Source of the DNA: Vicinamibacterales bacterium
GTDB taxonomy: Bacteria > Acidobacteriota > Vicinamibacteria > Vicinamibacterales > JAMQPK01
Direction: 5' to 3'
Assembly (NCBI GenBank): GCA_963746535.1
Contig: CAVVBP010000012.1
Coordinates: 448,503 to 512,502 of the forward strand
DNA: 64,000 nt
The translations under genes and the position numbers were made by a program. Positions 1 through 64,000 of the stretch are shown here, in pieces. The stretch's first letter is position 1; every line of letters begins with the position of its first letter. Under the pieces are notes generated by a model. That model did no database searches and was not told the DNA's origin. It saw nothing but the letters and a program-made list of their open reading frames with translations.

Positions 1-432
1 CGCCTCGGACACCCGCATGTCGAGCGTCGATGCGGCGATGCCGGCGTCTGCCGCGAGCGCCGTGACGCGAGTCATGGTCTCGGGCGGCACCGGCTCGAGG
101 TGCAGGTCGAATGCAAGGGCGAGGTTCTGCGCCACCGTCATGCCTTCTAGCAGCGCGATGCGGTCGCTGATGATGCCGAAGCGTTCGACAAACGTCAGCC
201 ATTCATCGCTGTTGACGATGCTGGCGGTCGAGCGGCCGAGGCTGATGACCTCGCCCTTGTCCGGCAGCGTGGCGCCCGTCACAAGATTGATGAAGACCTC
301 GGCGGACGGGCGATCGAAGCCGACCAGCATCGTGACCGCGCCAGCCGGAATGCGCAGGTCGCGAACCCGGAGCGGTCTCAAGCCTCCGTACTGCTTCTCC
401 ACATCCGTAAGGATGAAGGGGTCGGGCCCCAT
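1..432 (-). CDS. ABC-transporter ATP-binding-like protein with degenerate Walker A (runs off the window start)
   Basis: Hand translation: MGPDPFILTDVEKQYGGLRPLRVRDLRIPAGAVTMLVGFDRPSAEVFINLVTGATLPDKGEV...LLEGMTVAQNLAL. The N-terminal ABC-NBD pattern is present. The ATG abuts the stop of the upstream gene. Not in the ORF track. Confidence 0.65.
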   Translation of the reverse strand, partial: MGPDPFILTDVEKQYGGLRPLRVRDLRIPAGAVTMLVGFDRPSAEVFINLVTGATLPDKGEVISLGRSTASIVNSDEWLTFVERFGIISDRIALLEGMTVAQNLALAFDLHLEPVPPETMTRVTALAADAGIAASTLDMRVSEA

Positions 433-903
433 TTACTCAAGCAGCCGATTGACTTCGGCGACCACGCGCCCGCTTTCCATCAACGCCCTGATCTCGAGCT
501 GAAGCGCGCGAAGGTTGGCCACGAGCGCCGTGATCGCCAGCACGTTGTGCACCCACGTCGGGACAACGCCCGTATCGACGCTCGCGCCCATGAGCGCCGT
601 CGTCATCGTCGCAAGCATGGCCACGGTCGCAGCAGAAAATACAGGGGCCCGGACGACCGCGATGCGGCGCTCGAAGTCCTTCGAGAGGCCCCCTTCCGCC
701 GCCGCTTCTCTCACGGCCTTCGCCTTGCCGAGAAAGTAGAACATCATCATCGAATGGGCCAGCAGCGTGATCATCGTGCTGAAGATGCCGATCGAGATGT
801 GCTGCGCGAGCCCGCCGGTACTCGCGCTCTGGTAGCCGAGGTACATCGCGGCGACGATGCCGGTAATCGAGGCGAAAATTGCCGTCAGCAGGGCTGACGC
901 CAT
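433..903 (-). CDS. hypothetical membrane protein (about 4 hydrophobic segments)
   Basis: 156-aa ORF packed with no gaps between neighbours; hydrophobic helices. Confidence 0.75.
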   Translation of the reverse strand: MASALLTAIFASITGIVAAMYLGYQSASTGGLAQHISIGIFSTMITLLAHSMMMFYFLGKAKAVREAAAEGGLSKDFERRIAVVRAPVFSAATVAMLATMTTALMGASVDTGVVPTWVHNVLAITALVANLRALQLEIRALMESGRVVAEVNRLLE

Positions 904-1737
904 TCAACCGTCCCTCGTGACGCGCGCGACCCGCGCCTTCAGCATTTCGAAGCGATCGTGCGGAAGACCGACCGTGCCGAACGACGTCCGTCGCCGCTCT
1001 TTCTCGCCGTGATAGTCGGATCCGCCCGACACGAGAATGCCATGGCGCGCGGCGAGGTCCAGATAGCGTTCTGTCGTCGGCGTATCGTGCTCGCTGTGAA
1101 AGGCCTCGATGGCCGTCAGGCCGGCGTCGATCATCCCGGGAATCAGGTCATCGCGCTTCAATAGTCCCGGATGCGCAAGCGACGCGAGGCCGCCCGCCCG
1201 GCCGATGATGGCGATGACCTCGGCAGGCGTCGGGCCCCTCCGGGGGATGAACGCGGGCTTGCGGTCGCCGATCAACCGATCGAACGCCTCACGCATGTCG
1301 GCCGCATGACCGGCTTTGACGAGTGCCTTCGCAATCAGAGGCCGGCCGAGCGCCTGGCCGGGACGGGGCGAGGCCAGCACATCGTCGCGATCGACGGGCT
1401 TCCCCAACTCGGCAAGCCTGTCGACAATCGCGCTCAGACGCCGCACACGATCGGCCCGCTGCTCCTCGAGGAAGGCGTCGAGTCCGGGGGTCTCGGTCTC
1501 GATGAAATACCCGAGCACGTGTACGTCCCTGCCTTCGTGAACGGCCGTAATCTCGATCCCGGGTACGAAGGCGATGCCGGATGATGCCGCGGCATGCGCG
1601 GCCTCTGGCAAACCCGCCACCGTGTCGTGATCGGTCACGCTCATCGTGCGGATGCCGGCGCGCCACGCGAGATCGACGAGCGCCGCCGGATCGTACAGGC
1701 CATCGGACGCGGTTGTGTGGAGGTGAAGATCGATCAC
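904..1737 (-). CDS. PHP-domain phosphoesterase (TrpH/YciV-like)
   Basis: DLHLHTTASDG, TDHDT, GIEIT, HVLGY, LAHP and GGSDYHG motifs. Confidence 0.9.
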   Translation of the reverse strand: MIDLHLHTTASDGLYDPAALVDLAWRAGIRTMSVTDHDTVAGLPEAAHAAASSGIAFVPGIEITAVHEGRDVHVLGYFIETETPGLDAFLEEQRADRVRRLSAIVDRLAELGKPVDRDDVLASPRPGQALGRPLIAKALVKAGHAADMREAFDRLIGDRKPAFIPRRGPTPAEVIAIIGRAGGLASLAHPGLLKRDDLIPGMIDAGLTAIEAFHSEHDTPTTERYLDLAARHGILVSGGSDYHGEKERRRTSFGTVGLPHDRFEMLKARVARVTRDG

Positions 1738-1740
1738 GCG

Positions 1741-2721
1741 TCAGGCGTTGACACGCCGGCGCGTCTTGACGGGTTTCGGCTGCCGGGCCGGACGCCGGCG
1801 TCCTTTGCGAGCGATGAGGTTCTTGTACTCGCGGACCAGCAGCTCGAAGTGCTGCTTCTCCTCGGCGGCAAACTCCATGAAGATCTGCTTGCCTTCCGAG
1901 TCTTCGAACCGTTCGCCGTACTTCTTGAAGAACTGATGCGAGCCGCGCTCGCACTTGATGCCAATGAGCAGCGCCTGCTGATCGTTGACGCCCTTGGAGA
2001 GCCGCTCCGCCCCCTCGGCGAACAGGCCGTTGGCCGCGCCCTTGAAAAACAGGAAGGCGGGACGCGACTCGAGCTGCGGGTCGTTCTTGAGCAGCTGCGC
2101 GTAGCGCGCTTCGAGCGTGCCGAGATGCTCTTTCTCCTCCTCGGCCAGCTTCTGGAAGATCGTCCGTCCCCGTGCGTCCTGCGTGATGCGCGCGGCGCGG
2201 GTGTAGAACTCGAGACCGCTGCGCTCGGTCGCGATCGCGATGCGAAGCGCATCGCGGGCGAAGATCATCTCGGTGGTCCCGCCCTTGGCCTCGGCGGGCC
2301 GGCCGGTCTGGCACGCCTCGCATGTGCCGTAGATCTGCACGACGCTCTGCTTGCCGACGAACTTCCTGGCAGCCGCGACTTCTTCAATCAGCGCCTCGAT
2401 GTCCGAGCTCAGGAACTCAAAGGACTGGTTGCAGGTCTTGCAAATCAGGTGAAAGTGCCGCGGATGGCGGTAGGAATGCTCGAATCGGAAACGGCCTTCG
2501 CCGAAATCGACCTTGCGGGCAATCCCCGCGTCCATCATCCACTGCAGCGTACGGTAGACGGTGGCCCGGCTGATGCCGCGATCTTCCTTGCGGATGAGAT
2601 CGACGAGATCGTCAGCACTCAGGTGCCCCTCCTGGCGGAGGAAGGCACTGATGATGAAATCGCGCTTGCTGGATCGTTTGCCGCCAGCCGGGCGCACGCG
2701 ATCGACATCAATGGTCTGCAT
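1741..2721 (-). CDS. Fur-family regulator fused to a C-terminal rubrerythrin/ferritin-like di-iron domain
   Basis: Fur motifs HLSADD, SRATVYRTL, HFHLICKTC and GTCEAC, followed by two E-x-ExxH helical pairs (ATERSG..AEEEKEH; KCERGS..AAEEKQH). Confidence 0.85.
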   Translation of the reverse strand: MQTIDVDRVRPAGGKRSSKRDFIISAFLRQEGHLSADDLVDLIRKEDRGISRATVYRTLQWMMDAGIARKVDFGEGRFRFEHSYRHPRHFHLICKTCNQSFEFLSSDIEALIEEVAAARKFVGKQSVVQIYGTCEACQTGRPAEAKGGTTEMIFARDALRIAIATERSGLEFYTRAARITQDARGRTIFQKLAEEEKEHLGTLEARYAQLLKNDPQLESRPAFLFFKGAANGLFAEGAERLSKGVNDQQALLIGIKCERGSHQFFKKYGERFEDSEGKQIFMEFAAEEKQHFELLVREYKNLIARKGRRRPARQPKPVKTRRRVNA

Positions 2722-2771
2722 GCGCTTCAGGTGAACCCGGAAAAGGAGGGAAGGATCGCTCCTTCACTCTA

Positions 2772-3125
2772 TTAGTGATGGTGTCCGCCGCCGCCGCCTT
2801 CTTCGGTGGTGAACGACGAGCCGCATCCACACGTGGACGTGGCATTCGGATTCTTGATCGTGAAGCCGCCGCCGGTGACGGTCTCGACAAAGTCGACCTC
2901 GGCGCCCTTGAGGTACCGGATGCTGATGGGATCGACATACAGCTTGACGCCGTTCGACTCGAAGACCTGGTCGTCGTCGCCGCCGTTTTCCTCGATCATC
3001 AACCCATACTGGAAGCCCGAGCACCCTCCGCCCTGCACGAACACCCGCAGGCCGCTGTTGAGCTTCTGCTCTTCGGCCAGAAGCTCCGTAATCTTGGAGG
3101 CTGCTGAAGACGAGACATTAATCAT
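2772..3125 (-). CDS. erpA: A-type Fe-S carrier, HesB/IscA/ErpA family
   Basis: GGGCSGFQY and TCGCGSSF motifs; RBS (AGGAGA) upstream. Confidence 0.9.
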   Translation of the reverse strand: MINVSSSAASKITELLAEEQKLNSGLRVFVQGGGCSGFQYGLMIEENGGDDDQVFESNGVKLYVDPISIRYLKGAEVDFVETVTGGGFTIKNPNATSTCGCGSSFTTEEGGGGGHHH

Positions 3126-3186
3126 GTGATTTCTCCTGGGTCAAACACCGGAACCCACTGAGGAAATTATACAATACTGGCCCGTT

Positions 3187-4132
3187 GTGCCACCCCGTCA
3201 TCACGACCCATTGTGGCGCCTCGCAGCGGCAAAATGGGCCGAAATCGAAGCAAAATCGCCCGATCTGGCCCCTGCCGTCGCGCTTCAGCAGCGCCTCCTC
3301 GGGCTCCTCGTCGACGCCTCGGCCAGCCTCGAAGGGACTGTTTCGCTGAACCTGAGCCCGGTCGTGGTCTCGGACAAGCGGACGCGCGGCGTGCCCGCTA
3401 TGCGGAATGAATCAGTCGATATCCCACTCCAGCTCGGCGAGTTTCTCCCGCCGTTGTGCACCGCACTGGCGGAGGGCGGGGCCGGCGACAGCGCCCGTCA
3501 CATCGGTGAGGCTGTTGCGGCCCGTACTATAGACGCCATTTCGCTGCTGAGGGTTTCGCTGGCACGAGATCAGGAAGCGCTGCGCACCAGCGCGCTCCAC
3601 ATGGGTTTTTCACCCGACCTGTTGTGGCTGATTGGCGAGCTGGCCAGCAGCCCGCTCGCGCACAAGCTGGCATCGTCGATGGCCGAAAAAGGGGTCGGGA
3701 GGGTTTTTCGGACCGATCCCGAGAAAAACCCTCCCGACCCCTCTTTCGGCTGGGACCGCGGCTACTGCCCGTTCTGCGGATCGTGGCCGGCGTACATCGA
3801 AGCGCAGGATTCGGCGCGTGTGCTGCGCTGCTGCGTACTGCGCGCTCGGATGGTCGCTCCAATCGCACCGCTGCATCTACTGTGGACACGCTGGCGAGAA
3901 CTTCGTGGCGGCGGCTCCGGACGTCGACCAGCCCCAGCGGCGTGTCGAGTTGTGCGGCGCGTGCGGCGGCTACACCAAAGTGATCGACACCGCGGAGCCT
4001 ACCCCGTTCCCGCTCGTCGCGATCGAGGATCTCGCTACGATGCATCTCGATCGGGGAGCGATGGAGCGTGGCTATCGGCGCCCGGAACTCGTCAATCTCG
4101 ACGCGATCGAGCCGCGGGCAACAACATGTTGA
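3187..4132 (+). CDS. fdhE: formate dehydrogenase accessory protein FdhE (one +1 frameshift near 3830 as given)
   Basis: GYCPFCGSWP, then in the next frame YCALGW, RCIYCG and VELCGACGGYTK (four CxxC-type motifs). The 946-nt span is 315 codons +1. Confidence 0.8.
3682..3750. repeat. 69-bp palindromic element inserted in frame in fdhE
   Basis: Arms 3682-3709 and 3723-3750 are complementary at 27/28 positions; encodes AEKGVGRVFRTDPEKNPPDPSFG. Confidence 0.85.
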
Positions 4133-4145
4133 GCGAGTCCCAGTG

Positions 4146-4193
4146 GTCCGGCTGAAGCCGGACACTACGTACTGAGCGACTACGTACTGAGCG
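4146..4193. repeat. GTAG-type REP copy plus a tandemly duplicated 15-mer
   Basis: gtccggctgaagccggacactac is identical to the reverse complement of 40338-40360; actacgtactgagcg occurs twice (4164-4193). Confidence 0.8.
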
Positions 4194-5697
4194 CCTGGAG
4201 TTTCCCGGCCGACTGCGCTTCGAGATCCTTGTGCAGGCTGTTGCCGTGGGCATCCATCGTGACAATCGCCGGAAAGTCCTTGACCCACAGGTGCCACATC
4301 GCCTCGGGCGTGCCGAACTCGGTCAGCGACACGCCATCGGTTCGCTCGATGCAGCGCGCGTAGTACTGTGCCGCGCCGCCGACGGCATTGAGGTACACGG
4401 CACCCGTTTCCTTCAGTCCCTGCAGCGTCTTCGCTCCCATGCCACCCTTGCCGATGACGGCACGAACGCCGTAACGGCGAAGAATCTCGGCCTGGTATGG
4501 CTCTTCACGGATGCTGGTGGTAGGCCCGGCTGCCGTCACCGTCCAGCGCTCCCCCTCTTTCTTCACGACGGGACCGCAGTGATAGAGGACCGAGCCCTTC
4601 AGATCGACGGGCGGGTCGTGCTTCATCAGGTGCGCGTGCACGGCATCGCGTCCGGTGTACATCCGGCCCGACACGAGCACGACATCGCCGACCTTCAGCG
4701 ACCGCACGGTCGCCTCGTCGAGGGGCGCCTCGAGACGCAGCTCGCGGCCGGAACGTACGAAGCCCTCCTGATCCATCATCGGAATCGTCGGGTTGCTGGG
4801 ATCGCGATAGAGCCATCGCACGATCGAGCCATCGCGGGCATCGAGCCTGACGCCGAGACGCCGGAACGCCCAGCAGTCGTAAGCCACCGACACGAAAAAG
4901 CTGGCCGGTAGTCGATTGAGGACGCCGATCTTGCACCCGATCAGGCTGACGTCGCCGCCGAATCCCATGGTGCCGATGCCGAGCGTGTTCACTGTGCCCA
5001 TGATGTTCGCTTCGAGATCGGCAAGCCTCGGGTCGGAATTGATGTCGTCGAGGGTTCTGAACAGCTGCTCTTTCGCGTGCACGTACCCGGACGTGCGATC
5101 TCCGCCGATGCACACGCCGACCGCGCCTGGCGCGCAGCCTTTGCCCTGTGCCTGCCAGACCGCGTGCAGGATGCATTTGCGCACGCCATCGAGCGTGCGG
5201 TCGGCCCGGCCGAGGTTCGGGAGCTCGGCCGGCAGCGAGTACTGAATGTTCATGTTCTCGCAGCCGCCGCCCTTGAGAATCAGCTTCACCTCGATGTCGT
5301 CTTCTTCCCATTGATCGAAATGAATGATGGGCGTGCCCGGGCCGAGGTTGTCGCCGGAGTTTTCGCCCGTAATCGAATCGACGGAGTTCGGCCGAAGCTT
5401 CCCGAGCCTGGTCGCTTTCGCCACGGCCTCGCGAATCTGCTGGCGCATCCAGATTTGATCCGTCCCGCGCGGCACGTGCACCTCGAAGGTCGGCATTCCC
5501 GTGTCCTGGCAGATCGCGCCTTCGCCCTCGGCGGCCTGATCGATATTCAGCGCGATGATCTTCAGCGCCTGCGACGACTGCGTACCAGGTTGCTCGGCCC
5601 CCATCGCACCCTTCATGGCCGCTCGAACGTCGGGGGGCAGATCGGTCGACGTCCTGACGACCAGGTCGAGCACGCTGTCGAAAAACCGTGGAAGCAT
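4180..5697 (-). CDS. fumA: class I (Fe-S) fumarate hydratase, fused alpha/beta domains
   Basis: ICQDTG, KGGGCEN, GKGCAPG, AGPTTS and IGKGGMG motifs. Confidence 0.88.
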   Translation of the reverse strand: MLPRFFDSVLDLVVRTSTDLPPDVRAAMKGAMGAEQPGTQSSQALKIIALNIDQAAEGEGAICQDTGMPTFEVHVPRGTDQIWMRQQIREAVAKATRLGKLRPNSVDSITGENSGDNLGPGTPIIHFDQWEEDDIEVKLILKGGGCENMNIQYSLPAELPNLGRADRTLDGVRKCILHAVWQAQGKGCAPGAVGVCIGGDRTSGYVHAKEQLFRTLDDINSDPRLADLEANIMGTVNTLGIGTMGFGGDVSLIGCKIGVLNRLPASFFVSVAYDCWAFRRLGVRLDARDGSIVRWLYRDPSNPTIPMMDQEGFVRSGRELRLEAPLDEATVRSLKVGDVVLVSGRMYTGRDAVHAHLMKHDPPVDLKGSVLYHCGPVVKKEGERWTVTAAGPTTSIREEPYQAEILRRYGVRAVIGKGGMGAKTLQGLKETGAVYLNAVGGAAQYYARCIERTDGVSLTEFGTPEAMWHLWVKDFPAIVTMDAHGNSLHKDLEAQSAGKLQALST

Positions 5698-5732
5698 CCG
5701 GGTAGTATAGACAAGGTCCGTCCGGCTGTGGA
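5698..5732 (-). promoter_or_regulatory. probable leaderless sigma70 promoter of the fumarase gene
   Basis: TATACT (5709-5704) lies 6 nt before the ATG; TCCACA at 17-nt spacing; no SD. Confidence 0.55.
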
Positions 5733-5736
5733 CAAG

Positions 5737-5767
5737 GTCCGCCTAAAGGCGGAGACTACGTACTGAG
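5737..5767. repeat. GTAG-type REP copy with compensatory stem substitutions
   Basis: gtccgcctaaaggcggagactacgtactgag compared with gtccggctgaagccggacactacgtactgag at 4146. Confidence 0.8.
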
Positions 5768-7174
5768 ATGAAAACGGACGCCAAGCGCCACGTTCGCCGC
5801 GAGCGCGATCCGTTGGGCGAGCACGACGTTCCGGCCGACGCGTACTACGGAATCCAGACCCAGCGCGCCGCCGAGAACTTTCCGATCAGTGGCCTCCGCG
5901 CACCCGACGAGCTCGTGACGGCCACGATACTCGTCAAGAAAGCGGCGGCGGCGGCCAATACGGCCATGGATCACCTGCCCGGCGACATCGGCCAGGCCAT
6001 CATGGCCGCGGCCGACGAAGTGCTGGCCGGCCAACTCCGCGATCAGTTCATCGTCGACGTCTACCAGGCGGGCGCCGGCACGTCGCACAACATGAACGCG
6101 AACGAAGTGCTGGCCAACCGCGCCGCGGAAATACTGGGTGCGCCGAAAGGCACGTACAACAAGGTCCATCCGAACGATCACGTGAACATGTCGCAATCCA
6201 CCAACGACGTGTTCCCGACGGCCACACGCCTCGCGCTGCTGATCGATCATGGCCCGCTCGCATCGAGCGCGCGCAATCTGCAGGCCGCACTCGAGCGCAA
6301 GTCGCACGAGTTCGCAGGCATCCTGAAGGTCGGGCGGACGCACCTGCAGGACGCGGTGCCGATCACGCTGGGAGAAGTGTTCGGCGGATATGCGGCGTGC
6401 ATCCAGAGGGGCGCCGACGACGTCGACGCGGCGTCGGCACAGTTGACCGAGTTGAATCTCGGCGCCACCGCGGTGGGGACAGGTTTGAACGCGAGCGCGG
6501 ACTATGCGAAAACCGCGGTCGACCACCTGCGATCGTACACGCAGCTTCCGCTTCGGCGCGCCGCCAACCTCTTTCGAGTCACCCAGAGCATGGGCGACGT
6601 GGCGGCGTATTCCGGCGCCATGCGGCGGCTGTCGATCGAGCTCGGCAAAATCGCAAGCGACCTGCGCCTGCTGAGCATGGGGCCGCGCGCGGGTCTGTCC
6701 GAAATCGCACTGCCGGCCGTGCAGCCGGGCTCGTCGATCATGCCGGGCAAGGTGAACCCCTCGGTGCCCGAAATGGTAAACCAGGTGTGCTATCAGGTGA
6801 TGGGCTGCGATCTGACCGTCGCGATGGCCGCGGAGGCCGGACAGCTCGAACTGAACGTGATGATGCCGGTCATCGCCTGGAACGCGCTGCACGCGTCCCG
6901 GATTCTCCGCGCGGCGATGACGGCGCTCGCCACGAAAACCATCGAGGGCATGACAGCCGACGCCACCCGGAACCGCGAGCTGCTCGACCGCAGTACAGCG
7001 GTAGCCACCGCGCTGAGCCCTCGCATCGGGTACGCGGCCACCGCCGAGATTGCGAAAGAGTCCGTGCGCACGGGAAAATCGATTCGGCAGATCGCGAAGG
7101 AACGCGGCATCCTGACCGACAGCGAGCTCGACGTCCTGCTCGCGCCCGAACGCATGACGGCACCAGACCAATGA
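5768..7174 (+). CDS. aspA: aspartate ammonia-lyase
   Basis: HPNDHVNMSQSTND, GRTHLQDA and GSSIMPGKVNP signature. Confidence 0.88.
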   Translation: MKTDAKRHVRRERDPLGEHDVPADAYYGIQTQRAAENFPISGLRAPDELVTATILVKKAAAAANTAMDHLPGDIGQAIMAAADEVLAGQLRDQFIVDVYQAGAGTSHNMNANEVLANRAAEILGAPKGTYNKVHPNDHVNMSQSTNDVFPTATRLALLIDHGPLASSARNLQAALERKSHEFAGILKVGRTHLQDAVPITLGEVFGGYAACIQRGADDVDAASAQLTELNLGATAVGTGLNASADYAKTAVDHLRSYTQLPLRRAANLFRVTQSMGDVAAYSGAMRRLSIELGKIASDLRLLSMGPRAGLSEIALPAVQPGSSIMPGKVNPSVPEMVNQVCYQVMGCDLTVAMAAEAGQLELNVMMPVIAWNALHASRILRAAMTALATKTIEGMTADATRNRELLDRSTAVATALSPRIGYAATAEIAKESVRTGKSIRQIAKERGILTDSELDVLLAPERMTAPDQ

Positions 7175-7845
7175 ACCTCAGGGCCATCGTCCTCGTTCTC
7201 ACGCTCGCGGTGGTGGACTCCGGCATGCTGTCCGCTCAGCAGAAGCCGGCTGCGCAAAAGCCCCCGCGCACGCCTCGACTCTTCGCACCGCAGGATCTGG
7301 GCCTGCTCGAACCGCCCGATCGCGAGGCCTGGCAGAAGCCCGACCAGGTGATGGACGCGCTGCACATCGCCGAGGGCACGACGGTCCTCGACCTGGGGGC
7401 TGGCGGTGGCTGGTTCACCTCACGACTCGCCCGCCGCGTCGGGCCGAACGGCAGGGTGTATGCGGGCGACGTTCAGAGTCTCATGATTCAGGCGATCGTC
7501 CGCCGCATGCAGCGCGAGGGCCTGACCAATGTCACGCCGGTGCTCGGCAACGACGACGACCCGAGCCTTCCCGCGGACGCCAAACCGGATGCCGTCCTCA
7601 TCGTCGACACCTTTCATGAGGCGGAACACCCCGTCGTGCTGCTGCAGAACGTTGTACGAACGTTGAAGCCTCAGGGACGCATCGGCATCATCTTTTACCG
7701 CGAGGGCGAAGGCGGCCCGGGGCCGGGGCCCGAAGAACGCGTGCCGCCGGGCGTCGTGATCGCGCAGGCGCAGACCGCCGGGCTGAGGCTCGTGGAACAA
7801 CACAAGTTTCTGCCGTATCAGTATTTCCTCATCTTCGGCCGGTAG
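7171..7845 (+). CDS. class I SAM-dependent methyltransferase with N-terminal signal-peptide-like segment
   Basis: ATGA overlap with aspA; motif I VLDLGAGGGWFT; hydrophobic N-terminus MNLRAIVLVLTLAVV. Confidence 0.8.
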   Translation: MNLRAIVLVLTLAVVDSGMLSAQQKPAAQKPPRTPRLFAPQDLGLLEPPDREAWQKPDQVMDALHIAEGTTVLDLGAGGGWFTSRLARRVGPNGRVYAGDVQSLMIQAIVRRMQREGLTNVTPVLGNDDDPSLPADAKPDAVLIVDTFHEAEHPVVLLQNVVRTLKPQGRIGIIFYREGEGGPGPGPEERVPPGVVIAQAQTAGLRLVEQHKFLPYQYFLIFGR

Positions 7846-7854
7846 CTCAGCCCC

Positions 7855-8649
7855 ATGCGTACGACGCTCACCATCGCGGGCAGCGATTCCATTGCGGGCG
7901 CGGGCATCCAGGCCGACCTGAAGACGTTTGCCGCCCTTGGCGTTTACGGTGTCTCCGCGTTGACGGCCGTCACCGCACAAGATACTGATGGCATCCGTGA
8001 CGTGGTTGCCCTCTCGCCGGAATTTGTCCAGGCACAAATCGATGCCGTCACGCATGACGTCGAAATTGCGGCAGTAAAAACGGGCATGCTGGCCACCGCA
8101 GATATCGTGCGGGTGGTCGCCGACAGGGTCTGCCGGATTCCCCGGCTGAAGCTCGTCGTCGACCCCGTCCTGGTGGCGACCGGGCCCCGAAGCCGGACCC
8201 TGCTGGCCCCCGACGCCGTCTCAGTATTGAAGGCGAATCTGCTTCCGGCAGCGACGGTCGTGACGCCCAATGTCGCCGAAGCCGAAACGCTATCGGGGAT
8301 GCGAATCCAGTCCCTCGACCAGGCTCGGGATGCCGCCAGGCGCATCCTCGACTTTGGCCCGGCGGCGGTCGTGGTCAAAGGGGGACATCTGGCGGGGCCG
8401 AAGGCCGTCGACGTGCTGCTGCACGCCGGCACGTTCACAGAGATCGAGGCCACACGCGTGGCTGTAGGCGACGTTCACGGAACCGGTTGCACGTTCGCGT
8501 CGGCAATTGCCGCCCGTCTCGCATTGGGCGACGACATTCCATCGGCGGTCGGGCACGCCAAGCGGTACATCACCGGCGCCATCGAGCACTCGTTCGAGAT
8601 TGGGCGGGGCGCGCGCCTCCTCAACCACTTCTGGGAATTGTCTTTATAA
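7855..8649 (+). CDS. thiD: hydroxymethylpyrimidine/phosphomethylpyrimidine kinase
   Basis: TIAGSD..GAGIQADLKTF, VKTGML, VTPNVAEA and HGTGCT motifs. Confidence 0.93.
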   Translation: MRTTLTIAGSDSIAGAGIQADLKTFAALGVYGVSALTAVTAQDTDGIRDVVALSPEFVQAQIDAVTHDVEIAAVKTGMLATADIVRVVADRVCRIPRLKLVVDPVLVATGPRSRTLLAPDAVSVLKANLLPAATVVTPNVAEAETLSGMRIQSLDQARDAARRILDFGPAAVVVKGGHLAGPKAVDVLLHAGTFTEIEATRVAVGDVHGTGCTFASAIAARLALGDDIPSAVGHAKRYITGAIEHSFEIGRGARLLNHFWELSL

Positions 8650-8663
8650 TCGTAGGGTTCGGC

Positions 8664-9137
8664 ATGAACCCAATCGCGGTGACGTCCCACGTGCTTGACC
8701 TGGATTCGCTGATTCGACTGGTGTCGATCGGGGGAGGCCATGGCGCTGTCGCCACGTTCATCGGTGTCGTGCGTGACAACAATTTGAACCGGCTGGTCAC
8801 GCACCTCGAATACGAGGCGTACGAGCCGATGGCGGTAAAGGCCCTCGATCAGATTTGCCGCGAGGCCGGCCGCGAGTGGCCGGGAATCCGGGTGGCTGTG
8901 CATCACCGTATTGGACCGCTCGCCATCGGCGAGGCGAGCATCGTGATCGCGGCGGCCAGTGCGCACCGTGCGGATGCGTTCGCCGCGTGCCGATATGTGA
9001 TCGAGCGGGTCAAGCAGATCGTGCCCATCTGGAAGCACGAGTTTTTCGAGGGTGGCGAGGTCTGGATCGAGGGGGCCACCGCCAACCCCAACGACGAAGC
9101 GGCGCGGCTGGAGGCGGTGCGACGCGCATGCGCGTGA
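8664..9137 (+). CDS. moaE: molybdopterin synthase catalytic subunit
   Basis: LEYEAYEPMA, HRIG.L.IGE and IERVKQIVPIWKHE motifs. Confidence 0.92.
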   Translation: MNPIAVTSHVLDLDSLIRLVSIGGGHGAVATFIGVVRDNNLNRLVTHLEYEAYEPMAVKALDQICREAGREWPGIRVAVHHRIGPLAIGEASIVIAAASAHRADAFAACRYVIERVKQIVPIWKHEFFEGGEVWIEGATANPNDEAARLEAVRRACA

Positions 9138-9373
9138 CGGTCCGGCTCTTTGCGCGGCTGCGCGACATCGCCCGATCGAGCGATCTGTCGCGAGAGGTGC
9201 CGACCGGCGCGACTGTTGCGGACGTCTGGCGGGGACTGGTGGCCGATTTTCCGGAGATGGCCCGCTACGAGTCGTCTGTTTCGTCCGCGGTGAACGCCGA
9301 TTACGCCAGGATGACGGCCATGGTGGCCGATGGCGACGAGGTGGCGTTTCTCCCACCGGTGTCCGGCGGGTGA
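9128..9373 (+). CDS. moaD: molybdopterin synthase sulfur carrier
   Basis: 81 aa, MRVTVRLFA...DEVAFLPPVSGG with a di-glycine end. Confidence 0.93.
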   Translation: MRVTVRLFARLRDIARSSDLSREVPTGATVADVWRGLVADFPEMARYESSVSSAVNADYARMTAMVADGDEVAFLPPVSGG

Positions 9374-9422
9374 AGACGAAAAATTTCTTTTGATCTTCTG
9401 ACCTTCTGTTAAGAAGACAAGG

Positions 9423-10496
9423 ATGCTCGAGAAACTCAATTCCGTTGAAGCGAACTACGAGGAGCTCTCCGCGCTCCTGGCGACCCCGTCCGTTCAGTCG
9501 GACTCCAACGAGTATCGCAAGCACGCGAAAGCGCTCGCCGAGATCGAGCCGCTCGTCGAAAAGTACCGCGAGTACAAAGGCGTCCTCAAGGAGATCGAGG
9601 ACAACCAGGAGTTGGCCAAGGGCGACGATGCGGACATGCGCGAGCTGGCCAGGGAGGAGCTGAAGAGCCTCGACGCCCGGCGCGAGGCCCTGGTCGCCGA
9701 AATCAAGATCCTGCTGATCCCGAAAGATCCGAACGACCAGAAGAACGTGGTGCTGGAGATCCGCGCGGGCACGGGCGGTGAAGAGGCGGCGTTGTTTGCC
9801 TACGAGCTGTACCGGATGTATACCCGGTTCGCGGAGAAACAGGGCTGGCGCGTCGAGATCATGTCGACCAGCGAGAGCGACGTCGGCGGCGTCAAGGAAG
9901 TCATCGCGACCATCGAAGGGCGAGGCGCGTACAGCAAGCTGAAATACGAGAGCGGGGTTCACCGCGTGCAGCGCGTGCCGGCGACCGAAGCGTCCGGCCG
10001 GGTTCACACCTCGACGGTCACCGTCGCGGTGCTGCCGGAGGCCGAGGAAGTAGACGTCCAGATCGACGCCAAGGACCTGCGTATCGACACATTCTGTTCG
10101 AGCGGACCCGGCGGGCAGAGCGTCAACACGACCTATTCGGCCGTCCGCATTACGCACATCCCGACCGGGACGGTGGTTTCCCAGCAGGACGAGAAGTCAC
10201 AAATCAAAAACCGGGCGAAAGCCATGCGCGTCCTGCGCTCGCGGCTCTACGACATGGAGATGCGCAAGCAGCAGGAAGCCATCGCCAAAGACCGCCGCAG
10301 CCAGGTCGGCACCGGCGAACGCTCGGAGAAGATCCGTACCTACAATTTCAAAGAAAACCGCATTACCGATCATCGAGTAAACTTCACGACTCACCAGCTC
10401 GCCGAGGTGTTGAGCTCCGGGGACCTTTCCGAGCTGCTCGACAACGTCACGATGTACTACCAGTCGGAGAAGTTGAAGGAAGCGACGGCCAACTGA
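9423..10496 (+). CDS. prfA: peptide chain release factor 1
   Basis: GPGGQSVN and RVQRVPAT (PxT) motifs. Confidence 0.96.
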
Positions 10497-10498
10497 AC

Positions 10499-11368
10499 AT
10501 GCTGACCATCCACGACCTGGTGCGTGGCGCGCGCGATCGGTTCGTCACGGCAGGCATCAGCGCCAATTCCGCGAACCTCGACGCCGAGGTGCTCGCGCGG
10601 CGGGTGCTTGGGTGGGACCGCGCGCGTTTCCTCGCCGATCGCGACGAGCGGGCGACAACCGTCTTCCTCCTCAACTACGAACCGCTGGTCGCGCGGCGCG
10701 AGCGCCGCGAGCCCGTGTCGTACATCCTGGGCATGCGGGAATTCTGGGGCATGGAATTCCAGGTCGGCCCCGATGTGCTGATTCCGCGTCCCGAGACGGA
10801 ATTCATCATCGAAGAGACGCTCGCGCGGATTGGCAGCGATACGCGCCCCGTCATCATGGACATCGGCACCGGCAGTGGTTGCATTGCCATCGCCCTGGCG
10901 CGCGAGATACCCGGCGCCCGCGTGATCGCCACAGATGTGTCCCGCAGCGCGCTCGAGATCGCGCGGCAGAACGCCCTGCGGCACGGTGTCGCCGATCAGA
11001 TCCAGTTTATCGAGACGAGCTTTCTCGACGGCATCGACGAGATCGCCGACGTGATTGTCTCGAATCCGCCGTACGTGCCGTCGGTGTCCCAGCCCGGCCT
11101 CATACCGGAAGTGCGCGATTACGAACCGCCGGTGGCCGTGTTTGCCGGCGTGGACGGCCTCGACGGCGTCCGGAGCGTGCTCGAAGCGGCGGTCGCGCGA
11201 TTGGCGTCTGACGGCCTGCTCATCATGGAATTCGGCCTCGGTCAGGACGATGCCGTCACAGCCCTGGTGGACGTTGTCAGCACTCTCGACCTGGTGGCGA
11301 TACGGCACGACCTGCAGGACATCCCGCGCACGGTTATCTGCCGCAGAAATCACGAAGCGCCACGATGA
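10499..11368 (+). CDS. prmC: release factor glutamine methyltransferase
   Basis: VLIPRPETE, DIGTGSG and SNPPY motifs; follows prfA. Confidence 0.95.
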   Translation: MLTIHDLVRGARDRFVTAGISANSANLDAEVLARRVLGWDRARFLADRDERATTVFLLNYEPLVARRERREPVSYILGMREFWGMEFQVGPDVLIPRPETEFIIEETLARIGSDTRPVIMDIGTGSGCIAIALAREIPGARVIATDVSRSALEIARQNALRHGVADQIQFIETSFLDGIDEIADVIVSNPPYVPSVSQPGLIPEVRDYEPPVAVFAGVDGLDGVRSVLEAAVARLASDGLLIMEFGLGQDDAVTALVDVVSTLDLVAIRHDLQDIPRTVICRRNHEAPR

Positions 11369-11715
11369 CGAACGAGGACTGTCTCTTCTGCAAGATCATC
11401 GCGGGCATCATTCCGGTAAAGCCGCTGTACGAAGACGCGGACTTGATTGCGATTCAGGACATCAACCCGCAGGCGCCGCTGCACGCGCTCGTCATTCCAA
11501 AAACACACATTCGATCGCTGAACGACCTGACGCCCGAGCACGATGCGCTCGTCGGCCGCATGTTCAGGCGTGCGGCGGTACTTGCCAGCGAGCGCGGCGT
11601 GTCGAATCTCGGTTACCGGACCGTATTCAACACAGGTCCTCAGGCGGGACAGAGCGTGTTCCACATCCATCTGCACGTGCTCGGCGGCCGTTCGCTGAGC
11701 TGGCCGCCCGGTTAG
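11365..11715 (+). CDS. histidine triad (HIT) nucleotide-binding protein
   Basis: CLFCKII, DINPQAPLH and AGQSVFHIHLH motifs. Confidence 0.93.
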   Translation: MTNEDCLFCKIIAGIIPVKPLYEDADLIAIQDINPQAPLHALVIPKTHIRSLNDLTPEHDALVGRMFRRAAVLASERGVSNLGYRTVFNTGPQAGQSVFHIHLHVLGGRSLSWPPG

Positions 11716-11729
11716 CGGAGGGCCCTCTC

Positions 11730-12419
11730 TCACAGCAGCGAAGGCAGCTCCCTCAAACTCCGAATAACCGGCACGCCCGGGTCCGGCGCGTGGCCACCTG
11801 CGTCGGATCGCCTCACCAGCACGCCTCTCATCCCGATACGCCTCGCCCCTTCGATGTCCTGCGTCAGGCTGTCGCCCACCATCACCGCGTCCGCGGCTCG
11901 CACGCCCGCCAGCTTCAGCGCCGCCTCGAAGATGCTCGGGTGCGGCTTCATGAACCCGTGCTGCGACGACGACACGGCCACGTCGATGAGCCCGTCGAGC
12001 TCGAAGTGCTCCTGGAAAGAGTCGAGGCAACGGTGCGTGTTCGAAATCAAGCCCAGCACGAGGTCGCGCGCGGCGAGCATTTCGAGCGCCTCGAACACGT
12101 CTTCGTAGAGCTGGAAGTGCTGGCAGGCGGCCCATTCCCTATAGATCTCCGCCGCACAGGGCTCCACACCCGCGCCCGATCCGCCCATCGCCTTGATGAT
12201 GTGCGACGTGTAGTCGATGAAGATCTGCGGGTTGTACACCGCATCCTGGTCGCGATCGAGGATATGCGACGCGCTGATCACCGCGTCCGGAAAGCGCGCC
12301 GCATCAACGGCCACACCGTGCCGAGCGCAGAACGCCTCGTACCCTTCACCCTGGAACGCGGGGCCCGGGTAGATGAGCGTGAAATCCACGTCGAAGAAGA
12401 CCGCCGCGGTCTGGTTCAT
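11730..12419 (-). CDS. HAD-family hydrolase
   Basis: FDVDFTL, ISN, KPHPSIF and VGDSLTQD motifs. Confidence 0.9.
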   Translation of the reverse strand: MNQTAAVFFDVDFTLIYPGPAFQGEGYEAFCARHGVAVDAARFPDAVISASHILDRDQDAVYNPQIFIDYTSHIIKAMGGSGAGVEPCAAEIYREWAACQHFQLYEDVFEALEMLAARDLVLGLISNTHRCLDSFQEHFELDGLIDVAVSSSQHGFMKPHPSIFEAALKLAGVRAADAVMVGDSLTQDIEGARRIGMRGVLVRRSDAGGHAPDPGVPVIRSLRELPSLL

Positions 12420-13687
12420 TTCTGATAGGGCCCGGCCACGACGAGCGACGCACGGGCGGTGTCGAGCGTATGCCGCGCCGCGGCATTCACATCGTCCAGC
12501 GTCACCGCATCGAGCAGCGCGGGCAGCCGGACATCGTGGTCGAGGCCGAGGCCGAAGAATTCGGCCGTCTGCAGGAAGGTCGCAATGGCGCCGTTGGTTT
12601 CGAGCAGCCGGGGAATCGATCCGATCAGGTACTGCTTGCAGTCGGCGAGCTCTTCGGGCGCCAATCCCTCCTTCGTCAGACGCGTCATTTCCTCGTCGAT
12701 CGACTTGACGGCGCGATCGACGTTCGAGGGGTTCACGCCCGCACGCACGACGAGCGGCCCCTCGACGACGTTCGCGTCGAACGAGCTGAAGACGTAGTAC
12801 GCCATCCCCTGCCGCTCGCGAATGCTGTCGCCGAGCCGTCCGCCGATGCCGTACTGCCCGAGTGCGTTGTTCATCAGGGTGTAGGCGTAGTAGCGCGGAT
12901 CGCTCCGGACGATCGTGGTGAAGCCGTACGCGATGTCGGCCTGCGCCTTGTTCATCATCGGAATGACCCGCTCCTGTCTGGGCCGATCCGAGGGCACGCC
13001 CGCGAGCGTCACATCACCGGCGGCAGACTTCCTCCATCCGCCGAACACTCTCTCGCCGGCGGCGACGGCGCGCTGGCGATCGACGTCGCCGACGATGATG
13101 ACGGTGGTCGCGGCGGGCGCAAACCGCGCGTCGTGAAATTCCACCAGATCGCTCCGCCCGATTCTCGTTATGCTCTCGAGCGTGCCTTTCGCGGGGCGTC
13201 CGTACGGATGCTGTTCGGGATAGAGCAGGCCGAAGAGCGTCAGCATCGCCATGGCCGCGGGGCTGTCTTCGTCCTGGCGGATGGCGTTGGCGACCTCGCC
13301 TTTCCGCTTCTCGATTTCTTCCTCGGGAAACGCCGGCTGCATGACAATCTCGCCGACCAGCTCGAGCATGGCCTCGAAATCCTCCGCCAGGCATGTGCAG
13401 TTGACCGACATAACGTGGCGGTTGGCGCCGACGCTCAACGACACGCCACGCTCGTCCAGGGCTTCGGCAACCTGCTCGCTGGACTTCTCACGCGTGCCGC
13501 GGTCGAGCACGCGCGACGTCAAGTGGCTCAGCCCGAGCAGCGCATTGGAATCGTAGATGCTGCCCGCTCGCACGCCGACCTGAATCGTGACCGCAGGAAC
13601 CGTGCGCGCTTCCTTGCTGATGACGACGGTGCCATTACCCAGCACGTGTCTGCCGGCGGCGATCCCCTTTTGAAGATCGGTATTCAT
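12416..13687 (-). CDS. M16B peptidase, non-catalytic partner subunit
   Basis: GLSHLTSRVLDRGT (HxxEH lost); RLGDSIRERQGMAY; start set at MNTDLQ. Confidence 0.85.
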   Translation of the reverse strand: MNTDLQKGIAAGRHVLGNGTVVISKEARTVPAVTIQVGVRAGSIYDSNALLGLSHLTSRVLDRGTREKSSEQVAEALDERGVSLSVGANRHVMSVNCTCLAEDFEAMLELVGEIVMQPAFPEEEIEKRKGEVANAIRQDEDSPAAMAMLTLFGLLYPEQHPYGRPAKGTLESITRIGRSDLVEFHDARFAPAATTVIIVGDVDRQRAVAAGERVFGGWRKSAAGDVTLAGVPSDRPRQERVIPMMNKAQADIAYGFTTIVRSDPRYYAYTLMNNALGQYGIGGRLGDSIRERQGMAYYVFSSFDANVVEGPLVVRAGVNPSNVDRAVKSIDEEMTRLTKEGLAPEELADCKQYLIGSIPRLLETNGAIATFLQTAEFFGLGLDHDVRLPALLDAVTLDDVNAAARHTLDTARASLVVAGPYQK

Positions 13688-14967
13688 TCCGCGTCTCCAC
13701 CACTCGGGGTGAACCACCCGACGGTGCGGCGGTCGCTTCGCAGGTACTTCCTGGCCGCCTGATTTACTTCGCTCGCGTTGACGCTGGCGATGCGGCCGGG
13801 TGCATCTTGATACAGGTCGAGGTTGGCCACCGTCTGGAAGTAGCCGAGCTGATGACCGATGTTGGTCACGCTGTCGTTCTCGAACACGAGCCGTGCGCGA
13901 AGCTGGTTTTTTGCCTTGGTCAGCTCGCGCTCGGTGATGCCATGGCTGGCCACCTCGTTCAGCGCGTCCGTCGCCGCCGCTTCGACGTCCTGCAAGCCGA
14001 CGCCTTCCATGGCCGTGGCCGACACCAGGTACAGGAAGGGATGTTCGGTCGGCAGCAACCCCGCGCCAACGCTGGATGCAAGCCGGCGCTCGACCAACGC
14101 GCGATACAGCCGGGCGCTGCGCTGGGGCGGCGGCGTGCGGAAACTGGACCAGAGATTGATGCCCTTGGCCCCGGTGAGGATCGCATCGAGCACGAGCATC
14201 GGAAAGAAATCGGCATCGCCGACCGCCGGCGCATGGTAGGCAAGCTTGAGGTAAGCGGTCGTGCCTTCCCGTGACACCTCCACACGCCGTTCCCCCAACT
14301 GCTCAGGCTCGACCACGTTGACGCGCCGCGGGGCGCCACCCGGTGGAATGCCGCCGAACTGCTTTTCGACCCGGCGCAACACGTCGCCGGTCTCGACGTC
14401 GCCGACGACGACCACGGTGGCGTTGTTGGGAATGTAGTTTCGCCGGTAGTACTGATAAAGATCGTCGCGGCTCATCGTCCGGAGGTCGGACAGCCAGCCA
14501 ATCGTGGGATGGCGATAGGGATGAACCTTGTAAGCGGCGGCAATCACGTCCTGCTCGAGCAGCGTATCCGGATCGTTTTCACTGCCCTGCAGTTCGGAAA
14601 TGATGACGGTTCGTTCCGACTCGCAGTCGTCGGGGTCGTACAGGCAATTGGCCATCCGCTCGGCTTCGATGAAGAGCATCCGGTCGAGGCCGGCTGTTGA
14701 CGCCGTTTCCATGTACGTCGTCTGGTCGATCCACGTATAGCCGTTCCAGCTGCCGCCGAACTTCTCGATGATGCCTTTCACCTGGTCGCGCGGGATGTTC
14801 GTGGTGCCCTTGAAATTCATGTGCTCGACCCAGTGCGATACACCCGTAAGACCGGTGACTTCGTCTTTGGAGCCCACTTTGTACCAGCACCAGACCGACG
14901 CCAGCGGAGCGGTATGCACCTCCTGTACGAGCACCTTCAGCCCGTTGTCCAGAACCGTCGATGTCAT
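13684..14967 (-). CDS. M16B zinc peptidase, catalytic subunit
   Basis: GVSHWVEHMNFKGT (HxxEH); start MTSTVLDNG with TATAAT 9 nt upstream. Confidence 0.9.
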   Translation of the reverse strand: MTSTVLDNGLKVLVQEVHTAPLASVWCWYKVGSKDEVTGLTGVSHWVEHMNFKGTTNIPRDQVKGIIEKFGGSWNGYTWIDQTTYMETASTAGLDRMLFIEAERMANCLYDPDDCESERTVIISELQGSENDPDTLLEQDVIAAAYKVHPYRHPTIGWLSDLRTMSRDDLYQYYRRNYIPNNATVVVVGDVETGDVLRRVEKQFGGIPPGGAPRRVNVVEPEQLGERRVEVSREGTTAYLKLAYHAPAVGDADFFPMLVLDAILTGAKGINLWSSFRTPPPQRSARLYRALVERRLASSVGAGLLPTEHPFLYLVSATAMEGVGLQDVEAAATDALNEVASHGITERELTKAKNQLRARLVFENDSVTNIGHQLGYFQTVANLDLYQDAPGRIASVNASEVNQAARKYLRSDRRTVGWFTPSGGDAE

Positions 14968-15067
14968 ATGCTGTCCATTATAGCGGCCGCTTCGCCCCGC
15001 TTCGGTGAGCGCAACCGGCGAGAATGTATTGGCAAGCTCGTTGCTTTGATAGATTGGGCTGGACGTC

Positions 15068-15550
15068 GTGCGCAAACCATTTCTCGTTGCACTCCTGGCC
15101 GGGACAGTCGCGTTAGCGGCCCAGACGTACGCCCAGTCCGGACGAGGACAGGGCGGTCGCGATGACGACCCGGCTCGTTCTGCCGCACCGCCGAACGCGC
15201 GAACTGTCGTGGTGCCATCGAACGTCGTATGGACCAACACCCGCATCAATGTGACGCGTGGTCAGCACCTGCGGTTCGAACCGTCAGGTGAAATCCGCCT
15301 CAGCTTCAACGGCGAAGACATCGCGCGGGCGTCGGGTGCGACGAAAGCCCGGCACACCGACAGCGCGCCGATTCCGTTGATTCCGGTGGGCGCCCTCATC
15401 GGACGTGTGGGCAACGGACAACCGTTCTCGATCGGCGATACGACCAACGCCCTGAACATGCCAGCGAACGGTCGTCTGTTCCTGGGTGTCAACGACGACC
15501 ACGTCGCCGACAACAGCGGCAATTTCGTCGTCAAAATCTGGGAACCGTAG
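15068..15550 (+). CDS. exported protein with LecA/PA-IL-like beta-sandwich domain
   Basis: Signal peptide; W.NT.I.V..G, GALIGRVG and GRLFLGVNDD..DNSG pattern. Confidence 0.65.
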   Translation: MRKPFLVALLAGTVALAAQTYAQSGRGQGGRDDDPARSAAPPNARTVVVPSNVVWTNTRINVTRGQHLRFEPSGEIRLSFNGEDIARASGATKARHTDSAPIPLIPVGALIGRVGNGQPFSIGDTTNALNMPANGRLFLGVNDDHVADNSGNFVVKIWEP

Positions 15551-15552
15551 GT

Positions 15553-15592
15553 CCCTGCCATTTGCCATAGAGCCATCCAGCCAGAGCCATGG
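15553..15592. repeat. short GCCAT-core tandem repeats before ileS
   Basis: ccctgccatttgccatagagccatccagccagagccatgg; same core as 56388-56445. Confidence 0.55.
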
Positions 15593-15615
15593 CGTGAAGT
15601 ACAATCCAGTATTCC

Positions 15616-18483
15616 ATGGCAGACTGGAAAGACACGCTCAATCTCCCGCGAACAGAGTTTCCGATGAAGGCGAATCTGCCTGTCGCCGAGCCGCAGATGC
15701 TCGCCCGCTGGAACGCGATGAACCTGTATGGACAGCTGCGCGGAGCTCGGGCGGGGAAGCCCAAGTTCGTGCTCCACGACGGCCCCCCGTACGCGAACGG
15801 CAGCATTCACATCGGCACGGCCATCAACAAGATTCTCAAAGAGCTGGTGGTCAAATCGAAATCGATGTCGGGCTACGACGCACCGTACGTCGTCGGGTTC
15901 GATTGCCATGGCCTGCCCATTGAGCTGAAAGTCGACAAAGAGCTCGGGGCAAAAAAGCGCGAGATGAGCGTGGCCGAGTTCTGCCGCGCGTGCCGCGCCT
16001 ACGCCGAGCGCTTCATCGGCACGATGACCGAACAGTTCCAGCGGCTGGGCATCCTCGGTACCTGGGACGCACCCTACCTGACGATGGACTATCGGTATCA
16101 GGCGGCCATCGCCAGGACGTTCGGACGCTTCGTCGAGAAGGGGCTCGTCTACAAAGGCAAGAAGCCGGTGCACTGGTGCATCCACTGCCGCACGGCGCTC
16201 GCCGAAGCCGAGGTCGAGTACGCCGACCACGTCTCGCCGTCGATCTATGTCGAGTTCGCGCTGGCGCCAGAGAGCCAGGCCGAGATCGCGCAGCGGGTAC
16301 CGAAGCTCGCCGGACGGAACGTGTCGGTCGTCATCTGGACGACGACGCCGTGGACGATTCCGTCCAACCTCGCGATTGCCTTTCACCCCGAGTTTGACTA
16401 CGCCGCGTACGATCTCGAGGGTCGCGCCGTCATCATGGCCGAAGGACTCGCGTCCCGAGTGGCCGAGGCGACCGGGCTCGCCTTCGGAGCGCCCGTTGCA
16501 AAAATGAAGGGCGCCGACCTCGAGAAGCTCCGCTTCCGCCATCCGTTGTACGCGCGCGATTCAATCGCGGTGCTGGCCGATTACGTGACGTTGGATGCGG
16601 GCACCGGCGCGGTGCACACAGCGCCCGGACACGGCGCCGACGACTTCGCGACCGGCCAGAAGTACGGGCTCGAGATCTACGCTCCGGTCGGACCCGGCGG
16701 CCATTTCCTCGAGAGCGTCGAGCTCTTCTCGGGGCAGCGTGTGTTCGATGCCAACGCCAGTGTCGAACAGGCGCTCAAGGAACGCAGCCGGCTGCTGCAT
16801 CGATCGAACTTTTCCCATCAGTATCCGCATTGCTGGCGGTGTCATAACCCGGTCATCTTCCTCGCGACGTCGCAGTGGTTTATCCGTATGGACGGCGACC
16901 CCGCAATCGCCGCCGACGGCAAGGCACCGCAAACGCTCCGCGAGGCGGCCATCAGCGCCATCGACAACGACGTGAAATGGATTCCCGCGTGGGGCCACGA
17001 CCGGATCTACAACATGGTGTCGAGCCGGCCCGACTGGTGCATCTCGCGCCAGCGCGTGTGGGGCGTGCCGATTCCGGCGGTGGATTGCACCAAGTGCGGC
17101 GAAGCGATCACCACGCCGGCCCTGGTCGAGAACGCGGCCAGGATCTTCGAAGCCCATGGCGCCGACGCGTGGTACGACCGGCCAGTCGAGGACTTCCTCC
17201 CCTCCGGACTGGCATGTCCGTCGTGCGGCGGGACGACGTTCGCAAAAGAGATGAACATTCTCGACGTGTGGTTCGACTCCGGGTCGAGCCACGAGGCGGT
17301 TCTCTCCGTCAGGCCCGAGCTGACCTGGCCCTCCGACATCTACCTCGAAGGCAGCGACCAGCATCGCGGATGGTTCCAGAGCTCGCTCCTGCTCGGCCTC
17401 GGCACGCGAGGACGTCCGCCATACCGGCAGGTCGTGACCAACGGCTTCGTCATCGACACCGATGGACAGAAGATGTCGAAGTCGATCGGCAACGTCATCG
17501 CTCCGCAGGACGTCATCAATCAGAGCGGCGCGGACGTGCTCAGGCTCTGGGCGGCGATGAGCGACTACTGGGAAGACATTCGCGTGAGCAAGGAAATCCT
17601 CACGCGCGCTTCCGAGGCGTACAGAAAGATCCGGAACACGCTTCGCTATCTCATCGGGAACTTGTACGACTTCGACCCGTCGCGCGATCGCGTGCCCTTC
17701 GACGCACTCGAAGAGGTGGATCGGTACATCCTGCTCCGCTACAGCCAGGTCGCGAAGCAGACGCTCGCCGCTTATGACGCGTACGATTTCAGCACGATCT
17801 TCCAGACGGTGAACGCGTTCACGACCGTCGACCTGAGCGCGTTTTACGCGGACGCCTCCAAAGATCGTCTCTACACCTTTGCGTCCGGCTCGAAAGAGCG
17901 GCGCTCCGCCCAGACGGCGATGTACGTCATCGCAGACGGCCTCGCCCGGCTGCTGGCGCCCATTCTGTCGTTCACGACCGACGAGCTTTGGCAGTACCTG
18001 CCGGGCTCGCGCGAGGAGTCGGTGCACCTGGCGTTGTTCCCCGATGGGGCCTCGCTCGATGCACTGGACGATCCGGCCCTGACGACACGATGGGAACGGC
18101 TGATCGCCGTCCGCGACCAGGTTCTGGCCAAGATCGAGCCGTTGCGCAAGGACAAGCAGATCGGCAGCTCGCTCCAGGCCAAAGTGACGTTGTCTGCGAC
18201 AGGAGACGACCTCGCTCTCCTGAGGTCGCAGGAAGCCCAGCTTCCGATGCTCTTCATCGTCTCCGAGGTCGAAGTGCGCGAAGGGACGCGGGGTGGGGGG
18301 CTGGAAATTTCAATCGATCGTGCCAGGGGCGTCAAATGCGAGCGCTGCTGGCGGTATGTACCCAACGTGTCGTCCGATCCGGCTCGACCCGGTATCTGCG
18401 ATCGCTGCCAGGGCGCACTGGCCGAGACTGTCCCTCGACAAGCTCGGGACACCCTGAGCGTGTCGAAGGGTGTCAACTCGTGA
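15616..18483 (+). CDS. ileS: isoleucine-tRNA ligase (type 1)
   Basis: GPPYANG.IHIGT, DCHGLPIE, WCISRQR, GSDQHRGWF, KMSKS and C-terminal KCERCW zinc finger. Confidence 0.97.
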   Translation: MADWKDTLNLPRTEFPMKANLPVAEPQMLARWNAMNLYGQLRGARAGKPKFVLHDGPPYANGSIHIGTAINKILKELVVKSKSMSGYDAPYVVGFDCHGLPIELKVDKELGAKKREMSVAEFCRACRAYAERFIGTMTEQFQRLGILGTWDAPYLTMDYRYQAAIARTFGRFVEKGLVYKGKKPVHWCIHCRTALAEAEVEYADHVSPSIYVEFALAPESQAEIAQRVPKLAGRNVSVVIWTTTPWTIPSNLAIAFHPEFDYAAYDLEGRAVIMAEGLASRVAEATGLAFGAPVAKMKGADLEKLRFRHPLYARDSIAVLADYVTLDAGTGAVHTAPGHGADDFATGQKYGLEIYAPVGPGGHFLESVELFSGQRVFDANASVEQALKERSRLLHRSNFSHQYPHCWRCHNPVIFLATSQWFIRMDGDPAIAADGKAPQTLREAAISAIDNDVKWIPAWGHDRIYNMVSSRPDWCISRQRVWGVPIPAVDCTKCGEAITTPALVENAARIFEAHGADAWYDRPVEDFLPSGLACPSCGGTTFAKEMNILDVWFDSGSSHEAVLSVRPELTWPSDIYLEGSDQHRGWFQSSLLLGLGTRGRPPYRQVVTNGFVIDTDGQKMSKSIGNVIAPQDVINQSGADVLRLWAAMSDYWEDIRVSKEILTRASEAYRKIRNTLRYLIGNLYDFDPSRDRVPFDALEEVDRYILLRYSQVAKQTLAAYDAYDFSTIFQTVNAFTTVDLSAFYADASKDRLYTFASGSKERRSAQTAMYVIADGLARLLAPILSFTTDELWQYLPGSREESVHLALFPDGASLDALDDPALTTRWERLIAVRDQVLAKIEPLRKDKQIGSSLQAKVTLSATGDDLALLRSQEAQLPMLFIVSEVEVREGTRGGGLEISIDRARGVKCERCWRYVPNVSSDPARPGICDRCQGALAETVPRQARDTLSVSKGVNS
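18432..18474. repeat. REP-like hairpin inserted in frame in the 3' end of ileS
   Basis: ccctcgacaagctcggg-aca-ccctgagcgtgtcgaaggg flanked by a TGTC direct repeat (18429-32, 18471-74). Confidence 0.75.
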
Positions 18484-19013
18484 TGGGTGCGGTTGACGCC
18501 ACGAGACCGCTGGGGACGGGACAACGGTTGGGCCGTATGCCGGAGCTCGTCACGGTTGCCGTCATCGTCGCGCTCGATCAGGCCACCAAGGCTGCCGTCA
18601 GGGCCCGGCTGCCGCTGTATGAGAGCGTGACGGTCATCCCGGGGTTCTTCGACCTGACGCACGTGCGAAACACCGGCGCGGCGTTTGGTATGCTGAACGG
18701 CGTCGACTTCGCGTACAAGCCGGCTGTGATGGTGATCGTCGCGCTGATCGCGCTTGGCGCGGTCGCCAGCTACGCGCTGACCCTGCCGTCAACGCAGCAG
18801 ATAGCGCGCTACGGTCTGGCCTTGATTCTCGGCGGGGCGGTGGGCAACCTCATCGACCGCGCCACAGTGGGTTATGTGGTGGACTTCGTCGACGTGTACT
18901 GGCGGGGCGTTCATTTCTGGGCTTTCAACGTCGCCGACTCCGCGATTACAGTTGGTGTGGTTCTGATGTTGCTCGACGTGCTTGGAGTAGGACGTGTATC
19001 CGAGACTGTTTGA
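18483..19013 (+). CDS. lspA: signal peptidase II (alternative start 18537)
   Basis: LDQATK, NTGAAF, GNLIDR, VVDF and AFNVAD motifs. Confidence 0.93.
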   Translation: MGAVDATRPLGTGQRLGRMPELVTVAVIVALDQATKAAVRARLPLYESVTVIPGFFDLTHVRNTGAAFGMLNGVDFAYKPAVMVIVALIALGAVASYALTLPSTQQIARYGLALILGGAVGNLIDRATVGYVVDFVDVYWRGVHFWAFNVADSAITVGVVLMLLDVLGVGRVSETV

Positions 19014-19815
19014 AATCCCGGAGATCTTCGGCATCGGGCCGCTGACGATCTACACCTACGGAGTGATGCTGGCCGCCGCCTATCTGGCCGGGCTGCAGCT
19101 CGCCATCGTCCGCGGACGGAAGGCCCGTCTCGACCCCGGACGCCTGCTCGATCTCGGCGTCTACATCGTCATCGCGGCGCTCGTCGGCGCCAAGCTGCTG
19201 CTCCTGGTCGTCAACTTCAATTATTTCCGCAACAACCCGGACGAGATTCTCGTGCTTGCGCGATCGGGCGGCGTGTTTTACGGCGGCCTCATCACGGCGA
19301 CGCTCGTCGCGTTCTGGTATATCCGGCGTCACGCCCTGCCCTTCTGGACGACGTGCGACATGTTCGCGCCGGGCATTGCGCTGGGGCACGTCATCGGCCG
19401 CATGGGCTGTCTGATGGCCGGCTGCTGCTACGGACGCCAGACCAACGTGCCCTGGGCCGTGACGTTCACCGATCCCTTTGCGGCCGCCAATGTCGGCACT
19501 CCGCTGAACGTACCCTTGCATCCCACTCAGGTGTACGAGGCGGGCGCGGAGCTCCTCATCCTGATTTTTCTGCTCGTAACCGAGAAGAAAGGGCGTCCCT
19601 ACCCCGGCCGCACGTTCTGGGGCTACATGCTCCTCTACGCCATCTCGAGGTTCATCATCGAGTTCTATCGCGCCGACGAGCGCGGCTTCGTGATGGGGCT
19701 CTCGACGTCGCAGTTCATCTCGGTCCTGCTGGCGCCACTCAGCCTCGCGATGCTCATCTATCTGCGGCGCACGATTTCGCCCGAGCCGGCCAAGGCCGCC
19801 AGGCGTGCGGCATGA
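18994..19815 (+). CDS. lgt: prolipoprotein diacylglyceryl transferase
   Basis: IYTYG, GGVFYGG, IGRMGCLMAGCCYG, LHPTQVYE and RFIIEFYR motifs. Confidence 0.93.
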   Translation: MYPRLFEIPEIFGIGPLTIYTYGVMLAAAYLAGLQLAIVRGRKARLDPGRLLDLGVYIVIAALVGAKLLLLVVNFNYFRNNPDEILVLARSGGVFYGGLITATLVAFWYIRRHALPFWTTCDMFAPGIALGHVIGRMGCLMAGCCYGRQTNVPWAVTFTDPFAAANVGTPLNVPLHPTQVYEAGAELLILIFLLVTEKKGRPYPGRTFWGYMLLYAISRFIIEFYRADERGFVMGLSTSQFISVLLAPLSLAMLIYLRRTISPEPAKAARRAA

Positions 19816-19827
19816 AAAGATGCACGT

Positions 19828-19987
19828 GGTTCGTGAGGTTCGTAAAGTTCGTGAGTTCGTAAAGTTCGTAGGTTCGTGGAGTTCGAACAGTTCGCGCGAG
19901 CGTCGAACCTCTGAACCTGACGAACCCCACGAACCTACGAACCTACGAACTATACGAACTATACGAACTTGCCGAACTTGCCGAACT
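19828..19987. repeat. inverted array of 8-9-bp tandem units (GTTCG / CGAAC core)
   Basis: About 8 GTTCG units followed by about 10 CGAAC/TGAAC units between lgt and rluD. Confidence 0.9.
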
Positions 19988-20004
19988 TCGACCCGAGGCC
20001 ATCT

Positions 20005-20964
20005 ATGTCTCCCCGCCACGATCTGACCGTCTCTCCTGAAGAGGCGGGCATCCGCATCGATCGGTATCTCACGAGCGTGCTGGCGGGCCACTCGCGCTCG
20101 CAGATTCAGCGCCTCATCAAAGACGGCAAAGTCACCGTCGCCGGCCGGGCGGTTCCAGCCAATCGAGTGGTACGCGGAGGCGACGCCGTCGGCATCGAAA
20201 TTCCCGAACCGACGGGCGCGGCGCCGGAGCCCGAGGATCTCGACCTCGACATCGTTTACCAGGATTCGGACCTGATCGTCGTCAACAAACCCGCAGGCAT
20301 GGTGGTCCATCCCGCCGCCGGTCACGCGCAGGGCACGCTCGTCAACGCCTTGCTGCACGAGGTGGACGACCTGAGTGGCATCGGCGGAGAACTGAGGCCC
20401 GGCATCGTCCATCGCCTCGATCGCGGAACCTCGGGCCTGATGGTCGTGGCCAAGAACGACCGCGCGCACGCCGAGCTCGCGCGACAGTTCCACGATCGCG
20501 AGGTGGAAAAGGAATACGTCGCGCTGGTGTGGGGCGTCGTCCAGGCGGGCCGCCGCATCGATTTGCCAATCGGCCGCGACCCGGCCGACCGCAAGAAGAT
20601 GTCGGCACGCGCGCGCCGCGCACGATCGGCGGCCACGCGGATCACCGCCGCGCTGCAGATACCTGGCGTCACGCTGATACACGTAGCGATCGCCACCGGG
20701 CGCACACATCAAATACGCGTGCACCTGAGTGAGATCGGGCATCCGATCGTCGGCGATGCGGTGTACGGTGGCCTCCGCAGAAGAGTCCCTGGCGATCTTC
20801 GGCCCGTGCTCGGCCTCGATCGCCCGTTCCTGCACGCGGGACGTCTCGTGTTTCATCACCCTTCGGACGGACGTAAGATGGAGTTCGAAGCGCCGCTGCC
20901 GCCCGATCTGCAAACCGTTCTCGACGAGATCCTGCCGGACGACTATGAGCGAAGCACCCCCTGA
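20005..20964 (+). CDS. rluD: RluA-family pseudouridine synthase with S4 domain
   Basis: VNKPAGMVVHP, GIVHRLDRGTSG and TGRTHQIRVH motifs. Confidence 0.9.
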   Translation: MSPRHDLTVSPEEAGIRIDRYLTSVLAGHSRSQIQRLIKDGKVTVAGRAVPANRVVRGGDAVGIEIPEPTGAAPEPEDLDLDIVYQDSDLIVVNKPAGMVVHPAAGHAQGTLVNALLHEVDDLSGIGGELRPGIVHRLDRGTSGLMVVAKNDRAHAELARQFHDREVEKEYVALVWGVVQAGRRIDLPIGRDPADRKKMSARARRARSAATRITAALQIPGVTLIHVAIATGRTHQIRVHLSEIGHPIVGDAVYGGLRRRVPGDLRPVLGLDRPFLHAGRLVFHHPSDGRKMEFEAPLPPDLQTVLDEILPDDYERSTP

Positions 20965-21484
20965 CGTAAGACAGTCCGACGCGATCTACAAGGGACGCGT
21001 CTTCAACATCACGGTCGACCAGGTCGTCTTTGCGGACGGCCGAACCGTGAAAATGGAGGTCGTGCGTCATCGCGGCTCTGTCGTGCTGATGCCGATGACG
21101 GCGCCGGATCGCATTCTGCTCGTTCGCCAGTACCGCTACGTGGTCGACGAGTGGCTCTGGGAACTGCCCGCGGGCACGCTCGAGCCCAACGAGAGCCTGG
21201 TTGACGCCGCGCTGCGCGAGTGCCACGAGGAGGTCGGCAAGATCGCCGGCAAGGCGGAGAAGCTGCTCAGCTTCTTCCCGTCACCCGGCTTCTGCGACGA
21301 GGTGATGAACTTCTTTCTGCTGACAGGCCTGCGCGATCCCCGCCCGGACGAGCCCGCCGCGCATCAGGACCCTGATGAGATTCTCAACGTGAAGGAATTC
21401 GCGGTCGAGGACGTACGGCGGATGGTGAAAGCCGGTGAGATTCGAGATATGAAGACGGCTGTGGGACTTACGCTGATCGCGTAG
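20945..21484 (+). CDS. NUDIX hydrolase (ADP-ribose pyrophosphatase-like)
   Basis: QYRY..ELPAG..E..AALRECHEEVG Nudix box and SPGFCDE. Confidence 0.88.
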   Translation: MSEAPPDVRQSDAIYKGRVFNITVDQVVFADGRTVKMEVVRHRGSVVLMPMTAPDRILLVRQYRYVVDEWLWELPAGTLEPNESLVDAALRECHEEVGKIAGKAEKLLSFFPSPGFCDEVMNFFLLTGLRDPRPDEPAAHQDPDEILNVKEFAVEDVRRMVKAGEIRDMKTAVGLTLIA

Positions 21485-21590
21485 TCGCAAGGCGCAAGTC
21501 GAAAGTCGTGAGGCGCAAGTCTGGGTCAGGCGCAGGGCGAGTTCGCCTTGAGACTACCGACTACCGACTACCGACTTGCGCCTTGCGACT
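21483..21590. repeat. intergenic element with a perfect 19-bp terminal inverted repeat and 7-mer internal repeats
   Basis: agtcgcaaggcgcaagtcg / cgacttgcgccttgcgact; internal gactacc x3. Confidence 0.85.
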
Positions 21591-24025
21591 CATTGCACCG
21601 TCCCCTGCACCCGCGTGCCGGTGCGCCGCTCGCGGTGCGAGGTCGTCGACGGCGTCAACGCCAGCAGCACGGCTTCGTCGATGGTCGAGACCAGGTGGAT
21701 CGTCAGGTCGCGGCGAAGCTCCTCGCTGAGGTCCTCTTTCACGTCCTTGTCGTTCTGCCGCGGCAGAATGATCTCCTTCACTCCCAGCCGTCGAGCCGCC
21801 AGCACCTTTTCCTTGATGCCACCGACCGGCAGCACGCGCCCGGACAAGGTAATCTCGCCCGTCATCGCAATGTCGCCGCGAACCGGCCGGCCCGTCAGCT
21901 CCGACGCCAGCGCCACCGCCATCGTCACGCCCGCCGACGGCCCGTCCTTGGGAATCGCGCCCGACGGCACGTGCAGATGGATCTCGGCCGACTTGTAGAA
22001 ATCGGGATCGACGTTGAACTGCGCGGCGTGCGCCCGGAACCACGACAGCGCCGCCCTGGCCGACTCTTTCATGACGTCGCCGAGGTGGCCCGTCAGGGTC
22101 AGCGTGCCACTGCCTTGCATGCGCGACGCCTCGATGAAGAGGACTTCGCCGCCGACCGGCGTCCAGGCCATGCCGATCGCCACACCCGGGTTCTTCGTGC
22201 GCTCTTCGATTTCCTCGTCGAGGTATCGAGGCGCGCCGAGCAGCCCGACGACGGTATCGCGCGTGAGGCTGACCGGCTCCTCCTGCCCTTCCGCACGGCG
22301 CCGCGCGATCTTTCGGATGAGCGACGCGATCTCGCGCTCGAGATTGCGGACCCCCGCCTCACGCGTGTAGCCCCGAATCACGAGGCGGATGGCGTCATCC
22401 GTAAACGACACCATCTCGGCCGTCAGCCCGTGGTTCGCAACCTGCTTGGCGATGAGGTGCTCTTTCGCAATCTTGAGCTTCTCCTCCTCGGTATACCCCG
22501 GCAGCTCGAGCACTTCCATTCTGTCGCGCAGCGGCGGCGGAATCGTGTCGAGCACGTTCGCCGTCGTCACGAACAGCACTTCGGACAAGTCGAACGGCAC
22601 GTCGAGATAGTGATCGCGGAACGAGTTGTTCTGTTCAGGGTCGAGCACTTCGAGCAGCGCCGAGCTCGGGTCGCCGCGGAAGTCCGATCCCAGCTTGTCG
22701 ATTTCGTCGAGGATGAACACCGGGTTCTTGGACTCCGCCCTGCGGAGCCCCTGGATGATCTGGCCCGGCAGCGCCCCGATGTACGTCCGGCGATGCCCGC
22801 GAATCTCCGCCTCGTCGCGCATGCCTCCCAGCGAGACGCGCACGAACTTCCGATCCAGTGAATTGGCAATCGATTTCGCGAGCGACGTTTTGCCGACTCC
22901 CGGAGGACCCGCGAAGCAGAGGATCGGCCCCTTCATCGTCGGGTTGAGCTTCCGCACCGCGAGGTACTCGAGGATGCGGTCCTTCACCTTCTCGAGACCG
23001 GTGTGATCCGCGTCCAGCACGCCCTTGGTGCGCGCCAGGTCGATCACTTCGTCCGTACGCTTCGCCCAGGGCAGCGCGATCAGCCAGTCGAGATACGTGC
23101 GCGAGACCGTGTATTCGGCGGCCGCGACCGGCATTCTCGTCAGGCGATCGAGCTCGCGCCTGGCTTCCTTCTTGACCGCGTCCGGCATGCCGGCGGCTTC
23201 GATCTTTTCGCGAAGCTCTTCGACTTCCTTGGTCTGATCGTCGCCTTCGCCGAGCTCTTTCTGAATCGCCTTCATCTGCTCGCGCAGGAAGTATTCGCGC
23301 TGGTTCTTCCCGACCTCCGACTGCACCTGCGACTGGATTTTCGACCCCAGCTCGAGCACCTCGGCTTCCTTGATGAGCAGGCGGTTGAGCAAATCAAGGC
23401 GCGAGCGCACGTCGACCGTCTCGAGCACTTCCTGCTTGACCGCCGTGCTCAACGTGGCGAGGCTCGACGCGATGAAGTCGGCGAGCCGGCCCGGCTCGGT
23501 GATGTTCATCGCCAGCGCCTGCAGATCGTCGGACAGGAGCGGCGACAGCGAGACGACGTGCTGGAAATTGGTCTTGATGTTCCGCTGGAGGGCGTCGATC
23601 TCGAGACGGTCTTCGTCCCGCACCGTGTCGTCTGCCGGATTCACGCGGGCCCGCAGGTACGGGCGCGCGACCGTGATCGACTCCAGTTGGAGGCGGGACA
23701 GGCCCTGGACGATCAAGCGCAGGCTGCCGTCTGGCAGCTTGAACATCTTGTGAATGTGCGTGGCGGTACCGATCCGGTGGAGATCGTCCTGGGTCGGCTC
23801 CTCGACCGACGCGTCGCGCTGCGTGAACACGCCGACGAGCTTGCTTCCGCTGATCGCTTCTTCGATGAGGCGCACCGAGCTTTCGCGGGCGACCGCCAGC
23901 GGCAGAAACGAATTCGGAAACAACACCGTGTCGCGCAGCGGAAGAATCGGCAGCTCGCTCGGTATCGCGACCGGATGCTCGGCAGACGCTTCCGCGATTT
24001 CGAGACGCTCGTCTTCACGACCCAT
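21590..24025 (-). CDS. lon: ATP-dependent Lon protease
   Basis: LON_N domain, GPPGVGKTS, DEIDK and PKDGPSAG with the catalytic Ser. Confidence 0.97.
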   Translation of the reverse strand: MGREDERLEIAEASAEHPVAIPSELPILPLRDTVLFPNSFLPLAVARESSVRLIEEAISGSKLVGVFTQRDASVEEPTQDDLHRIGTATHIHKMFKLPDGSLRLIVQGLSRLQLESITVARPYLRARVNPADDTVRDEDRLEIDALQRNIKTNFQHVVSLSPLLSDDLQALAMNITEPGRLADFIASSLATLSTAVKQEVLETVDVRSRLDLLNRLLIKEAEVLELGSKIQSQVQSEVGKNQREYFLREQMKAIQKELGEGDDQTKEVEELREKIEAAGMPDAVKKEARRELDRLTRMPVAAAEYTVSRTYLDWLIALPWAKRTDEVIDLARTKGVLDADHTGLEKVKDRILEYLAVRKLNPTMKGPILCFAGPPGVGKTSLAKSIANSLDRKFVRVSLGGMRDEAEIRGHRRTYIGALPGQIIQGLRRAESKNPVFILDEIDKLGSDFRGDPSSALLEVLDPEQNNSFRDHYLDVPFDLSEVLFVTTANVLDTIPPPLRDRMEVLELPGYTEEEKLKIAKEHLIAKQVANHGLTAEMVSFTDDAIRLVIRGYTREAGVRNLEREIASLIRKIARRRAEGQEEPVSLTRDTVVGLLGAPRYLDEEIEERTKNPGVAIGMAWTPVGGEVLFIEASRMQGSGTLTLTGHLGDVMKESARAALSWFRAHAAQFNVDPDFYKSAEIHLHVPSGAIPKDGPSAGVTMAVALASELTGRPVRGDIAMTGEITLSGRVLPVGGIKEKVLAARRLGVKEIILPRQNDKDVKEDLSEELRRDLTIHLVSTIDEAVLLALTPSTTSHRERRTGTRVQGTVQ

Positions 24026-24091
24026 GGTGACACCCCCCGTTGGTCCTGCAGTTTATAACTTGTCGCGGTTTCTTGTTCGTGCGGGCGGGCT

Positions 24092-24121
24092 ACAGGCTCC
24101 GCCCGTGACGGCGGAGCCTGT
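24092..24121. terminator. GC-rich hairpin between dksA-like and lon
   Basis: acaggctccgcc-cgtgac-ggcggagcctgt, a 12-bp perfect stem. Confidence 0.55.
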
Positions 24122-24137
24122 TAGAAGGGACGCCGTA

Positions 24138-24599
24138 TTAGCTTGACACGTCTCCGAAGAAGAACGCCGGACCGTTACGCTTCTGGGCGGCGACCTTTTC
24201 GCGTTCGACCGCCATCTCCCGGCCCTCTTCGCAATCCTTGCACCGCACCGCGAACGGCAGCGCCCGGAGGCGCTTGTCCGAGATTTCTCCGCCGCAGTCC
24301 GCACAGTAGCCGTAGTTGCCGACCTCGAGCCGATGCAGCGCGTCGTTGACCTTGGTGAGCGTTTCCGCCTTCATCTGAATCAGCGCGAACTCGATGTCTT
24401 CCTGAATATCGGCTTCGGAACTCTCGCCGGCGTCCAGGACTTCGTTGACCTTGCCCCACGCATCCGCTTCTCGCTGATCCCGAATGCGACCCTGAACCTC
24501 GCTCAGGATCTCTTTACGGCGCTCCTCGAGCATCCGCTTCAGATCGGAATAGCGGGCTTCGTTCACTGAGGAGGTCTGTTTGCCTGTCGTCGTCTTCAT
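24138..24599 (-). CDS. dksA: TraR/DksA-family C4 zinc-finger regulator
   Basis: Coiled coil, then YGYCADCG.EI...RL.ALPFAVRCKDC; AAGGAG SD. Confidence 0.85.
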   Translation of the reverse strand: MKTTTGKQTSSVNEARYSDLKRMLEERRKEILSEVQGRIRDQREADAWGKVNEVLDAGESSEADIQEDIEFALIQMKAETLTKVNDALHRLEVGNYGYCADCGGEISDKRLRALPFAVRCKDCEEGREMAVEREKVAAQKRNGPAFFFGDVSS

Positions 24600-24664
24600 G
24601 ATTCCGACTCCTTCCGCCGTGTCTCAAATCTAGTCATTACCCGAACCGTTCGTGCTGCGCCTAA

Positions 24665-24680
24665 TGCAAATAGGATGCCT
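24665..24680 (-). promoter_or_regulatory. sigma54-type -24/-12 promoter upstream of the dksA-like gene
   Basis: Minus strand AGGCATCCTATTTGCA gives GG-N10-GC with GGCA and TTGCA. Confidence 0.55.
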
Positions 24681-24979
24681 ACGCGTCGCACTCAGTTTGT
24701 CTTGGAGAATCGGGGGACTTTCGCAGGGAGGAAGCGGCGGGACTGGGAAAAAAAGGCTGCCTTTCCCCATCACGGGCTCCACCTCCCCGATCTGCTTGAG
24801 TCTATCTCCCTCATCACACTAGACTTATCTCATTCCGTTCATTGGCTCTCCCGCCATTTCGAAACTCGTAACTATTAGACGCCGGCGAGCCCCTGGCGGT
24901 TCGGTTTGACGACATCGAGCGACAAGGTCGTTAATAGAGGACAATTACGGTTTAACCAATCAGGACGATTCCCCACACT

Positions 24980-25642
24980 ATGCCGTGTCCGGTCTGCAAC
25001 CAACGCAAAGCCAAGCGGGCGTGCCCCGCCCTGAATCAGCAGATCTGCGCGGTATGTTGCGGCACAAAACGCCTCGTCGAGATTAACTGCCCGCCGGATT
25101 GCGGATATTTGTCTACATCCCGCAGCCATCCTCCCGCGGTTGTGCAGCGCCAGCAGGAAATGGATCGCGCCATCATGCTGCCGCTGATGCAGGGGTTATC
25201 GGAGCGCCAGGCACGGGTATTCCTGATGCTGGCCGCGCTGACATCGCGCCACCAGTCCGAGGGTCTGCAGAAGCTCGTGGACGACGATATCGCCCAGGCC
25301 GCGGGCGCGCTGGCCTCGACGCTCGAGACCTCGGCGCGTGGCATCGTTTACGAACATCAGCCCACATCAGTGGCGGCATCGCGGCTGATGGGCGAGCTCA
25401 AGACCATGGTGGCCGAGGTGGTAAAAAATGCCGGTTCTGCACTCGAACGCGACGCAGCCATTGCGCTGCGACGCATCGAGCACGGTGCCAGAACGATGGC
25501 CGCCTATCCCTCGGCGGGCACCGACCCGGGACGGGGGCCCAGCGAACTGCAGCACCTGTTCGCCCGCGTGCTGACGCCCCCGCCGGGAACGGAAACGCCC
25601 GAGACGCCGACCGCTCCGGCCTCGTCGATCATCATTCCTTGA
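24980..25642 (+). CDS. hypothetical protein with Cys-rich N-terminal domain
   Basis: CPVC..CP..CAVCCG..CPPDC (8 Cys in about 45 aa), then a helical domain. Confidence 0.8.
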
Positions 25643-25674
25643 GTTATAATGACCGGTTCCTTCTGGAGGAAGTA

Positions 25675-25866
25675 ATGGCAAAGAGTTGTGAAGTGTGCGG
25701 GAAGAAGCCCGTCGTCGGCCGGATCGTCAGCCACGCGCATAACGTGAGCCCCCGCCGTTTCGAGCCGAACCTGCAGGTTGTTCGCGCCATGATCAACGGC
25801 GGCGTCCGCCGTATCCGCGTCTGCACCCGCTGCCTGCGCTCGAACAAAGTCACCAAAGCCGCCTGA
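25675..25866 (+). CDS. rpmB: 50S ribosomal protein L28 (zinc-ribbon type)
   Basis: [28 protein letters not shown]...CTRCLRS; GGAGG SD. Confidence 0.95.
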
Positions 25867-25868
25867 CG

Positions 25869-26249
25869 ATGCTCTCCCCCGTTTCGACCGGGTCGGCGCC
25901 CAAGGCGCTGGGGCCGTATTCGCAGGCGATCAGCGCAGGTCAGTTCCTGTTTGTCTCGGGTCAGGTTCCCATCGATCCAGCGACCAATGAGCTGGTTGGT
26001 GGCAGCATCGCCGACCAGACGCGACGCGTGTTCCAGAACATCGGGGAAATCCTGAAGGCCGGGGGCGCGTCGTTCCAGCACGTGGTCCGCGCGACCGTCT
26101 ATCTCGCGGATCTCTCCGACTTCGCCGCAATGAACGAGGTCTACGCGACGTTCTTCACGCCGCCCCAGCCTGCCCGCTCGACCATCCAGGCCGCACGTCT
26201 GCCACGCGACGCCCGCATCGAAGTCGATGTGATTGCGTTTCTTGGCTGA
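25869..26249 (+). CDS. RidA/YjgF family reactive intermediate deaminase
   Basis: APKALGPYSQA, SGQVP, PARST..ARLP and IEVDVIA motifs. Confidence 0.93.
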   Translation: MLSPVSTGSAPKALGPYSQAISAGQFLFVSGQVPIDPATNELVGGSIADQTRRVFQNIGEILKAGGASFQHVVRATVYLADLSDFAAMNEVYATFFTPPQPARSTIQAARLPRDARIEVDVIAFLG

Positions 26250-26261
26250 GCAGAACAACGG

Positions 26262-26355
26262 ATCACCAAGATCACTAAGCTGAAACACACAAGAACACTA
26301 AGAGTCTCTTTCTCTTTGTGATCTTGTCGGCTTGTACCTTCGTGTCCTTGGTGAT
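26262..26355. repeat. inverted array of about 9-bp units (CACxAAG core) between convergent genes
   Basis: atcaccaag atcactaag ... cttcgtgtc cttggtgat; 9-bp terminal inverted repeat. Confidence 0.7.
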
Positions 26356-28529
26356 TACGGGCGGGCGGCGGAACGTTCGACGTCGAGGACACCCTCCACG
26401 CCTTTCAGCAGCTTGATGACTTTCTCGAGGTGCTTCACGTCCTTGATCTCCACGGCCATGTTGATGCGGCCGAGATGATCGCTGTCGGCGCCGGTGGCCT
26501 CGACATTGGTGATGTTCGTGTTGATGGCGGCTATCCGCGAGCTGACGTCCGCGAGAATCCCCTTGCGATCTTCCACCTGCATCGTCAGCCGCACGATGTA
26601 GCGTGACGTGTCCGCCGCCGTATCCCACTCCACGTCGATGCGCCGCTCGGGGTCGTACAGCAGGTTCATGACGTTCGGGCACGACGCCGAGTGCACCGAC
26701 ACACCCTTGCCGCGGGTGATGTAGCCGACGATCTTCTCGCCGCGAATCGGATTGCAGCAGCGCGCGCGGACGACCATGAGGTCGTCGACGCCGCTAACCT
26801 TGATCTTGTCTTCGCCGGTGCCCGCTGCCGTGACGCCCAGCACCCTGCGGACGACCGAGGCGACGCCGGTTTCCGGCGGCTTCTCCTTCAGCTCCTCCTG
26901 GGGGACCAGCTTCGCCAGCAGCTTTCTCGGCGCCACCTTCCCGTAGCCGATTTCCGCGAAAATCTCGTCGCTCGCACCGTAATCGGCCGCCAGCTTCTTG
27001 AACACCTCGCTGTCGAAGAGCGTGGCCGGGTTCAGATCGAAGCGGCGGGCTTCCTTCTCGAGCAGCCGCTTGCCGAGCTCCACGCTGCGGGCACGCTCTT
27101 CGGCCTGGACGAAGTGCTTGATCTTGTTGCGCGCTCTCGCGGTGACGACGAAATTCAACCAGTCGCGGCTGGGCTTGTGGCCGGAATTGGTGACGATTTC
27201 CACGATATCGCCGTTGCGGAGCCGCGTGCGCAGCGGCACCATCTTGCCGTTCACCCGCGCGCCAACGCATTGGTGGCCGATATCGGTGTGGATGGCGTAG
27301 GCGAAATCGATCGGCGTCGCGCCGCGGGGAAAGGCCTTCACCTGCCCCTTCGGCGTGAAGATGTAGACCTCTTCGGGATACAGGTCGACCTTGAGGTTCT
27401 GAATGAACTCGTGCGGGTCGCGCACTTCCTGCTGAACTTCGAGCAGCTGCCGGAGCCACTGGAAATGACGCTCGTCGCGATGGTCGCCGATGCGCCCTTC
27501 CTTGTACTTCCAGTGCGCCGCGATGCCCTCCTCCGCGTGACGGTGCATTTCCTCGGTGCGAATCTGCACCTCGAACGGCACGCCCCGCTCGCTGATCACC
27601 GACGTGTGCAGCGACTGGTAGCCGTTCGGGCGCGGCATGGCGATGAAGTCCTTGATGCGCCCGGGCACCGGCGACCATGTCTGATGGATGATGCCCAGGG
27701 CGGCATAGCAGTCCTTCACGCTGTCGGTGATGATGCGCAGCGCGACGAAGTCGTACACCTGGTCGAGCTCGATGCGCTGGCGCTTGAGCTTCTGGTTGAT
27801 GCTGTAGAGACGCTTGAGCCGTCCATCCACCTGTTTGATGGGAACCTGAGCCTCGCTCAGCTTCGCCATGATGGTTTTCTTGAGATAGTCGATCTCGACC
27901 TCGGCCGCCTTGCGCTTGCCCTCGACCTTCGCGGTCAGCGACTGGTAGCCCGCCGAATCGAGGTACTTGAACGACAACTCCTCGAGCTCGTTCTTGATCT
28001 TGCTCATGCCCAGGCGGTTGGCAATCGGCGCGTAGATGTCGAGCGTCTCCTGGGCCGTGCGCGTCTGCCGATCTTCCGACATGTGCGAGAGCGTACGCAT
28101 GTTGTGGAGACGATCGGCGAGCTTGACGAGGATGACCCGGATGTCGTCGACCATGGCCAGGAGCATCTTGCGGAAGTTCTCGGCCTGCCGCTCTTCGCTC
28201 GAGGAGAAGGGGATGGCGCTGATCTTGGTGACCCCCTCGACGACATGGGCCACTTCGGGACCGAAGTGCTCCTGAATCTTCTCAATCGTCGTCAGAGTGT
28301 CTTCGACGACGTCGTGCAACAGGCCGGCCGCGATGGCGACGGGATCGAGCCGCATGTCGGCCAGGATGCTCGCCACCTCGAGCGGGTGCACCAGGTAGGG
28401 CTCGCCGGAATGGCGCACCTGTCCCTTGTGCTCCAATGCGGAAAACACGTAGGCCCGGCGAAGGAACTCGCGTTCCTCGTCCGAGGTGTAGGTCCGCACC
28501 TGCTCGAGAAGGTCTTCGAATCGAATCAT
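26355..28529 (-). CDS. rel: bifunctional (p)ppGpp synthetase/hydrolase
   Basis: RHSGEPY..HP, LLHDVVEDT (intact HD), KPNGY-like RPNGYQSLHT, EVQIRT, then TGS and ACT domains. Confidence 0.95.
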   Translation of the reverse strand: MIRFEDLLEQVRTYTSDEEREFLRRAYVFSALEHKGQVRHSGEPYLVHPLEVASILADMRLDPVAIAAGLLHDVVEDTLTTIEKIQEHFGPEVAHVVEGVTKISAIPFSSSEERQAENFRKMLLAMVDDIRVILVKLADRLHNMRTLSHMSEDRQTRTAQETLDIYAPIANRLGMSKIKNELEELSFKYLDSAGYQSLTAKVEGKRKAAEVEIDYLKKTIMAKLSEAQVPIKQVDGRLKRLYSINQKLKRQRIELDQVYDFVALRIITDSVKDCYAALGIIHQTWSPVPGRIKDFIAMPRPNGYQSLHTSVISERGVPFEVQIRTEEMHRHAEEGIAAHWKYKEGRIGDHRDERHFQWLRQLLEVQQEVRDPHEFIQNLKVDLYPEEVYIFTPKGQVKAFPRGATPIDFAYAIHTDIGHQCVGARVNGKMVPLRTRLRNGDIVEIVTNSGHKPSRDWLNFVVTARARNKIKHFVQAEERARSVELGKRLLEKEARRFDLNPATLFDSEVFKKLAADYGASDEIFAEIGYGKVAPRKLLAKLVPQEELKEKPPETGVASVVRRVLGVTAAGTGEDKIKVSGVDDLMVVRARCCNPIRGEKIVGYITRGKGVSVHSASCPNVMNLLYDPERRIDVEWDTAADTSRYIVRLTMQVEDRKGILADVSSRIAAINTNITNVEATGADSDHLGRINMAVEIKDVKHLEKVIKLLKGVEGVLDVERSAARP

Positions 28530-28637
28530 TGTTTGTGGCGGCCGCCCCCGAACCGCCGACCCTGCCGCGAGAACCAAACGGCCAAAACGGTGTCTAACCC
28601 AAGTATCGGCAAATGGTTAGGACATTCTAAAGCATCC

Positions 28638-28666
28638 TTGACTTGGCTTTAGGGCGTTCATATACT
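28638..28666 (+). promoter_or_regulatory. sigma70 promoter of the TPR lipoprotein gene
   Basis: TTGACT-17 nt-TATACT. Confidence 0.7.
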
Positions 28667-28718
28667 TGGCGGGTTTTTCTCCAAAATTCGCGCGGTTTCG
28701 TAATTGAAGGGGGATCTG

Positions 28719-29678
28719 ATGCGTGTGCGAAGCAAGGCGATTCTGGCCTCAACCGCCGTGGTCGCGACCGTGGCGTTGTCGGCATGTGGCCAGTTGGCAA
28801 ATCTCCAGGCGCGGAAAGCATTCAAAGACGCCAACACGGCTTACCAGGCTCAAAACTATACCGAGGCGGCCGCACGATACGCTGAGGTGATCTCGGATCC
28901 GCAGACCGCGGCCGATCCGAATCTGGTCCATGCCTATTTCTTCCTCGGCAACAGCTACGACAACCTCTACAAACCAGCGCGGAAGGGCGAGGCTGAAAAC
29001 GACGCGCTTCTGACCAAGGCGATCGAAAACTACAAGCTCGCCGCTGAAAAAGAAGCCGACCCGAAGATGAAGAAGCTGTCGATGGACTATCTGGTGGCCG
29101 CGTACGGCCCGGACAAGCTGAACGATCCCGTCGAAGCCGAAGGCATCGTGCAGAGGATGATCCAGCTCGATCCGAGCGACACGACGAACTACTTCGTCCT
29201 TGCTCAGATCTATGAGGACGCGGGCGAGCTCGAACAGGCCGAGGCCATGCTGCTGAAGGCCAAGGACGCGGCGCCGAAGCAACCTGTCGTCTACCAGCGG
29301 CTCGCCGGCTACTATCAGCGGCAGGCCGAGTTCGACAAGCTCATCGAAGCGGTCTCTCAGCGCGCGTTGCTCGAGCCGAACAACCCCGAAGCGCACCAGG
29401 CCATCGCGAGCTACTACTGGGACGAGGGATACCGCAATACCCGCCTCAACGAAACCCAGCGCCGGGAATACGCGACGAAGGGCCTCGAGGCGGTCGAGAA
29501 GGCGTTAGCCCTGAACCCCGACTACGTCGACGCGGTCGCATACAAGGGTCTGCTGCTTAGAAATCAGGCCGCTATCGAAAAAGATGCCGCACGGCAGAAG
29601 GCGATGCTCACCGAAGCGAATCAGCTTCAAGAGCGGGCCGCCGGCTTGAAGAAGAAGCAGGCTTCGGGGGCGAACTGA
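28719..29678 (+). CDS. TPR-repeat lipoprotein
   Basis: Lipobox LSAC after a signal peptide; repeated AY..LG / YF.LAQIY TPR-like helices. Confidence 0.85.
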   Translation: MRVRSKAILASTAVVATVALSACGQLANLQARKAFKDANTAYQAQNYTEAAARYAEVISDPQTAADPNLVHAYFFLGNSYDNLYKPARKGEAENDALLTKAIENYKLAAEKEADPKMKKLSMDYLVAAYGPDKLNDPVEAEGIVQRMIQLDPSDTTNYFVLAQIYEDAGELEQAEAMLLKAKDAAPKQPVVYQRLAGYYQRQAEFDKLIEAVSQRALLEPNNPEAHQAIASYYWDEGYRNTRLNETQRREYATKGLEAVEKALALNPDYVDAVAYKGLLLRNQAAIEKDAARQKAMLTEANQLQERAAGLKKKQASGAN

Positions 29679-29680
29679 TC

Positions 29681-29727
29681 AGGGCTTAGGGCTTAGGGCT
29701 TAAGGGCTCAGGGCTCAGGGCTCAGGG
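29681..29727 (+). repeat. heptamer tandem repeat AGGGCT(T/C), 7 GGG tracts
   Basis: agggctt x3, a, agggctc x3, aggg. Confidence 0.9.
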
Positions 29728-29737
29728 ACGTAGTTCC

Positions 29738-29774
29738 AGGCCGCTCAGTTGATGCTGGGCGGCCTTTTCTTTTT
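29738..29774 (+). terminator. Rho-independent terminator
   Basis: aggccgctcag/ctgggcggcct stem followed by ttttcttttt. Confidence 0.85.
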
Positions 29775-29804
29775 ACGCCTTCCTGCTCGACCAGTTTCCA
29801 AGGC

Positions 29805-30611
29805 ATGGACACTCGACGCTTCGGTTCGACCGGCCTCACCGTTCCTGCTGTTGGATTGGGCACGTGGCGCACGTTCGACGTACGAGGGGCAGCGGTCGAA
29901 GCCAATGCACACGCGACCATCGATCGGGCGCTGGCGTCAGGCGCCAACCTCGTCGATTCCTCACCGATGTATGGCGAAGCGGAGCGCGTCCTGGCCGATG
30001 CGTTGTCGTCGCGTCGCGCGAATGCAATCGTGGCCACGAAGGTGTGGGCGTCGTCGGCGCGCGAGGGGCGTCAGCAGGTCGATCGGGCCATGCGACTCTT
30101 CAACGGCGTCGTGGATATCTACCAGGTGCACAACCTCGTGAACTGGCGCGAGCATCTCGCGATGCTCGAGGCCGAGCGCGACGCTGGACGGGTTCGCGTC
30201 GTCGGCGCCACCCACTACAGTTCGAGCGCGTTTGGCGAGCTGGCGACCGTCATGAAGACGGGCCGCGTCGGCGCGATCCAGGTTCCCTACAACCCGCGTC
30301 AGCGCGAGGTCGAGCGCACGATCCTTCCGCTCGCCGCCGACCTCGGCCTGGGCGTCATCGTGATGCGGCCGTTCGGCGAAGGCAGCCTGCTGCGGCGCCC
30401 GCCGGCGCAGGGCGACCTCGAGCCGCTGCGCGCGTTCGGCGTGACGACCTGGGCACAGGCCCTGCTGAAGTGGATCTTGAGCGACCAGCGGTGCCACACG
30501 GCGATTCCTGCCACCTCCAGGCCCGAGCGCGCGACCGAGAACGCGACCGCGGGTGGCCCGCCCTGGCTCGGCGCGGCGGAACGGGACTACATCGGCAGGT
30601 TCTTCGCCTAG
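29805..30611 (+). CDS. aldo/keto reductase
   Basis: VGLGTW, DSSPMYG.AE, VATKV, DIYQVHNL and QVPYN motifs. Confidence 0.92.
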   Translation: MDTRRFGSTGLTVPAVGLGTWRTFDVRGAAVEANAHATIDRALASGANLVDSSPMYGEAERVLADALSSRRANAIVATKVWASSAREGRQQVDRAMRLFNGVVDIYQVHNLVNWREHLAMLEAERDAGRVRVVGATHYSSSAFGELATVMKTGRVGAIQVPYNPRQREVERTILPLAADLGLGVIVMRPFGEGSLLRRPPAQGDLEPLRAFGVTTWAQALLKWILSDQRCHTAIPATSRPERATENATAGGPPWLGAAERDYIGRFFA

Positions 30612-30633
30612 CAACGCACGGAAGTGAGGTACG

Positions 30634-30656
30634 GCAGGGCTAAAGCCCTGCGCCAC
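30634..30656. repeat. REP-like palindrome (GTGG-tagged on the minus strand)
   Basis: gcagggctaaagccctgc-gccac; same TAAA loop as the REP at 5737. Confidence 0.6.
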
Positions 30657-30660
30657 CAAC

Positions 30661-30731
<71 letters not shown>

Positions 30732-31211
30732 CTAGTTCCCCGTGACGCCTGCGGCCCTGCGCATGCCTTCGGTCACGATGCCGACCTTCTCGACGCCGGC
30801 GCCCTTGGCCGCGTCGATGACGGCGACGATTTCACCGTACCGCAGCGTCGGAGCGGCGGTGATGAACATCGTCTTTTCCTGGCGCTGCTCGAAGATGGTG
30901 CGCAGCCGCGTTTCGAGCTCGCCGAGGTTGGCAACCGGCTGTTTGTTGACCGACATGATACGGTCGGCCGACATCTCGAGCACGATCTGGCTGCTGTCGA
31001 CCTGCTGCTGCTGGGCCTGCTGCGTTTCCGCCGGCAGGTTGATGTCGAGGCCCTTCTGCGTCAGCGGCAGGGCGGCCATGAAGATGACGAGCAGCACGAG
31101 CAGCACGTCGATCATCGGCGTGACGTTCATGTCCGAGCTCGCCTGGAGGCTCTTCGATTTGACGTTGAGTTCCGCCCCGAAATGCTTGTGGGCGTGTCCG
31201 TGCTTGGTCAT
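30732..31211 (-). CDS. exbD: biopolymer transporter ExbD/TolR
   Basis: MNVTPMIDVLLVLL with the conserved TM Asp. Confidence 0.9.
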   Translation of the reverse strand: MTKHGHAHKHFGAELNVKSKSLQASSDMNVTPMIDVLLVLLVIFMAALPLTQKGLDINLPAETQQAQQQQVDSSQIVLEMSADRIMSVNKQPVANLGELETRLRTIFEQRQEKTMFITAAPTLRYGEIVAVIDAAKGAGVEKVGIVTEGMRRAAGVTGN

Positions 31212-31642
31212 TAGTTGCCTCCCATCGCACGCGCCTTCGGATCGGTGATGAGGCCCATGTCTTCGATTCCCGCCGCTCGAAGATTGTCCATCGTCTCCAT
31301 CACCGTGCCGTAGTCCACGTCCTGGTCGGCCTTGATGAGAACGACTTTTTCGGCCGAACTCGCGACGAGATCCGCGACTCGACTGCCGAGATCCGCCTGG
31401 CGGACGGGCACCGAGTTCAGGAAGATTTGCTTGTTGGCCTGAATACCGACGACCGTCTGCCCCTGGATCTCGGGCTTGTCGGTGGTATTTGCGGCCTGCG
31501 GCAGCTTCACGTCGACGCCCTTCTGGAGCATCGGCGCGACGAGCATCATGATGATCAACAGCACCAGCATGACGTCGACGAGCGGCGTCACGTTGATATC
31601 GGATTTGACGCCACCTTTTGCGCCGCCAACATCCATTGACAT
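31211..31642 (-). CDS. exbD: biopolymer transporter ExbD/TolR
   Basis: INVTPLVDVMLVLL; IKADQ.V.YG. Confidence 0.9.
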   Translation of the reverse strand: MSMDVGGAKGGVKSDINVTPLVDVMLVLLIIMMLVAPMLQKGVDVKLPQAANTTDKPEIQGQTVVGIQANKQIFLNSVPVRQADLGSRVADLVASSAEKVVLIKADQDVDYGTVMETMDNLRAAGIEDMGLITDPKARAMGGN

Positions 31643-31675
31643 AACGGTTACTCCTCTAACTTTGGATCGACTGAG

Positions 31676-31722
31676 CTGGGGATCTGAGAGATCTCCCGAT
31701 CTCTAGATCCTTAGATCTCCAG
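31676..31722. repeat. palindromic GATCT-unit array
   Basis: ctggggatct ... agatctccag with five GATC(T) units. Confidence 0.65.
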
Positions 31723-32406
31723 TTAAGCAGTCTTCTTGATGAAGTAGTCCACCAGCTCGGACGACGAGTTGTCCATCTCGACGTTGAAATACTCGATGCG
31801 GCCGGTGAGGTAGTTGTAGAACCACACCGCCGGAATCGCCACGAGCAGTCCAAGCGCGGTCTCGACGAGCGCTTCGGCAATACCGGCAGAGACGGCGCCG
31901 ATACCACCCGAGCCGGTCGACGCGATACCGGTGAAGGCGTTGATGACGCCGACGACCGTGCCGAGCAGTCCGACGAACGGCGCCGTCGCGCCGATGGTCG
32001 CGAGGGCGCTGACGCCCTTCTTCAGGTCGTTGGCGGTCAGTGCGGTCGCACGCTGAATCGAGCGGCGCACGGTGTCGAGCAGCTCCTCACGGCTGAGGCC
32101 GCCCGCGTTGTCCTGCTGGAACTGGTACTCCTGCAGGCCGGCGAGCACGACTTTCGCAAGGTGGCTGTAGCGATAGTTCTTGTTGGTCGAGATGGCGATG
32201 GCATCCTTCAGGCGGCCGTCCTTCAGGTGCTTCGCTACTTGCGGGGCGTAGATCTTCGACTGGTTCTTTGCCTGAATGAACGTGTAGATGCGCTCGACGG
32301 CGACGCCGATCGACCACATCGACATGAAGAAGAGAATCCAGGCCACGGCTTTCGCGACGAAGCCCATCTGACGCCACATTTCAATTAAGTCAAGTCCGCC
32401 TTCCAT
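31723..32406 (-). CDS. exbB: MotA/TolQ/ExbB proton channel
   Basis: LATIGATAPFVGLLGTVVG, GIAEALVETALGL and AIPAV motifs. Confidence 0.92.
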   Translation of the reverse strand: MEGGLDLIEMWRQMGFVAKAVAWILFFMSMWSIGVAVERIYTFIQAKNQSKIYAPQVAKHLKDGRLKDAIAISTNKNYRYSHLAKVVLAGLQEYQFQQDNAGGLSREELLDTVRRSIQRATALTANDLKKGVSALATIGATAPFVGLLGTVVGVINAFTGIASTGSGGIGAVSAGIAEALVETALGLLVAIPAVWFYNYLTGRIEYFNVEMDNSSSELVDYFIKKTA

Positions 32407-32472
32407 CGTCCGCTCCTTAAGTAAAGAGAAAAGTCCGTAGTGCCCGGCACCGGCCGGACCCGTGGGCGACTA

Positions 32473-33186
32473 CTACCGTAGAGTGAAATTCACGGTCACC
32501 GTCATGATGACCGGCACCGGCACGTTGTTCAACAGCGTCGGCGTGTACTGCCATTGCCTCACGGCTTCGATGGCCGCCGCGTCGAGCAGCGGAATCGAAC
32601 GCAGGACGCGCACGTCCTGCACCTTGCCGTCGGGGCCGATGGTCGCTTCGAGAATCACGACGCCCTGCACGCGCGCCGACTGTGCGATCGGCGGGTACAC
32701 CGGACTCTGATCTCTGACTTTCTTCGGGGGCTGAATGGCGCCGCCGACTCGAACGGGAGCCGGGGGCGGCGGGGGGGGTGGAGGGGCTTCGGGCACGCCG
32801 CCGGGAATACCACCGACGACACCGCCGATATCGCCCGAGACCGTCGCGACGCGCTCCTGTGAGACGTCGAGACCGGTTTCAGGCTTGATGTCCGAAGGCG
32901 CCTGCACCGGTGCGGCCGACGGATTCACTTCCATGACCGGTTTCGGCGCCGCGGCCTGCGGCGGCGGCGGTGGTGGTGGTGGCGGCGGCGGCGGAGGTGG
33001 CGCTGCCACGAACGCGCCCATCATCTCCGGCGGCGTCGGCAAGACGTCGGCCGCCAGGAGGGGTATCACAATCAATACACCGATGACTGCCACGTGCGCC
33101 AGGATCGACAGCGGGAGCGTGTACCACTGCTTGCTCCCCACGGTGATCGAGGGTTTCACGACGTCACCGAACATCTCGCGTGCCAC
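32473..33186 (-). CDS. tonB: energy transducer TonB
   Basis: GTG start 6 nt after AGGAGG; TM helix, poly-Pro linker, YPPIA..VQGVV C-terminal domain. Confidence 0.9.
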   Translation of the reverse strand: MAREMFGDVVKPSITVGSKQWYTLPLSILAHVAVIGVLIVIPLLAADVLPTPPEMMGAFVAAPPPPPPPPPPPPPPQAAAPKPVMEVNPSAAPVQAPSDIKPETGLDVSQERVATVSGDIGGVVGGIPGGVPEAPPPPPPPPAPVRVGGAIQPPKKVRDQSPVYPPIAQSARVQGVVILEATIGPDGKVQDVRVLRSIPLLDAAAIEAVRQWQYTPTLLNNVPVPVIMTVTVNFTLR

Positions 33187-33220
33187 GTCAATCCTCCTGC
33201 CGAAAGTTGAAGGGTCGGCG

Positions 33221-33250
33221 ATTATCCAACGTCCCAAAAACGAGTGTCAA
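33221..33250 (-). promoter_or_regulatory. proximal sigma70 promoter of the tonB operon
   Basis: TTGACA-18 nt-GATAAT. Confidence 0.55.
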
Positions 33251-33395
33251 TTAAACGGGGCACTCGGATTAGACACCGCAATTGGGATTATGGTCCGCGC
33301 CATCCCCGTCCGCCCGCCCGGATGCCCTCGGCACGAAAGGCGGCGAACTTGAGGGGATCACCCAAAATATCCAGCCGTTTTAGGAAAACCCGCGA

Positions 33396-33424
33396 ATCAT
33401 ATGACCCGGTACTGGCAATGTCAA
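33396..33424 (-). promoter_or_regulatory. distal sigma70 promoter upstream of tonB
   Basis: TTGACA-17 nt-TATGAT. Confidence 0.7.
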
Positions 33425-33486
33425 CCCGCAAAACGGGTGAGTTTGCCGTACAAATCCGCCGGTTTCAGCGATTTGTCACAATCCGG

Positions 33487-35922
33487 TCACGCGGCGCCGC
33501 CCGACTTGATCCGCATGGCGTAAAACGACCGCCAGACGAACACCAGCGAGGCGCCCAGGAACAGCGCGGAGAGGAACCGGGTGACTCCCGGCCCTTGATT
33601 TGCAGTCAGTTGGACCGCCAGCTCGACCGCCAGCAGCCCGAAGAGCGTCGTGAACTTGATGATGGGGTTCATGGCCACCGATGAGGTGTCCTTGAACGGA
33701 TCGCCGACGGTGTCGCCGACGACGGTGGCGGCGTGGAGCGGCGTCCCTTTCTCCTTCAGCTCGACTTCGACGACCTTTTTCGCGTTATCCCAGGCCCCGC
33801 CGGCGTTGGCCATGAAGATCGCCTGGAACAATCCGAAGAGCGCGATCGAAATCAGATAGCCGATGAAGAAGTACGGCTCGAGGAACGCAAACGCCAGCGT
33901 CGAGAAGAACACGGCCAGGAAGATGTTGAACATCCCTTTCTGCGCGTACTGCGTACAGATCTCGACCACGCGCTTGCTGTCGGCGACCGACGCCTTCTCG
34001 ACACCGTCCAGCTTGATGTTCGCCTTGATGAACTCCACCGCGCGATAGGCGCCGGTCGTCACGGCCTGCGTCGACGCACCCGTGAACCAGTAGATGACCG
34101 CGCCGCCCGTGATCAATCCCAGGAGAAACGGCGCGTGCAGGATCGACAGCTTCTCTACGTTTTGGGTCAGCCCGGCGGTCAGCAGCACGACGATCGAAAA
34201 AATCATCGTCGTCGAACCAACGACGGCGGTGCCGATGAGCACGGGCTTGGCGGTGGCCTTGAAGGTATTGCCGGCACCGTCGTTCTCTTCGAGCAGGTGC
34301 TTGGCGGTCGCGAAGTCGGGCGTGAAGCCGTAGTCGCGCTTGATCTCCTCCTTGATGCCCGGCAGCTGTTCGATGACCGACAGCTCGAAGACCGACTGCG
34401 CGTTGTCGGTGACGGGTCCGTACGAGTCGACCGCAATCGTCACCGGACCCATGCCGAGAAAGCCGAACGCCACGAGGCCGAACGCGAACACCGGCGCGGC
34501 GATCATCAGCGCGTCGAAGCCCATCAGGCTCACCAGGTAGGCCATGCCCATGAGCGACACGATGCTCAATCCCAGCCAGTAGGCGCTGAAGTTGCCCGCA
34601 ACCAGGCCCGCCAGGATGTTGAGCGACGCGCCGCCCTCGCGCGACGAGATCACGACCTCTTTCACGTGGGCCGACTCGGTGGAGGTGAAGAGCTTCACGA
34701 GCTCGGGAATGATGGCGCCGGCCAGGGTGCCGCACGTGATGACGGTGGAGAGCTTCCACCACATCGTGCCGTCGCCGAGCCCGGGGATGAGGAGGTACGA
34801 AATCAGGTAGGTGAGCGCCACCGACACGATCGAGGTCAGCCACACCAGCGAGGTGAGCGGCGCCTCGAAGTTCATCTTCGTGGCGTTCAGGTACTTGCCG
34901 CGCACCATGATGTTGTTGAGCAGGTACGACAGGCCGCTGGCGACCACCATCATCGCGCGAATCATGAAGATCCACACGAGCAGCTGCACCTGCACGGTCT
35001 CGTCGGCGACCGCCGTCAGGATGAACGTGATCAGCGCGACGCCGGTGACGCCGTAGGTCTCGAACCCGTCGGCGCTCGGACCTACCGAATCACCCGCGTT
35101 GTCGCCCGTGCAGTCGGCGATGACGCCGGGATTGCGCGCGTCGTCCTCCTTGATGTTGAAGACGATCTTCATCAGATCCGCGCCGATGTCGGCGATCTTC
35201 GTGAAAATGCCGCCGGCGATACGCAGCGCCGAGGCGCCGAGCGACTCGCCGATCGCGAACCCCAGGAAGCACGAGCCCGCCAGGTCGCGCGGGATCCACA
35301 GGAGGATGCAGAGCATGATGAAGAGCTCGACGCTGATGAGCAGCATGCCGATGCTCATGCCGGCCTCGAGCGGAATCGCCATCAGCGGGAACGGCTTCCC
35401 TCTCAGGCTCGCGAACGCCGTGCGCGAATTCGCGAACGTGTTGACGCGGATGCCGAACCACGCGACGCCGTAGCTGCCGCCGATGCCGACGAGGCTGAAC
35501 AGCAGGATGATGAACACGCGCGACAGCGGGAAGTGGAGGATCAGGCCGAAGTACAGCGCGATGATCAACCCCACGAACACCTCGAGAATCAGGATGAACC
35601 GCCCCTGCGTCTTGAGATACGTCTTGCAGGTCTCGTAGATGAGCTCCGACACCTCGAGCATCGAACGATGCACGGGCAGCTTCTGCAGCCTCGAGTAGGA
35701 AACGAGACCGAAGAACAGTCCGAGCACGCAGACCCCGACGCCCAGCACCAGCAGCGTTCTCGAGTTGTAGCCGAGCATGCTGACCTGGCCGAGGTCGGGC
35801 AGCACGAGGCTCGCCTCGCCACCACCCGCGTGGGCCGGCGCCGCGTCGGGCTGCTGCCTGGCCGAGGCTTCCGTCGCCATCGCCAGGACGGCGAACAGAG
35901 CTAGGACGAACCACTTCATCAT
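33487..35922 (-). CDS. hppA: membrane pyrophosphatase, probably K+-independent H+-pumping
   Basis: GGIFTKIADIGADL, EDDARNP, DNAGD, GNTFKATAK (Lys at the K+-determinant position) and GDTVGDPFKD. Confidence 0.92.
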   Translation of the reverse strand: MMKWFVLALFAVLAMATEASARQQPDAAPAHAGGGEASLVLPDLGQVSMLGYNSRTLLVLGVGVCVLGLFFGLVSYSRLQKLPVHRSMLEVSELIYETCKTYLKTQGRFILILEVFVGLIIALYFGLILHFPLSRVFIILLFSLVGIGGSYGVAWFGIRVNTFANSRTAFASLRGKPFPLMAIPLEAGMSIGMLLISVELFIMLCILLWIPRDLAGSCFLGFAIGESLGASALRIAGGIFTKIADIGADLMKIVFNIKEDDARNPGVIADCTGDNAGDSVGPSADGFETYGVTGVALITFILTAVADETVQVQLLVWIFMIRAMMVVASGLSYLLNNIMVRGKYLNATKMNFEAPLTSLVWLTSIVSVALTYLISYLLIPGLGDGTMWWKLSTVITCGTLAGAIIPELVKLFTSTESAHVKEVVISSREGGASLNILAGLVAGNFSAYWLGLSIVSLMGMAYLVSLMGFDALMIAAPVFAFGLVAFGFLGMGPVTIAVDSYGPVTDNAQSVFELSVIEQLPGIKEEIKRDYGFTPDFATAKHLLEENDGAGNTFKATAKPVLIGTAVVGSTTMIFSIVVLLTAGLTQNVEKLSILHAPFLLGLITGGAVIYWFTGASTQAVTTGAYRAVEFIKANIKLDGVEKASVADSKRVVEICTQYAQKGMFNIFLAVFFSTLAFAFLEPYFFIGYLISIALFGLFQAIFMANAGGAWDNAKKVVEVELKEKGTPLHAATVVGDTVGDPFKDTSSVAMNPIIKFTTLFGLLAVELAVQLTANQGPGVTRFLSALFLGASLVFVWRSFYAMRIKSGGAA

Positions 35923-36549
35923 GATCTCCCCGTCACGTTATCAACGCTCTTGTCGGCAAGGCGAGGCGGCAGCGTCATGCCGCCGGTGAGGAAGACGCGA
36001 ATCCCGTCCTCGACACTGATGTCCGGAAAGAACGCGTGCTCGCGCCGGCAAATGACCACGTCACCGAGATAGAGATGATTGGTAGGAACATAGACGGCGA
36101 TGAGCGATTCGGTCTGGCCGGCCGACTGGATGGAAAACTCCTTGGTTAGAAATCCAAGTATATAGCCCCGCGACTCCGTTCGAATCATCACCACGCGCTT
36201 GAACCCGTATTGGTTATCGGGCGAAAAGGCCAGGACCAGTTGCTTGACCGGGGCATACACTGTCCGAAATACCGGAATACGCAGGAGATACCCTTCGGCA
36301 CGCTGGAGCACACGCTTGCCCAGCACGTTGGTGGCCACGACGCCCACGAGCAGGATCACCACCGCGGTCGTGATGATGCCCAGGCCCCGCGGCACCTCCT
36401 GGTCGCCCGTCGTGAAATAGCGCTGGTAGAGCGGATCTCGTGAACCCGTCCACGACGTCGAATACCCAGACCAGCGCCACGAAGCTGATGACGAGGGGCA
36501 CCAGGACGAAAAACCCCGTGACGAACCGCCTGCGCAGCCAGTAAATCAT
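35919..36549 (-). CDS. DUF502-family membrane protein (one +1 frameshift near 36437 as given)
   Basis: N-terminus ..RRRFVTGFFVLVPL; C-terminal part RIPVFRTVY..VKQL, YILGFLT and VYVPT; 631 nt = 210 codons +1. Confidence 0.75.
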
Positions 36550-37352
36550 CCCCGCACCCATCCGGCCCAGATGCCGGCACCCAGCGCCAGGCCGAGCGCG
36601 ATGCGGTACCACGCGAAGGGCGCGAAACCCGCCCGCCGCACGAAGCCGAGGAACGGTTTGATGATGAGAAGCGATGAGAGGAACGCCATCGTGAAGCCGA
36701 CGAGAATTTCCAGGGCACGCGCGCTCGTCAAGTGGCTGCGCACTTCGAGGAACTCGTGGGCCGACGCCGCAAACATGGTGGGAATCGCCACGAAGAACGA
36801 GAACTCCGCCGCCGCGGCGCGGTCGAGGCGCATCGCCAGCCCGCCGATGATCGTGGCCCCCGAGCGCGAGACGCCGGGCACGAGCGCCAGCATCTGGCAC
36901 AGGCCGACCCCGAACGCACGCGAAAGGGGCGTGCGCTCGGCGTCGAGCACGACGGGTACTGGCCGCAGGCGTTCGACCAGCAGCATCACGATGCCGCCGG
37001 CGATGAACGCGCCGGCAAAGACCGACGGGCTCTTGTAGAGGACGGACTGAATGTAATCGGCAAAGAGCGCGCCCGCGACCAGGACGGGAATCGTCGCGAT
37101 GATGACGGCCACCGCGAAATGCCGTGCCTCGGCGCTGGTCGAAAGCTCCGACAGCACCGCGACGATCTTCTGGCGGTAGAGCCAGACGACCGCGAAGATG
37201 GATCCCAGCTGGATCATGACGGTAAAGACCCCGCCTGGATCCTCGTGGCCGATCGCGTCGCCGACGAGCAGCAGGTGCGCGGTCGACGAAACAGGCAGAA
37301 ACTCGGTGATCCCCTGTACGAGTCCGAGCAGCGCCGCAGCTAAGAGCGTCAC
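36546..37352 (-). CDS. uppP: undecaprenyl-diphosphate phosphatase
   Basis: GLVQGITEFLPVSSTAH, IQLGS, PGVSRSGATI and AEFSF motifs. Confidence 0.95.
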   Translation of the reverse strand: MTLLAAALLGLVQGITEFLPVSSTAHLLLVGDAIGHEDPGGVFTVMIQLGSIFAVVWLYRQKIVAVLSELSTSAEARHFAVAVIIATIPVLVAGALFADYIQSVLYKSPSVFAGAFIAGGIVMLLVERLRPVPVVLDAERTPLSRAFGVGLCQMLALVPGVSRSGATIIGGLAMRLDRAAAAEFSFFVAIPTMFAASAHEFLEVRSHLTSARALEILVGFTMAFLSSLLIIKPFLGFVRRAGFAPFAWYRIALGLALGAGIWAGWVRG

Positions 37353-37370
37353 GAAGAACGGTAGAGCGTG

Positions 37371-38393
37371 TTAGGTCGCGCGGGCCTTGCGCTGCGACTT
37401 CGATTTGCGGGACGGCTGCTCGAGCGCGCCGGCGGCGGCACTCTCACCTTTCGCCCGCGCGCCGGACGCATCGTCCGCAACCGCGCGCGCCGGGGCGGCC
37501 GACGGCTTGCGGCTGAGCATGATCGCGAGCGACGGCGCGATGAACCAGCCGGAATAGGTCGTCGCAATCGTGCCGGCCAGCATCGTGAACGCGAACCCTT
37601 CGAGCACTTCTCCGCCGAAGAGGTACAGCGCCATGACCGAGATGAAGACCGTGCCCGAGGTGATGAGCGTCCGGGTAAGCGTCTGATTCAGGCTGGTGTT
37701 GATGGCCGTCTCCAGCGGCTCGCGCTTCTGCAGCCGCGTGTTCTCGCGGACGCGATCAAAGATGACGATCATGTCGTTCATCGAGTAGCCGACCATCGTC
37801 AGCATCGCCGCGATCACGTTGAGCGACATCTCGTAGCCGAAGAACGCGAGCAACGCGAGCGTGACGAACACGTCGTGGAACGTCGCGATGATCGACCCGA
37901 GCGCGAACGAGACGCGGAAGCGAAAGGCAATCCAGGCGGTGATGCCCAGCATCGACAGCAGCGTGGCGTAAATCGCCTGCCGCCGCAGCTCGGCGCCGAC
38001 GGTGGGCCCGACAATCTCGGTGCCTTCGATTTTGAAAGCCGGCATGCTGGCGGCCTTCAGCAGTTGATCGACTTTGGGTACGTCGGCCGACAGATTGCCC
38101 GCTTCCTCCGCCTGCTGCGTCTGCGGCAACCGGATGAGCATCTGATTCGATTCGGGTTCGCCGTACTTCTGAACTTCGAATGGAATCGACTGCAACGCGG
38201 TGCGGATCTGATCTTCGGAGACCGGCGCGGTGAACCTGATGATCAGGTTCGTGCCGCCCGAGAACTCGACGCCGAGCGGGATGCCCCGCGTCAGAATGAC
38301 GAAGAAGCCGGCGCCGATGACGAGGGCCGAGAGCGCCATCGCCTGCCAGCGCCAGCGGAGGAAGTTGAAGTTCGTGTTCTTGAAAATATGCAT
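37371..38393 (-). CDS. secF: protein translocase subunit SecF
   Basis: GVEFSGG, VGPTVG.EL, HDV, GYSMND.IVIFDRVREN and TLTRT motifs. Confidence 0.95.
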   Translation of the reverse strand: MHIFKNTNFNFLRWRWQAMALSALVIGAGFFVILTRGIPLGVEFSGGTNLIIRFTAPVSEDQIRTALQSIPFEVQKYGEPESNQMLIRLPQTQQAEEAGNLSADVPKVDQLLKAASMPAFKIEGTEIVGPTVGAELRRQAIYATLLSMLGITAWIAFRFRVSFALGSIIATFHDVFVTLALLAFFGYEMSLNVIAAMLTMVGYSMNDMIVIFDRVRENTRLQKREPLETAINTSLNQTLTRTLITSGTVFISVMALYLFGGEVLEGFAFTMLAGTIATTYSGWFIAPSLAIMLSRKPSAAPARAVADDASGARAKGESAAAGALEQPSRKSKSQRKARAT

Positions 38394-38395
38394 GG

Positions 38396-39988
38396 CTAGA
38401 TGGACAGCGCCTGTACCTGCCGGCGTCCCGACAGAACCGCCTCGAAGAGCGCCTTGGAAATGAACGTCGACGTGAACAGGTTGGAAATCAACCCGAAGGT
38501 CAGCGTCACGGCAAACCCGCGGATCGGCCCGGTGCCGAACTGGAAGAGGAACGCCGCGGCAATGAAGCCGGCGATGTGCGTGTCCACCAGTGTCAGAAAC
38601 ACCCGGCTGAAGCCGGAGTTGATCGCGGCTTTGACGCCCTTCCCCGCGTCGAGCTCCTCCTTGATGCGCTCGAAGATCAGCACGTTCGAGTCGACCCCGA
38701 TGCCGATGGTGAGGATGAAGCCCGCGATACCGGGCAGCGTCATCACGGCGCCCGCATAGGCCATCATGCCCAGCAGGATGATGAGGTTCATCACCAGCGC
38801 CACGATGGCGTTGATCCCCGACAGCTTGTAGTACACCAGGAGAAACGCCACGATGAGCACCAAGCCCGCCAGCGATGCCAGGACGCCCGCGCGAATCGAG
38901 TCGGCGCCGAGCGTCGGGCCGATCGTCTGCTGCTGCAGATAGGTGAGCGTCGCGGGCAGCGCGCCCGAGCGCAGAATCAGCGCGAGGTTCTGCGCTTCCT
39001 CCTGCGTAAACCCGCCAGCAATCTGCCCGTCGCCGGCGATGCGCGAGTTGATGGTCGGAGCCGACTGCACCGTTTTGTCGAGCACGATGGCGAGGTAGCG
39101 GCCGACGTTTTCGCCGGTCACCCGCGAGAACGCGGCCGACCCGCTCGCATTCAGGGTGAAGCCCACCGCAGGCATGTTGTTCTCGTCGAGCTGCACGCGC
39201 GCGCTGCGAAGATCCTGGCCCGTGACGGCGGCGACGCGCCGGACGAGGTAGTACATCGGACCGCCGCCCGCCGCCGCTTCGCGCCCGCCGCTCAGCACTT
39301 CCATGTCGGGGGGCACGACACCACCCGTACTGCGCAGGACATCTTCGCGGCTCGGCGATGGCCCCTGCTCCACGAGCTTCAGCTCGAGCATGCCGGGCGA
39401 GCCGATGACTTCCTTCGCCCGATCCACGTCCGAAACACCCGGCAACTGCACCAGGATTTGCTCCGCGCCCTGCTGCGCGATGCTCGGCTCGGTGACGCCC
39501 AGCTCGTTGACGCGGCGCTCGATCGTCTGGCGGGCCTGCACAACCGCTTCCTCACGCAAGGCCTGCGCGACGTTCGGTCGCATTGAGAACGTGTAGCTGC
39601 CGTTGGTACCGGTGCTCCGCTCGAAGTCGATGGACTCCTGCTCGGCCGCCTGGCGGAATGCCTGGTCCTGTGCGGGCGGCACGCCATCGACGCGGAACGT
39701 CGTCACGTTCTGAATCGCGACGGTGGCCGGCACCGAACGGCGCTTCAACTCTTCCTGAAGGCGGCCGCTGTCCTGCTCGGTTTTCACCCGCAGCGCATCA
39801 TCGGTCTGCACGCGCAGCACGAGGTGCACGCCGCCCTTGAGATCGAGCCCCAGCTTCAGCTGGCGATCGCGGAGCCATCCCGGCGCCGGCAGGTTGTAGC
39901 GCGTCGCGAGGATGGGGTACACGCCCACCCCGAAGAAGATGATGAAGACGGAGGAGATGAGGACGAGCTTCCACTGTAAGTTCGACAT
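38396..39988 (-). CDS. secD: protein translocase subunit SecD
   Basis: LGLDLKGG, RRVNELGVTEP, LRSGALP, IGPTLG and VDSNVLIFERIKEE motifs. Confidence 0.95.
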   Translation of the reverse strand: MSNLQWKLVLISSVFIIFFGVGVYPILATRYNLPAPGWLRDRQLKLGLDLKGGVHLVLRVQTDDALRVKTEQDSGRLQEELKRRSVPATVAIQNVTTFRVDGVPPAQDQAFRQAAEQESIDFERSTGTNGSYTFSMRPNVAQALREEAVVQARQTIERRVNELGVTEPSIAQQGAEQILVQLPGVSDVDRAKEVIGSPGMLELKLVEQGPSPSREDVLRSTGGVVPPDMEVLSGGREAAAGGGPMYYLVRRVAAVTGQDLRSARVQLDENNMPAVGFTLNASGSAAFSRVTGENVGRYLAIVLDKTVQSAPTINSRIAGDGQIAGGFTQEEAQNLALILRSGALPATLTYLQQQTIGPTLGADSIRAGVLASLAGLVLIVAFLLVYYKLSGINAIVALVMNLIILLGMMAYAGAVMTLPGIAGFILTIGIGVDSNVLIFERIKEELDAGKGVKAAINSGFSRVFLTLVDTHIAGFIAAAFLFQFGTGPIRGFAVTLTFGLISNLFTSTFISKALFEAVLSGRRQVQALSI

Positions 39989-39992
39989 GGTG

Positions 39993-40334
39993 TTAGTTGG
40001 TGCTGTCGGCCAGCGACTCCTGTCCCTGATAACCGGCGATGGCGTTCTTGGCGAGCTCGATGCGGACCTTGTCGGCAATCTGGAGCTGAACGGTATTGCC
40101 GTCCACCTTCGCCACCGATCCGTAGATGCCGCCGGTGGTGACCACACGGTCGCCGACCTTGAGCGCGTCGAGAAACTCCTGCAGCTTCTTCTGCTTCTTC
40201 TTCGTCGGCAGGAGAATGATGAAATAAAAGATCGCGAACACGAGCGCGATCGGAATCAGCTGGATATAAGGATTGACGCCAGGACCCGGCGGCGTGCCCA
40301 TGGCCAGCATCAGGTTGTACAGACCGACATTCAT
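39993..40334 (-). CDS. yajC: preprotein translocase subunit YajC
   Basis: IFYFIILLP.KKKQK and LKVGDRVVTTGGIYG motifs. Confidence 0.93.
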   Translation of the reverse strand: MNVGLYNLMLAMGTPPGPGVNPYIQLIPIALVFAIFYFIILLPTKKKQKKLQEFLDALKVGDRVVTTGGIYGSVAKVDGNTVQLQIADKVRIELAKNAIAGYQGQESLADSTN

Positions 40335-40337
40335 ACA

Positions 40338-40360
40338 GTAGTGTCCGGCTTCAGCCGGAC
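40338..40360. repeat. GTAG-type REP copy
   Basis: gtagtgtccggcttcagccggac; a degenerate inverted partner (gcccggcctgccggacactc) lies in the tgt tail. Confidence 0.8.
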
Positions 40361-40364
40361 TATT

Positions 40365-41561
40365 TCACGTCGTGCCCGGCCTGCCGGACACTCGACCGCA
40401 GCGGTACCGCTGGGCTGGAAACACGCGACGGTAACTCTGCCTGACTTCCTCCAATGTGGAGAACACTATAGCCTCCCTTAGCCGACGCATGGTGTCAAGG
40501 TAAAAGTGGAGATTATGCAACGTGTTAAGGGTGGCCGACGTCATTTCACGGGAAAGAAAAAGATGGCGCAGATAGGCACGCGAGAAGTGACGGCAGGTGT
40601 AGCAGGCGCACTCCGGATCGGCCGGACGTTCATCCTCCGCAAACTCGGCATTCTTGATGTTCAGACGACCGGCGCTCGTGAATAGCTGTCCGTTACGGGC
40701 ATTGCGCGTCGGCAGTACGCAGTCGAACATATCGATCCCTCGAGCGACGCTTTCCACCAGGTCAACTGGTGAGCCGACGCCCATCAGGTACCGCGGTCGA
40801 TCCGGCGGCAGCCACCGCGCGGTCTCCTCGGTGACGTCGTACATCTCTGCGATGGGCTCGCCGACGCTGAGGCCGCCGATCGCATAGGCCTCGAACCCGA
40901 TGGCGACCGTTTCGTCGACGCTACGCCTGCGCAAATCCGTGTAGGTGCCCCCCTGGATGATGCCGAACTGCGCCTGTCCGGGATTCGTGAAAATAGCTCC
41001 GGGAGCCCCGGAGCTATTTTCACGCAACCGCGTGAAGTGGTCGCGCCCCCGCTTCGCCCACCGCAACGTCCGCTCGAGCGACTCGCGCGCACGGTCGTGC
41101 GATGCCGGATACTCGAGACATTCGTCGAGCACCATCGCGACATCCGATCCAAGCTGCGCCTGAATCTCGACCGCCGATTCGGGCGTCAGCAGATGCTCGC
41201 TCCCATCCAGGTGCGAGCGGAACGTCGCACCCTGTTCCTCCACCGTCCGCCGCGCGGCCAGGCTGAACACCTGATAGCCTCCACTGTCGGTCAGAATCGG
41301 CTTGTCCCAGCCCATGAATGCGTGGAGCCCGCCCAGCCGCGCGATCCGATCGGCGCCCGGCCTGAGATAGAGGTGATAGGTGTTGGCGAGCACGATCTCC
41401 GATCCCAGATCTTCGAGATCGCGCTGCGTCACGGCCTTCACGGCGCCCTGTGTCCCGACGGCCATGAACGCCGGCGTGTTGACGACGCCGTGCGGAGTGC
41501 TCAGCACGCCGCGCCGTGCGGCGCCGTGTGTGTGGGTGACGGTGAAACTGAATTCGGACAT
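40365..41561 (-). CDS. tgt: queuine tRNA-ribosyltransferase
   Basis: DSGGYQVFS, LDEC, IIQGG, GGLSVGE, YLMGVG, DCVLPTR and CACYTC motifs. Confidence 0.96.
   Translation of the reverse strand: MSEFSFTVTHTHGAARRGVLSTPHGVVNTPAFMAVGTQGAVKAVTQRDLEDLGSEIVLANTYHLYLRPGADRIARLGGLHAFMGWDKPILTDSGGYQVFSLAARRTVEEQGATFRSHLDGSEHLLTPESAVEIQAQLGSDVAMVLDECLEYPASHDRARESLERTLRWAKRGRDHFTRLRENSSGAPGAIFTNPGQAQFGIIQGGTYTDLRRRSVDETVAIGFEAYAIGGLSVGEPIAEMYDVTEETARWLPPDRPRYLMGVGSPVDLVESVARGIDMFDCVLPTRNARNGQLFTSAGRLNIKNAEFAEDERPADPECACYTCRHFSRAYLRHLFLSREMTSATLNTLHNLHFYLDTMRRLREAIVFSTLEEVRQSYRRVFPAQRYRCGRVSGRPGTT
40986..41024. repeat. 39-bp perfect palindrome inserted in frame in tgt
   Basis: cgtgaaaatagctccggg-agc-cccggagctattttcacg (18-bp arms); encodes RENSSGAPGAIFT. 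Confidence 0.85.
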
Positions 41562-41594
41562 GAATGACTTCAGCCAGTTATATTAGTACCCACC

Positions 41595-42737
41595 TTGACG
41601 AAACTTCGGGTAGGCGTCATCTACGGCGGCCGATCGGGCGAGCACGAGGTCTCGATCGCCTCGGCCGCGGCGGTCGTCCAGAATCTCGACAACGCGCGTT
41701 ACGAAGCCATACCGATCAGGATCGAGAAGGACGGCCGCTGGGTCATCGCCGACCGCCTCCCGTCATCCTCCTCCGCGGCTGCCGTGATCGAGCAGAGCCG
41801 CGCCGATGCCGCCAGGCGTATCGGGCGTGACGGACGCGAAGCGCACCTCGTCGCCCATCCGAGCGAGGAACAGATCATGACGATCGACCGCGGCGCCAGC
41901 CCCGCCGTCGCCGGCCTCGCGCTCGACGTCGTGTTTCCGGTGCTGCATGGTCCGTACGGCGAAGATGGCACGGTGCAGGGGCTGCTGGAGCTCGCCAATA
42001 TTCCATACGTGGGCGCAGGCGTGCTCGCGTCGGCGGTCGGTATGGACAAGGCGGCGGCCAAGCTGATATTCGCGGCGCGCGGCCTGCCGCTGGCCAAGTA
42101 CCTCGTCGTGCTGCGCAACGAGTGGATCTCCGCACCCGGGCGGATCACGAACGACGTGACCCGACAGCTCGGTTATCCGGTGTTCGTGAAACCGGCCAAT
42201 CTCGGATCCAGCGTCGGTATTTCCAAAGCCAAGAGCGAAGCGGCGCTGCCCGCGGCGATCAACACCGCGGCCGAGTTCGACCGCAAGATCGTGATCGAAG
42301 CGGCGGTGCCCAACGCGCGCGAGATCGAGGTGGCGGTGCTCGGCAACGATCATCCCGAAACATCCGTGCCTGGAGAAGTCATCCCATCGCGCGAGTTCTA
42401 CGACTACCAGGCCAAGTACCTGGATGACGACTCGCGCGTGATCATCCCAGCCGAGTTACCGCCAGGTGTCGCAAGCGACATCAAGCGGCTGGCAGTGGAC
42501 GTCTTCCGCGCGGTCGACTGTGCGGGCATGGCGCGGGTCGATTTCCTCATGGACGGCGGCACGGGCACGCTCTACGTGAACGAAATCAACACGATTCCAG
42601 GCTTCACCACGATCAGCATGTATTCCAAAATGTGGGCCGCGTCGGGGGTGTCCTATCCCGAGCTGCTCGATCGACTCATCGCGCTCGCGCGCGAGCGCCA
42701 CGCAGAGAAACAGCAAATCCGCACGACCTTGCCGTGA
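41595..42737 (+). CDS. ddl: D-alanine-D-alanine ligase
   Basis: GGRSGEHEVS, PVLHGPYGEDGT, VKPANLGSSVG, FYDYQAKY and EINTIPGFT motifs. Confidence 0.96.
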   Translation: MTKLRVGVIYGGRSGEHEVSIASAAAVVQNLDNARYEAIPIRIEKDGRWVIADRLPSSSSAAAVIEQSRADAARRIGRDGREAHLVAHPSEEQIMTIDRGASPAVAGLALDVVFPVLHGPYGEDGTVQGLLELANIPYVGAGVLASAVGMDKAAAKLIFAARGLPLAKYLVVLRNEWISAPGRITNDVTRQLGYPVFVKPANLGSSVGISKAKSEAALPAAINTAAEFDRKIVIEAAVPNAREIEVAVLGNDHPETSVPGEVIPSREFYDYQAKYLDDDSRVIIPAELPPGVASDIKRLAVDVFRAVDCAGMARVDFLMDGGTGTLYVNEINTIPGFTTISMYSKMWAASGVSYPELLDRLIALARERHAEKQQIRTTLP

Positions 42738-42739
42738 GC

Positions 42740-43939
42740 ATGACGGCGCGTACGTGTGGTGTGCCACAGAGAGCGCAACGGTTCTCTCTTCTCCAGGTTC
42801 TCTGCGCGATCTGCGGCGGGCTGGCGCTGTCTCCGGCATCTGCCGGAGCGGCGGGCCTGACCTCGCCCGAGCCGCTCGTCAAGGCGTACGAGCTCGTCCT
42901 CGAGGCGCGCTTCGACGAAGCGGCGCGGCAGCTCAAGTCCGCGTGCCCGCCGGCGCCACAGCCGGCCTGCGACGTCATCGCGGCGGTGAACGGCTACTGG
43001 CGCCTGCTCGTGAATCCTGACGACACGGCGGGCGACACCGCGCTGATGAACCAGATCAACGCGGCCATCGCATCCTGCGAAACATGGGTGGCGAAGGAGC
43101 CGAAGCGGGCTGAAGCCTGGTTCTATCTGGGCGGCGCCTACGGAACGCGCGTGCTCCTGCGCGGGCTTCGCGGCCAGTATCTCTCGGCCGCACGGGACGG
43201 CAAACGCATCCACGACTCGCTGCAGCTCACCATCAAGATGGATCCTGCCCTCGGAGACGCGTATTTCGGGCTGGGGCTGTATCACTACTACGCGGCCATC
43301 GCGCCACGCGCCGCGCGCCTGATTGCGATGCTGATGTTTCTGCCGGGCGGCGATCGCGAGGGGGGACTGCGTGAAATGGAGCAGACGCGCACCAAGGGGG
43401 TGCTGATGCGGGGCGAAGCCGACTACCAGCTTCACCTCATCTATCTCTGGTACGAACGCCAGCACACGACGGCGCTGCGGCTCATCGAAGGGCTGCGCGA
43501 CCGCTACCCGCACAATCCCGTGTTCCATCTCCGTCTCGCCGACGTGCAGGGCAACTACGTCCGCAACCATCAGGCGGCGCTGCAGACCTACCGATCGATG
43601 CTCGAGGGCGCGCAGACGGGACGCATCGCGATGTCCGAGATATCGGAGGTGCACGCGCGACTCGGCGTGGCGCAGGAGCTCGACGCGTTGTGCGACAGCG
43701 GCGGCGCGATCGAACAGCTGAACGCGGTGATCGCCAGAAAGCCCGTTGCGCCATACGCCGCGCTCGCGCGCGCGTACTATCAACTGGGCGTCGTGCACGA
43801 TCGATCGGGACGACGATCGGATGCGATCGCCGCCTATGAACGCGCCCAGCGCGAGACGCCTCGTGACGATCGTCTGGAGTTGAATGAGAAACTTCGCGCG
43901 GCGATGAGACGCCCGCCGGCGACGCGAGTGTGCCGCTGA
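42740..43939 (+). CDS. exported TPR-repeat protein
   Basis: Signal-like segment; AWFYLGGAY, DAYFGLGLY and AYYQLG TPR helices; follows ddl. Confidence 0.8.
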   Translation: MTARTCGVPQRAQRFSLLQVLCAICGGLALSPASAGAAGLTSPEPLVKAYELVLEARFDEAARQLKSACPPAPQPACDVIAAVNGYWRLLVNPDDTAGDTALMNQINAAIASCETWVAKEPKRAEAWFYLGGAYGTRVLLRGLRGQYLSAARDGKRIHDSLQLTIKMDPALGDAYFGLGLYHYYAAIAPRAARLIAMLMFLPGGDREGGLREMEQTRTKGVLMRGEADYQLHLIYLWYERQHTTALRLIEGLRDRYPHNPVFHLRLADVQGNYVRNHQAALQTYRSMLEGAQTGRIAMSEISEVHARLGVAQELDALCDSGGAIEQLNAVIARKPVAPYAALARAYYQLGVVHDRSGRRSDAIAAYERAQRETPRDDRLELNEKLRAAMRRPPATRVCR

Positions 43940-43946
43940 CCTAGCT

Positions 43947-44007
43947 CAAAAAATTTGTGTTTTCAATCACTTTTTTGTTGACATGAAATTTTTCTCATCC
44001 ATAATCT
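43947..44007 (+). promoter_or_regulatory. strong sigma70 promoter with AT-rich UP element
   Basis: A/T tracts, then TTGACA (43978-83) and CATAAT (44000-05) or TAATCT (44002-07). Confidence 0.75.
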
Positions 44008-44100
44008 ACATCTTGTATGAGGGTGGATGGCTCAGACCACCCGTTGTGAGACCTCGGTCCGGGCTTTTCAGCTGAGCGAGTCAAACTTCAAGGAGGAAGA

Positions 44101-44145
44101 ATGGCGAAAAAGGGTGGAAAGAAAAAGGGCGGCAAGAAGCGGTAA
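44101..44145 (+). CDS. 14-aa Lys/Gly-rich basic peptide, copy 1 (MAKKGGKKKGGKKR)
   Basis: AAGGAGG SD 4 nt upstream; double stop TAATAG; followed by a terminator. Confidence 0.8.
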   Translation: MAKKGGKKKGGKKR

Positions 44146-44164
44146 TAGCCGTCCGACCGGTTCC

Positions 44165-44200
44165 GGGGGTGCTCAGCAATGACACCCCCTCTTTTTTTTT
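44165..44200 (+). terminator. Rho-independent terminator
   Basis: gggggtg..tca-GCAA-tga..caccccc stem followed by a T9 run. Confidence 0.85.
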
Positions 44201-44340
44201 AGCGGCACTGATCATTCCCAGCAAGAGCACAGCGAGCACCGTTCCGTTACACGCGAGCTGACGTGCCAGGCGGCAGAGGCTTCGCGGTAGACGAGCCGAA
44301 GGGTTCTCGCAACCTTACTGACGAGAGGGGGGAGACGCAA

Positions 44341-44385
44341 ATGGCGAAAAAAGGCGGCAAGAAAAAGGGCGGCAAGAAGCGCTAG
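44341..44385 (+). CDS. 14-aa Lys/Gly-rich basic peptide, copy 2 (MAKKGGKKKGGKKR)
   Basis: Purine-rich SD (agaggggggag); identical peptide with 4 synonymous changes and a different stop codon. Confidence 0.8.
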   Translation: MAKKGGKKKGGKKR

Positions 44386-44393
44386 GCCCCTTT

Positions 44394-44425
44394 CAGGAGG
44401 CGGTCGGACCGATCGCCTCCTGTCT
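44394..44425. terminator. hairpin between peptide copy 2 and the convergent PPIase gene
   Basis: caggaggcg/cgcctcctg 9-bp stem with inner gtcg/cgat pairing. Confidence 0.7.
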
Positions 44426-44447
44426 TCTCACAGATTCCAGATTCAGC

Positions 44448-46565
44448 TCACTGCACCCCATCCCACACCCGAATCCGCGTCACGACATCCCACTGGTTGA
44501 TCGCGTCGACCACCTCGATACCCGTAACGACCCGGCCGAAGACGGTGTAACGGGCGTCGAGATGCGGCTGCGGGCCGTGGGTGATGAAGAACTGGCTGCC
44601 TCCGGTATCTCGCCATGACAGCGCCATGCCGACCGTGCCGCGCAGATACGGCTCCTGGTTCAACTCGTCGCGAATCGTAAAGCCCGGCCCGCCCTCACCA
44701 TCGCCGCGCGGATCGCCGCCCTGAACGACGAAATCCGGCACGACGCGATGGAACGTGAGACCGTCGAAGTAGCCCTTGCGGGCCAGCGCGATGAAGCTGT
44801 CCGAGGTGAGCGGCGCGTCGAGCACGTCGAGCTCGATTTCGATCGTGCCTTTCGCCGTCTCGATGAACACGTGGGGTGAAACCGACGGCGTGACGAGCGC
44901 CGGCGTCTCATACTTGACCGGCCGCGACGAGGGTGCGGGCCTGATGGCCTGCGCAGTGTCGATCGTCGGATCGAGCGTCTTCAGCAGTTCGGCGGCTTTC
45001 ACCCTTACCGCCCAATCCTTGTCGGCCAGCGCGGTGCGGAGCGTGGGCACCGCGGCCGTCGCGCCGTATTTCGAAAGCGCATCAATGGCAGCCGCGCGCG
45101 TGTCGATGACGAGATCGGCTTCGCCGCGCTTGTAGGCCGCCACCAGCGCCTCGACGCCGCCGTCCGGCAGGGTCTCGCCGATGTTCGACGCGGCCGCGGC
45201 ACGGACGTTCACGTCTTCCTTGCCAAGATGTTCGAACAGGATCTTCGCAATATCGGGTGCCTTCAACTTCGTCAACGCCGTCAGCACCGACGGGACGACA
45301 CGCATGTCGCTGTCCGCGAGCATCGGCATCAGCCGCGGCAACGATCGCTCTGGATCCTTCGTGCCGAGAATGGTCGCGAGCCCGGCGCGCACGCTCCAGT
45401 GGGGATCGGGATCGAGCCCCGACAGCACGGTGAGGAAAGTGTCATCGTCGCGCTTCGCGAATCCCTGCAGCGCCGCGAGCCGTACGTTCGGCAGCGGATC
45501 GCCCATGAAATCGACGAACGCATCCACACTGACGGGGCCGTCCGATTCTCCAAGCGCCAACAGCGTTTCGGACCGCGCCATCGGGTTCAACCCGCGCGTG
45601 TAGAGCAATTTGGTCAGCACCGGCTCGCCACGCTCGTCGCCGAGGCGCGCGATCGCGCGGATGGCTTCGATCGTGACGCCGCTCGTCGCATGCGCCGCAT
45701 CGATCGACGCCAGGATGACGGGGACGGCCGATTCGTCGCCGATCGCGCCAAGCCCCTTGAGGGCAAACGCTCTCGTGTACGCGCTGCTCGTCTGCGCAAG
45801 CGTCATCAGAACCGGAAGGGCCCGCTTGTCTTCGATGCGCTGGAAGGCATACGCCACCGGCCACCATTGCACGCGCGGCTGTCCATCGGGCCCGAGGAGC
45901 GACGTCGCCAGGCTGTCGTAGCTCTTCAGCCGCGTCAGCGCGTACACACCGAGCCTGAAGGCCTCGACCGCCGGATCTGCAGGCGCGCGGCTGTCGTCGG
46001 CCGGAAGCGCGGCAGCAGCGGCGGCGTTGGCCACGATCATCTTGCTGATCGCCGGCGCCGACGCCGTGTCGCCGATGAGCCCGAGCGCTTCCGCGGCGCG
46101 ACCGGCCACAAGCGGCAACGGATCGGCGAGGGCGGCACGCAACGGTTCGACGGCCGACTGGTCGCCGATCAGTCCGAGCGCGAACGCCGCCATCTGCCTG
46201 ACTTCGGGATCGGCATCCGACTGCATCACCTTGACGAGCGCCGGCACGGCTTCCGGTAACCCGACGCGTCCGATGGCAATCGCGGCGCGGCGGCGGGTGC
46301 GCGCCTCGGTATCGTTCAACAACAGCACCAGATCGGGAGGCGGCGGCGGTGGAGGCGGCACGACCTCGCCTTTGCGCGGCGGCTTCACGATCGGAGGCGG
46401 CACGACCGGCGCGCTCGCGTCGCGAAGGATCCGTTGGTCCTCGAGGCGGAGAATCCACGACATTTTCGTCTCGAACGACGGGGTCACGACCGGCGGGGGC
46501 AGCGGAGCCGTTCCGCACCCCACGGCGACCAGAGACACAAATGCAAATGAAATACGGCGAAGCAT
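44448..46565 (-). CDS. lipoprotein with HEAT repeats and a C-terminal cyclophilin-type PPIase
   Basis: Lipobox AVGC; repeats of VR..AA.ALG; FHRVVPDFVVQGGDP and GGSQFFIT..PHLD..YTVFG. Confidence 0.88.
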   Translation of the reverse strand: MLRRISFAFVSLVAVGCGTAPLPPPVVTPSFETKMSWILRLEDQRILRDASAPVVPPPIVKPPRKGEVVPPPPPPPPDLVLLLNDTEARTRRRAAIAIGRVGLPEAVPALVKVMQSDADPEVRQMAAFALGLIGDQSAVEPLRAALADPLPLVAGRAAEALGLIGDTASAPAISKMIVANAAAAAALPADDSRAPADPAVEAFRLGVYALTRLKSYDSLATSLLGPDGQPRVQWWPVAYAFQRIEDKRALPVLMTLAQTSSAYTRAFALKGLGAIGDESAVPVILASIDAAHATSGVTIEAIRAIARLGDERGEPVLTKLLYTRGLNPMARSETLLALGESDGPVSVDAFVDFMGDPLPNVRLAALQGFAKRDDDTFLTVLSGLDPDPHWSVRAGLATILGTKDPERSLPRLMPMLADSDMRVVPSVLTALTKLKAPDIAKILFEHLGKEDVNVRAAAASNIGETLPDGGVEALVAAYKRGEADLVIDTRAAAIDALSKYGATAAVPTLRTALADKDWAVRVKAAELLKTLDPTIDTAQAIRPAPSSRPVKYETPALVTPSVSPHVFIETAKGTIEIELDVLDAPLTSDSFIALARKGYFDGLTFHRVVPDFVVQGGDPRGDGEGGPGFTIRDELNQEPYLRGTVGMALSWRDTGGSQFFITHGPQPHLDARYTVFGRVVTGIEVVDAINQWDVVTRIRVWDGVQ

Positions 46566-46663
46566 GCCAACCCCAATATAACAGGTGCGAGGAGTGCAAA
46601 AGTGCGAAGGCCGCTCGGCCAAAGCGCCCAGCCGCGACGGCGGATTTGGTACACTGCGGCGGG

Positions 46664-47311
46664 TTGGAGTTTCGCTACATCGCGATAGACGGTCCGATTG
46701 GCGCAGGCAAGTCGGCACTCGCCGAACGGCTCGCGGCGAGACTCGACGCCTCATTGGTCCGGGAGGATCCGGAAAATCCCTTCCTGGCCGATTTTTACGC
46801 GGATCGTCCCGGTGCGGCACTGCAGGCGCAGCTCTTCTACCTCCTGAACCGGCACCGGCAACTGGTCGATCGCCGGCAGGCCGATCTGTTTTCACAGGTG
46901 GCGATCTGCGATTACATTTTTGAAAAAGATCGCATTTACGCGTACCTCAACCTCGACGACAACGAGCTGTTCATCTATCAGCGCCTGTTCGATCTGCTCG
47001 CGCAGGACGTGCCGACGCCCGATCTCGTCATCTACCTCCAGACCCCGAGCGACGTCCTGCTCAAGCGTTTGCAGGCGCGCGCCCGCGAGCCCGAGCGCCC
47101 CTCGCTCCTGCCCGACGTGGACTATTTGCGCGAGCTGAACGAGGCGTATCATCATTTCTTCTTTCACTACACGGCGACCTCGCTGCTGGTCGTGGAAGGC
47201 TCCGAGTTCCGTCCCCAGGACGACGATGAGGCGCTGGACGATCTGGTGAAGCAAATCAAGACAATGGGTCGGGGCACGAGGTACTACGTGCCGCGCACCC
47301 GGTTGAGGTAA
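46664..47311 (+). CDS. deoxynucleoside kinase
   Basis: IAIDGPIGAGKS, NPFLADFY, QLFYLLNR, DY.FEKD.IY and PDLVIYL; TTG start after TGGTACACT. Confidence 0.88.
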   Translation: MEFRYIAIDGPIGAGKSALAERLAARLDASLVREDPENPFLADFYADRPGAALQAQLFYLLNRHRQLVDRRQADLFSQVAICDYIFEKDRIYAYLNLDDNELFIYQRLFDLLAQDVPTPDLVIYLQTPSDVLLKRLQARAREPERPSLLPDVDYLRELNEAYHHFFFHYTATSLLVVEGSEFRPQDDDEALDDLVKQIKTMGRGTRYYVPRTRLR

Positions 47312-47322
47312 AGTCGCGAGAT

Positions 47323-48213
47323 ATGGCCTGGTTCAAGAAGGTGCGCAAGGGCATCGCGGCCGACACCGCCGCGCCAAGCCGCGTCCCTGAAGGCCTGTGG
47401 GTGAAGTGCACGGGCTGCTCGCAGATCCTGTACAACAAGGATCTCGCGCAGAACATGAGCGTGTGTCCGAAGTGCGGTTTCCACTTCCGCATGGGCTCGC
47501 TCGATCGACTGCGGACGCTGTTCGACGGCCCCTGGACTGAATACGACCCCGGCCTGATGTCGACCGACCCGCTCGGCTTTACCGACACGAAACCCTACAA
47601 GACGCGCCTCAAGACCAGCATCGAGGCCACCGGGATGAAAGACGCCGTGGTCGTGGCCCGTGGCTGCATCGATGGCTACGAAGCGATCGTGGCGGCGATG
47701 GAGTACTCGTTCATCGGCGGCAGCATGGGCGTCGTCGTCGGCGAGAAGATCACGAGGGGGATCGAGCGCGCGCTCGCCACGCGCCGGCCGATGATTATCG
47801 TGTCCTGTTCGGGCGGCGCGCGGATGATGGAAGGGGCCCTGTCGCTGATGCAGATGGCGAAAATCTGCTCGGCGCTCGCGCGGCTGGACCAGGAGTGCGT
47901 TCCATATATTTCGGTGCTGACCGATCCGACGACCGGGGGCGTCACCGCGAGTTTCGCGATGCTCGGGGATCTCAACATCGCGGAACCCGGAGCGTTGATT
48001 GGTTTCGCCGGACCGCGCGTCATCGAGCAGACGATCAGGCAGAAGCTGCCCGAAGGATTCCAGCGGAGCGAATTCCTGCTCGAGCACGGGATGCTCGACC
48101 TCATCGTCGATCGGCGCGAGATGAAGGGCACCATCGCGAAGGCGCTTCGCTTCATGGGTCAGCAGCCGGTGGAAGCGGCCCCGCCGGAGCCCGTGGCCGT
48201 CACGGAGCCGTAG
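47323..48213 (+). CDS. accD: acetyl-CoA carboxylase carboxyltransferase beta subunit
   Basis: LWVKCTGC..CPKC, FIGGSMG..VGEKI, SGGARMMEG, TTGGVTASF and FQRSEFLLEHG motifs. Confidence 0.96.
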   Translation: MAWFKKVRKGIAADTAAPSRVPEGLWVKCTGCSQILYNKDLAQNMSVCPKCGFHFRMGSLDRLRTLFDGPWTEYDPGLMSTDPLGFTDTKPYKTRLKTSIEATGMKDAVVVARGCIDGYEAIVAAMEYSFIGGSMGVVVGEKITRGIERALATRRPMIIVSCSGGARMMEGALSLMQMAKICSALARLDQECVPYISVLTDPTTGGVTASFAMLGDLNIAEPGALIGFAGPRVIEQTIRQKLPEGFQRSEFLLEHGMLDLIVDRREMKGTIAKALRFMGQQPVEAAPPEPVAVTEP

Positions 48214-48215
48214 CT

Positions 48216-48275
48216 CCAGATACTCGAATCTACAATCTAGAAACTGAAATCTAGAATCTAGAAACCAGAATCTGG
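48216..48275. repeat. heptamer tandem repeat (AGAATCT-like)
   Basis: ccagatactcgaatctacaatctagaaactgaaatctagaatctagaaaccagaatctgg. Confidence 0.75.
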
Positions 48276-48284
48276 TCTCCCTTA

Positions 48285-49580
48285 ATGGATCCGCTTCAAT
48301 ACCTTCTTTCGCTCGAGAAGTTCGGGATCAAGTTCGGTCTGGCGAACATCGAGACGCTGACCTCGGCGCTCGGCCACCCGCAGAAAACGTTCAAGAGCAT
48401 TCTGGTCGCGGGCACCAACGGCAAGGGCTCGGTGACCGCGATGGTCGACTGCGCGCTCGGCAAATCGGGGTTGCGCGTCGGCCGTTACACCTCTCCGCAT
48501 CTCGTCCACCTGGAAGAGCGGTTTGCGATCGACGGCGCGCCGGTTCGCACGGAAGTGCTGAACCAGATGATCGAGGACGTGCGGACGCTCATCGACCGGC
48601 TCGTCGCGACGGGCGGCCTCGAGGCGCCACCCACGTTCTTCGAGGTGACGACCGCCATCGCGTTCGAGCTGTTCAGGCGCGCGGGCGTCCAGATGGCCGT
48701 CCTCGAAGTGGGTCTCGGCGGACGGCTGGATTCCACGAACATCGCCCAACCGATCGCCGCGGCGATTACGTCAATCGACTTCGATCACGAGCAATATCTC
48801 GGCAATACGCTCGCGGCCATCGCCGCCGAGAAGGCAGGCGTCATCAGGCGCGGCATTCCGGTCGTCGTCGGCCCCGTCCCGACCGAGGCGCGCGACGTGC
48901 TGGTGTCGATGTGCGATCTCGCGGGAGCCGAGTTCATCGAAGCGGACTCGAACGTCAGAATCAAGTCGAAGATCGAGGACGGCCGAACGATTCTTCATCT
49001 GAGGACGCCCACGCGCGACTACGGCTGGGTGCCGCTCGGCCTGCGGGGCGACCATCAGGTGCCGAACACCCTGGTGGCCGTCCGCCTGCTCGAAGAACTG
49101 GGACGCGTCGTCAACGTGCCCGCCGAATCGATCGTGGCCGGCATCCGCGACGTCAAGTGGGCGGGACGCCTGCAGATGGTGGAAGTCCCGGACGGACGCC
49201 GCGTGCTGCTCGACGCGGCTCACAATCCGGCGGGAGCGTGGGTCCTCGCGAGCTACCTGAAGCGCGAGTTCCCCGAGCCGCTTCCGATCGTCTTCGGTGC
49301 GATGCGCGACAAAGACGTCGCGCTCATGCTGAAGAATCTGCTCCCGGCGGCCTCGGCGATGGTCATGACCGAAGCGGCGACACCCCGGGCCCACGGGGCG
49401 GCGGAACTGGCGCAGATCGCGCGCAAGATCGCACCCAAAGCGAAGATTGACGTCGAACCCGACCCGAAGCGCGCGCTCGAGCGCGCGTGGCGGCGCTGTC
49501 CGGTGGCGTGCGTCGCCGGATCGATCTTTCTCGTCGGCGATATCCTCGGCGCCCTCGGCCCATCGGTGCGCGATCTGTAG
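48285..49580 (+). CDS. folC: folylpolyglutamate synthase / dihydrofolate synthase
   Basis: VAGTNGKGS, YTSPHL, TFFE, LEVGLGGRLDSTN and LLDAAHNP motifs. Confidence 0.95.
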   Translation: MDPLQYLLSLEKFGIKFGLANIETLTSALGHPQKTFKSILVAGTNGKGSVTAMVDCALGKSGLRVGRYTSPHLVHLEERFAIDGAPVRTEVLNQMIEDVRTLIDRLVATGGLEAPPTFFEVTTAIAFELFRRAGVQMAVLEVGLGGRLDSTNIAQPIAAAITSIDFDHEQYLGNTLAAIAAEKAGVIRRGIPVVVGPVPTEARDVLVSMCDLAGAEFIEADSNVRIKSKIEDGRTILHLRTPTRDYGWVPLGLRGDHQVPNTLVAVRLLEELGRVVNVPAESIVAGIRDVKWAGRLQMVEVPDGRRVLLDAAHNPAGAWVLASYLKREFPEPLPIVFGAMRDKDVALMLKNLLPAASAMVMTEAATPRAHGAAELAQIARKIAPKAKIDVEPDPKRALERAWRRCPVACVAGSIFLVGDILGALGPSVRDL

Positions 49581-49663
49581 CGATTTTCGCGAGCCGTCGC
49601 GCTTGCCTCCTCCGCGCGTGCGGGGTATCCTTCGAAAAGCCTGCTGATTTCGCTTACGTCTGC

Positions 49664-51970
49664 ATGATCAATCTGTTCCGGGGCTCCCTGGTTGCCATCG
49701 CTCTGCTCCTTGCGGCGCCCCGTTTCGCCGCCGCACAAATCACCGATATTCCCGGCTTCGACACGGTGCTGGCACAGATACAGGAGCGCCTCGGCGACAA
49801 CCGCATCATCTTCCGGGAAGCGGTCGAGATGGAGCAGGGCAACATGAAGTTCTACGCCGACTACGTCGAGTACTACGTCGAAAGCAACCGGCTGGTCGCG
49901 ACCGGCAACGTGCTGCTCATCGAGCCCAGTCATCAGATTGCCGCCGAGCGCGCCGACTTCAACGCGAAGACGCGCCTCGGCACTTTCTACACCGCGCAAG
50001 GGTTCGCGGCACTCGGCAAACAGGCCGACCCCGGCATGCCGGGCACGATCGATCCGGACGTGCAGTTCTACGGCGAGACGCTCGAGAAGGTCAGCGAGGA
50101 CACCTACATCATCTCGAAGGGCGGATTCACGTCGTGCGTGCAGGCCAACCCGCGTTGGCAGATGACGTCGGGATCGCTCCGGCTCCGCGTCGATCACTAC
50201 GCCCTGCTGAAGAACATGATGCTCAAGGTGAAAGGCGTGCCGGCGCTGTATCTCCCTTACATGTACTACCCGCTCAGCAAGGACAACCGGAACACGGGTT
50301 TCCTGATGCCGAGCTATGGCGCCTCGAGCTACAAGGGGCAGACGATCAGCAACGCGTTTTTCTGGGCGATCAACCGCAGCCAGGACGCCACGATCCTGCA
50401 CGACTGGTACTCGAAGACGGGCCAGTCCATCGCCGGAGAATATCGGTACCTCTCTCTCGGCGGCTCTGGCAACCTGCGCACGACGTTTCTCGACGAACAT
50501 CCCACCACCTACGTCGTCGACGGTTCGAACGTCGAGCAGGCTGGACGCCGTGCGTACGGGGCGTACGGCAACATGAGCCAGCAGCTGGGCGGAGGATGGT
50601 ACGCTCAGGGCCGCGCCGACTATTCGTCCGACCTCACGGTCAACCAGGTGTACAGCACAGACATCCTCCGCGCCTCCCAGCGAACGCGGTCGTACGGCGG
50701 CTCCGTGAGCGGCACCACCAAAGGCCTTCGCATCACCGGGACGGTCGATCGCAACGAGTATTTCGCCGAGAACAGCACGTCGTCGGTGCGCGGCAACACG
50801 CCGCGGATCAACCTGTCGCGTCCCGACCGCCTGCTTCCCAAACTGCCGATCTACGCATCGCTCAACTCCGAATACCTTCGTCTTGAATCCAGAGGCCACG
50901 ACGCAGAAGGCGTCTTGACCCGGGACGACGGAGTTCACCGGATCGACGTCACGCCGGCCATCCGTTTTCCGTTCAACAAGCTCGCGTTCCTGGCCGTAAA
51001 TACCACCGCACGTTTCGCGAACACCTTCTGGTCGGAGAGCCTCCCCACGAACCCGCTAAACGGAGACACGGTCCAGGGCCGGCTCGACAAATCGATCAGC
51101 CGGCACTTTCTCGAGTTGAGCAGCGAGGTGAGCGGCCCTACGCTCGTGAGAATCTGGGATGCGCCCAAGAGCTCGTACGCACAGCGCTTCCGCCACTCGA
51201 TCGAGCCGTTCATGTCGTACGTCTACCGGACCCCTATCGACAACTTCAACGCGATTCCGAAGCTGGAAGGCTCGGATCGGATCGTCGGCAACGCGACGTC
51301 CTTCGCCTACGGCATGAACACGCGGTTTTACGCCAAGCGCACGGTCGATGGCCCGCGCGCGATCCCGCGCGAGGTGATCACCGCGTCGCTGCGGCAGACG
51401 TACTACACCGACGCCCGCTCGATTGAGTCGGACGCCGAGCAGCGCTCCCGTACCGGTGTCATACCCGTCTCGAAGTTTTCGCCCGTCTCGTTGTCCGTCC
51501 GCACGTCGCCGTTCAACGGCGTCACCGGGACGTTCAGGACCGACTATGACGGACGGTACAGCCGCTTCAGAGGGCTCAGCGCCGGCGGCGGGTGGGAAGA
51601 GCCACGCGTGTCGGTGCTGGCCGACTGGAGCAACGTGCGCTTCCGGCCCAACGCTCTGGGAGCGAACAGCATCAGGCCGAGCCAGTACTTCAATTCCAAC
51701 CTGAACCTGCGGTTCCAGGAGAACCGCTACGGCTTCATCCACCAGCTCAACTGGGACATAAAGAGCCAGTCGCTGCTCCAGCACCGCATTGCCGGCTACT
51801 ACAACGCGCAGTGCTGCGGTTTCTCGGCCGAATACCAGTTCATCGATCTCAGCCGGGTTGCCACGTCGGCGGTACCCCAGGACTCGCGATTCCACTTCTC
51901 GGTCACGCTCGGCGGCATCGGCAACGTGTCGAACATCTTCGGCGCGATGAGCGGGATGCCGGGCAAGTGA
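49664..51970 (+). CDS. lptD: LPS-assembly outer membrane protein LptD
   Basis: Signal peptide; jellyroll N-terminus, FTSC..P.W, TGFLMP, beta-barrel and Y..QCC near the C-terminus. Confidence 0.8.
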   Translation: MINLFRGSLVAIALLLAAPRFAAAQITDIPGFDTVLAQIQERLGDNRIIFREAVEMEQGNMKFYADYVEYYVESNRLVATGNVLLIEPSHQIAAERADFNAKTRLGTFYTAQGFAALGKQADPGMPGTIDPDVQFYGETLEKVSEDTYIISKGGFTSCVQANPRWQMTSGSLRLRVDHYALLKNMMLKVKGVPALYLPYMYYPLSKDNRNTGFLMPSYGASSYKGQTISNAFFWAINRSQDATILHDWYSKTGQSIAGEYRYLSLGGSGNLRTTFLDEHPTTYVVDGSNVEQAGRRAYGAYGNMSQQLGGGWYAQGRADYSSDLTVNQVYSTDILRASQRTRSYGGSVSGTTKGLRITGTVDRNEYFAENSTSSVRGNTPRINLSRPDRLLPKLPIYASLNSEYLRLESRGHDAEGVLTRDDGVHRIDVTPAIRFPFNKLAFLAVNTTARFANTFWSESLPTNPLNGDTVQGRLDKSISRHFLELSSEVSGPTLVRIWDAPKSSYAQRFRHSIEPFMSYVYRTPIDNFNAIPKLEGSDRIVGNATSFAYGMNTRFYAKRTVDGPRAIPREVITASLRQTYYTDARSIESDAEQRSRTGVIPVSKFSPVSLSVRTSPFNGVTGTFRTDYDGRYSRFRGLSAGGGWEEPRVSVLADWSNVRFRPNALGANSIRPSQYFNSNLNLRFQENRYGFIHQLNWDIKSQSLLQHRIAGYYNAQCCGFSAEYQFIDLSRVATSAVPQDSRFHFSVTLGGIGNVSNIFGAMSGMPGK

Positions 51971-52012
51971 CAGGCCGCCGCGCCGGATAATGTTCTACAC
52001 TTTGACGCAGCA

Positions 52013-52885
52013 ATGAAAGGGATCCTGCTGGCCGGCGGGGCCGGAACCCGCCTGCATCCGCTCACGCTGGTCGTCTCCAAACAGCTCCTGCCGATTTACA
52101 ACAAGCCGATGGTCTATTACCCGCTCTCGACGCTGATGCTGGCGGGTATCCGGAAGATCCTGATCATTTCGACGCCGTCCGATCTCGACCTCTTCCGCCG
52201 GCTCTTGGGCGACGGCAGCCACCTCGGGCTCGACCTCGAATACGCGGCCCAGGCGCGACCCGAAGGGCTCGCGCAGTCCTTCGTCATCGGCCGCGAGTTC
52301 ATCGGCTCGGACTCCGTGGCGCTCGCGCTGGGCGACAACATCTTCTACGGACACGGGCTCACCGACGTGCTGCGTTCGGCAAGCGTGCGCGAAACAGGTG
52401 GAACGGTGTTCGCGTATACCGTCAAGGATCCGCAGCGATACGGGGTCGTGGAATTCGGCGACGACGGCCGGGCCGTCAGCATCGTCGAGAAACCCAGGAA
52501 ACCGAAGTCGCAGTGGGCGGTCACGGGCCTGTATTTTTACGATAATCAGGTGGTCGATATCGCCGGGTCGCTCAAACCGTCGGGCCGCGGCGAGCTTGAA
52601 ATTACCGACGTGAATCGCGCCTACCTCGAACGCGGGGCGCTGCATGTCGAGCGGTTGGGACGCGGCATCGCCTGGCTCGACACGGGCACGTACGAGGCGC
52701 TGTTGCACGCCGCCAACTTCGTACAGAGCATCGAGGAACGTCAGGGCCTGATGATGGCGTGTCTCGAGGAGATCGCTTTCCGCCTGGGATACATTTCCGC
52801 CGATGACGTGCGCCGTCTGGCGCAAGGCATGACAGGAAGTTACGGCCGATACCTGCTGGACATCCTCGACCACGATGCCGTTTAG
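52013..52885 (+). CDS. rfbA: glucose-1-phosphate thymidylyltransferase
   Basis: [29 protein letters not shown] and WLDTGT motifs. Confidence 0.97.
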
Positions 52886-53444
52886 ATTCGAGCGACTCGC
52901 GATTCCCGAAGTGCTGCTGATCGAGACCCATGAGGTCGGCGATGGCAGGGGCTTCTTCAGGGAAATCTACAAGCGCTCTTCGTTCGCGGCCGCGGGTATC
53001 AGCGAAGTCTTCGTGCAGGAGAATCAGTCGAGCTCGCCCCGTGGCGTGTTGCGCGGCCTGCACTACCAGCGGCCTCCCCACGCGCAGAGCAAGCTCGTGC
53101 GGGTCATCGCCGGCCGGATTTTCGACGTGGCGGTCGATCTTCGGCCCGATTCCCCGACGATGGGCCGGTGGGTCGGAACAGAGTTGTCCGCCGACGACCG
53201 CAAGATGATTTACATTCCTTCGTGGTGCGCGCACGGATTCTGCGTGCTGAGCGAGCGTGCCGACGTCGTGTATCACACGTCGAGTGAGTACTCACCCGAC
53301 CACGAGGCCGGGGTCGCGTGGAACGATCCCGCGCTTGCCATCGATTGGCCCGTGACAAACCCAATCACGTCGCCACGCGACAGCAGCTGGCCGCCGTTGA
53401 TGCTGGCGCGGGCAGCTTCGAGCCGGACGGCTGGAGACACGTAA
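52875..53444 (+). CDS. rfbC: dTDP-4-dehydrorhamnose 3,5-epimerase
   Basis: [33 protein letters not shown] and HGFCVL motifs. Confidence 0.95.
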
Positions 53445-54457
53445 TGGTGGATGTGCTCGTCACGGGCGGCGCGGGGTTCATCGGCAGCAACTTCGTGCGC
53501 CACGCCCTCCACGTACACCCCGACTGGCGCATCACGACGCTCGACAAGCTGACCTACGCCGGGCGGATGGAGACGCTCCACGACGTCATCGACAACCCGC
53601 GCCACAGGTTCGTGCGGGGCGACGTGGCCGATGCCGCCGTGGCGGCGCCGCTGGTCCTCGAGTCCGAGATCGTCGTGCACTTCGCGGCCGAGACCCACGT
53701 CGACCGATCGATTCTGGAGGCGGGCGAATTCATCAAAACCGACGTCATCGGCACGTTCGTCCTGCTGGAGGCGGCACGTGCCGCGAAGCGGCTCCGCCGG
53801 TTCATCCAGATCTCGACCGACGAGGTGTACGGCAGCGTCGCCCAGGGCTCGAGCGTCGAAACCGACGAGCTGCGGCCGCGGAATCCGTATGCGGCCAGCA
53901 AGGCCGGCGCCGATCGGCTGGCTTACAGCTACTGGGCCACCTACGAGGTCCCCGTCATCATCACCCGCGCGTCCAACAACTACGGGCCGTACCAGTTTCC
54001 GGAAAAAGTCATCCCGCTCTTCATCACGAACGCGCTCGATAACGCGTCGGTGCCGCTTTACGGGGAGGGCCTCAACGTCCGCGACTGGATGCACGTCATG
54101 GATCACTGCCGCGGCATCGACGTCGCCATCGAACACGGCAGGCTCGGCGAGGTGTACAACATCGGAGGCGGCAACGAGGTCCGGAACGTCGACCTTACAC
54201 ACATGCTGCTTCGTCTGGCCGATCGCCCCGAAACGCTCATCAGGAAAGTGCAGGATCGGCAGGGTCACGACAAGCGTTACAGCCTCGACACCACGAAGCT
54301 GCGCGCGCTCGGCTGGCAGCCTCAGGTGCCGTTCGAGCAGGGCCTGACGGACACCGTCCGTTGGTACAGCGACAACCAGTGGTGGTGGCGCCCTATTAAA
54401 GAAGAAGACCCCGCCTTCCGGGCGTACCACCAGACTCAGTACGGCTCGCGGCCGTGA
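53444..54457 (+). CDS. rfbB: dTDP-glucose 4,6-dehydratase
   Basis: VTGGAGFIGSNF, DKLTYAG, AAETHVDRS, ISTDEVYG and NPYAASK motifs. Confidence 0.95.
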   Translation: MVDVLVTGGAGFIGSNFVRHALHVHPDWRITTLDKLTYAGRMETLHDVIDNPRHRFVRGDVADAAVAAPLVLESEIVVHFAAETHVDRSILEAGEFIKTDVIGTFVLLEAARAAKRLRRFIQISTDEVYGSVAQGSSVETDELRPRNPYAASKAGADRLAYSYWATYEVPVIITRASNNYGPYQFPEKVIPLFITNALDNASVPLYGEGLNVRDWMHVMDHCRGIDVAIEHGRLGEVYNIGGGNEVRNVDLTHMLLRLADRPETLIRKVQDRQGHDKRYSLDTTKLRALGWQPQVPFEQGLTDTVRWYSDNQWWWRPIKEEDPAFRAYHQTQYGSRP

Positions 54458-55365
54458 GCGGCGTCCTGGTCACAGGTGCCCGCGGCTTTGCGGGCAGCCA
54501 TCTCGTCAAACACCTCAGGCAATCGGGCGTCGCCGTCACCCCCTGGACACGGCAGGACGTCGACCTGCTCGATCGAGAGGCGGTGCGGCGCGCCATCTCA
54601 ACGCTGAAGCCGGATGTGGTCTATCACTGCGCCGGCGTCGCGCACGTCGGACAGTCCTTCAACAACGTCAGCGACACATTTGCCGCGAACGTGCTGGGCA
54701 CGCATCACCTCTTGCAGGCCCTGCGCATCGCCGGTGTCAACGCCCGCGTCCTCGTCACGGGCTCGTCGCTGGTGTACCGCCAGTCGGATCGCGCGCTCAG
54801 CGAGGACGATCCGACTGGACCGGCCACGCCTTACGCGGTCAGCAAGCTCGCACAGGAAATGCTCGGCCGGCGCGGCATCGAGGAAGACGGACAGCAGGTC
54901 TTGTTTTCCCGCTCGTTCAACCACACTGGACCAGGGCAGGATTCGTCGTTCGCCGCCCCGTCGTTCGCCCGCCAGATCGCCCGAATCGAGCTGGGACAGG
55001 GCCCGCCGGAAATCGCGGTCGGCAATCTCGACGCGGCGCGCGACCTCCATGACGTGCGCGACACGGTTCGCGCGTATGCCGCCATCGTCGAGCGCGGGAA
55101 ACCCGGCAGGATCTACAACGTCTGCGCCGGGGCCACTTACAAGATTGGCGACGTGCTCCAACGAATGGTCTCGCTGAGCCGCGTACCCGTCACGATCAAA
55201 GTTGATGAGAGCCGCTACCGGCCGAGCGACAACCCTGTCCTGCTGGGCGATCGCGGGCGCATCGAGCGAGAGCTTGGCTGGAAGCCCGAAATCCCACTGG
55301 ATCGGACCTTGGCGGATCTCCTTGATTATTGGCGAAGAAAAGGCGAAGATGCCATGCCGCCGTGA
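54454..55365 (+). CDS. NDP-sugar 4-reductase of the Rmd/GMD-like SDR branch
   Basis: TGARGFAGSHL, GSSLVY, TPYAVSK, RSFNHTGPGQ and VGNLDAARD motifs. Confidence 0.8.
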   Translation: MSGVLVTGARGFAGSHLVKHLRQSGVAVTPWTRQDVDLLDREAVRRAISTLKPDVVYHCAGVAHVGQSFNNVSDTFAANVLGTHHLLQALRIAGVNARVLVTGSSLVYRQSDRALSEDDPTGPATPYAVSKLAQEMLGRRGIEEDGQQVLFSRSFNHTGPGQDSSFAAPSFARQIARIELGQGPPEIAVGNLDAARDLHDVRDTVRAYAAIVERGKPGRIYNVCAGATYKIGDVLQRMVSLSRVPVTIKVDESRYRPSDNPVLLGDRGRIERELGWKPEIPLDRTLADLLDYWRRKGEDAMPP

Positions 55366-56384
55366 AGACGCACCCTCTCCTCTTTAATCTCGCCCCTCCG
55401 AAACCAACGACCCGCGAAGTCGCCCGCCAGGTGAAGGAGCACGGCGCAGCCGAAGGGCTGACGAACGCCGCACATCTGGCCGACGGCGCGACCTATCAGG
55501 AAGTCATCTGCCGCTCCGCTCTGAATCCCGTCAAAGGCATGCCCTTCAACTGGACGTTGAACCCCTATCGCGGGTGCACGCATGGCTGCCACTACTGCTT
55601 CGCCCGCCGCTATCACGTCCAGTTCGAGCTCAACAGCGACGATGCGTTCTCTTCGGTGATCCTGGTGAAGCGGAACTTCGTCGAGGTGCTCCGGAAGGAG
55701 CTCGACAAGCCGTCGTGGAAGCGCGAGTACGTCGCCGTCGGCACGGCAACCGACGTCTACCAGCCCATCGAAGGCCAGTACAAGCTCACGCGCAGGTCGC
55801 TCGAAGCCCTCGCGCTCTCGCGCACGCCGGCGGGTATCATCACGAAAGGCCCGATGATCGTGCGCGACAAGGACGTGCTCCAGGAGCTGTCGAAGCGCGC
55901 CGGCTGCACGGTCTACGTCAGCGTGCCGACCGTGGACGAAGAGGCCTGGCGGACGCTCGAGCCCGGCACAGCGCATCCGTTGCAGCGCCTGCGCGCCGTT
56001 CGCGAGCTGAACGACGCGGGCGTGCGGGCCGGCGTCCTGATGAATCCGATCGTGCCTGGCCTCACGTCACAACCCGCCCGGCTCGAGCAAACCATCAAGG
56101 CCATCGCCGATCATGGCGCGGCGTTCATGGGCACCAACCTCCTCTACCTGAAGGACGGCACACGCGTGCACTTCATGAACTATCTGGAGAAGCACTTCCC
56201 CGTCCTGGCGACGAAGTACCGGACGCTCTATCGCGGCGCGTACGCACCCGAGTCGTACGCGAAGGAAGTTCGCGGCATGGTGAAGATGCTGCAGAAGAAA
56301 CACCGGGTGACGCGGCGGGATGAGAATGAACCGGAAATACGCCACCCGCGAGGCGGCCTAGAGCAGGGGACCTTGGACTACTGA
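55362..56384 (+). CDS. radical SAM protein (SplB/Rv2578c-like)
   Basis: GTGA overlap start; NPYRGCTHGCHYCFAR CxxxCxxC, TDVYQPIE and ITK motifs. Confidence 0.88.
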   Translation: MKTHPLLFNLAPPKPTTREVARQVKEHGAAEGLTNAAHLADGATYQEVICRSALNPVKGMPFNWTLNPYRGCTHGCHYCFARRYHVQFELNSDDAFSSVILVKRNFVEVLRKELDKPSWKREYVAVGTATDVYQPIEGQYKLTRRSLEALALSRTPAGIITKGPMIVRDKDVLQELSKRAGCTVYVSVPTVDEEAWRTLEPGTAHPLQRLRAVRELNDAGVRAGVLMNPIVPGLTSQPARLEQTIKAIADHGAAFMGTNLLYLKDGTRVHFMNYLEKHFPVLATKYRTLYRGAYAPESYAKEVRGMVKMLQKKHRVTRRDENEPEIRHPRGGLEQGTLDY

Positions 56385-56387
56385 CGT

Positions 56388-56445
56388 GTCATGGCAGATA
56401 GCAAATGGCAGATGGCATTTTCGGCCATTCGCCATTCGCCATGAC
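56388..56445. repeat. inverted heptamer array (ATGGCAG / GCCATTC) between convergent genes
   Basis: gtcatggc ... gccatgac terminal inverted repeat with internal tandem units. Confidence 0.8.
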
Positions 56446-57289
56446 TATCGAAGGTTCATCAGCGCCTGAATGCGCTGCTCGGTCGGCGGATGCGTGCTGA
56501 ACATGCTCATGCAGCCCGCCGCCGGAGAACGGCTTCACGATGAACATGTGCGACGTCGCCGGATTCGCGTCGAGCGGAATCCGCTTCGATGCGCACCTCG
56601 AGCTTGCGCAGCGCGTTCATGAGGCCGTAAGGCGTACCCGCGATTCTGGCGCCCCCCGCGTCGGCGAGCAAACTCGCGCGACCGCGAAATCGCCGCCTGG
56701 ACCAGCGTCGCGGCCAGCGGCGCAACGATGATCGTCGCGAGCATCGCAATCGGGTTCGACCCGCCCCGCTCGTCGCGGCTGCTGCCGCCGCCGAACATCG
56801 CCGCGAACTGCGCCATGCGCGCCACCATCATGATCGCGGCCGCCACGGTCGCCGCCACCGAGCTGATCAGGATGTCGCGGTGCTTCACGTGCGCCAGCTC
56901 GTGCGCGATGACGCCTTCCAGCTCCGCGTCGTCGAGCAGCTGGAGGATGCCCTCGCGTGGCGGCGACCGCCGCATGGCTGGGGTTGCGGCCGGTGGCAAA
57001 CGCGTTCGGCGACATGTCGGGAATGACGTAGACCTTGGGCATCGGCAGACCGGCCTGCGTCGCCAGCCGGCGCGTGACGACCGCAAGCTTGTGATCCGGC
57101 CCGACTTCCTGCGCGCCGGTACATCTTCAGCACGATCTTGTCGGAGAACCAGTACGACGCGAAGTTCATGACGACCGCAAAGCCGAAGGCCATCACAAGA
57201 CCCTGCGAACCGCCGAGCAGGTCGCCAATCGCAAGCAGGAGCCCGCTCAGAAGACCCAGCAGCAGGACAGTTTTCAGAGAGTTATTCAT
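56445..57289 (-). CDS. htpX: M48 zinc metalloprotease HtpX (five +1 frameshifts as given)
   Basis: Reassembled across frames: [45 protein letters not shown] and [11 protein letters not shown]; 845 nt = 280 codons +5. Confidence 0.85.
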
Positions 57290-57363
57290 ATATGCATTTA
57301 GACGAGTGGCGAGCGACGGCGGTTTCGAGAGCCAGGGTCTATCGTACCCGATATAATGTGCGA

Positions 57364-57918
57364 ATGCGGCGCGTCGGGTTCACGATAATTGTTGTGTTTG
57401 CTGCCGGTTGGCTGCAGCTGGCCGCGCAAACGCCTCAACCCTTTCCGGGCCGGCCGGCTCCCCCTCGTCCCTCGCCGGCACCCCCGAAAACCGCTACGCC
57501 GCCCCCGACGACGACGCCTGCGGCTCCCGAACCCCCCGCCGTGCCAAAGCCGGCACCGCCAACCGAAGCCGTCCTGGGATTTCCGATCTATCCAAACGCA
57601 CAGTTCATCGCCACCTACGACGCCGGGCGCGGGCAGCAATACCATTTGTTCGGCAGCGAAATGCCGTTCGCGGCTCTGGTCAAGTACTACCAGAGCGCGT
57701 TGAAGACAAAGGGAACGCTCGTGTTCGATGCTCCGGCCGTCCATCTGTTCGAAGTCGGACGCTACCGTGAAGAGACGATGGCGTATCCGCCGGGCGTGAC
57801 GATCAAGGACTACACGTGGAACGGCAGTGCAGGCTACATGAATCCCGAGAAGAACGGAAAGCCCGCGCGCTTCCCCTCAATCATCCAGATCGTGGCGGTC
57901 CCGCCCGGGCCGCGCTAG
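57364..57918 (+). CDS. exported hypothetical protein with Pro-rich linker
   Basis: Signal peptide, Pro/Thr-rich segment, globular C-terminus; TATAAT 6 nt before the ATG. Confidence 0.75.
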
Positions 57919-57927
57919 CGCGACGGA

Positions 57928-59750
<1,823 letters not shown>

Positions 59751-59787
59751 CGGAATCTCCTTACGGAAGGGCGGAACCAGGCGGGAC

Positions 59788-59873
59788 CGCGCTCCCTTCG
59801 CCGGTGTCAACCGGTGCAGGTTCCAAGGGTTTTGTCTCAATCGCCGCTGTCATCAGCGGGATACCCCTGGCGG
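59788..59873 (-). ncRNA. TPP riboswitch
   Basis: Minus strand CCAGGGGU..UUGAGA..ACCC..GAACCUG.ACCGGUUGACACCGGCGAAGGGA upstream of thiC. Confidence 0.92.
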
Positions 59874-59892
59874 TAAATCACACTATACCGCA

Positions 59893-59921
59893 TTGGAAGA
59901 TTGGTAGATTGGAAGATTGGG
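59893..59921. repeat. octamer tandem repeat GATTGG(A/T/G)AG
   Basis: cattggaagattggtagattggaagattggg. Confidence 0.7.
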
Positions 59922-59931
59922 AGATTACAAA

Positions 59932-60543
59932 TTGCAAGCTGAACTGCTGCTCTTCGATCTTGGCGGCGTCCTCATCGAATTCGCCGGGCCGACCGAGCTC
60001 GGACAGCATCTCCGGTGGCCGTCGACGCCCGACCTGATTCTGGACCGGTGGATTAAGTGCCCGCATACCAGCGCGTTCGAATGCGGACAACTGAGTCCGT
60101 CGGAGTGGGCCGACCGCTTCATCAAGGACTGGGACGTCGATCTCACCCGCCACGAGTTTCTGTCGAAGTTCACGACGTGGACGAGGCGCGTGCTTCCCGG
60201 CGCCCGGGAGCTGCTCGCCGAGCTCCGCCCCCACTACCGGCTCGCGGCGCTGAGTAACTCGAACGAGCTGCATTGGGCGCGCAACGCGAACGAGCTGCGG
60301 ATCCTCGATCTCTTCGAGTTCGCGATCTCGTCACATCAGGTCGGTCTGTGCAAACCAGACCCGGCGATTTTCCGCATCGCGCTCGACCGCGCCCGCGTGG
60401 CGGCGGCGGACGACATCATCTTCTTCGACGATCTCGAGGTGAATGTCGCGGCGGCCAGAGCGGCGGGGTTCGGCGCACGCAAGGTCCGCGGCGTGGGCGA
60501 GTTACGCGAACAGCTGTACAAGGACGGGTTGCTGCAGCGGTGA
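59932..60543 (+). CDS. HAD-family phosphatase (YihX-like); start 59917 or 59932
   Basis: LFDLGGVL, LSNSN, CKPDPAIF and FFDD motifs. Confidence 0.88.
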   Translation: MQAELLLFDLGGVLIEFAGPTELGQHLRWPSTPDLILDRWIKCPHTSAFECGQLSPSEWADRFIKDWDVDLTRHEFLSKFTTWTRRVLPGARELLAELRPHYRLAALSNSNELHWARNANELRILDLFEFAISSHQVGLCKPDPAIFRIALDRARVAAADDIIFFDDLEVNVAAARAAGFGARKVRGVGELREQLYKDGLLQR

Positions 60544-60571
60544 TGGGGCCCGCGAACGACGCGTTCGACGA

Positions 60572-62849
60572 CTATTCAAGGACCGTGACGACCGCTTCGC
60601 GCGTCGCCAGAGGCTCGTTCCGTCCGCGAACGGCGGCCTCCACACGCAGCAGATAGCGGCCGGGCGCGAGCTCCTTCAACGGAATCCGTTTCGCGTACCC
60701 GTAAATCTCCCACGGCTTTTCGCCCGATGCGGCTGTGCCGTTCTCGAGCTCGTCACGGCTGACAATGACGTCGGGGCCGCGCTCGGCGACCAGCCGTACG
60801 GTCACGTCAATCCGCCGCGCCTGGCGCGACGTGTCGTTGTCGTAAATTTCCGTATAGAGCGCGAGCACATCGCTGCGCGGAAAGTCGCGGCGGCTGGTTG
60901 CCGGCGCGGGCAACAGCTTGTTGCTCACGTTCGGATCCGGCTGGATGCTCGGCGTCTGCTGCACCGATGGGGTCGTCATCAGCAGCCCGCCGACCATGAG
61001 CTTCTCTTTGCGGAAATCGGGCACCTCGAGGTCGTAGAACACCGAACCCGCCTGGCCACCCACCGATTCGCGCGCCCCAACCTTTATTTGATACCGCCCC
61101 GGAGCGAGGCTGATCCGCGGGTTCGCGCGCACACCGTGAGCGGTCACCCGATCGCGCGTCTCGGGGCGAAGCGTGAGGTCAAGCTCGGTCCAGGCCGGCG
61201 CGATCGCCTTGCCCTGGGCGTTGAGGCCGAAGAAGGACAGCTCGATCTTGTTGGAGACCATGCCCTTCGCATTCGGCTCGCTGTACGGGAGCTTGCTGCC
61301 GTCGAGCTCGATGGCCAGGGCGATCGACGCCTCGTTCGCGGTGTTCTTGAACGGCGCGGCCTGCACCGTGAACGTGAGACCGCTCTGAGGAATCGGACTC
61401 GCCAACGCGGTCAGCAACGGCGTCGACGTTCGTCTTGCCGTCTGGACGCCGCGCGTCACGTGCGGCGCGCGCCTCTTCGTCGCGCTTGCGCTCTTCGGGT
61501 GTGCGTCCTCTCGGCGCGGCGTAACCTTTGCGCGCCTCGACGCGCAGGTTCGGACGCTTGACGCGCACTTCGATCTTGTAGAACCGGCCGTCGCGCGGAT
61601 GGGTCGGCGGATAATAGCCGAGCACGTAGTAGCGGCTGTTGGCGTCGACGATCCGCTCGAACGCCGGCGCCACGTTGTTGGTGTCCAGCGTCGCGAAGCC
61701 GCCCGTTTCCTCGGTGAGCTCCCGCAACGTGTCCTGCGACGTCTGGAACTCCTGCCTCAACTCGGCCTGCACGTCGAACGTGCCGCCCCCGGCCCCCGTA
61801 ATGCCACTGGCGGGGGTGTTCCTGCCCGGCACGAGCAGGATGGGACCGGGAGTGCCGACTCCGCTCGCGAGCCCTGCCCCATCGATGAACTCGGTGGTCA
61901 TGCCGGCCAGGCCGCGAGGATCGACCGCGTAGAAGTTCACGTTGGCGCGCGCGGCCATCGAGATGGCGTCCTGACTCGCGCGGATGACCACCGTCGCGTC
62001 GTGCGCTCCGAAGACGTCGCGAATCGGATAGTCGAGGCCTTCACTGAAGAACAGCAGGGCTTTGCGTCGGCCACGGACGCTGCCAAGAAACTCCGCCGTG
62101 TTCTTCAGCGTGTCGAGGACCGTCAGCGCACGTGTCCCGCGCTCGAGCTCCGTCGGGTCCGACACGCGGCCGTAGCCCGCCGGGTCCTGCTGGTTGATCG
62201 ATCCAGTGTTCGGATCGGGCGTCGTCTGCGAGGTATAGCCGAATGCGATGGTCTGGTAATACGAGTCGAGCCGCTCCAGGCTGAGCGAGCGCATGCGCTG
62301 CCCGATGAACTTGTCGATGGCCGCGACCAGAAGCTCGCGATTGCTGGTGAATTCCTGCGCCGCATCTCTCCGCCCGCTCGTATAGACGACGGCGGCCAGA
62401 TCGTTGGCGCCCATGAACTCGCGTACGAACTTTCGAGCCGCGTCCTTCAGGTGCGTGCTGCGCATCGCGCTGACGTCGAGATCGTCGAGCACGAGGACAT
62501 AGACGCGACCGTCGAACGGCTTGCGATTGGTCTGCGTGTCGGCCACGACGAGCCGGCCCTCATGAACAAAGTCGATCGGCTTCTCGACGGGGATACCGAC
62601 CTGCGAGAACGTGTCGATCTTCTGCGGCCTGCCGTTCTCGAACACCTCGAAGTCATCGCGCGTGAGTCCTGTGACGAAGTTTCCCTGGTTGTCGGTGACG
62701 ACGACGTCGACGTCGACGTAGTTCACTTCGACCTGGAAGGTGACTTCAGGCGCCTGCGACTGCTGTCCGTAGAGAACCGGCGACTGAAGAACAACGGCTG
62801 TCGTGAGCAGAAGAAGCGCGCAGTATCGAGTCATAGGAGATAACTGCAT
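60572..62849 (-). CDS. acidobacterial-type VWA-domain protein (one +1 frameshift near 61430 as given)
   Basis: Signal peptide, F.VEVNYV.VDVVVTD..G.FV.GL..DF.VFE.G, RRKALLFFSEG, LTEETGG and YYVLGYYP; 2278 nt = 759 codons +1. Confidence 0.85.
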
Positions 62850-62953
62850 TGTGCGGGAACGACTCCCCCCTGCGTCAAGCGTGAACAGTTGTAAATCCAG
62901 TAAAACGCATTTTGATCCAATAATTTGGTGTTTGGAAGTCCCACGAATTTTTC

Positions 62954-62983
62954 TTGACCAGCAACGAACAGAGCGCCTAATCT
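62954..62983 (+). promoter_or_regulatory. candidate sigma70 promoter of the TonB-dependent receptor
   Basis: TTGACC-18 nt-TAATCT in an AT-rich intergenic region. Confidence 0.45.
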
Positions 62984-63054
62984 GAAGCACTTCAACCATC
63001 GATTATCGACCTCGGCGGTCTGACTGTACGGCACTTTCAAGAAGGAGCTCAGTC

Positions 63055-64000
63055 ATGCGGCGAATCCTCCCCTTGGCGTTGGCGTTTCTCGTCTTCGTGT
63101 GTGCGCCGGCCGGTGCGCAGACACTCGGCACGATCACCGGCGAAGTGAAAGATGCATCGGGCGCGATCATTCCCGGCGCCACGGTGACGGCAACAAACAC
63201 CGGAACGAACGCAGCTCGCGAGATGCCGAGCAACGAAGCCGGCATCTACACGTTTGCCGCACTGCCGCCAGGCCCGTACGTCGTCAAGGCCGAGCTGCAG
63301 GGCTTCAAGACGTCGCAACAGGCGATCGAGCTGCACGTCGAGCAAACCGTCCGCGTGAACTTCACGATGGAAATCGGCACGTTGTCCGAGACCGCCGAAG
63401 TCACGGGCGTCGCGCCGCTCATCACAACGGAAAACGCGACGGTCGGCACCGTCATCGAGAACCGCCGCATCGTCGAGCTGCCGTTGAACGGACGCAACTT
63501 CCTGTCGCTCATCGCGTTGAGCACGAACGTCACCTCAGAGTTCGCGGGCGCAGGTCAGGCAGGAGATCGCCAGGGCGGTACCCGCGCCAATCAGAATTTC
63601 TCGATCGCCGGCCAGCGGCGCGAGTACAACTACTACACGCTCGACGGCACGGACAACACCGACGTCAACTTCAATACGTACATTTTGTTGCCGTCGGTTG
63701 ACGCGCTCGAAGAGTTCAAGGTCCAGACCGGCATCTACTCGGCCGAGTTCGGCCGTGCGGCGAGCCAGGTGAACGTCGTCACCAAGTCCGGCACGAACGC
63801 GTTCCACGGCTCCATCTTCGAGTTCCTCCGCCACGACAGCATGGACTCGCGCCCGTTCTCGTTCTCGGCCGCGCAGGCGGCGCTGCCGAAGCCGCCGTTC
63901 AGCTGGAACCAGTACGGCTACACGCTTGGTGGTCCGATCTGGAGAAACAAAGTGTTCTTCATGTCGAACTGGGAGGGCTACCGCGATCGCAAGCAGTTCC
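63055..64000 (+). CDS. TonB-dependent receptor with carboxypeptidase-regulatory-like N-domain (runs off the window end)
   Basis: AAGGAG SD; MRRILPLALAFLVFVCAPAGAQ, GEVKDASGAIIPGATV, LPLNGRNF, SAEFGRAA and TKSGTN.FHG. Confidence 0.92.
   Translation, partial: MRRILPLALAFLVFVCAPAGAQTLGTITGEVKDASGAIIPGATVTATNTGTNAAREMPSNEAGIYTFAALPPGPYVVKAELQGFKTSQQAIELHVEQTVRVNFTMEIGTLSETAEVTGVAPLITTENATVGTVIENRRIVELPLNGRNFLSLIALSTNVTSEFAGAGQAGDRQGGTRANQNFSIAGQRREYNYYTLDGTDNTDVNFNTYILLPSVDALEEFKVQTGIYSAEFGRAASQVNVVTKSGTNAFHGSIFEFLRHDSMDSRPFSFSAAQAALPKPPFSWNQYGYTLGGPIWRNKVFFMSNWEGYRDRKQF

Follow-up and report, generated by a model that had tools for sequence, protein, structure and literature searches.

Ribosomal-protein operons are often autoregulated by structured leaders, and those of S15 and S4 form pseudoknots. 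Among small basic ribosomal proteins, bS22, of which 61% of the residues are lysine or arginine, was unannotated in Borrelia and revealed only by cryo-EM, and its sequence is almost invariant across Borrelia (10.1101/2023.04.16.537070). Functions in trans are reported for the 14-aa peptide peTrpL as well as for the attenuator sRNA rnTrpL (PMC7298713, PMC6614838), and AlgP is reported to be linked to polyphosphate granules (PMC9239181). Here, we describe a locus within a 64-kb window (i.e., the whole stretch of DNA analysed) from a Vicinamibacterales bacterium, in which two ORFs specify the same 14-residue, strongly positively charged peptide. Comparison with related genomes indicates that these ORFs very probably represent a real translated family. 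The features of the locus are compiled in Table 1.

Table 1. Features of the micro-ORF locus, with positions counted from the first nucleotide of the window.
Feature	Position	Strand	Remarks
AT-rich UP-element-like stretch	43944-43977	+	upstream of the -35 hexamer
Sigma-70-type promoter of unit 1, TTGACA-16 nt-CATAAT	43978-44005	+	11/12 consensus positions
Leader 1	44010-44100	+	~90 nt; Shine-Dalgarno AAGGAGG at 44090-44096
ORF1	44101-44145	+	45 nt; MAKKGGKKKGGKKR then stop
Hairpin GGGCGGC/GCCGUCC	44127-44154	+	spans the last ORF1 codons and the stop codon
Intrinsic terminator of unit 1, GGGGGUG...CACCCCC then U9	44165-44200	+	-21.8 kcal/mol, z = -3.1
Variable spacer between units	44201-44231	+	mean identity 37%, many indels
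Leader 2	44232-44340	+	long imperfect hairpin with invariant core cap; Shine-Dalgarno GAGAGGGGGGA at 44323-44333
ORF2	44341-44385	+	45 nt; MAKKGGKKKGGKKR then stop
13-bp GC-rich hairpin 3' of ORF2, terminator-like	44394-44422	+	-24.1 kcal/mol, z = -4.3; weak U tract
HEAT/cyclophilin gene	44448-46895	-	convergent; its 3' end adjoins the hairpin at 44394-44422

The codons of ORF1 (ATG GCG AAA AAG GGT GGA AAG AAA AAG GGC GGC AAG AAG CGG TAA) and ORF2 (ATG GCG AAA AAA GGC GGC AAG AAA AAG GGC GGC AAG AAG CGC TAG) include seven for lysine among the 14 of the peptide, and the two ORFs are the sole Lys-rich micro-ORFs within the window, where a degenerate pattern of the peptide has two matches against 0.00 expected from 100 shuffles. 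A first-pass annotation of this DNA had described two 45-nt ORFs with one peptide and starts 240 nt apart, each with a Shine-Dalgarno and a downstream hairpin, the copies differing at five positions (AAG/AAA, GGT/GGC, GGA/GGC, CGG/CGC and TAA/TAG). The coordinates, translations and folds obtained here agree with this description, and every one of the five differences is at a third position and silent. It had furthermore considered the flanks of the copies dissimilar and placed them, as a stand-alone locus, between a TPR gene and a convergent PPIase gene. The locus does stand alone and the flanks of its two copies are unrelated, the covariance model built for leader 1 matching upstream of ORF1 only, and Pfam finds Ddl, a TPR protein and a HEAT plus cyclophilin protein as neighbors. 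As the gene after ORF2 is convergent and no further gene on the same strand lies downstream, the peptide gene would be the terminal product of the locus. Two longer reading frames were rejected, i.e., a 51-aa ORF at 44027-44182, of which the AUG within the P1 loop of leader 1 is ACG, GCG, UCG or CCG in relatives, and an in-frame GTG extension of ORF2 (44263), of which the extent differs among genomes.

Judged from their sequence, the signals of ORF1 comprise a near-consensus promoter with a UP-like element, a strong Shine-Dalgarno and a strong intrinsic terminator. The promoter and its AT-rich upstream region, both proposed in the first pass, were recovered, and this promoter is the sole sigma-70-like site within 43500-44900. 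The G+C content is 28% over 43940-44011, compared with 64% for the window. Across 20 genomes, the mean pairwise identity of the promoter is 89%, and the motif AAAWTTTT..TTTTCAATCAYTTTTTTG of the UP-like stretch is kept. The hairpin at the stop codon is seen in the predicted MFE, the centroid and the RNAalifold consensus. By eye, its counterpart in Ala-type relatives is a GAAGAA/UUCUUC hairpin in the corresponding position. Terminator 1, of which the stem begins approximately 20 nt past the ORF1 stop, is kept in all relatives with a variable loop, and the hairpin downstream of ORF2 is kept across genomes though its stem sequence differs. Both 3' hairpins are absent from a simple terminator scan because the loop and U-tract rules of that scan are strict. 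A promoter scan found no sigma-70-like site in the spacer between the units, and ORF2, having no visible promoter, would thus depend on read-through of terminator 1 or on an unrecognized promoter. A candidate sigma-54 promoter in leader 2, searched for by eye, was discarded, as TGGCAC occurs on the minus strand only and lacks a TTGC partner.

The gene order tgt-ddl-TPR-[ORF1, ORF2]-HEAT/cyclophilin is shared by approximately 25 Vicinamibacterales genomes. Among these, conservation of the peptide is complete (100%), with the identity of its neighbors falling to 71% (Ddl), 60% (TPR) and 62% (HEAT-PPIase). In one genome, the neighbor identities are 55%, 39% and 60%, respectively. The mean nucleotide identity of ORF1 over 20 genomes is 97%, synonymous sites included, and its variation is confined to codon 3 (AAA/AAG) and the stop codon. 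ORF2 has eight variable columns in 20 genomes, all of them silent (seven third positions and TAG/TGA), and its flanks have an identity of 33-66%. These comparisons establish the two ORFs as genuine conserved coding sequence, and they bear out the earlier proposal of purifying selection on the peptide, with only silent changes in the close clade and with the start, Shine-Dalgarno and stop always retained. Unit 1 is also conserved as RNA beyond ORF1, with a nucleotide identity of 90-97% (92% in the 5' UTR). Since this exceeds the needs of the peptide, the RNA of unit 1 may have a function of its own.

A short ORF next to a terminator can also be read as a regulatory leader peptide, whereby translation of the Lys/Gly/Ala codons would sense charged tRNA-Lys or ribosome speed and either control terminator 1 and the read-through into unit 2 or free a trans-acting attenuator RNA, the peptide being a by-product or having a second function as with peTrpL/rnTrpL. 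Such a role would fit the classic leader-peptide size, the use of one amino acid in half of the codons, the hairpin around the stop codon, the short distance from there to the terminator, the missing promoter of ORF2 and the conservation of unit 1 including synonymous sites, which suggests a role at the RNA level. However, no biosynthetic or structural gene lies downstream, the sole controllable target being the second copy of the peptide, and lineages with a single copy have no gene downstream. Predicted folds of the ORF1 region show the stop-codon hairpin and the terminator, and inspection gave a weak CCGG/CCGG alternative only and no convincing antiterminator to terminator 1. Besides, the ORF reaches 52 codons in relatives and keeps its MAKK/KKR ends, and a codon sensor needs neither. 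We regard a leader-peptide function as improbable.

The wider distribution was obtained from a metagenome scan keyed on the 5' leader hairpin only, which gave at least 104 complete units. Among the matches listed, the leader is followed in 103 of 104 units by a small ORF with the pattern MAKK...KKR (14-52 aa), with a Shine-Dalgarno at the right spacing, an ATG and a stop. The 103 peptides among these listed matches contain 49% K, 28% A, 8% G and 5% R, have nine residue types only, none of them acidic or aromatic, and retain their lysines while the Lys codons switch between AAG and AAA. At the orthologous locus, peptide length spans 13-52 aa and the residues A, G, S, T and V replace one another, with the lysines and the MAKK/KKR ends retained. 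The product is a free 13-17-mer in most lineages, and long members are (KKKAT)n-like. A second copy is present at most loci, single-copy lineages have an ORF of 44-52 aa, and paralogues inside one genome resemble each other. The position between ddl(-TPR) and the convergent HEAT/cyclophilin gene is fixed in synteny, and the family is conserved at this one chromosomal position in a large group of common soil Acidobacteria. The sequences define a family that extends across Vicinamibacteria and consists of Lys/Ala/Gly peptides of 13-52 aa with the pattern MAKK...KKR. Because A, G, S, T and V interchange and the length varies, the alignments show selection to act on charge, composition and the two ends and not on the exact sequence. 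The first-pass annotation had tied its proposal to the existence of orthologues free of frameshifts, and these exist, with length changes in the wide clade in frame only. The exact 14-mer that it reported is fixed in one sub-clade, but does not hold across the orthologous locus with its range of lengths. Contigs resembling metatranscripts were rejected as evidence of expression, since 16 of 120 among the matches listed end inside the locus and not at transcript boundaries; these 16 end in or just past the leader or ORF, as assembly breaks at a repeated ORF would.

ORF1 and ORF2 each have their own, different conserved structured leader, and both leaders, which are the most conserved parts of the locus, were absent from the first-pass annotation. 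In leader 1, the helix P1 pairs 44021-44026 with 44037-44042, and its loop GGCUCAG (44029-44035) is complementary to CUGAGC (44072-44077), a modelled arrangement consistent with an H-type pseudoknot. The variable middle segment folds as a hairpin (P2) in most lineages. The covariance model of this leader (R1) scores 88.7 bits at the locus, its single match in the window, and matches 100 of 100 related loci. In the alignment, 90.6% of the cells are paired, compared with 29-46% when the partners are slid. Covariation consists of one GC/CG swap in P1 and of four to six pairs altered on both sides in P2. In the pseudoknot helix S2, six core pairs are almost always paired, and covariation is one-sided only (G-C/G-U) because the search pattern fixed the 5' strand of this helix. 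The global MFE of leader 1, calculated for the window sequence alone, is no more stable than that of shuffles (z = +0.2), and the support for its structure is therefore comparative and not energetic.

Leader 2 is not matched by model R1. Its core ACGUGCCAGGCGGCAGAG (44261-44278), with an apical UGCC-AGGC-GGCA hairpin, is invariant across 56 distinct sequences. On average, 22 pairs enclose this core, and their number reaches 10 or more in 98% of the sequences as compared with 48% of flank-shuffled controls. The sequence of the surrounding helices varies between lineages. RNAalifold on MAFFT alignments recovered only the invariant hairpins of both leaders, and the structures were resolved by covariance-model alignment and per-sequence folds with flank-shuffle controls. 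A resemblance of leader 1 (AUGGCUCAGA) to the 5' end of 16S rRNA and of leader 2 (CGUGCCAG...GCGGUA) to the 530 loop was considered. Mimicry of rRNA by the leaders was rejected, as their local alignments to the 16S, 23S and 5S rRNA of E. coli were no better than those of 10-35% of dinucleotide shuffles.

The structural conservation of both leaders, together with the nucleotide conservation of unit 1 including its UTRs, could also mean that the functional product is RNA only, either a small RNA or a protein-binding RNA, in which the ORFs are incidental. Such an RNA would hardly account for the start, correctly spaced Shine-Dalgarno and stop in nearly all of the listed units, for length changes in frame only, for the restricted set of residues, for Lys codons that vary synonymously or for the silent changes of ORF2 next to diverging flanks. 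This possibility appears extremely improbable to us.

A similar architecture (promoter, hairpin leader, K/G micro-ORF and terminator) was seen in Terriglobales, Pyrinomonadaceae, Eremiobacterota-like, Paceibacterota and Fraserbacteria loci, and this similarity between phyla may be a convergence of low-complexity sequence. A cell-wall and division (dcw) neighborhood recurs among these loci, which brings in the idea that the peptide acts at the envelope, on the division machinery or outside the cell, with anionic polymers, lipids or division proteins as its targets. The Vicinamibacteria locus is near ddl, which it directly adjoins in L016 and several metagenome loci; the Paceibacterota ORF lies between murB and mraZ-rsmH (Pfam), and the Fraserbacteria ORF immediately upstream of murD-ftsW(-murG) (Pfam, with murG assigned by sequence reading only). 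On the other hand, the peptides lack both a signal peptide and any hydrophobic segment, genes for transport or modification are absent from the vicinity, a dcw neighborhood does not occur in five other lineages (Terriglobales, Pyrinomonadaceae, L045, L038 and L020), and the ORFs of other phyla may be non-homologous. An action at the envelope thus seems very unlikely.

Searches for known families support the earlier view that the peptide belongs to no described family, with no match in Rfam, Pfam, NCBIfam, the PDB or the literature. Rfam 15 gave no match at the gathering score over the whole window, and matches within 43800-44600 were at chance level (E 0.24-8.7, far below the cut-offs). A phmmer search of members of 23, 29 and 45 aa against all PDB chains had no hit at E<=10, and members of at least 20 aa matched none of the NCBIfam and Pfam families at E<=10, the curated histone H1-like and AlgP families included; the 14-mer itself is shorter than such searches can handle. 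By exact look-up, ten longer members were all absent from a collection of 15 billion proteins, and a literature search by peptide strings and topics found no description of the peptide family.

These results also bear on the possibility that the peptide is a small protein dedicated to the ribosome or a factor bound to it, which would occupy a defined rRNA pocket and be autoregulated via the leaders. Its size and basic content are comparable to those of bS22, its promoter, Shine-Dalgarno and terminator signals are strong, and the conservation of unit 1 is near the rRNA level. Likewise, a pseudoknot or long-hairpin leader preceding the gene of a basic protein recalls those of S15 and S4, the differently regulated pair of paralogues recalls alternative ribosomal-protein paralogues, and the common Ala/Lys forms could be helical. 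However, the variable length and the free non-lysine positions, unlike those of bS22, argue against a peptide fitted to one ribosomal pocket, and the Gly-Gly pairs of the window peptide disfavor a helix. No PDB chain, those of ribosomes included, was matched by phmmer, NCBIfam and Pfam likewise gave nothing, and the leaders did not align with E. coli rRNA above shuffled controls. A ribosomal role is therefore considered rather unlikely. Among the roles suggested in the first pass, the protamine- or polyamine-like ones are favored here, whereas that of a ribosome-associated peptide is disfavored insofar as it would require a single pocket, given lengths of 13-52 aa and freely exchanged A, G, S, T and V.

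The explanation that we prefer, although tentatively, is that the peptide acts by its charge on polyanions, as its conserved composition suggests. The mature peptide is probably AKKGGKKKGGKKR, with a net charge of approximately +8. We hypothesize that the peptide itself is the product and is made in quantity, and that, as a small and diffusible molecule, it would act as counter-ion or chaperone of polyanions such as ribosomes and rRNA, other RNA, DNA or polyphosphate, much like a protamine or polyamine but encoded by a gene. Its level would be set by the two leaders, with the pseudoknot of leader 1, approximately 15 nt upstream of the Shine-Dalgarno, as one control element, and with the long hairpin of leader 2, its invariant apical loop and the anti-Shine-Dalgarno pairing that follows as the other. 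Expression of ORF2 by read-through or from an unrecognized promoter would then provide one constitutive and one conditional copy. Feedback, in which the leaders would sense the peptide or the cellular polycation/Mg2+ state, is conceivable but unlikely. Two elaborate leaders and the invariant MAKK/KKR ends are not obviously needed for a bulk counter-ion.

A further, speculative extension of a charge-based action is that of a 'genetic polyamine', i.e., a free polycation of 13-17 residues that would be made by the ribosome in Vicinamibacteria and, independently, in other phyla, and would be kept at a constant level by two leaders, a pseudoknot and a long hairpin, of which the folding would sense this polycation or the overall balance of cations and polyanions in the cell. 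We hold this to be quite unlikely. If true, riboregulators responsive to a peptide or to charge would constitute a new class, here linked to the smallest dedicated structural gene known from bacteria.

If translated, the ORFs would count as some of the shortest dedicated, stand-alone genes of bacteria, comprising 14 codons along with a promoter, leader and terminator of their own. Gene callers overlook the family, yet it is fixed in a lineage abundant in soils worldwide that has cultured relatives (Luteitalea, Vicinamibacter). It would offer a tractable case for free polycationic micropeptides acting at the ribosome, the nucleoid or polyphosphate or in RNA chaperoning. In addition, the locus provides two new conserved structured RNA leaders and a clean example of selection on charge and composition over sequence, with paralogues evolving in concert.

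Overall, the locus shares features with several described systems and differs from each. Like the leaders of S15 and S4, those of this locus place a pseudoknot or long hairpin just upstream of the Shine-Dalgarno of a gene for a basic RNA-binding product, the binding being putative here, but they have no Rfam match and show no rRNA mimicry above chance. With peTrpL/rnTrpL of Sinorhizobium, it shares a 14-aa ORF, a close intrinsic terminator and a small, highly conserved transcript; trpL, however, precedes the trp genes and has Trp sensor codons, whereas here a polycation is specified by a tandem duplicate that no structural gene follows. The proteins bS22, bL37, bTHX and eL41 are also tiny (24-33 aa), very rich in Lys/Arg and often missed by annotation, and they bind rRNA by charge. 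Their sequences, however, are defined and conserved, and they occupy fixed pockets as helices, in contrast to a family of 13-52 aa with interchangeable A, G, S, T and V. Finally, AlgP, Hc1/Hc2 and the C-terminal tail of HupB/Hlp are polyanion binders with comparable KKKAA-type repeats of low complexity, made up of K/A(/G/T), but these proteins comprise tens to hundreds of residues and are usually joined to a folded domain. Compared with such histone H1-like proteins, the family described here is distinguished by its fixed MAKK/KKR ends and by its own promoter, terminator and structured leaders.

Each of the two micro-ORFs is a member of a family of polycationic micropeptide genes that is unannotated, spans the clade and is abundant in the environment. 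The family carries two new structured leaders and is more general than a sequence-only reading could show. At the locus itself, every detail described in the first-pass annotation was present, i.e., two ORFs for an identical peptide with silent differences, a promoter, Shine-Dalgarno sites, hairpins and the neighboring genes, but the two structured RNA leaders had been overlooked. ORF1 and ORF2 differ at five positions (AAG/AAA, GGT/GGC, GGA/GGC, CGG/CGC and TAA/TAG), every one of them third-position and silent. A degenerate peptide pattern matched twice in the window, against 0.00 matches expected from shuffles, and no further Lys-rich micro-ORF was found in the 64 kb. The stretch 5' of the ORF1 promoter contains 28% G+C in a window of 64% G+C. 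A search of the region for sigma-70-like sites revealed no promoter for ORF2, which would thus depend on transcripts that read through terminator 1 or that start at an unrecognised promoter. The Shine-Dalgarno sites are AAGGAGG for ORF1 and GAGAGGGGGGA for ORF2, and the neighbors were assigned by Pfam to Ddl, a TPR protein and a convergent HEAT-repeat and cyclophilin protein (HEAT/PPIase).

Features of the micro-ORF locus, with mean pairwise nucleotide identity of segments aligned across 20 two-copy loci
Feature	Position	Strand	Identity	Description
Upstream gene end and UP region			67%	
Sigma-70-like promoter	43978-44005		89%	TTGACA-16-CATAAT upstream of ORF1; 11 of 12 consensus positions; the region's only one
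Leader 1	44010-44100			Upstream of ORF1; starts with hairpin P1, GGGUGG/CCACCC
5' UTR of ORF1			92%	
ORF1	44101-44145	+	97%	45 nt; encodes MAKKGGKKKGGKKR
ORF1-end hairpin	44127-44154			Encloses last codons and stop of ORF1
Intrinsic terminator 1	44165-44200		90%	After ORF1; -21.8 kcal/mol, U9, strong
Spacer			37%	
Leader 2	about 44232-44340		82%	Upstream of ORF2; unrelated to leader 1
ORF2	44341-44385	+	95%	45 nt; encodes MAKKGGKKKGGKKR
Hairpin 2	44394-44422		66%	After ORF2; 13 bp, -24.1 kcal/mol
Downstream			33%	

Scanning GTDB (one genome per species) for KKGGKKKGGKK in any codon usage gave 79 loci, of which about 25 were Vicinamibacterales MAGs with a 14-codon ORF, the match being flanked by ATG-GCN and CGN-stop, neither required by the scan pattern. 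In these MAGs the 14-mer lay in two copies 226-318 nt apart wherever both were visible, and always in the common gene order tgt-ddl-TPR-[ORF1, ORF2]-HEAT/PPIase(-)-dNK-accD. The peptide was 100% identical across these loci, with amino-acid identities down to 71% for Ddl, 60% for TPR and 62% for HEAT-PPIase, and still so in L062/L006 (Ddl 55%, TPR 39%, HEAT-PPIase 60%). The near-invariant ORF1 alone was sufficient to bring each of the 20 two-copy loci into the sample, so that ORF2 is effectively an unselected observation. Its eight variable columns, i.e., seven third codon positions and TAG/TGA, are all silent and, as we estimate that about 20% of single-base changes in ORF2 are silent, the probability of this outcome by chance is of the order of 10^-6. 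One contig titled 'uncultured Bifidobacteriaceae' (CAYHHH010000121.1, locus L074) carried the complete Vicinamibacterales synteny block with both peptide genes; this MAG contig was probably mis-binned or mislabelled.

Metagenome contigs were scanned with a pattern from the first leader hairpin alone (TATGAGNGTGGNNGGCTCAGNCCACNC), yielding at least 120 loci. Among the matches listed, 103 of 104 readable units had a Shine-Dalgarno site and, about 85 nt past the leader hairpin, an ATG that opens a small ORF of the form MAKK...KKR with 14-52 codons and, occasionally, a MAAKK start or a KKK ending; the lone exception (L094) comes from a contig that has 1x coverage and is riddled with apparent errors. 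Within the same listed matches the commonest peptide forms were MAKKAAKGGKKKAAKKR and MAKKAAKGAKKKAAKKR, the window's peptide being a minority variant, and the pooled composition was K 49%, A 28%, G 8%, R 5% and M 5%, the remainder being small amounts of T, V, S and P. Lys positions were invariant there while their codons alternated between AAG and AAA, and A, G, S, T and V interchanged between them. The metagenome loci share the window's neighbors (Ddl 52-85%, HEAT-PPIase 46-90% identity), and this pattern of conservation identifies them as orthologous beyond mere similarity; at several of them, and at the divergent locus L016, ddl directly abuts the micro-ORF without a TPR gene between. A second Lys-rich ORF follows 250-320 nt downstream at most of the matches listed. 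Paralogues from the same genome are closer to each other than to their orthologues elsewhere, e.g., MAAKKKVAKKKGGKKR with MAAKKKVAKKKAGKKR (loci L082-L200, with L113, L160, L165 and L089 among the examples), which suggests gene conversion or parallel selection. Lineages with a (KKKAT)n-like ORF of 44-52 aa (L109, L114, L167, L175, L178, L195) have a single copy, the second one having been lost.

The freedom in length and in A, G, S, T and V, together with the fixed Lys and ends, points to selection on positive charge, small side chains and both ends, and perhaps also on total dosage. The purifying selection on the peptide suggested in the first-pass annotation is borne out by orthologues and by the synonymous-only divergence of ORF2 in the 20 two-copy loci, but across the wider family it keeps charge, small residues and ends, not the exact 14-mer. 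Sixteen of the 120 metagenome contigs listed break off in the locus, no more than 150 nt from the leader hairpin (L100, L112, L121, L125-L127, L137, L149, L151, L162, L173, L182, L191, L192, L198, L199), most likely through assembly breaks at the near-identical tandem ORFs, so that the locus is probably under-represented or truncated in short-read assemblies.

In leader 1, the P1 loop GGCUCAG(C) has its complement, GCUGAG(Y)C, about 40 nt further 3', with a second hairpin (P2) between them in most lineages and the ORF1 Shine-Dalgarno site about 15 nt past the 3' strand. The predicted geometry, i.e., a 6-bp stem, a 2-nt loop, a directly abutting 6-8-bp stem and a long hairpin-bearing third loop, fits an H-type pseudoknot. 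A covariance model on P1 and P2 gave exactly one match per Vicinamibacteria locus (66-114 bits) and none upstream of ORF2, elsewhere in the window or in other phyla. In the alignment of 86 distinct sequences, which was fitted to P1 and P2, 90.6% of cells were paired versus 29-46% with partners slid. P1 showed one GC-to-CG swap, in five sequences and at positions that the search pattern had not constrained, and P2 had four to six pairs in which both partners changed. The six core pairs of the pseudoknot helix, whose 5' strand is fixed by ascertainment, were almost always paired, the unconstrained 3' strand varying essentially only between C and U opposite G; both strands are kept in peptide-ascertained genomes, L016 included. 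A 10-codon upstream ORF (44017-44049; AUG AGG GUG GAU GGC UCA GAC CAC CCG UUG UGA) overlaps P1, and only about 6 nt separate it from the presumed transcription start. Read in its frame, the compensatory changes that relatives show in P1 alter the amino acid (Arg to Ser, Pro to Ala), so the RNA structure, not that peptide, seems to be selected.

Where the ORF1-end hairpin sits, Ala-type relatives have different arms (GAAGAA/UUCUUC). ORF1 has unusual codons, GGU-GGA (44112-44119), which in the sub-clade of the window are complementary to CUUUUCA in leader 1 (44064-44070; paired by RNAalifold), and at the metagenome locus L089 (8201-8330) UUUCC was read by eye opposite GGGAA. This predicted pairing may explain the frozen synonymous sites of ORF1, unlike ORF2, where the counterpart is GGC-GGC. 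In leader 2, the core ACGUGCCAGGCGGCAGAG was invariant in 56 of 56 distinct sequences and is predicted to form a small apical hairpin atop a long helix, which differs in sequence between lineages with complementarity kept (with a mean of 22 pairs around the core). Ten or more such pairs were found in 98% of leader 2 sequences versus 48% of flank-shuffled controls, and the predicted pairing AAUCC...GGGGGGAUU then covers the ORF2 Shine-Dalgarno site in most lineages.

Units of the same kind, in which a promoter and a short hairpin leader precede a K/G micro-ORF that is followed by a terminator, were found in other lineages. The peptides of Terriglobales (MATKKGGKKKGGKKKH) and 'Ca. Angelobacter' (MATKKKGGKKKGGKKK) are one in-frame codon apart, with a compensatory change in the leader hairpin, and K/G forms occurred in one genome each of Pyrinomonadaceae (29 aa), Vulcanimicrobiota (20 aa), Paceibacterota (15 aa) and Fraserbacteria (14 aa) and in two genomes of Bacteroidota (22 and 36 aa). 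These units may reflect homology or convergence, as low-complexity sequence fits both. K-rich micro-ORFs recur beside cell-wall and division (dcw) genes, i.e., between murB and mraZ-rsmH in the Paceibacterota (CPR) genome (L021:3400-3500), immediately 5' of murD-ftsW(-murG) in Fraserbacteria (L071:3040-3100), and next to ddl in Vicinamibacteria (window 41595-44385; also L016, L089, L091, L104, L109, L175 and L178), directly so at loci that lack the TPR gene; in five further lineages this association is missing. The rest of the 79 KKGGKKKGGKK matches are Lys/Gly-rich tails of longer proteins. A small basic protein of about 70 aa in two unrelated MAGs (L004:560-860; L033, - strand, about 1800-2100), MAKYGKTA.KKVKKAMHERKKG.LKSGRSGKKVTSKKQAIAIGLSEARKAGGKVPKKKGGKKKGGKKKSSKK, combines a K/G tail with an N-terminal domain that is conserved; it is a different protein, unrelated to the micro-ORFs. 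Lys/Ala/Gly-rich proteins of 76-89 aa with KKGGKKKGGKK repeats in Myxococcota (L013, L036, L061, the latter two with strong Shine-Dalgarno sites) and Gemmatimonadota (L007, L053, L069) are longer stand-alone polycations and possibly functional analogues of the micro-ORFs.

No Rfam family matched either leader, and none, tRNAs and riboswitches included, reached its gathering score in the 64-kb window. The first-pass annotation had recognised no described family, and the searches agree: with family members of 20 aa or more, PDB chains (ribosomal proteins included), NCBIfam and Pfam gave no match, none of ten longer members occurred among 15 billion predicted proteins, and literature searches found no paper with the peptide strings or describing such a family. 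Alternative reading frames are not conserved in relatives and were rejected as coding. A supposed likeness of the leaders to the 16S 5' end and 530 loop did not hold up against real E. coli rRNA and shuffled controls.

The micro-ORFs are very probably a real, translated gene family, because changes are silent or in frame only, start, Shine-Dalgarno site and stop are kept, and there is no downstream gene to regulate. In the best-supported mechanism the peptide itself would be the product and work through charge, as a free, flexible polycation of about +8 binding cellular polyanions such as the ribosome or rRNA, other RNA, DNA or polyphosphate. Arguing for this mechanism are the length tolerance, the A/G/S/T/V exchange, a makeup of Lys/Arg and small residues only, paralogues that evolve in concert and an ORF that is longer in single-copy lineages. 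The leaders would most plausibly control translation, conceivably through feedback by the peptide or the cell's cation status. If true, this would amount to a polyamine-like system that is encoded by genes and has riboregulators of its own, a testable possibility. The main rival is a dedicated ribosomal protein of the bS22/bL37/bTHX kind, for which the likewise unannotated bS22 of Borrelia is a direct precedent (10.1101/2023.04.16.537070), but the micro-ORF peptides vary in length and lack a sequence match, and the rRNA mimicry test failed. Since charge-based binders are familiar and the function of the micropeptides is predicted, we would class them with small basic polyanion-binding proteins and not as categorically new, the extreme smallness of the genes and the strength of their conservation being what is notable. 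The micro-ORFs are unlikely to serve purely as attenuators or sensors, given that the second copy is the sole thing downstream; even so, the conservation of unit 1 (promoter, leader 1, ORF1 and terminator 1) at the RNA level leaves room for a dual-function transcript like peTrpL/rnTrpL.
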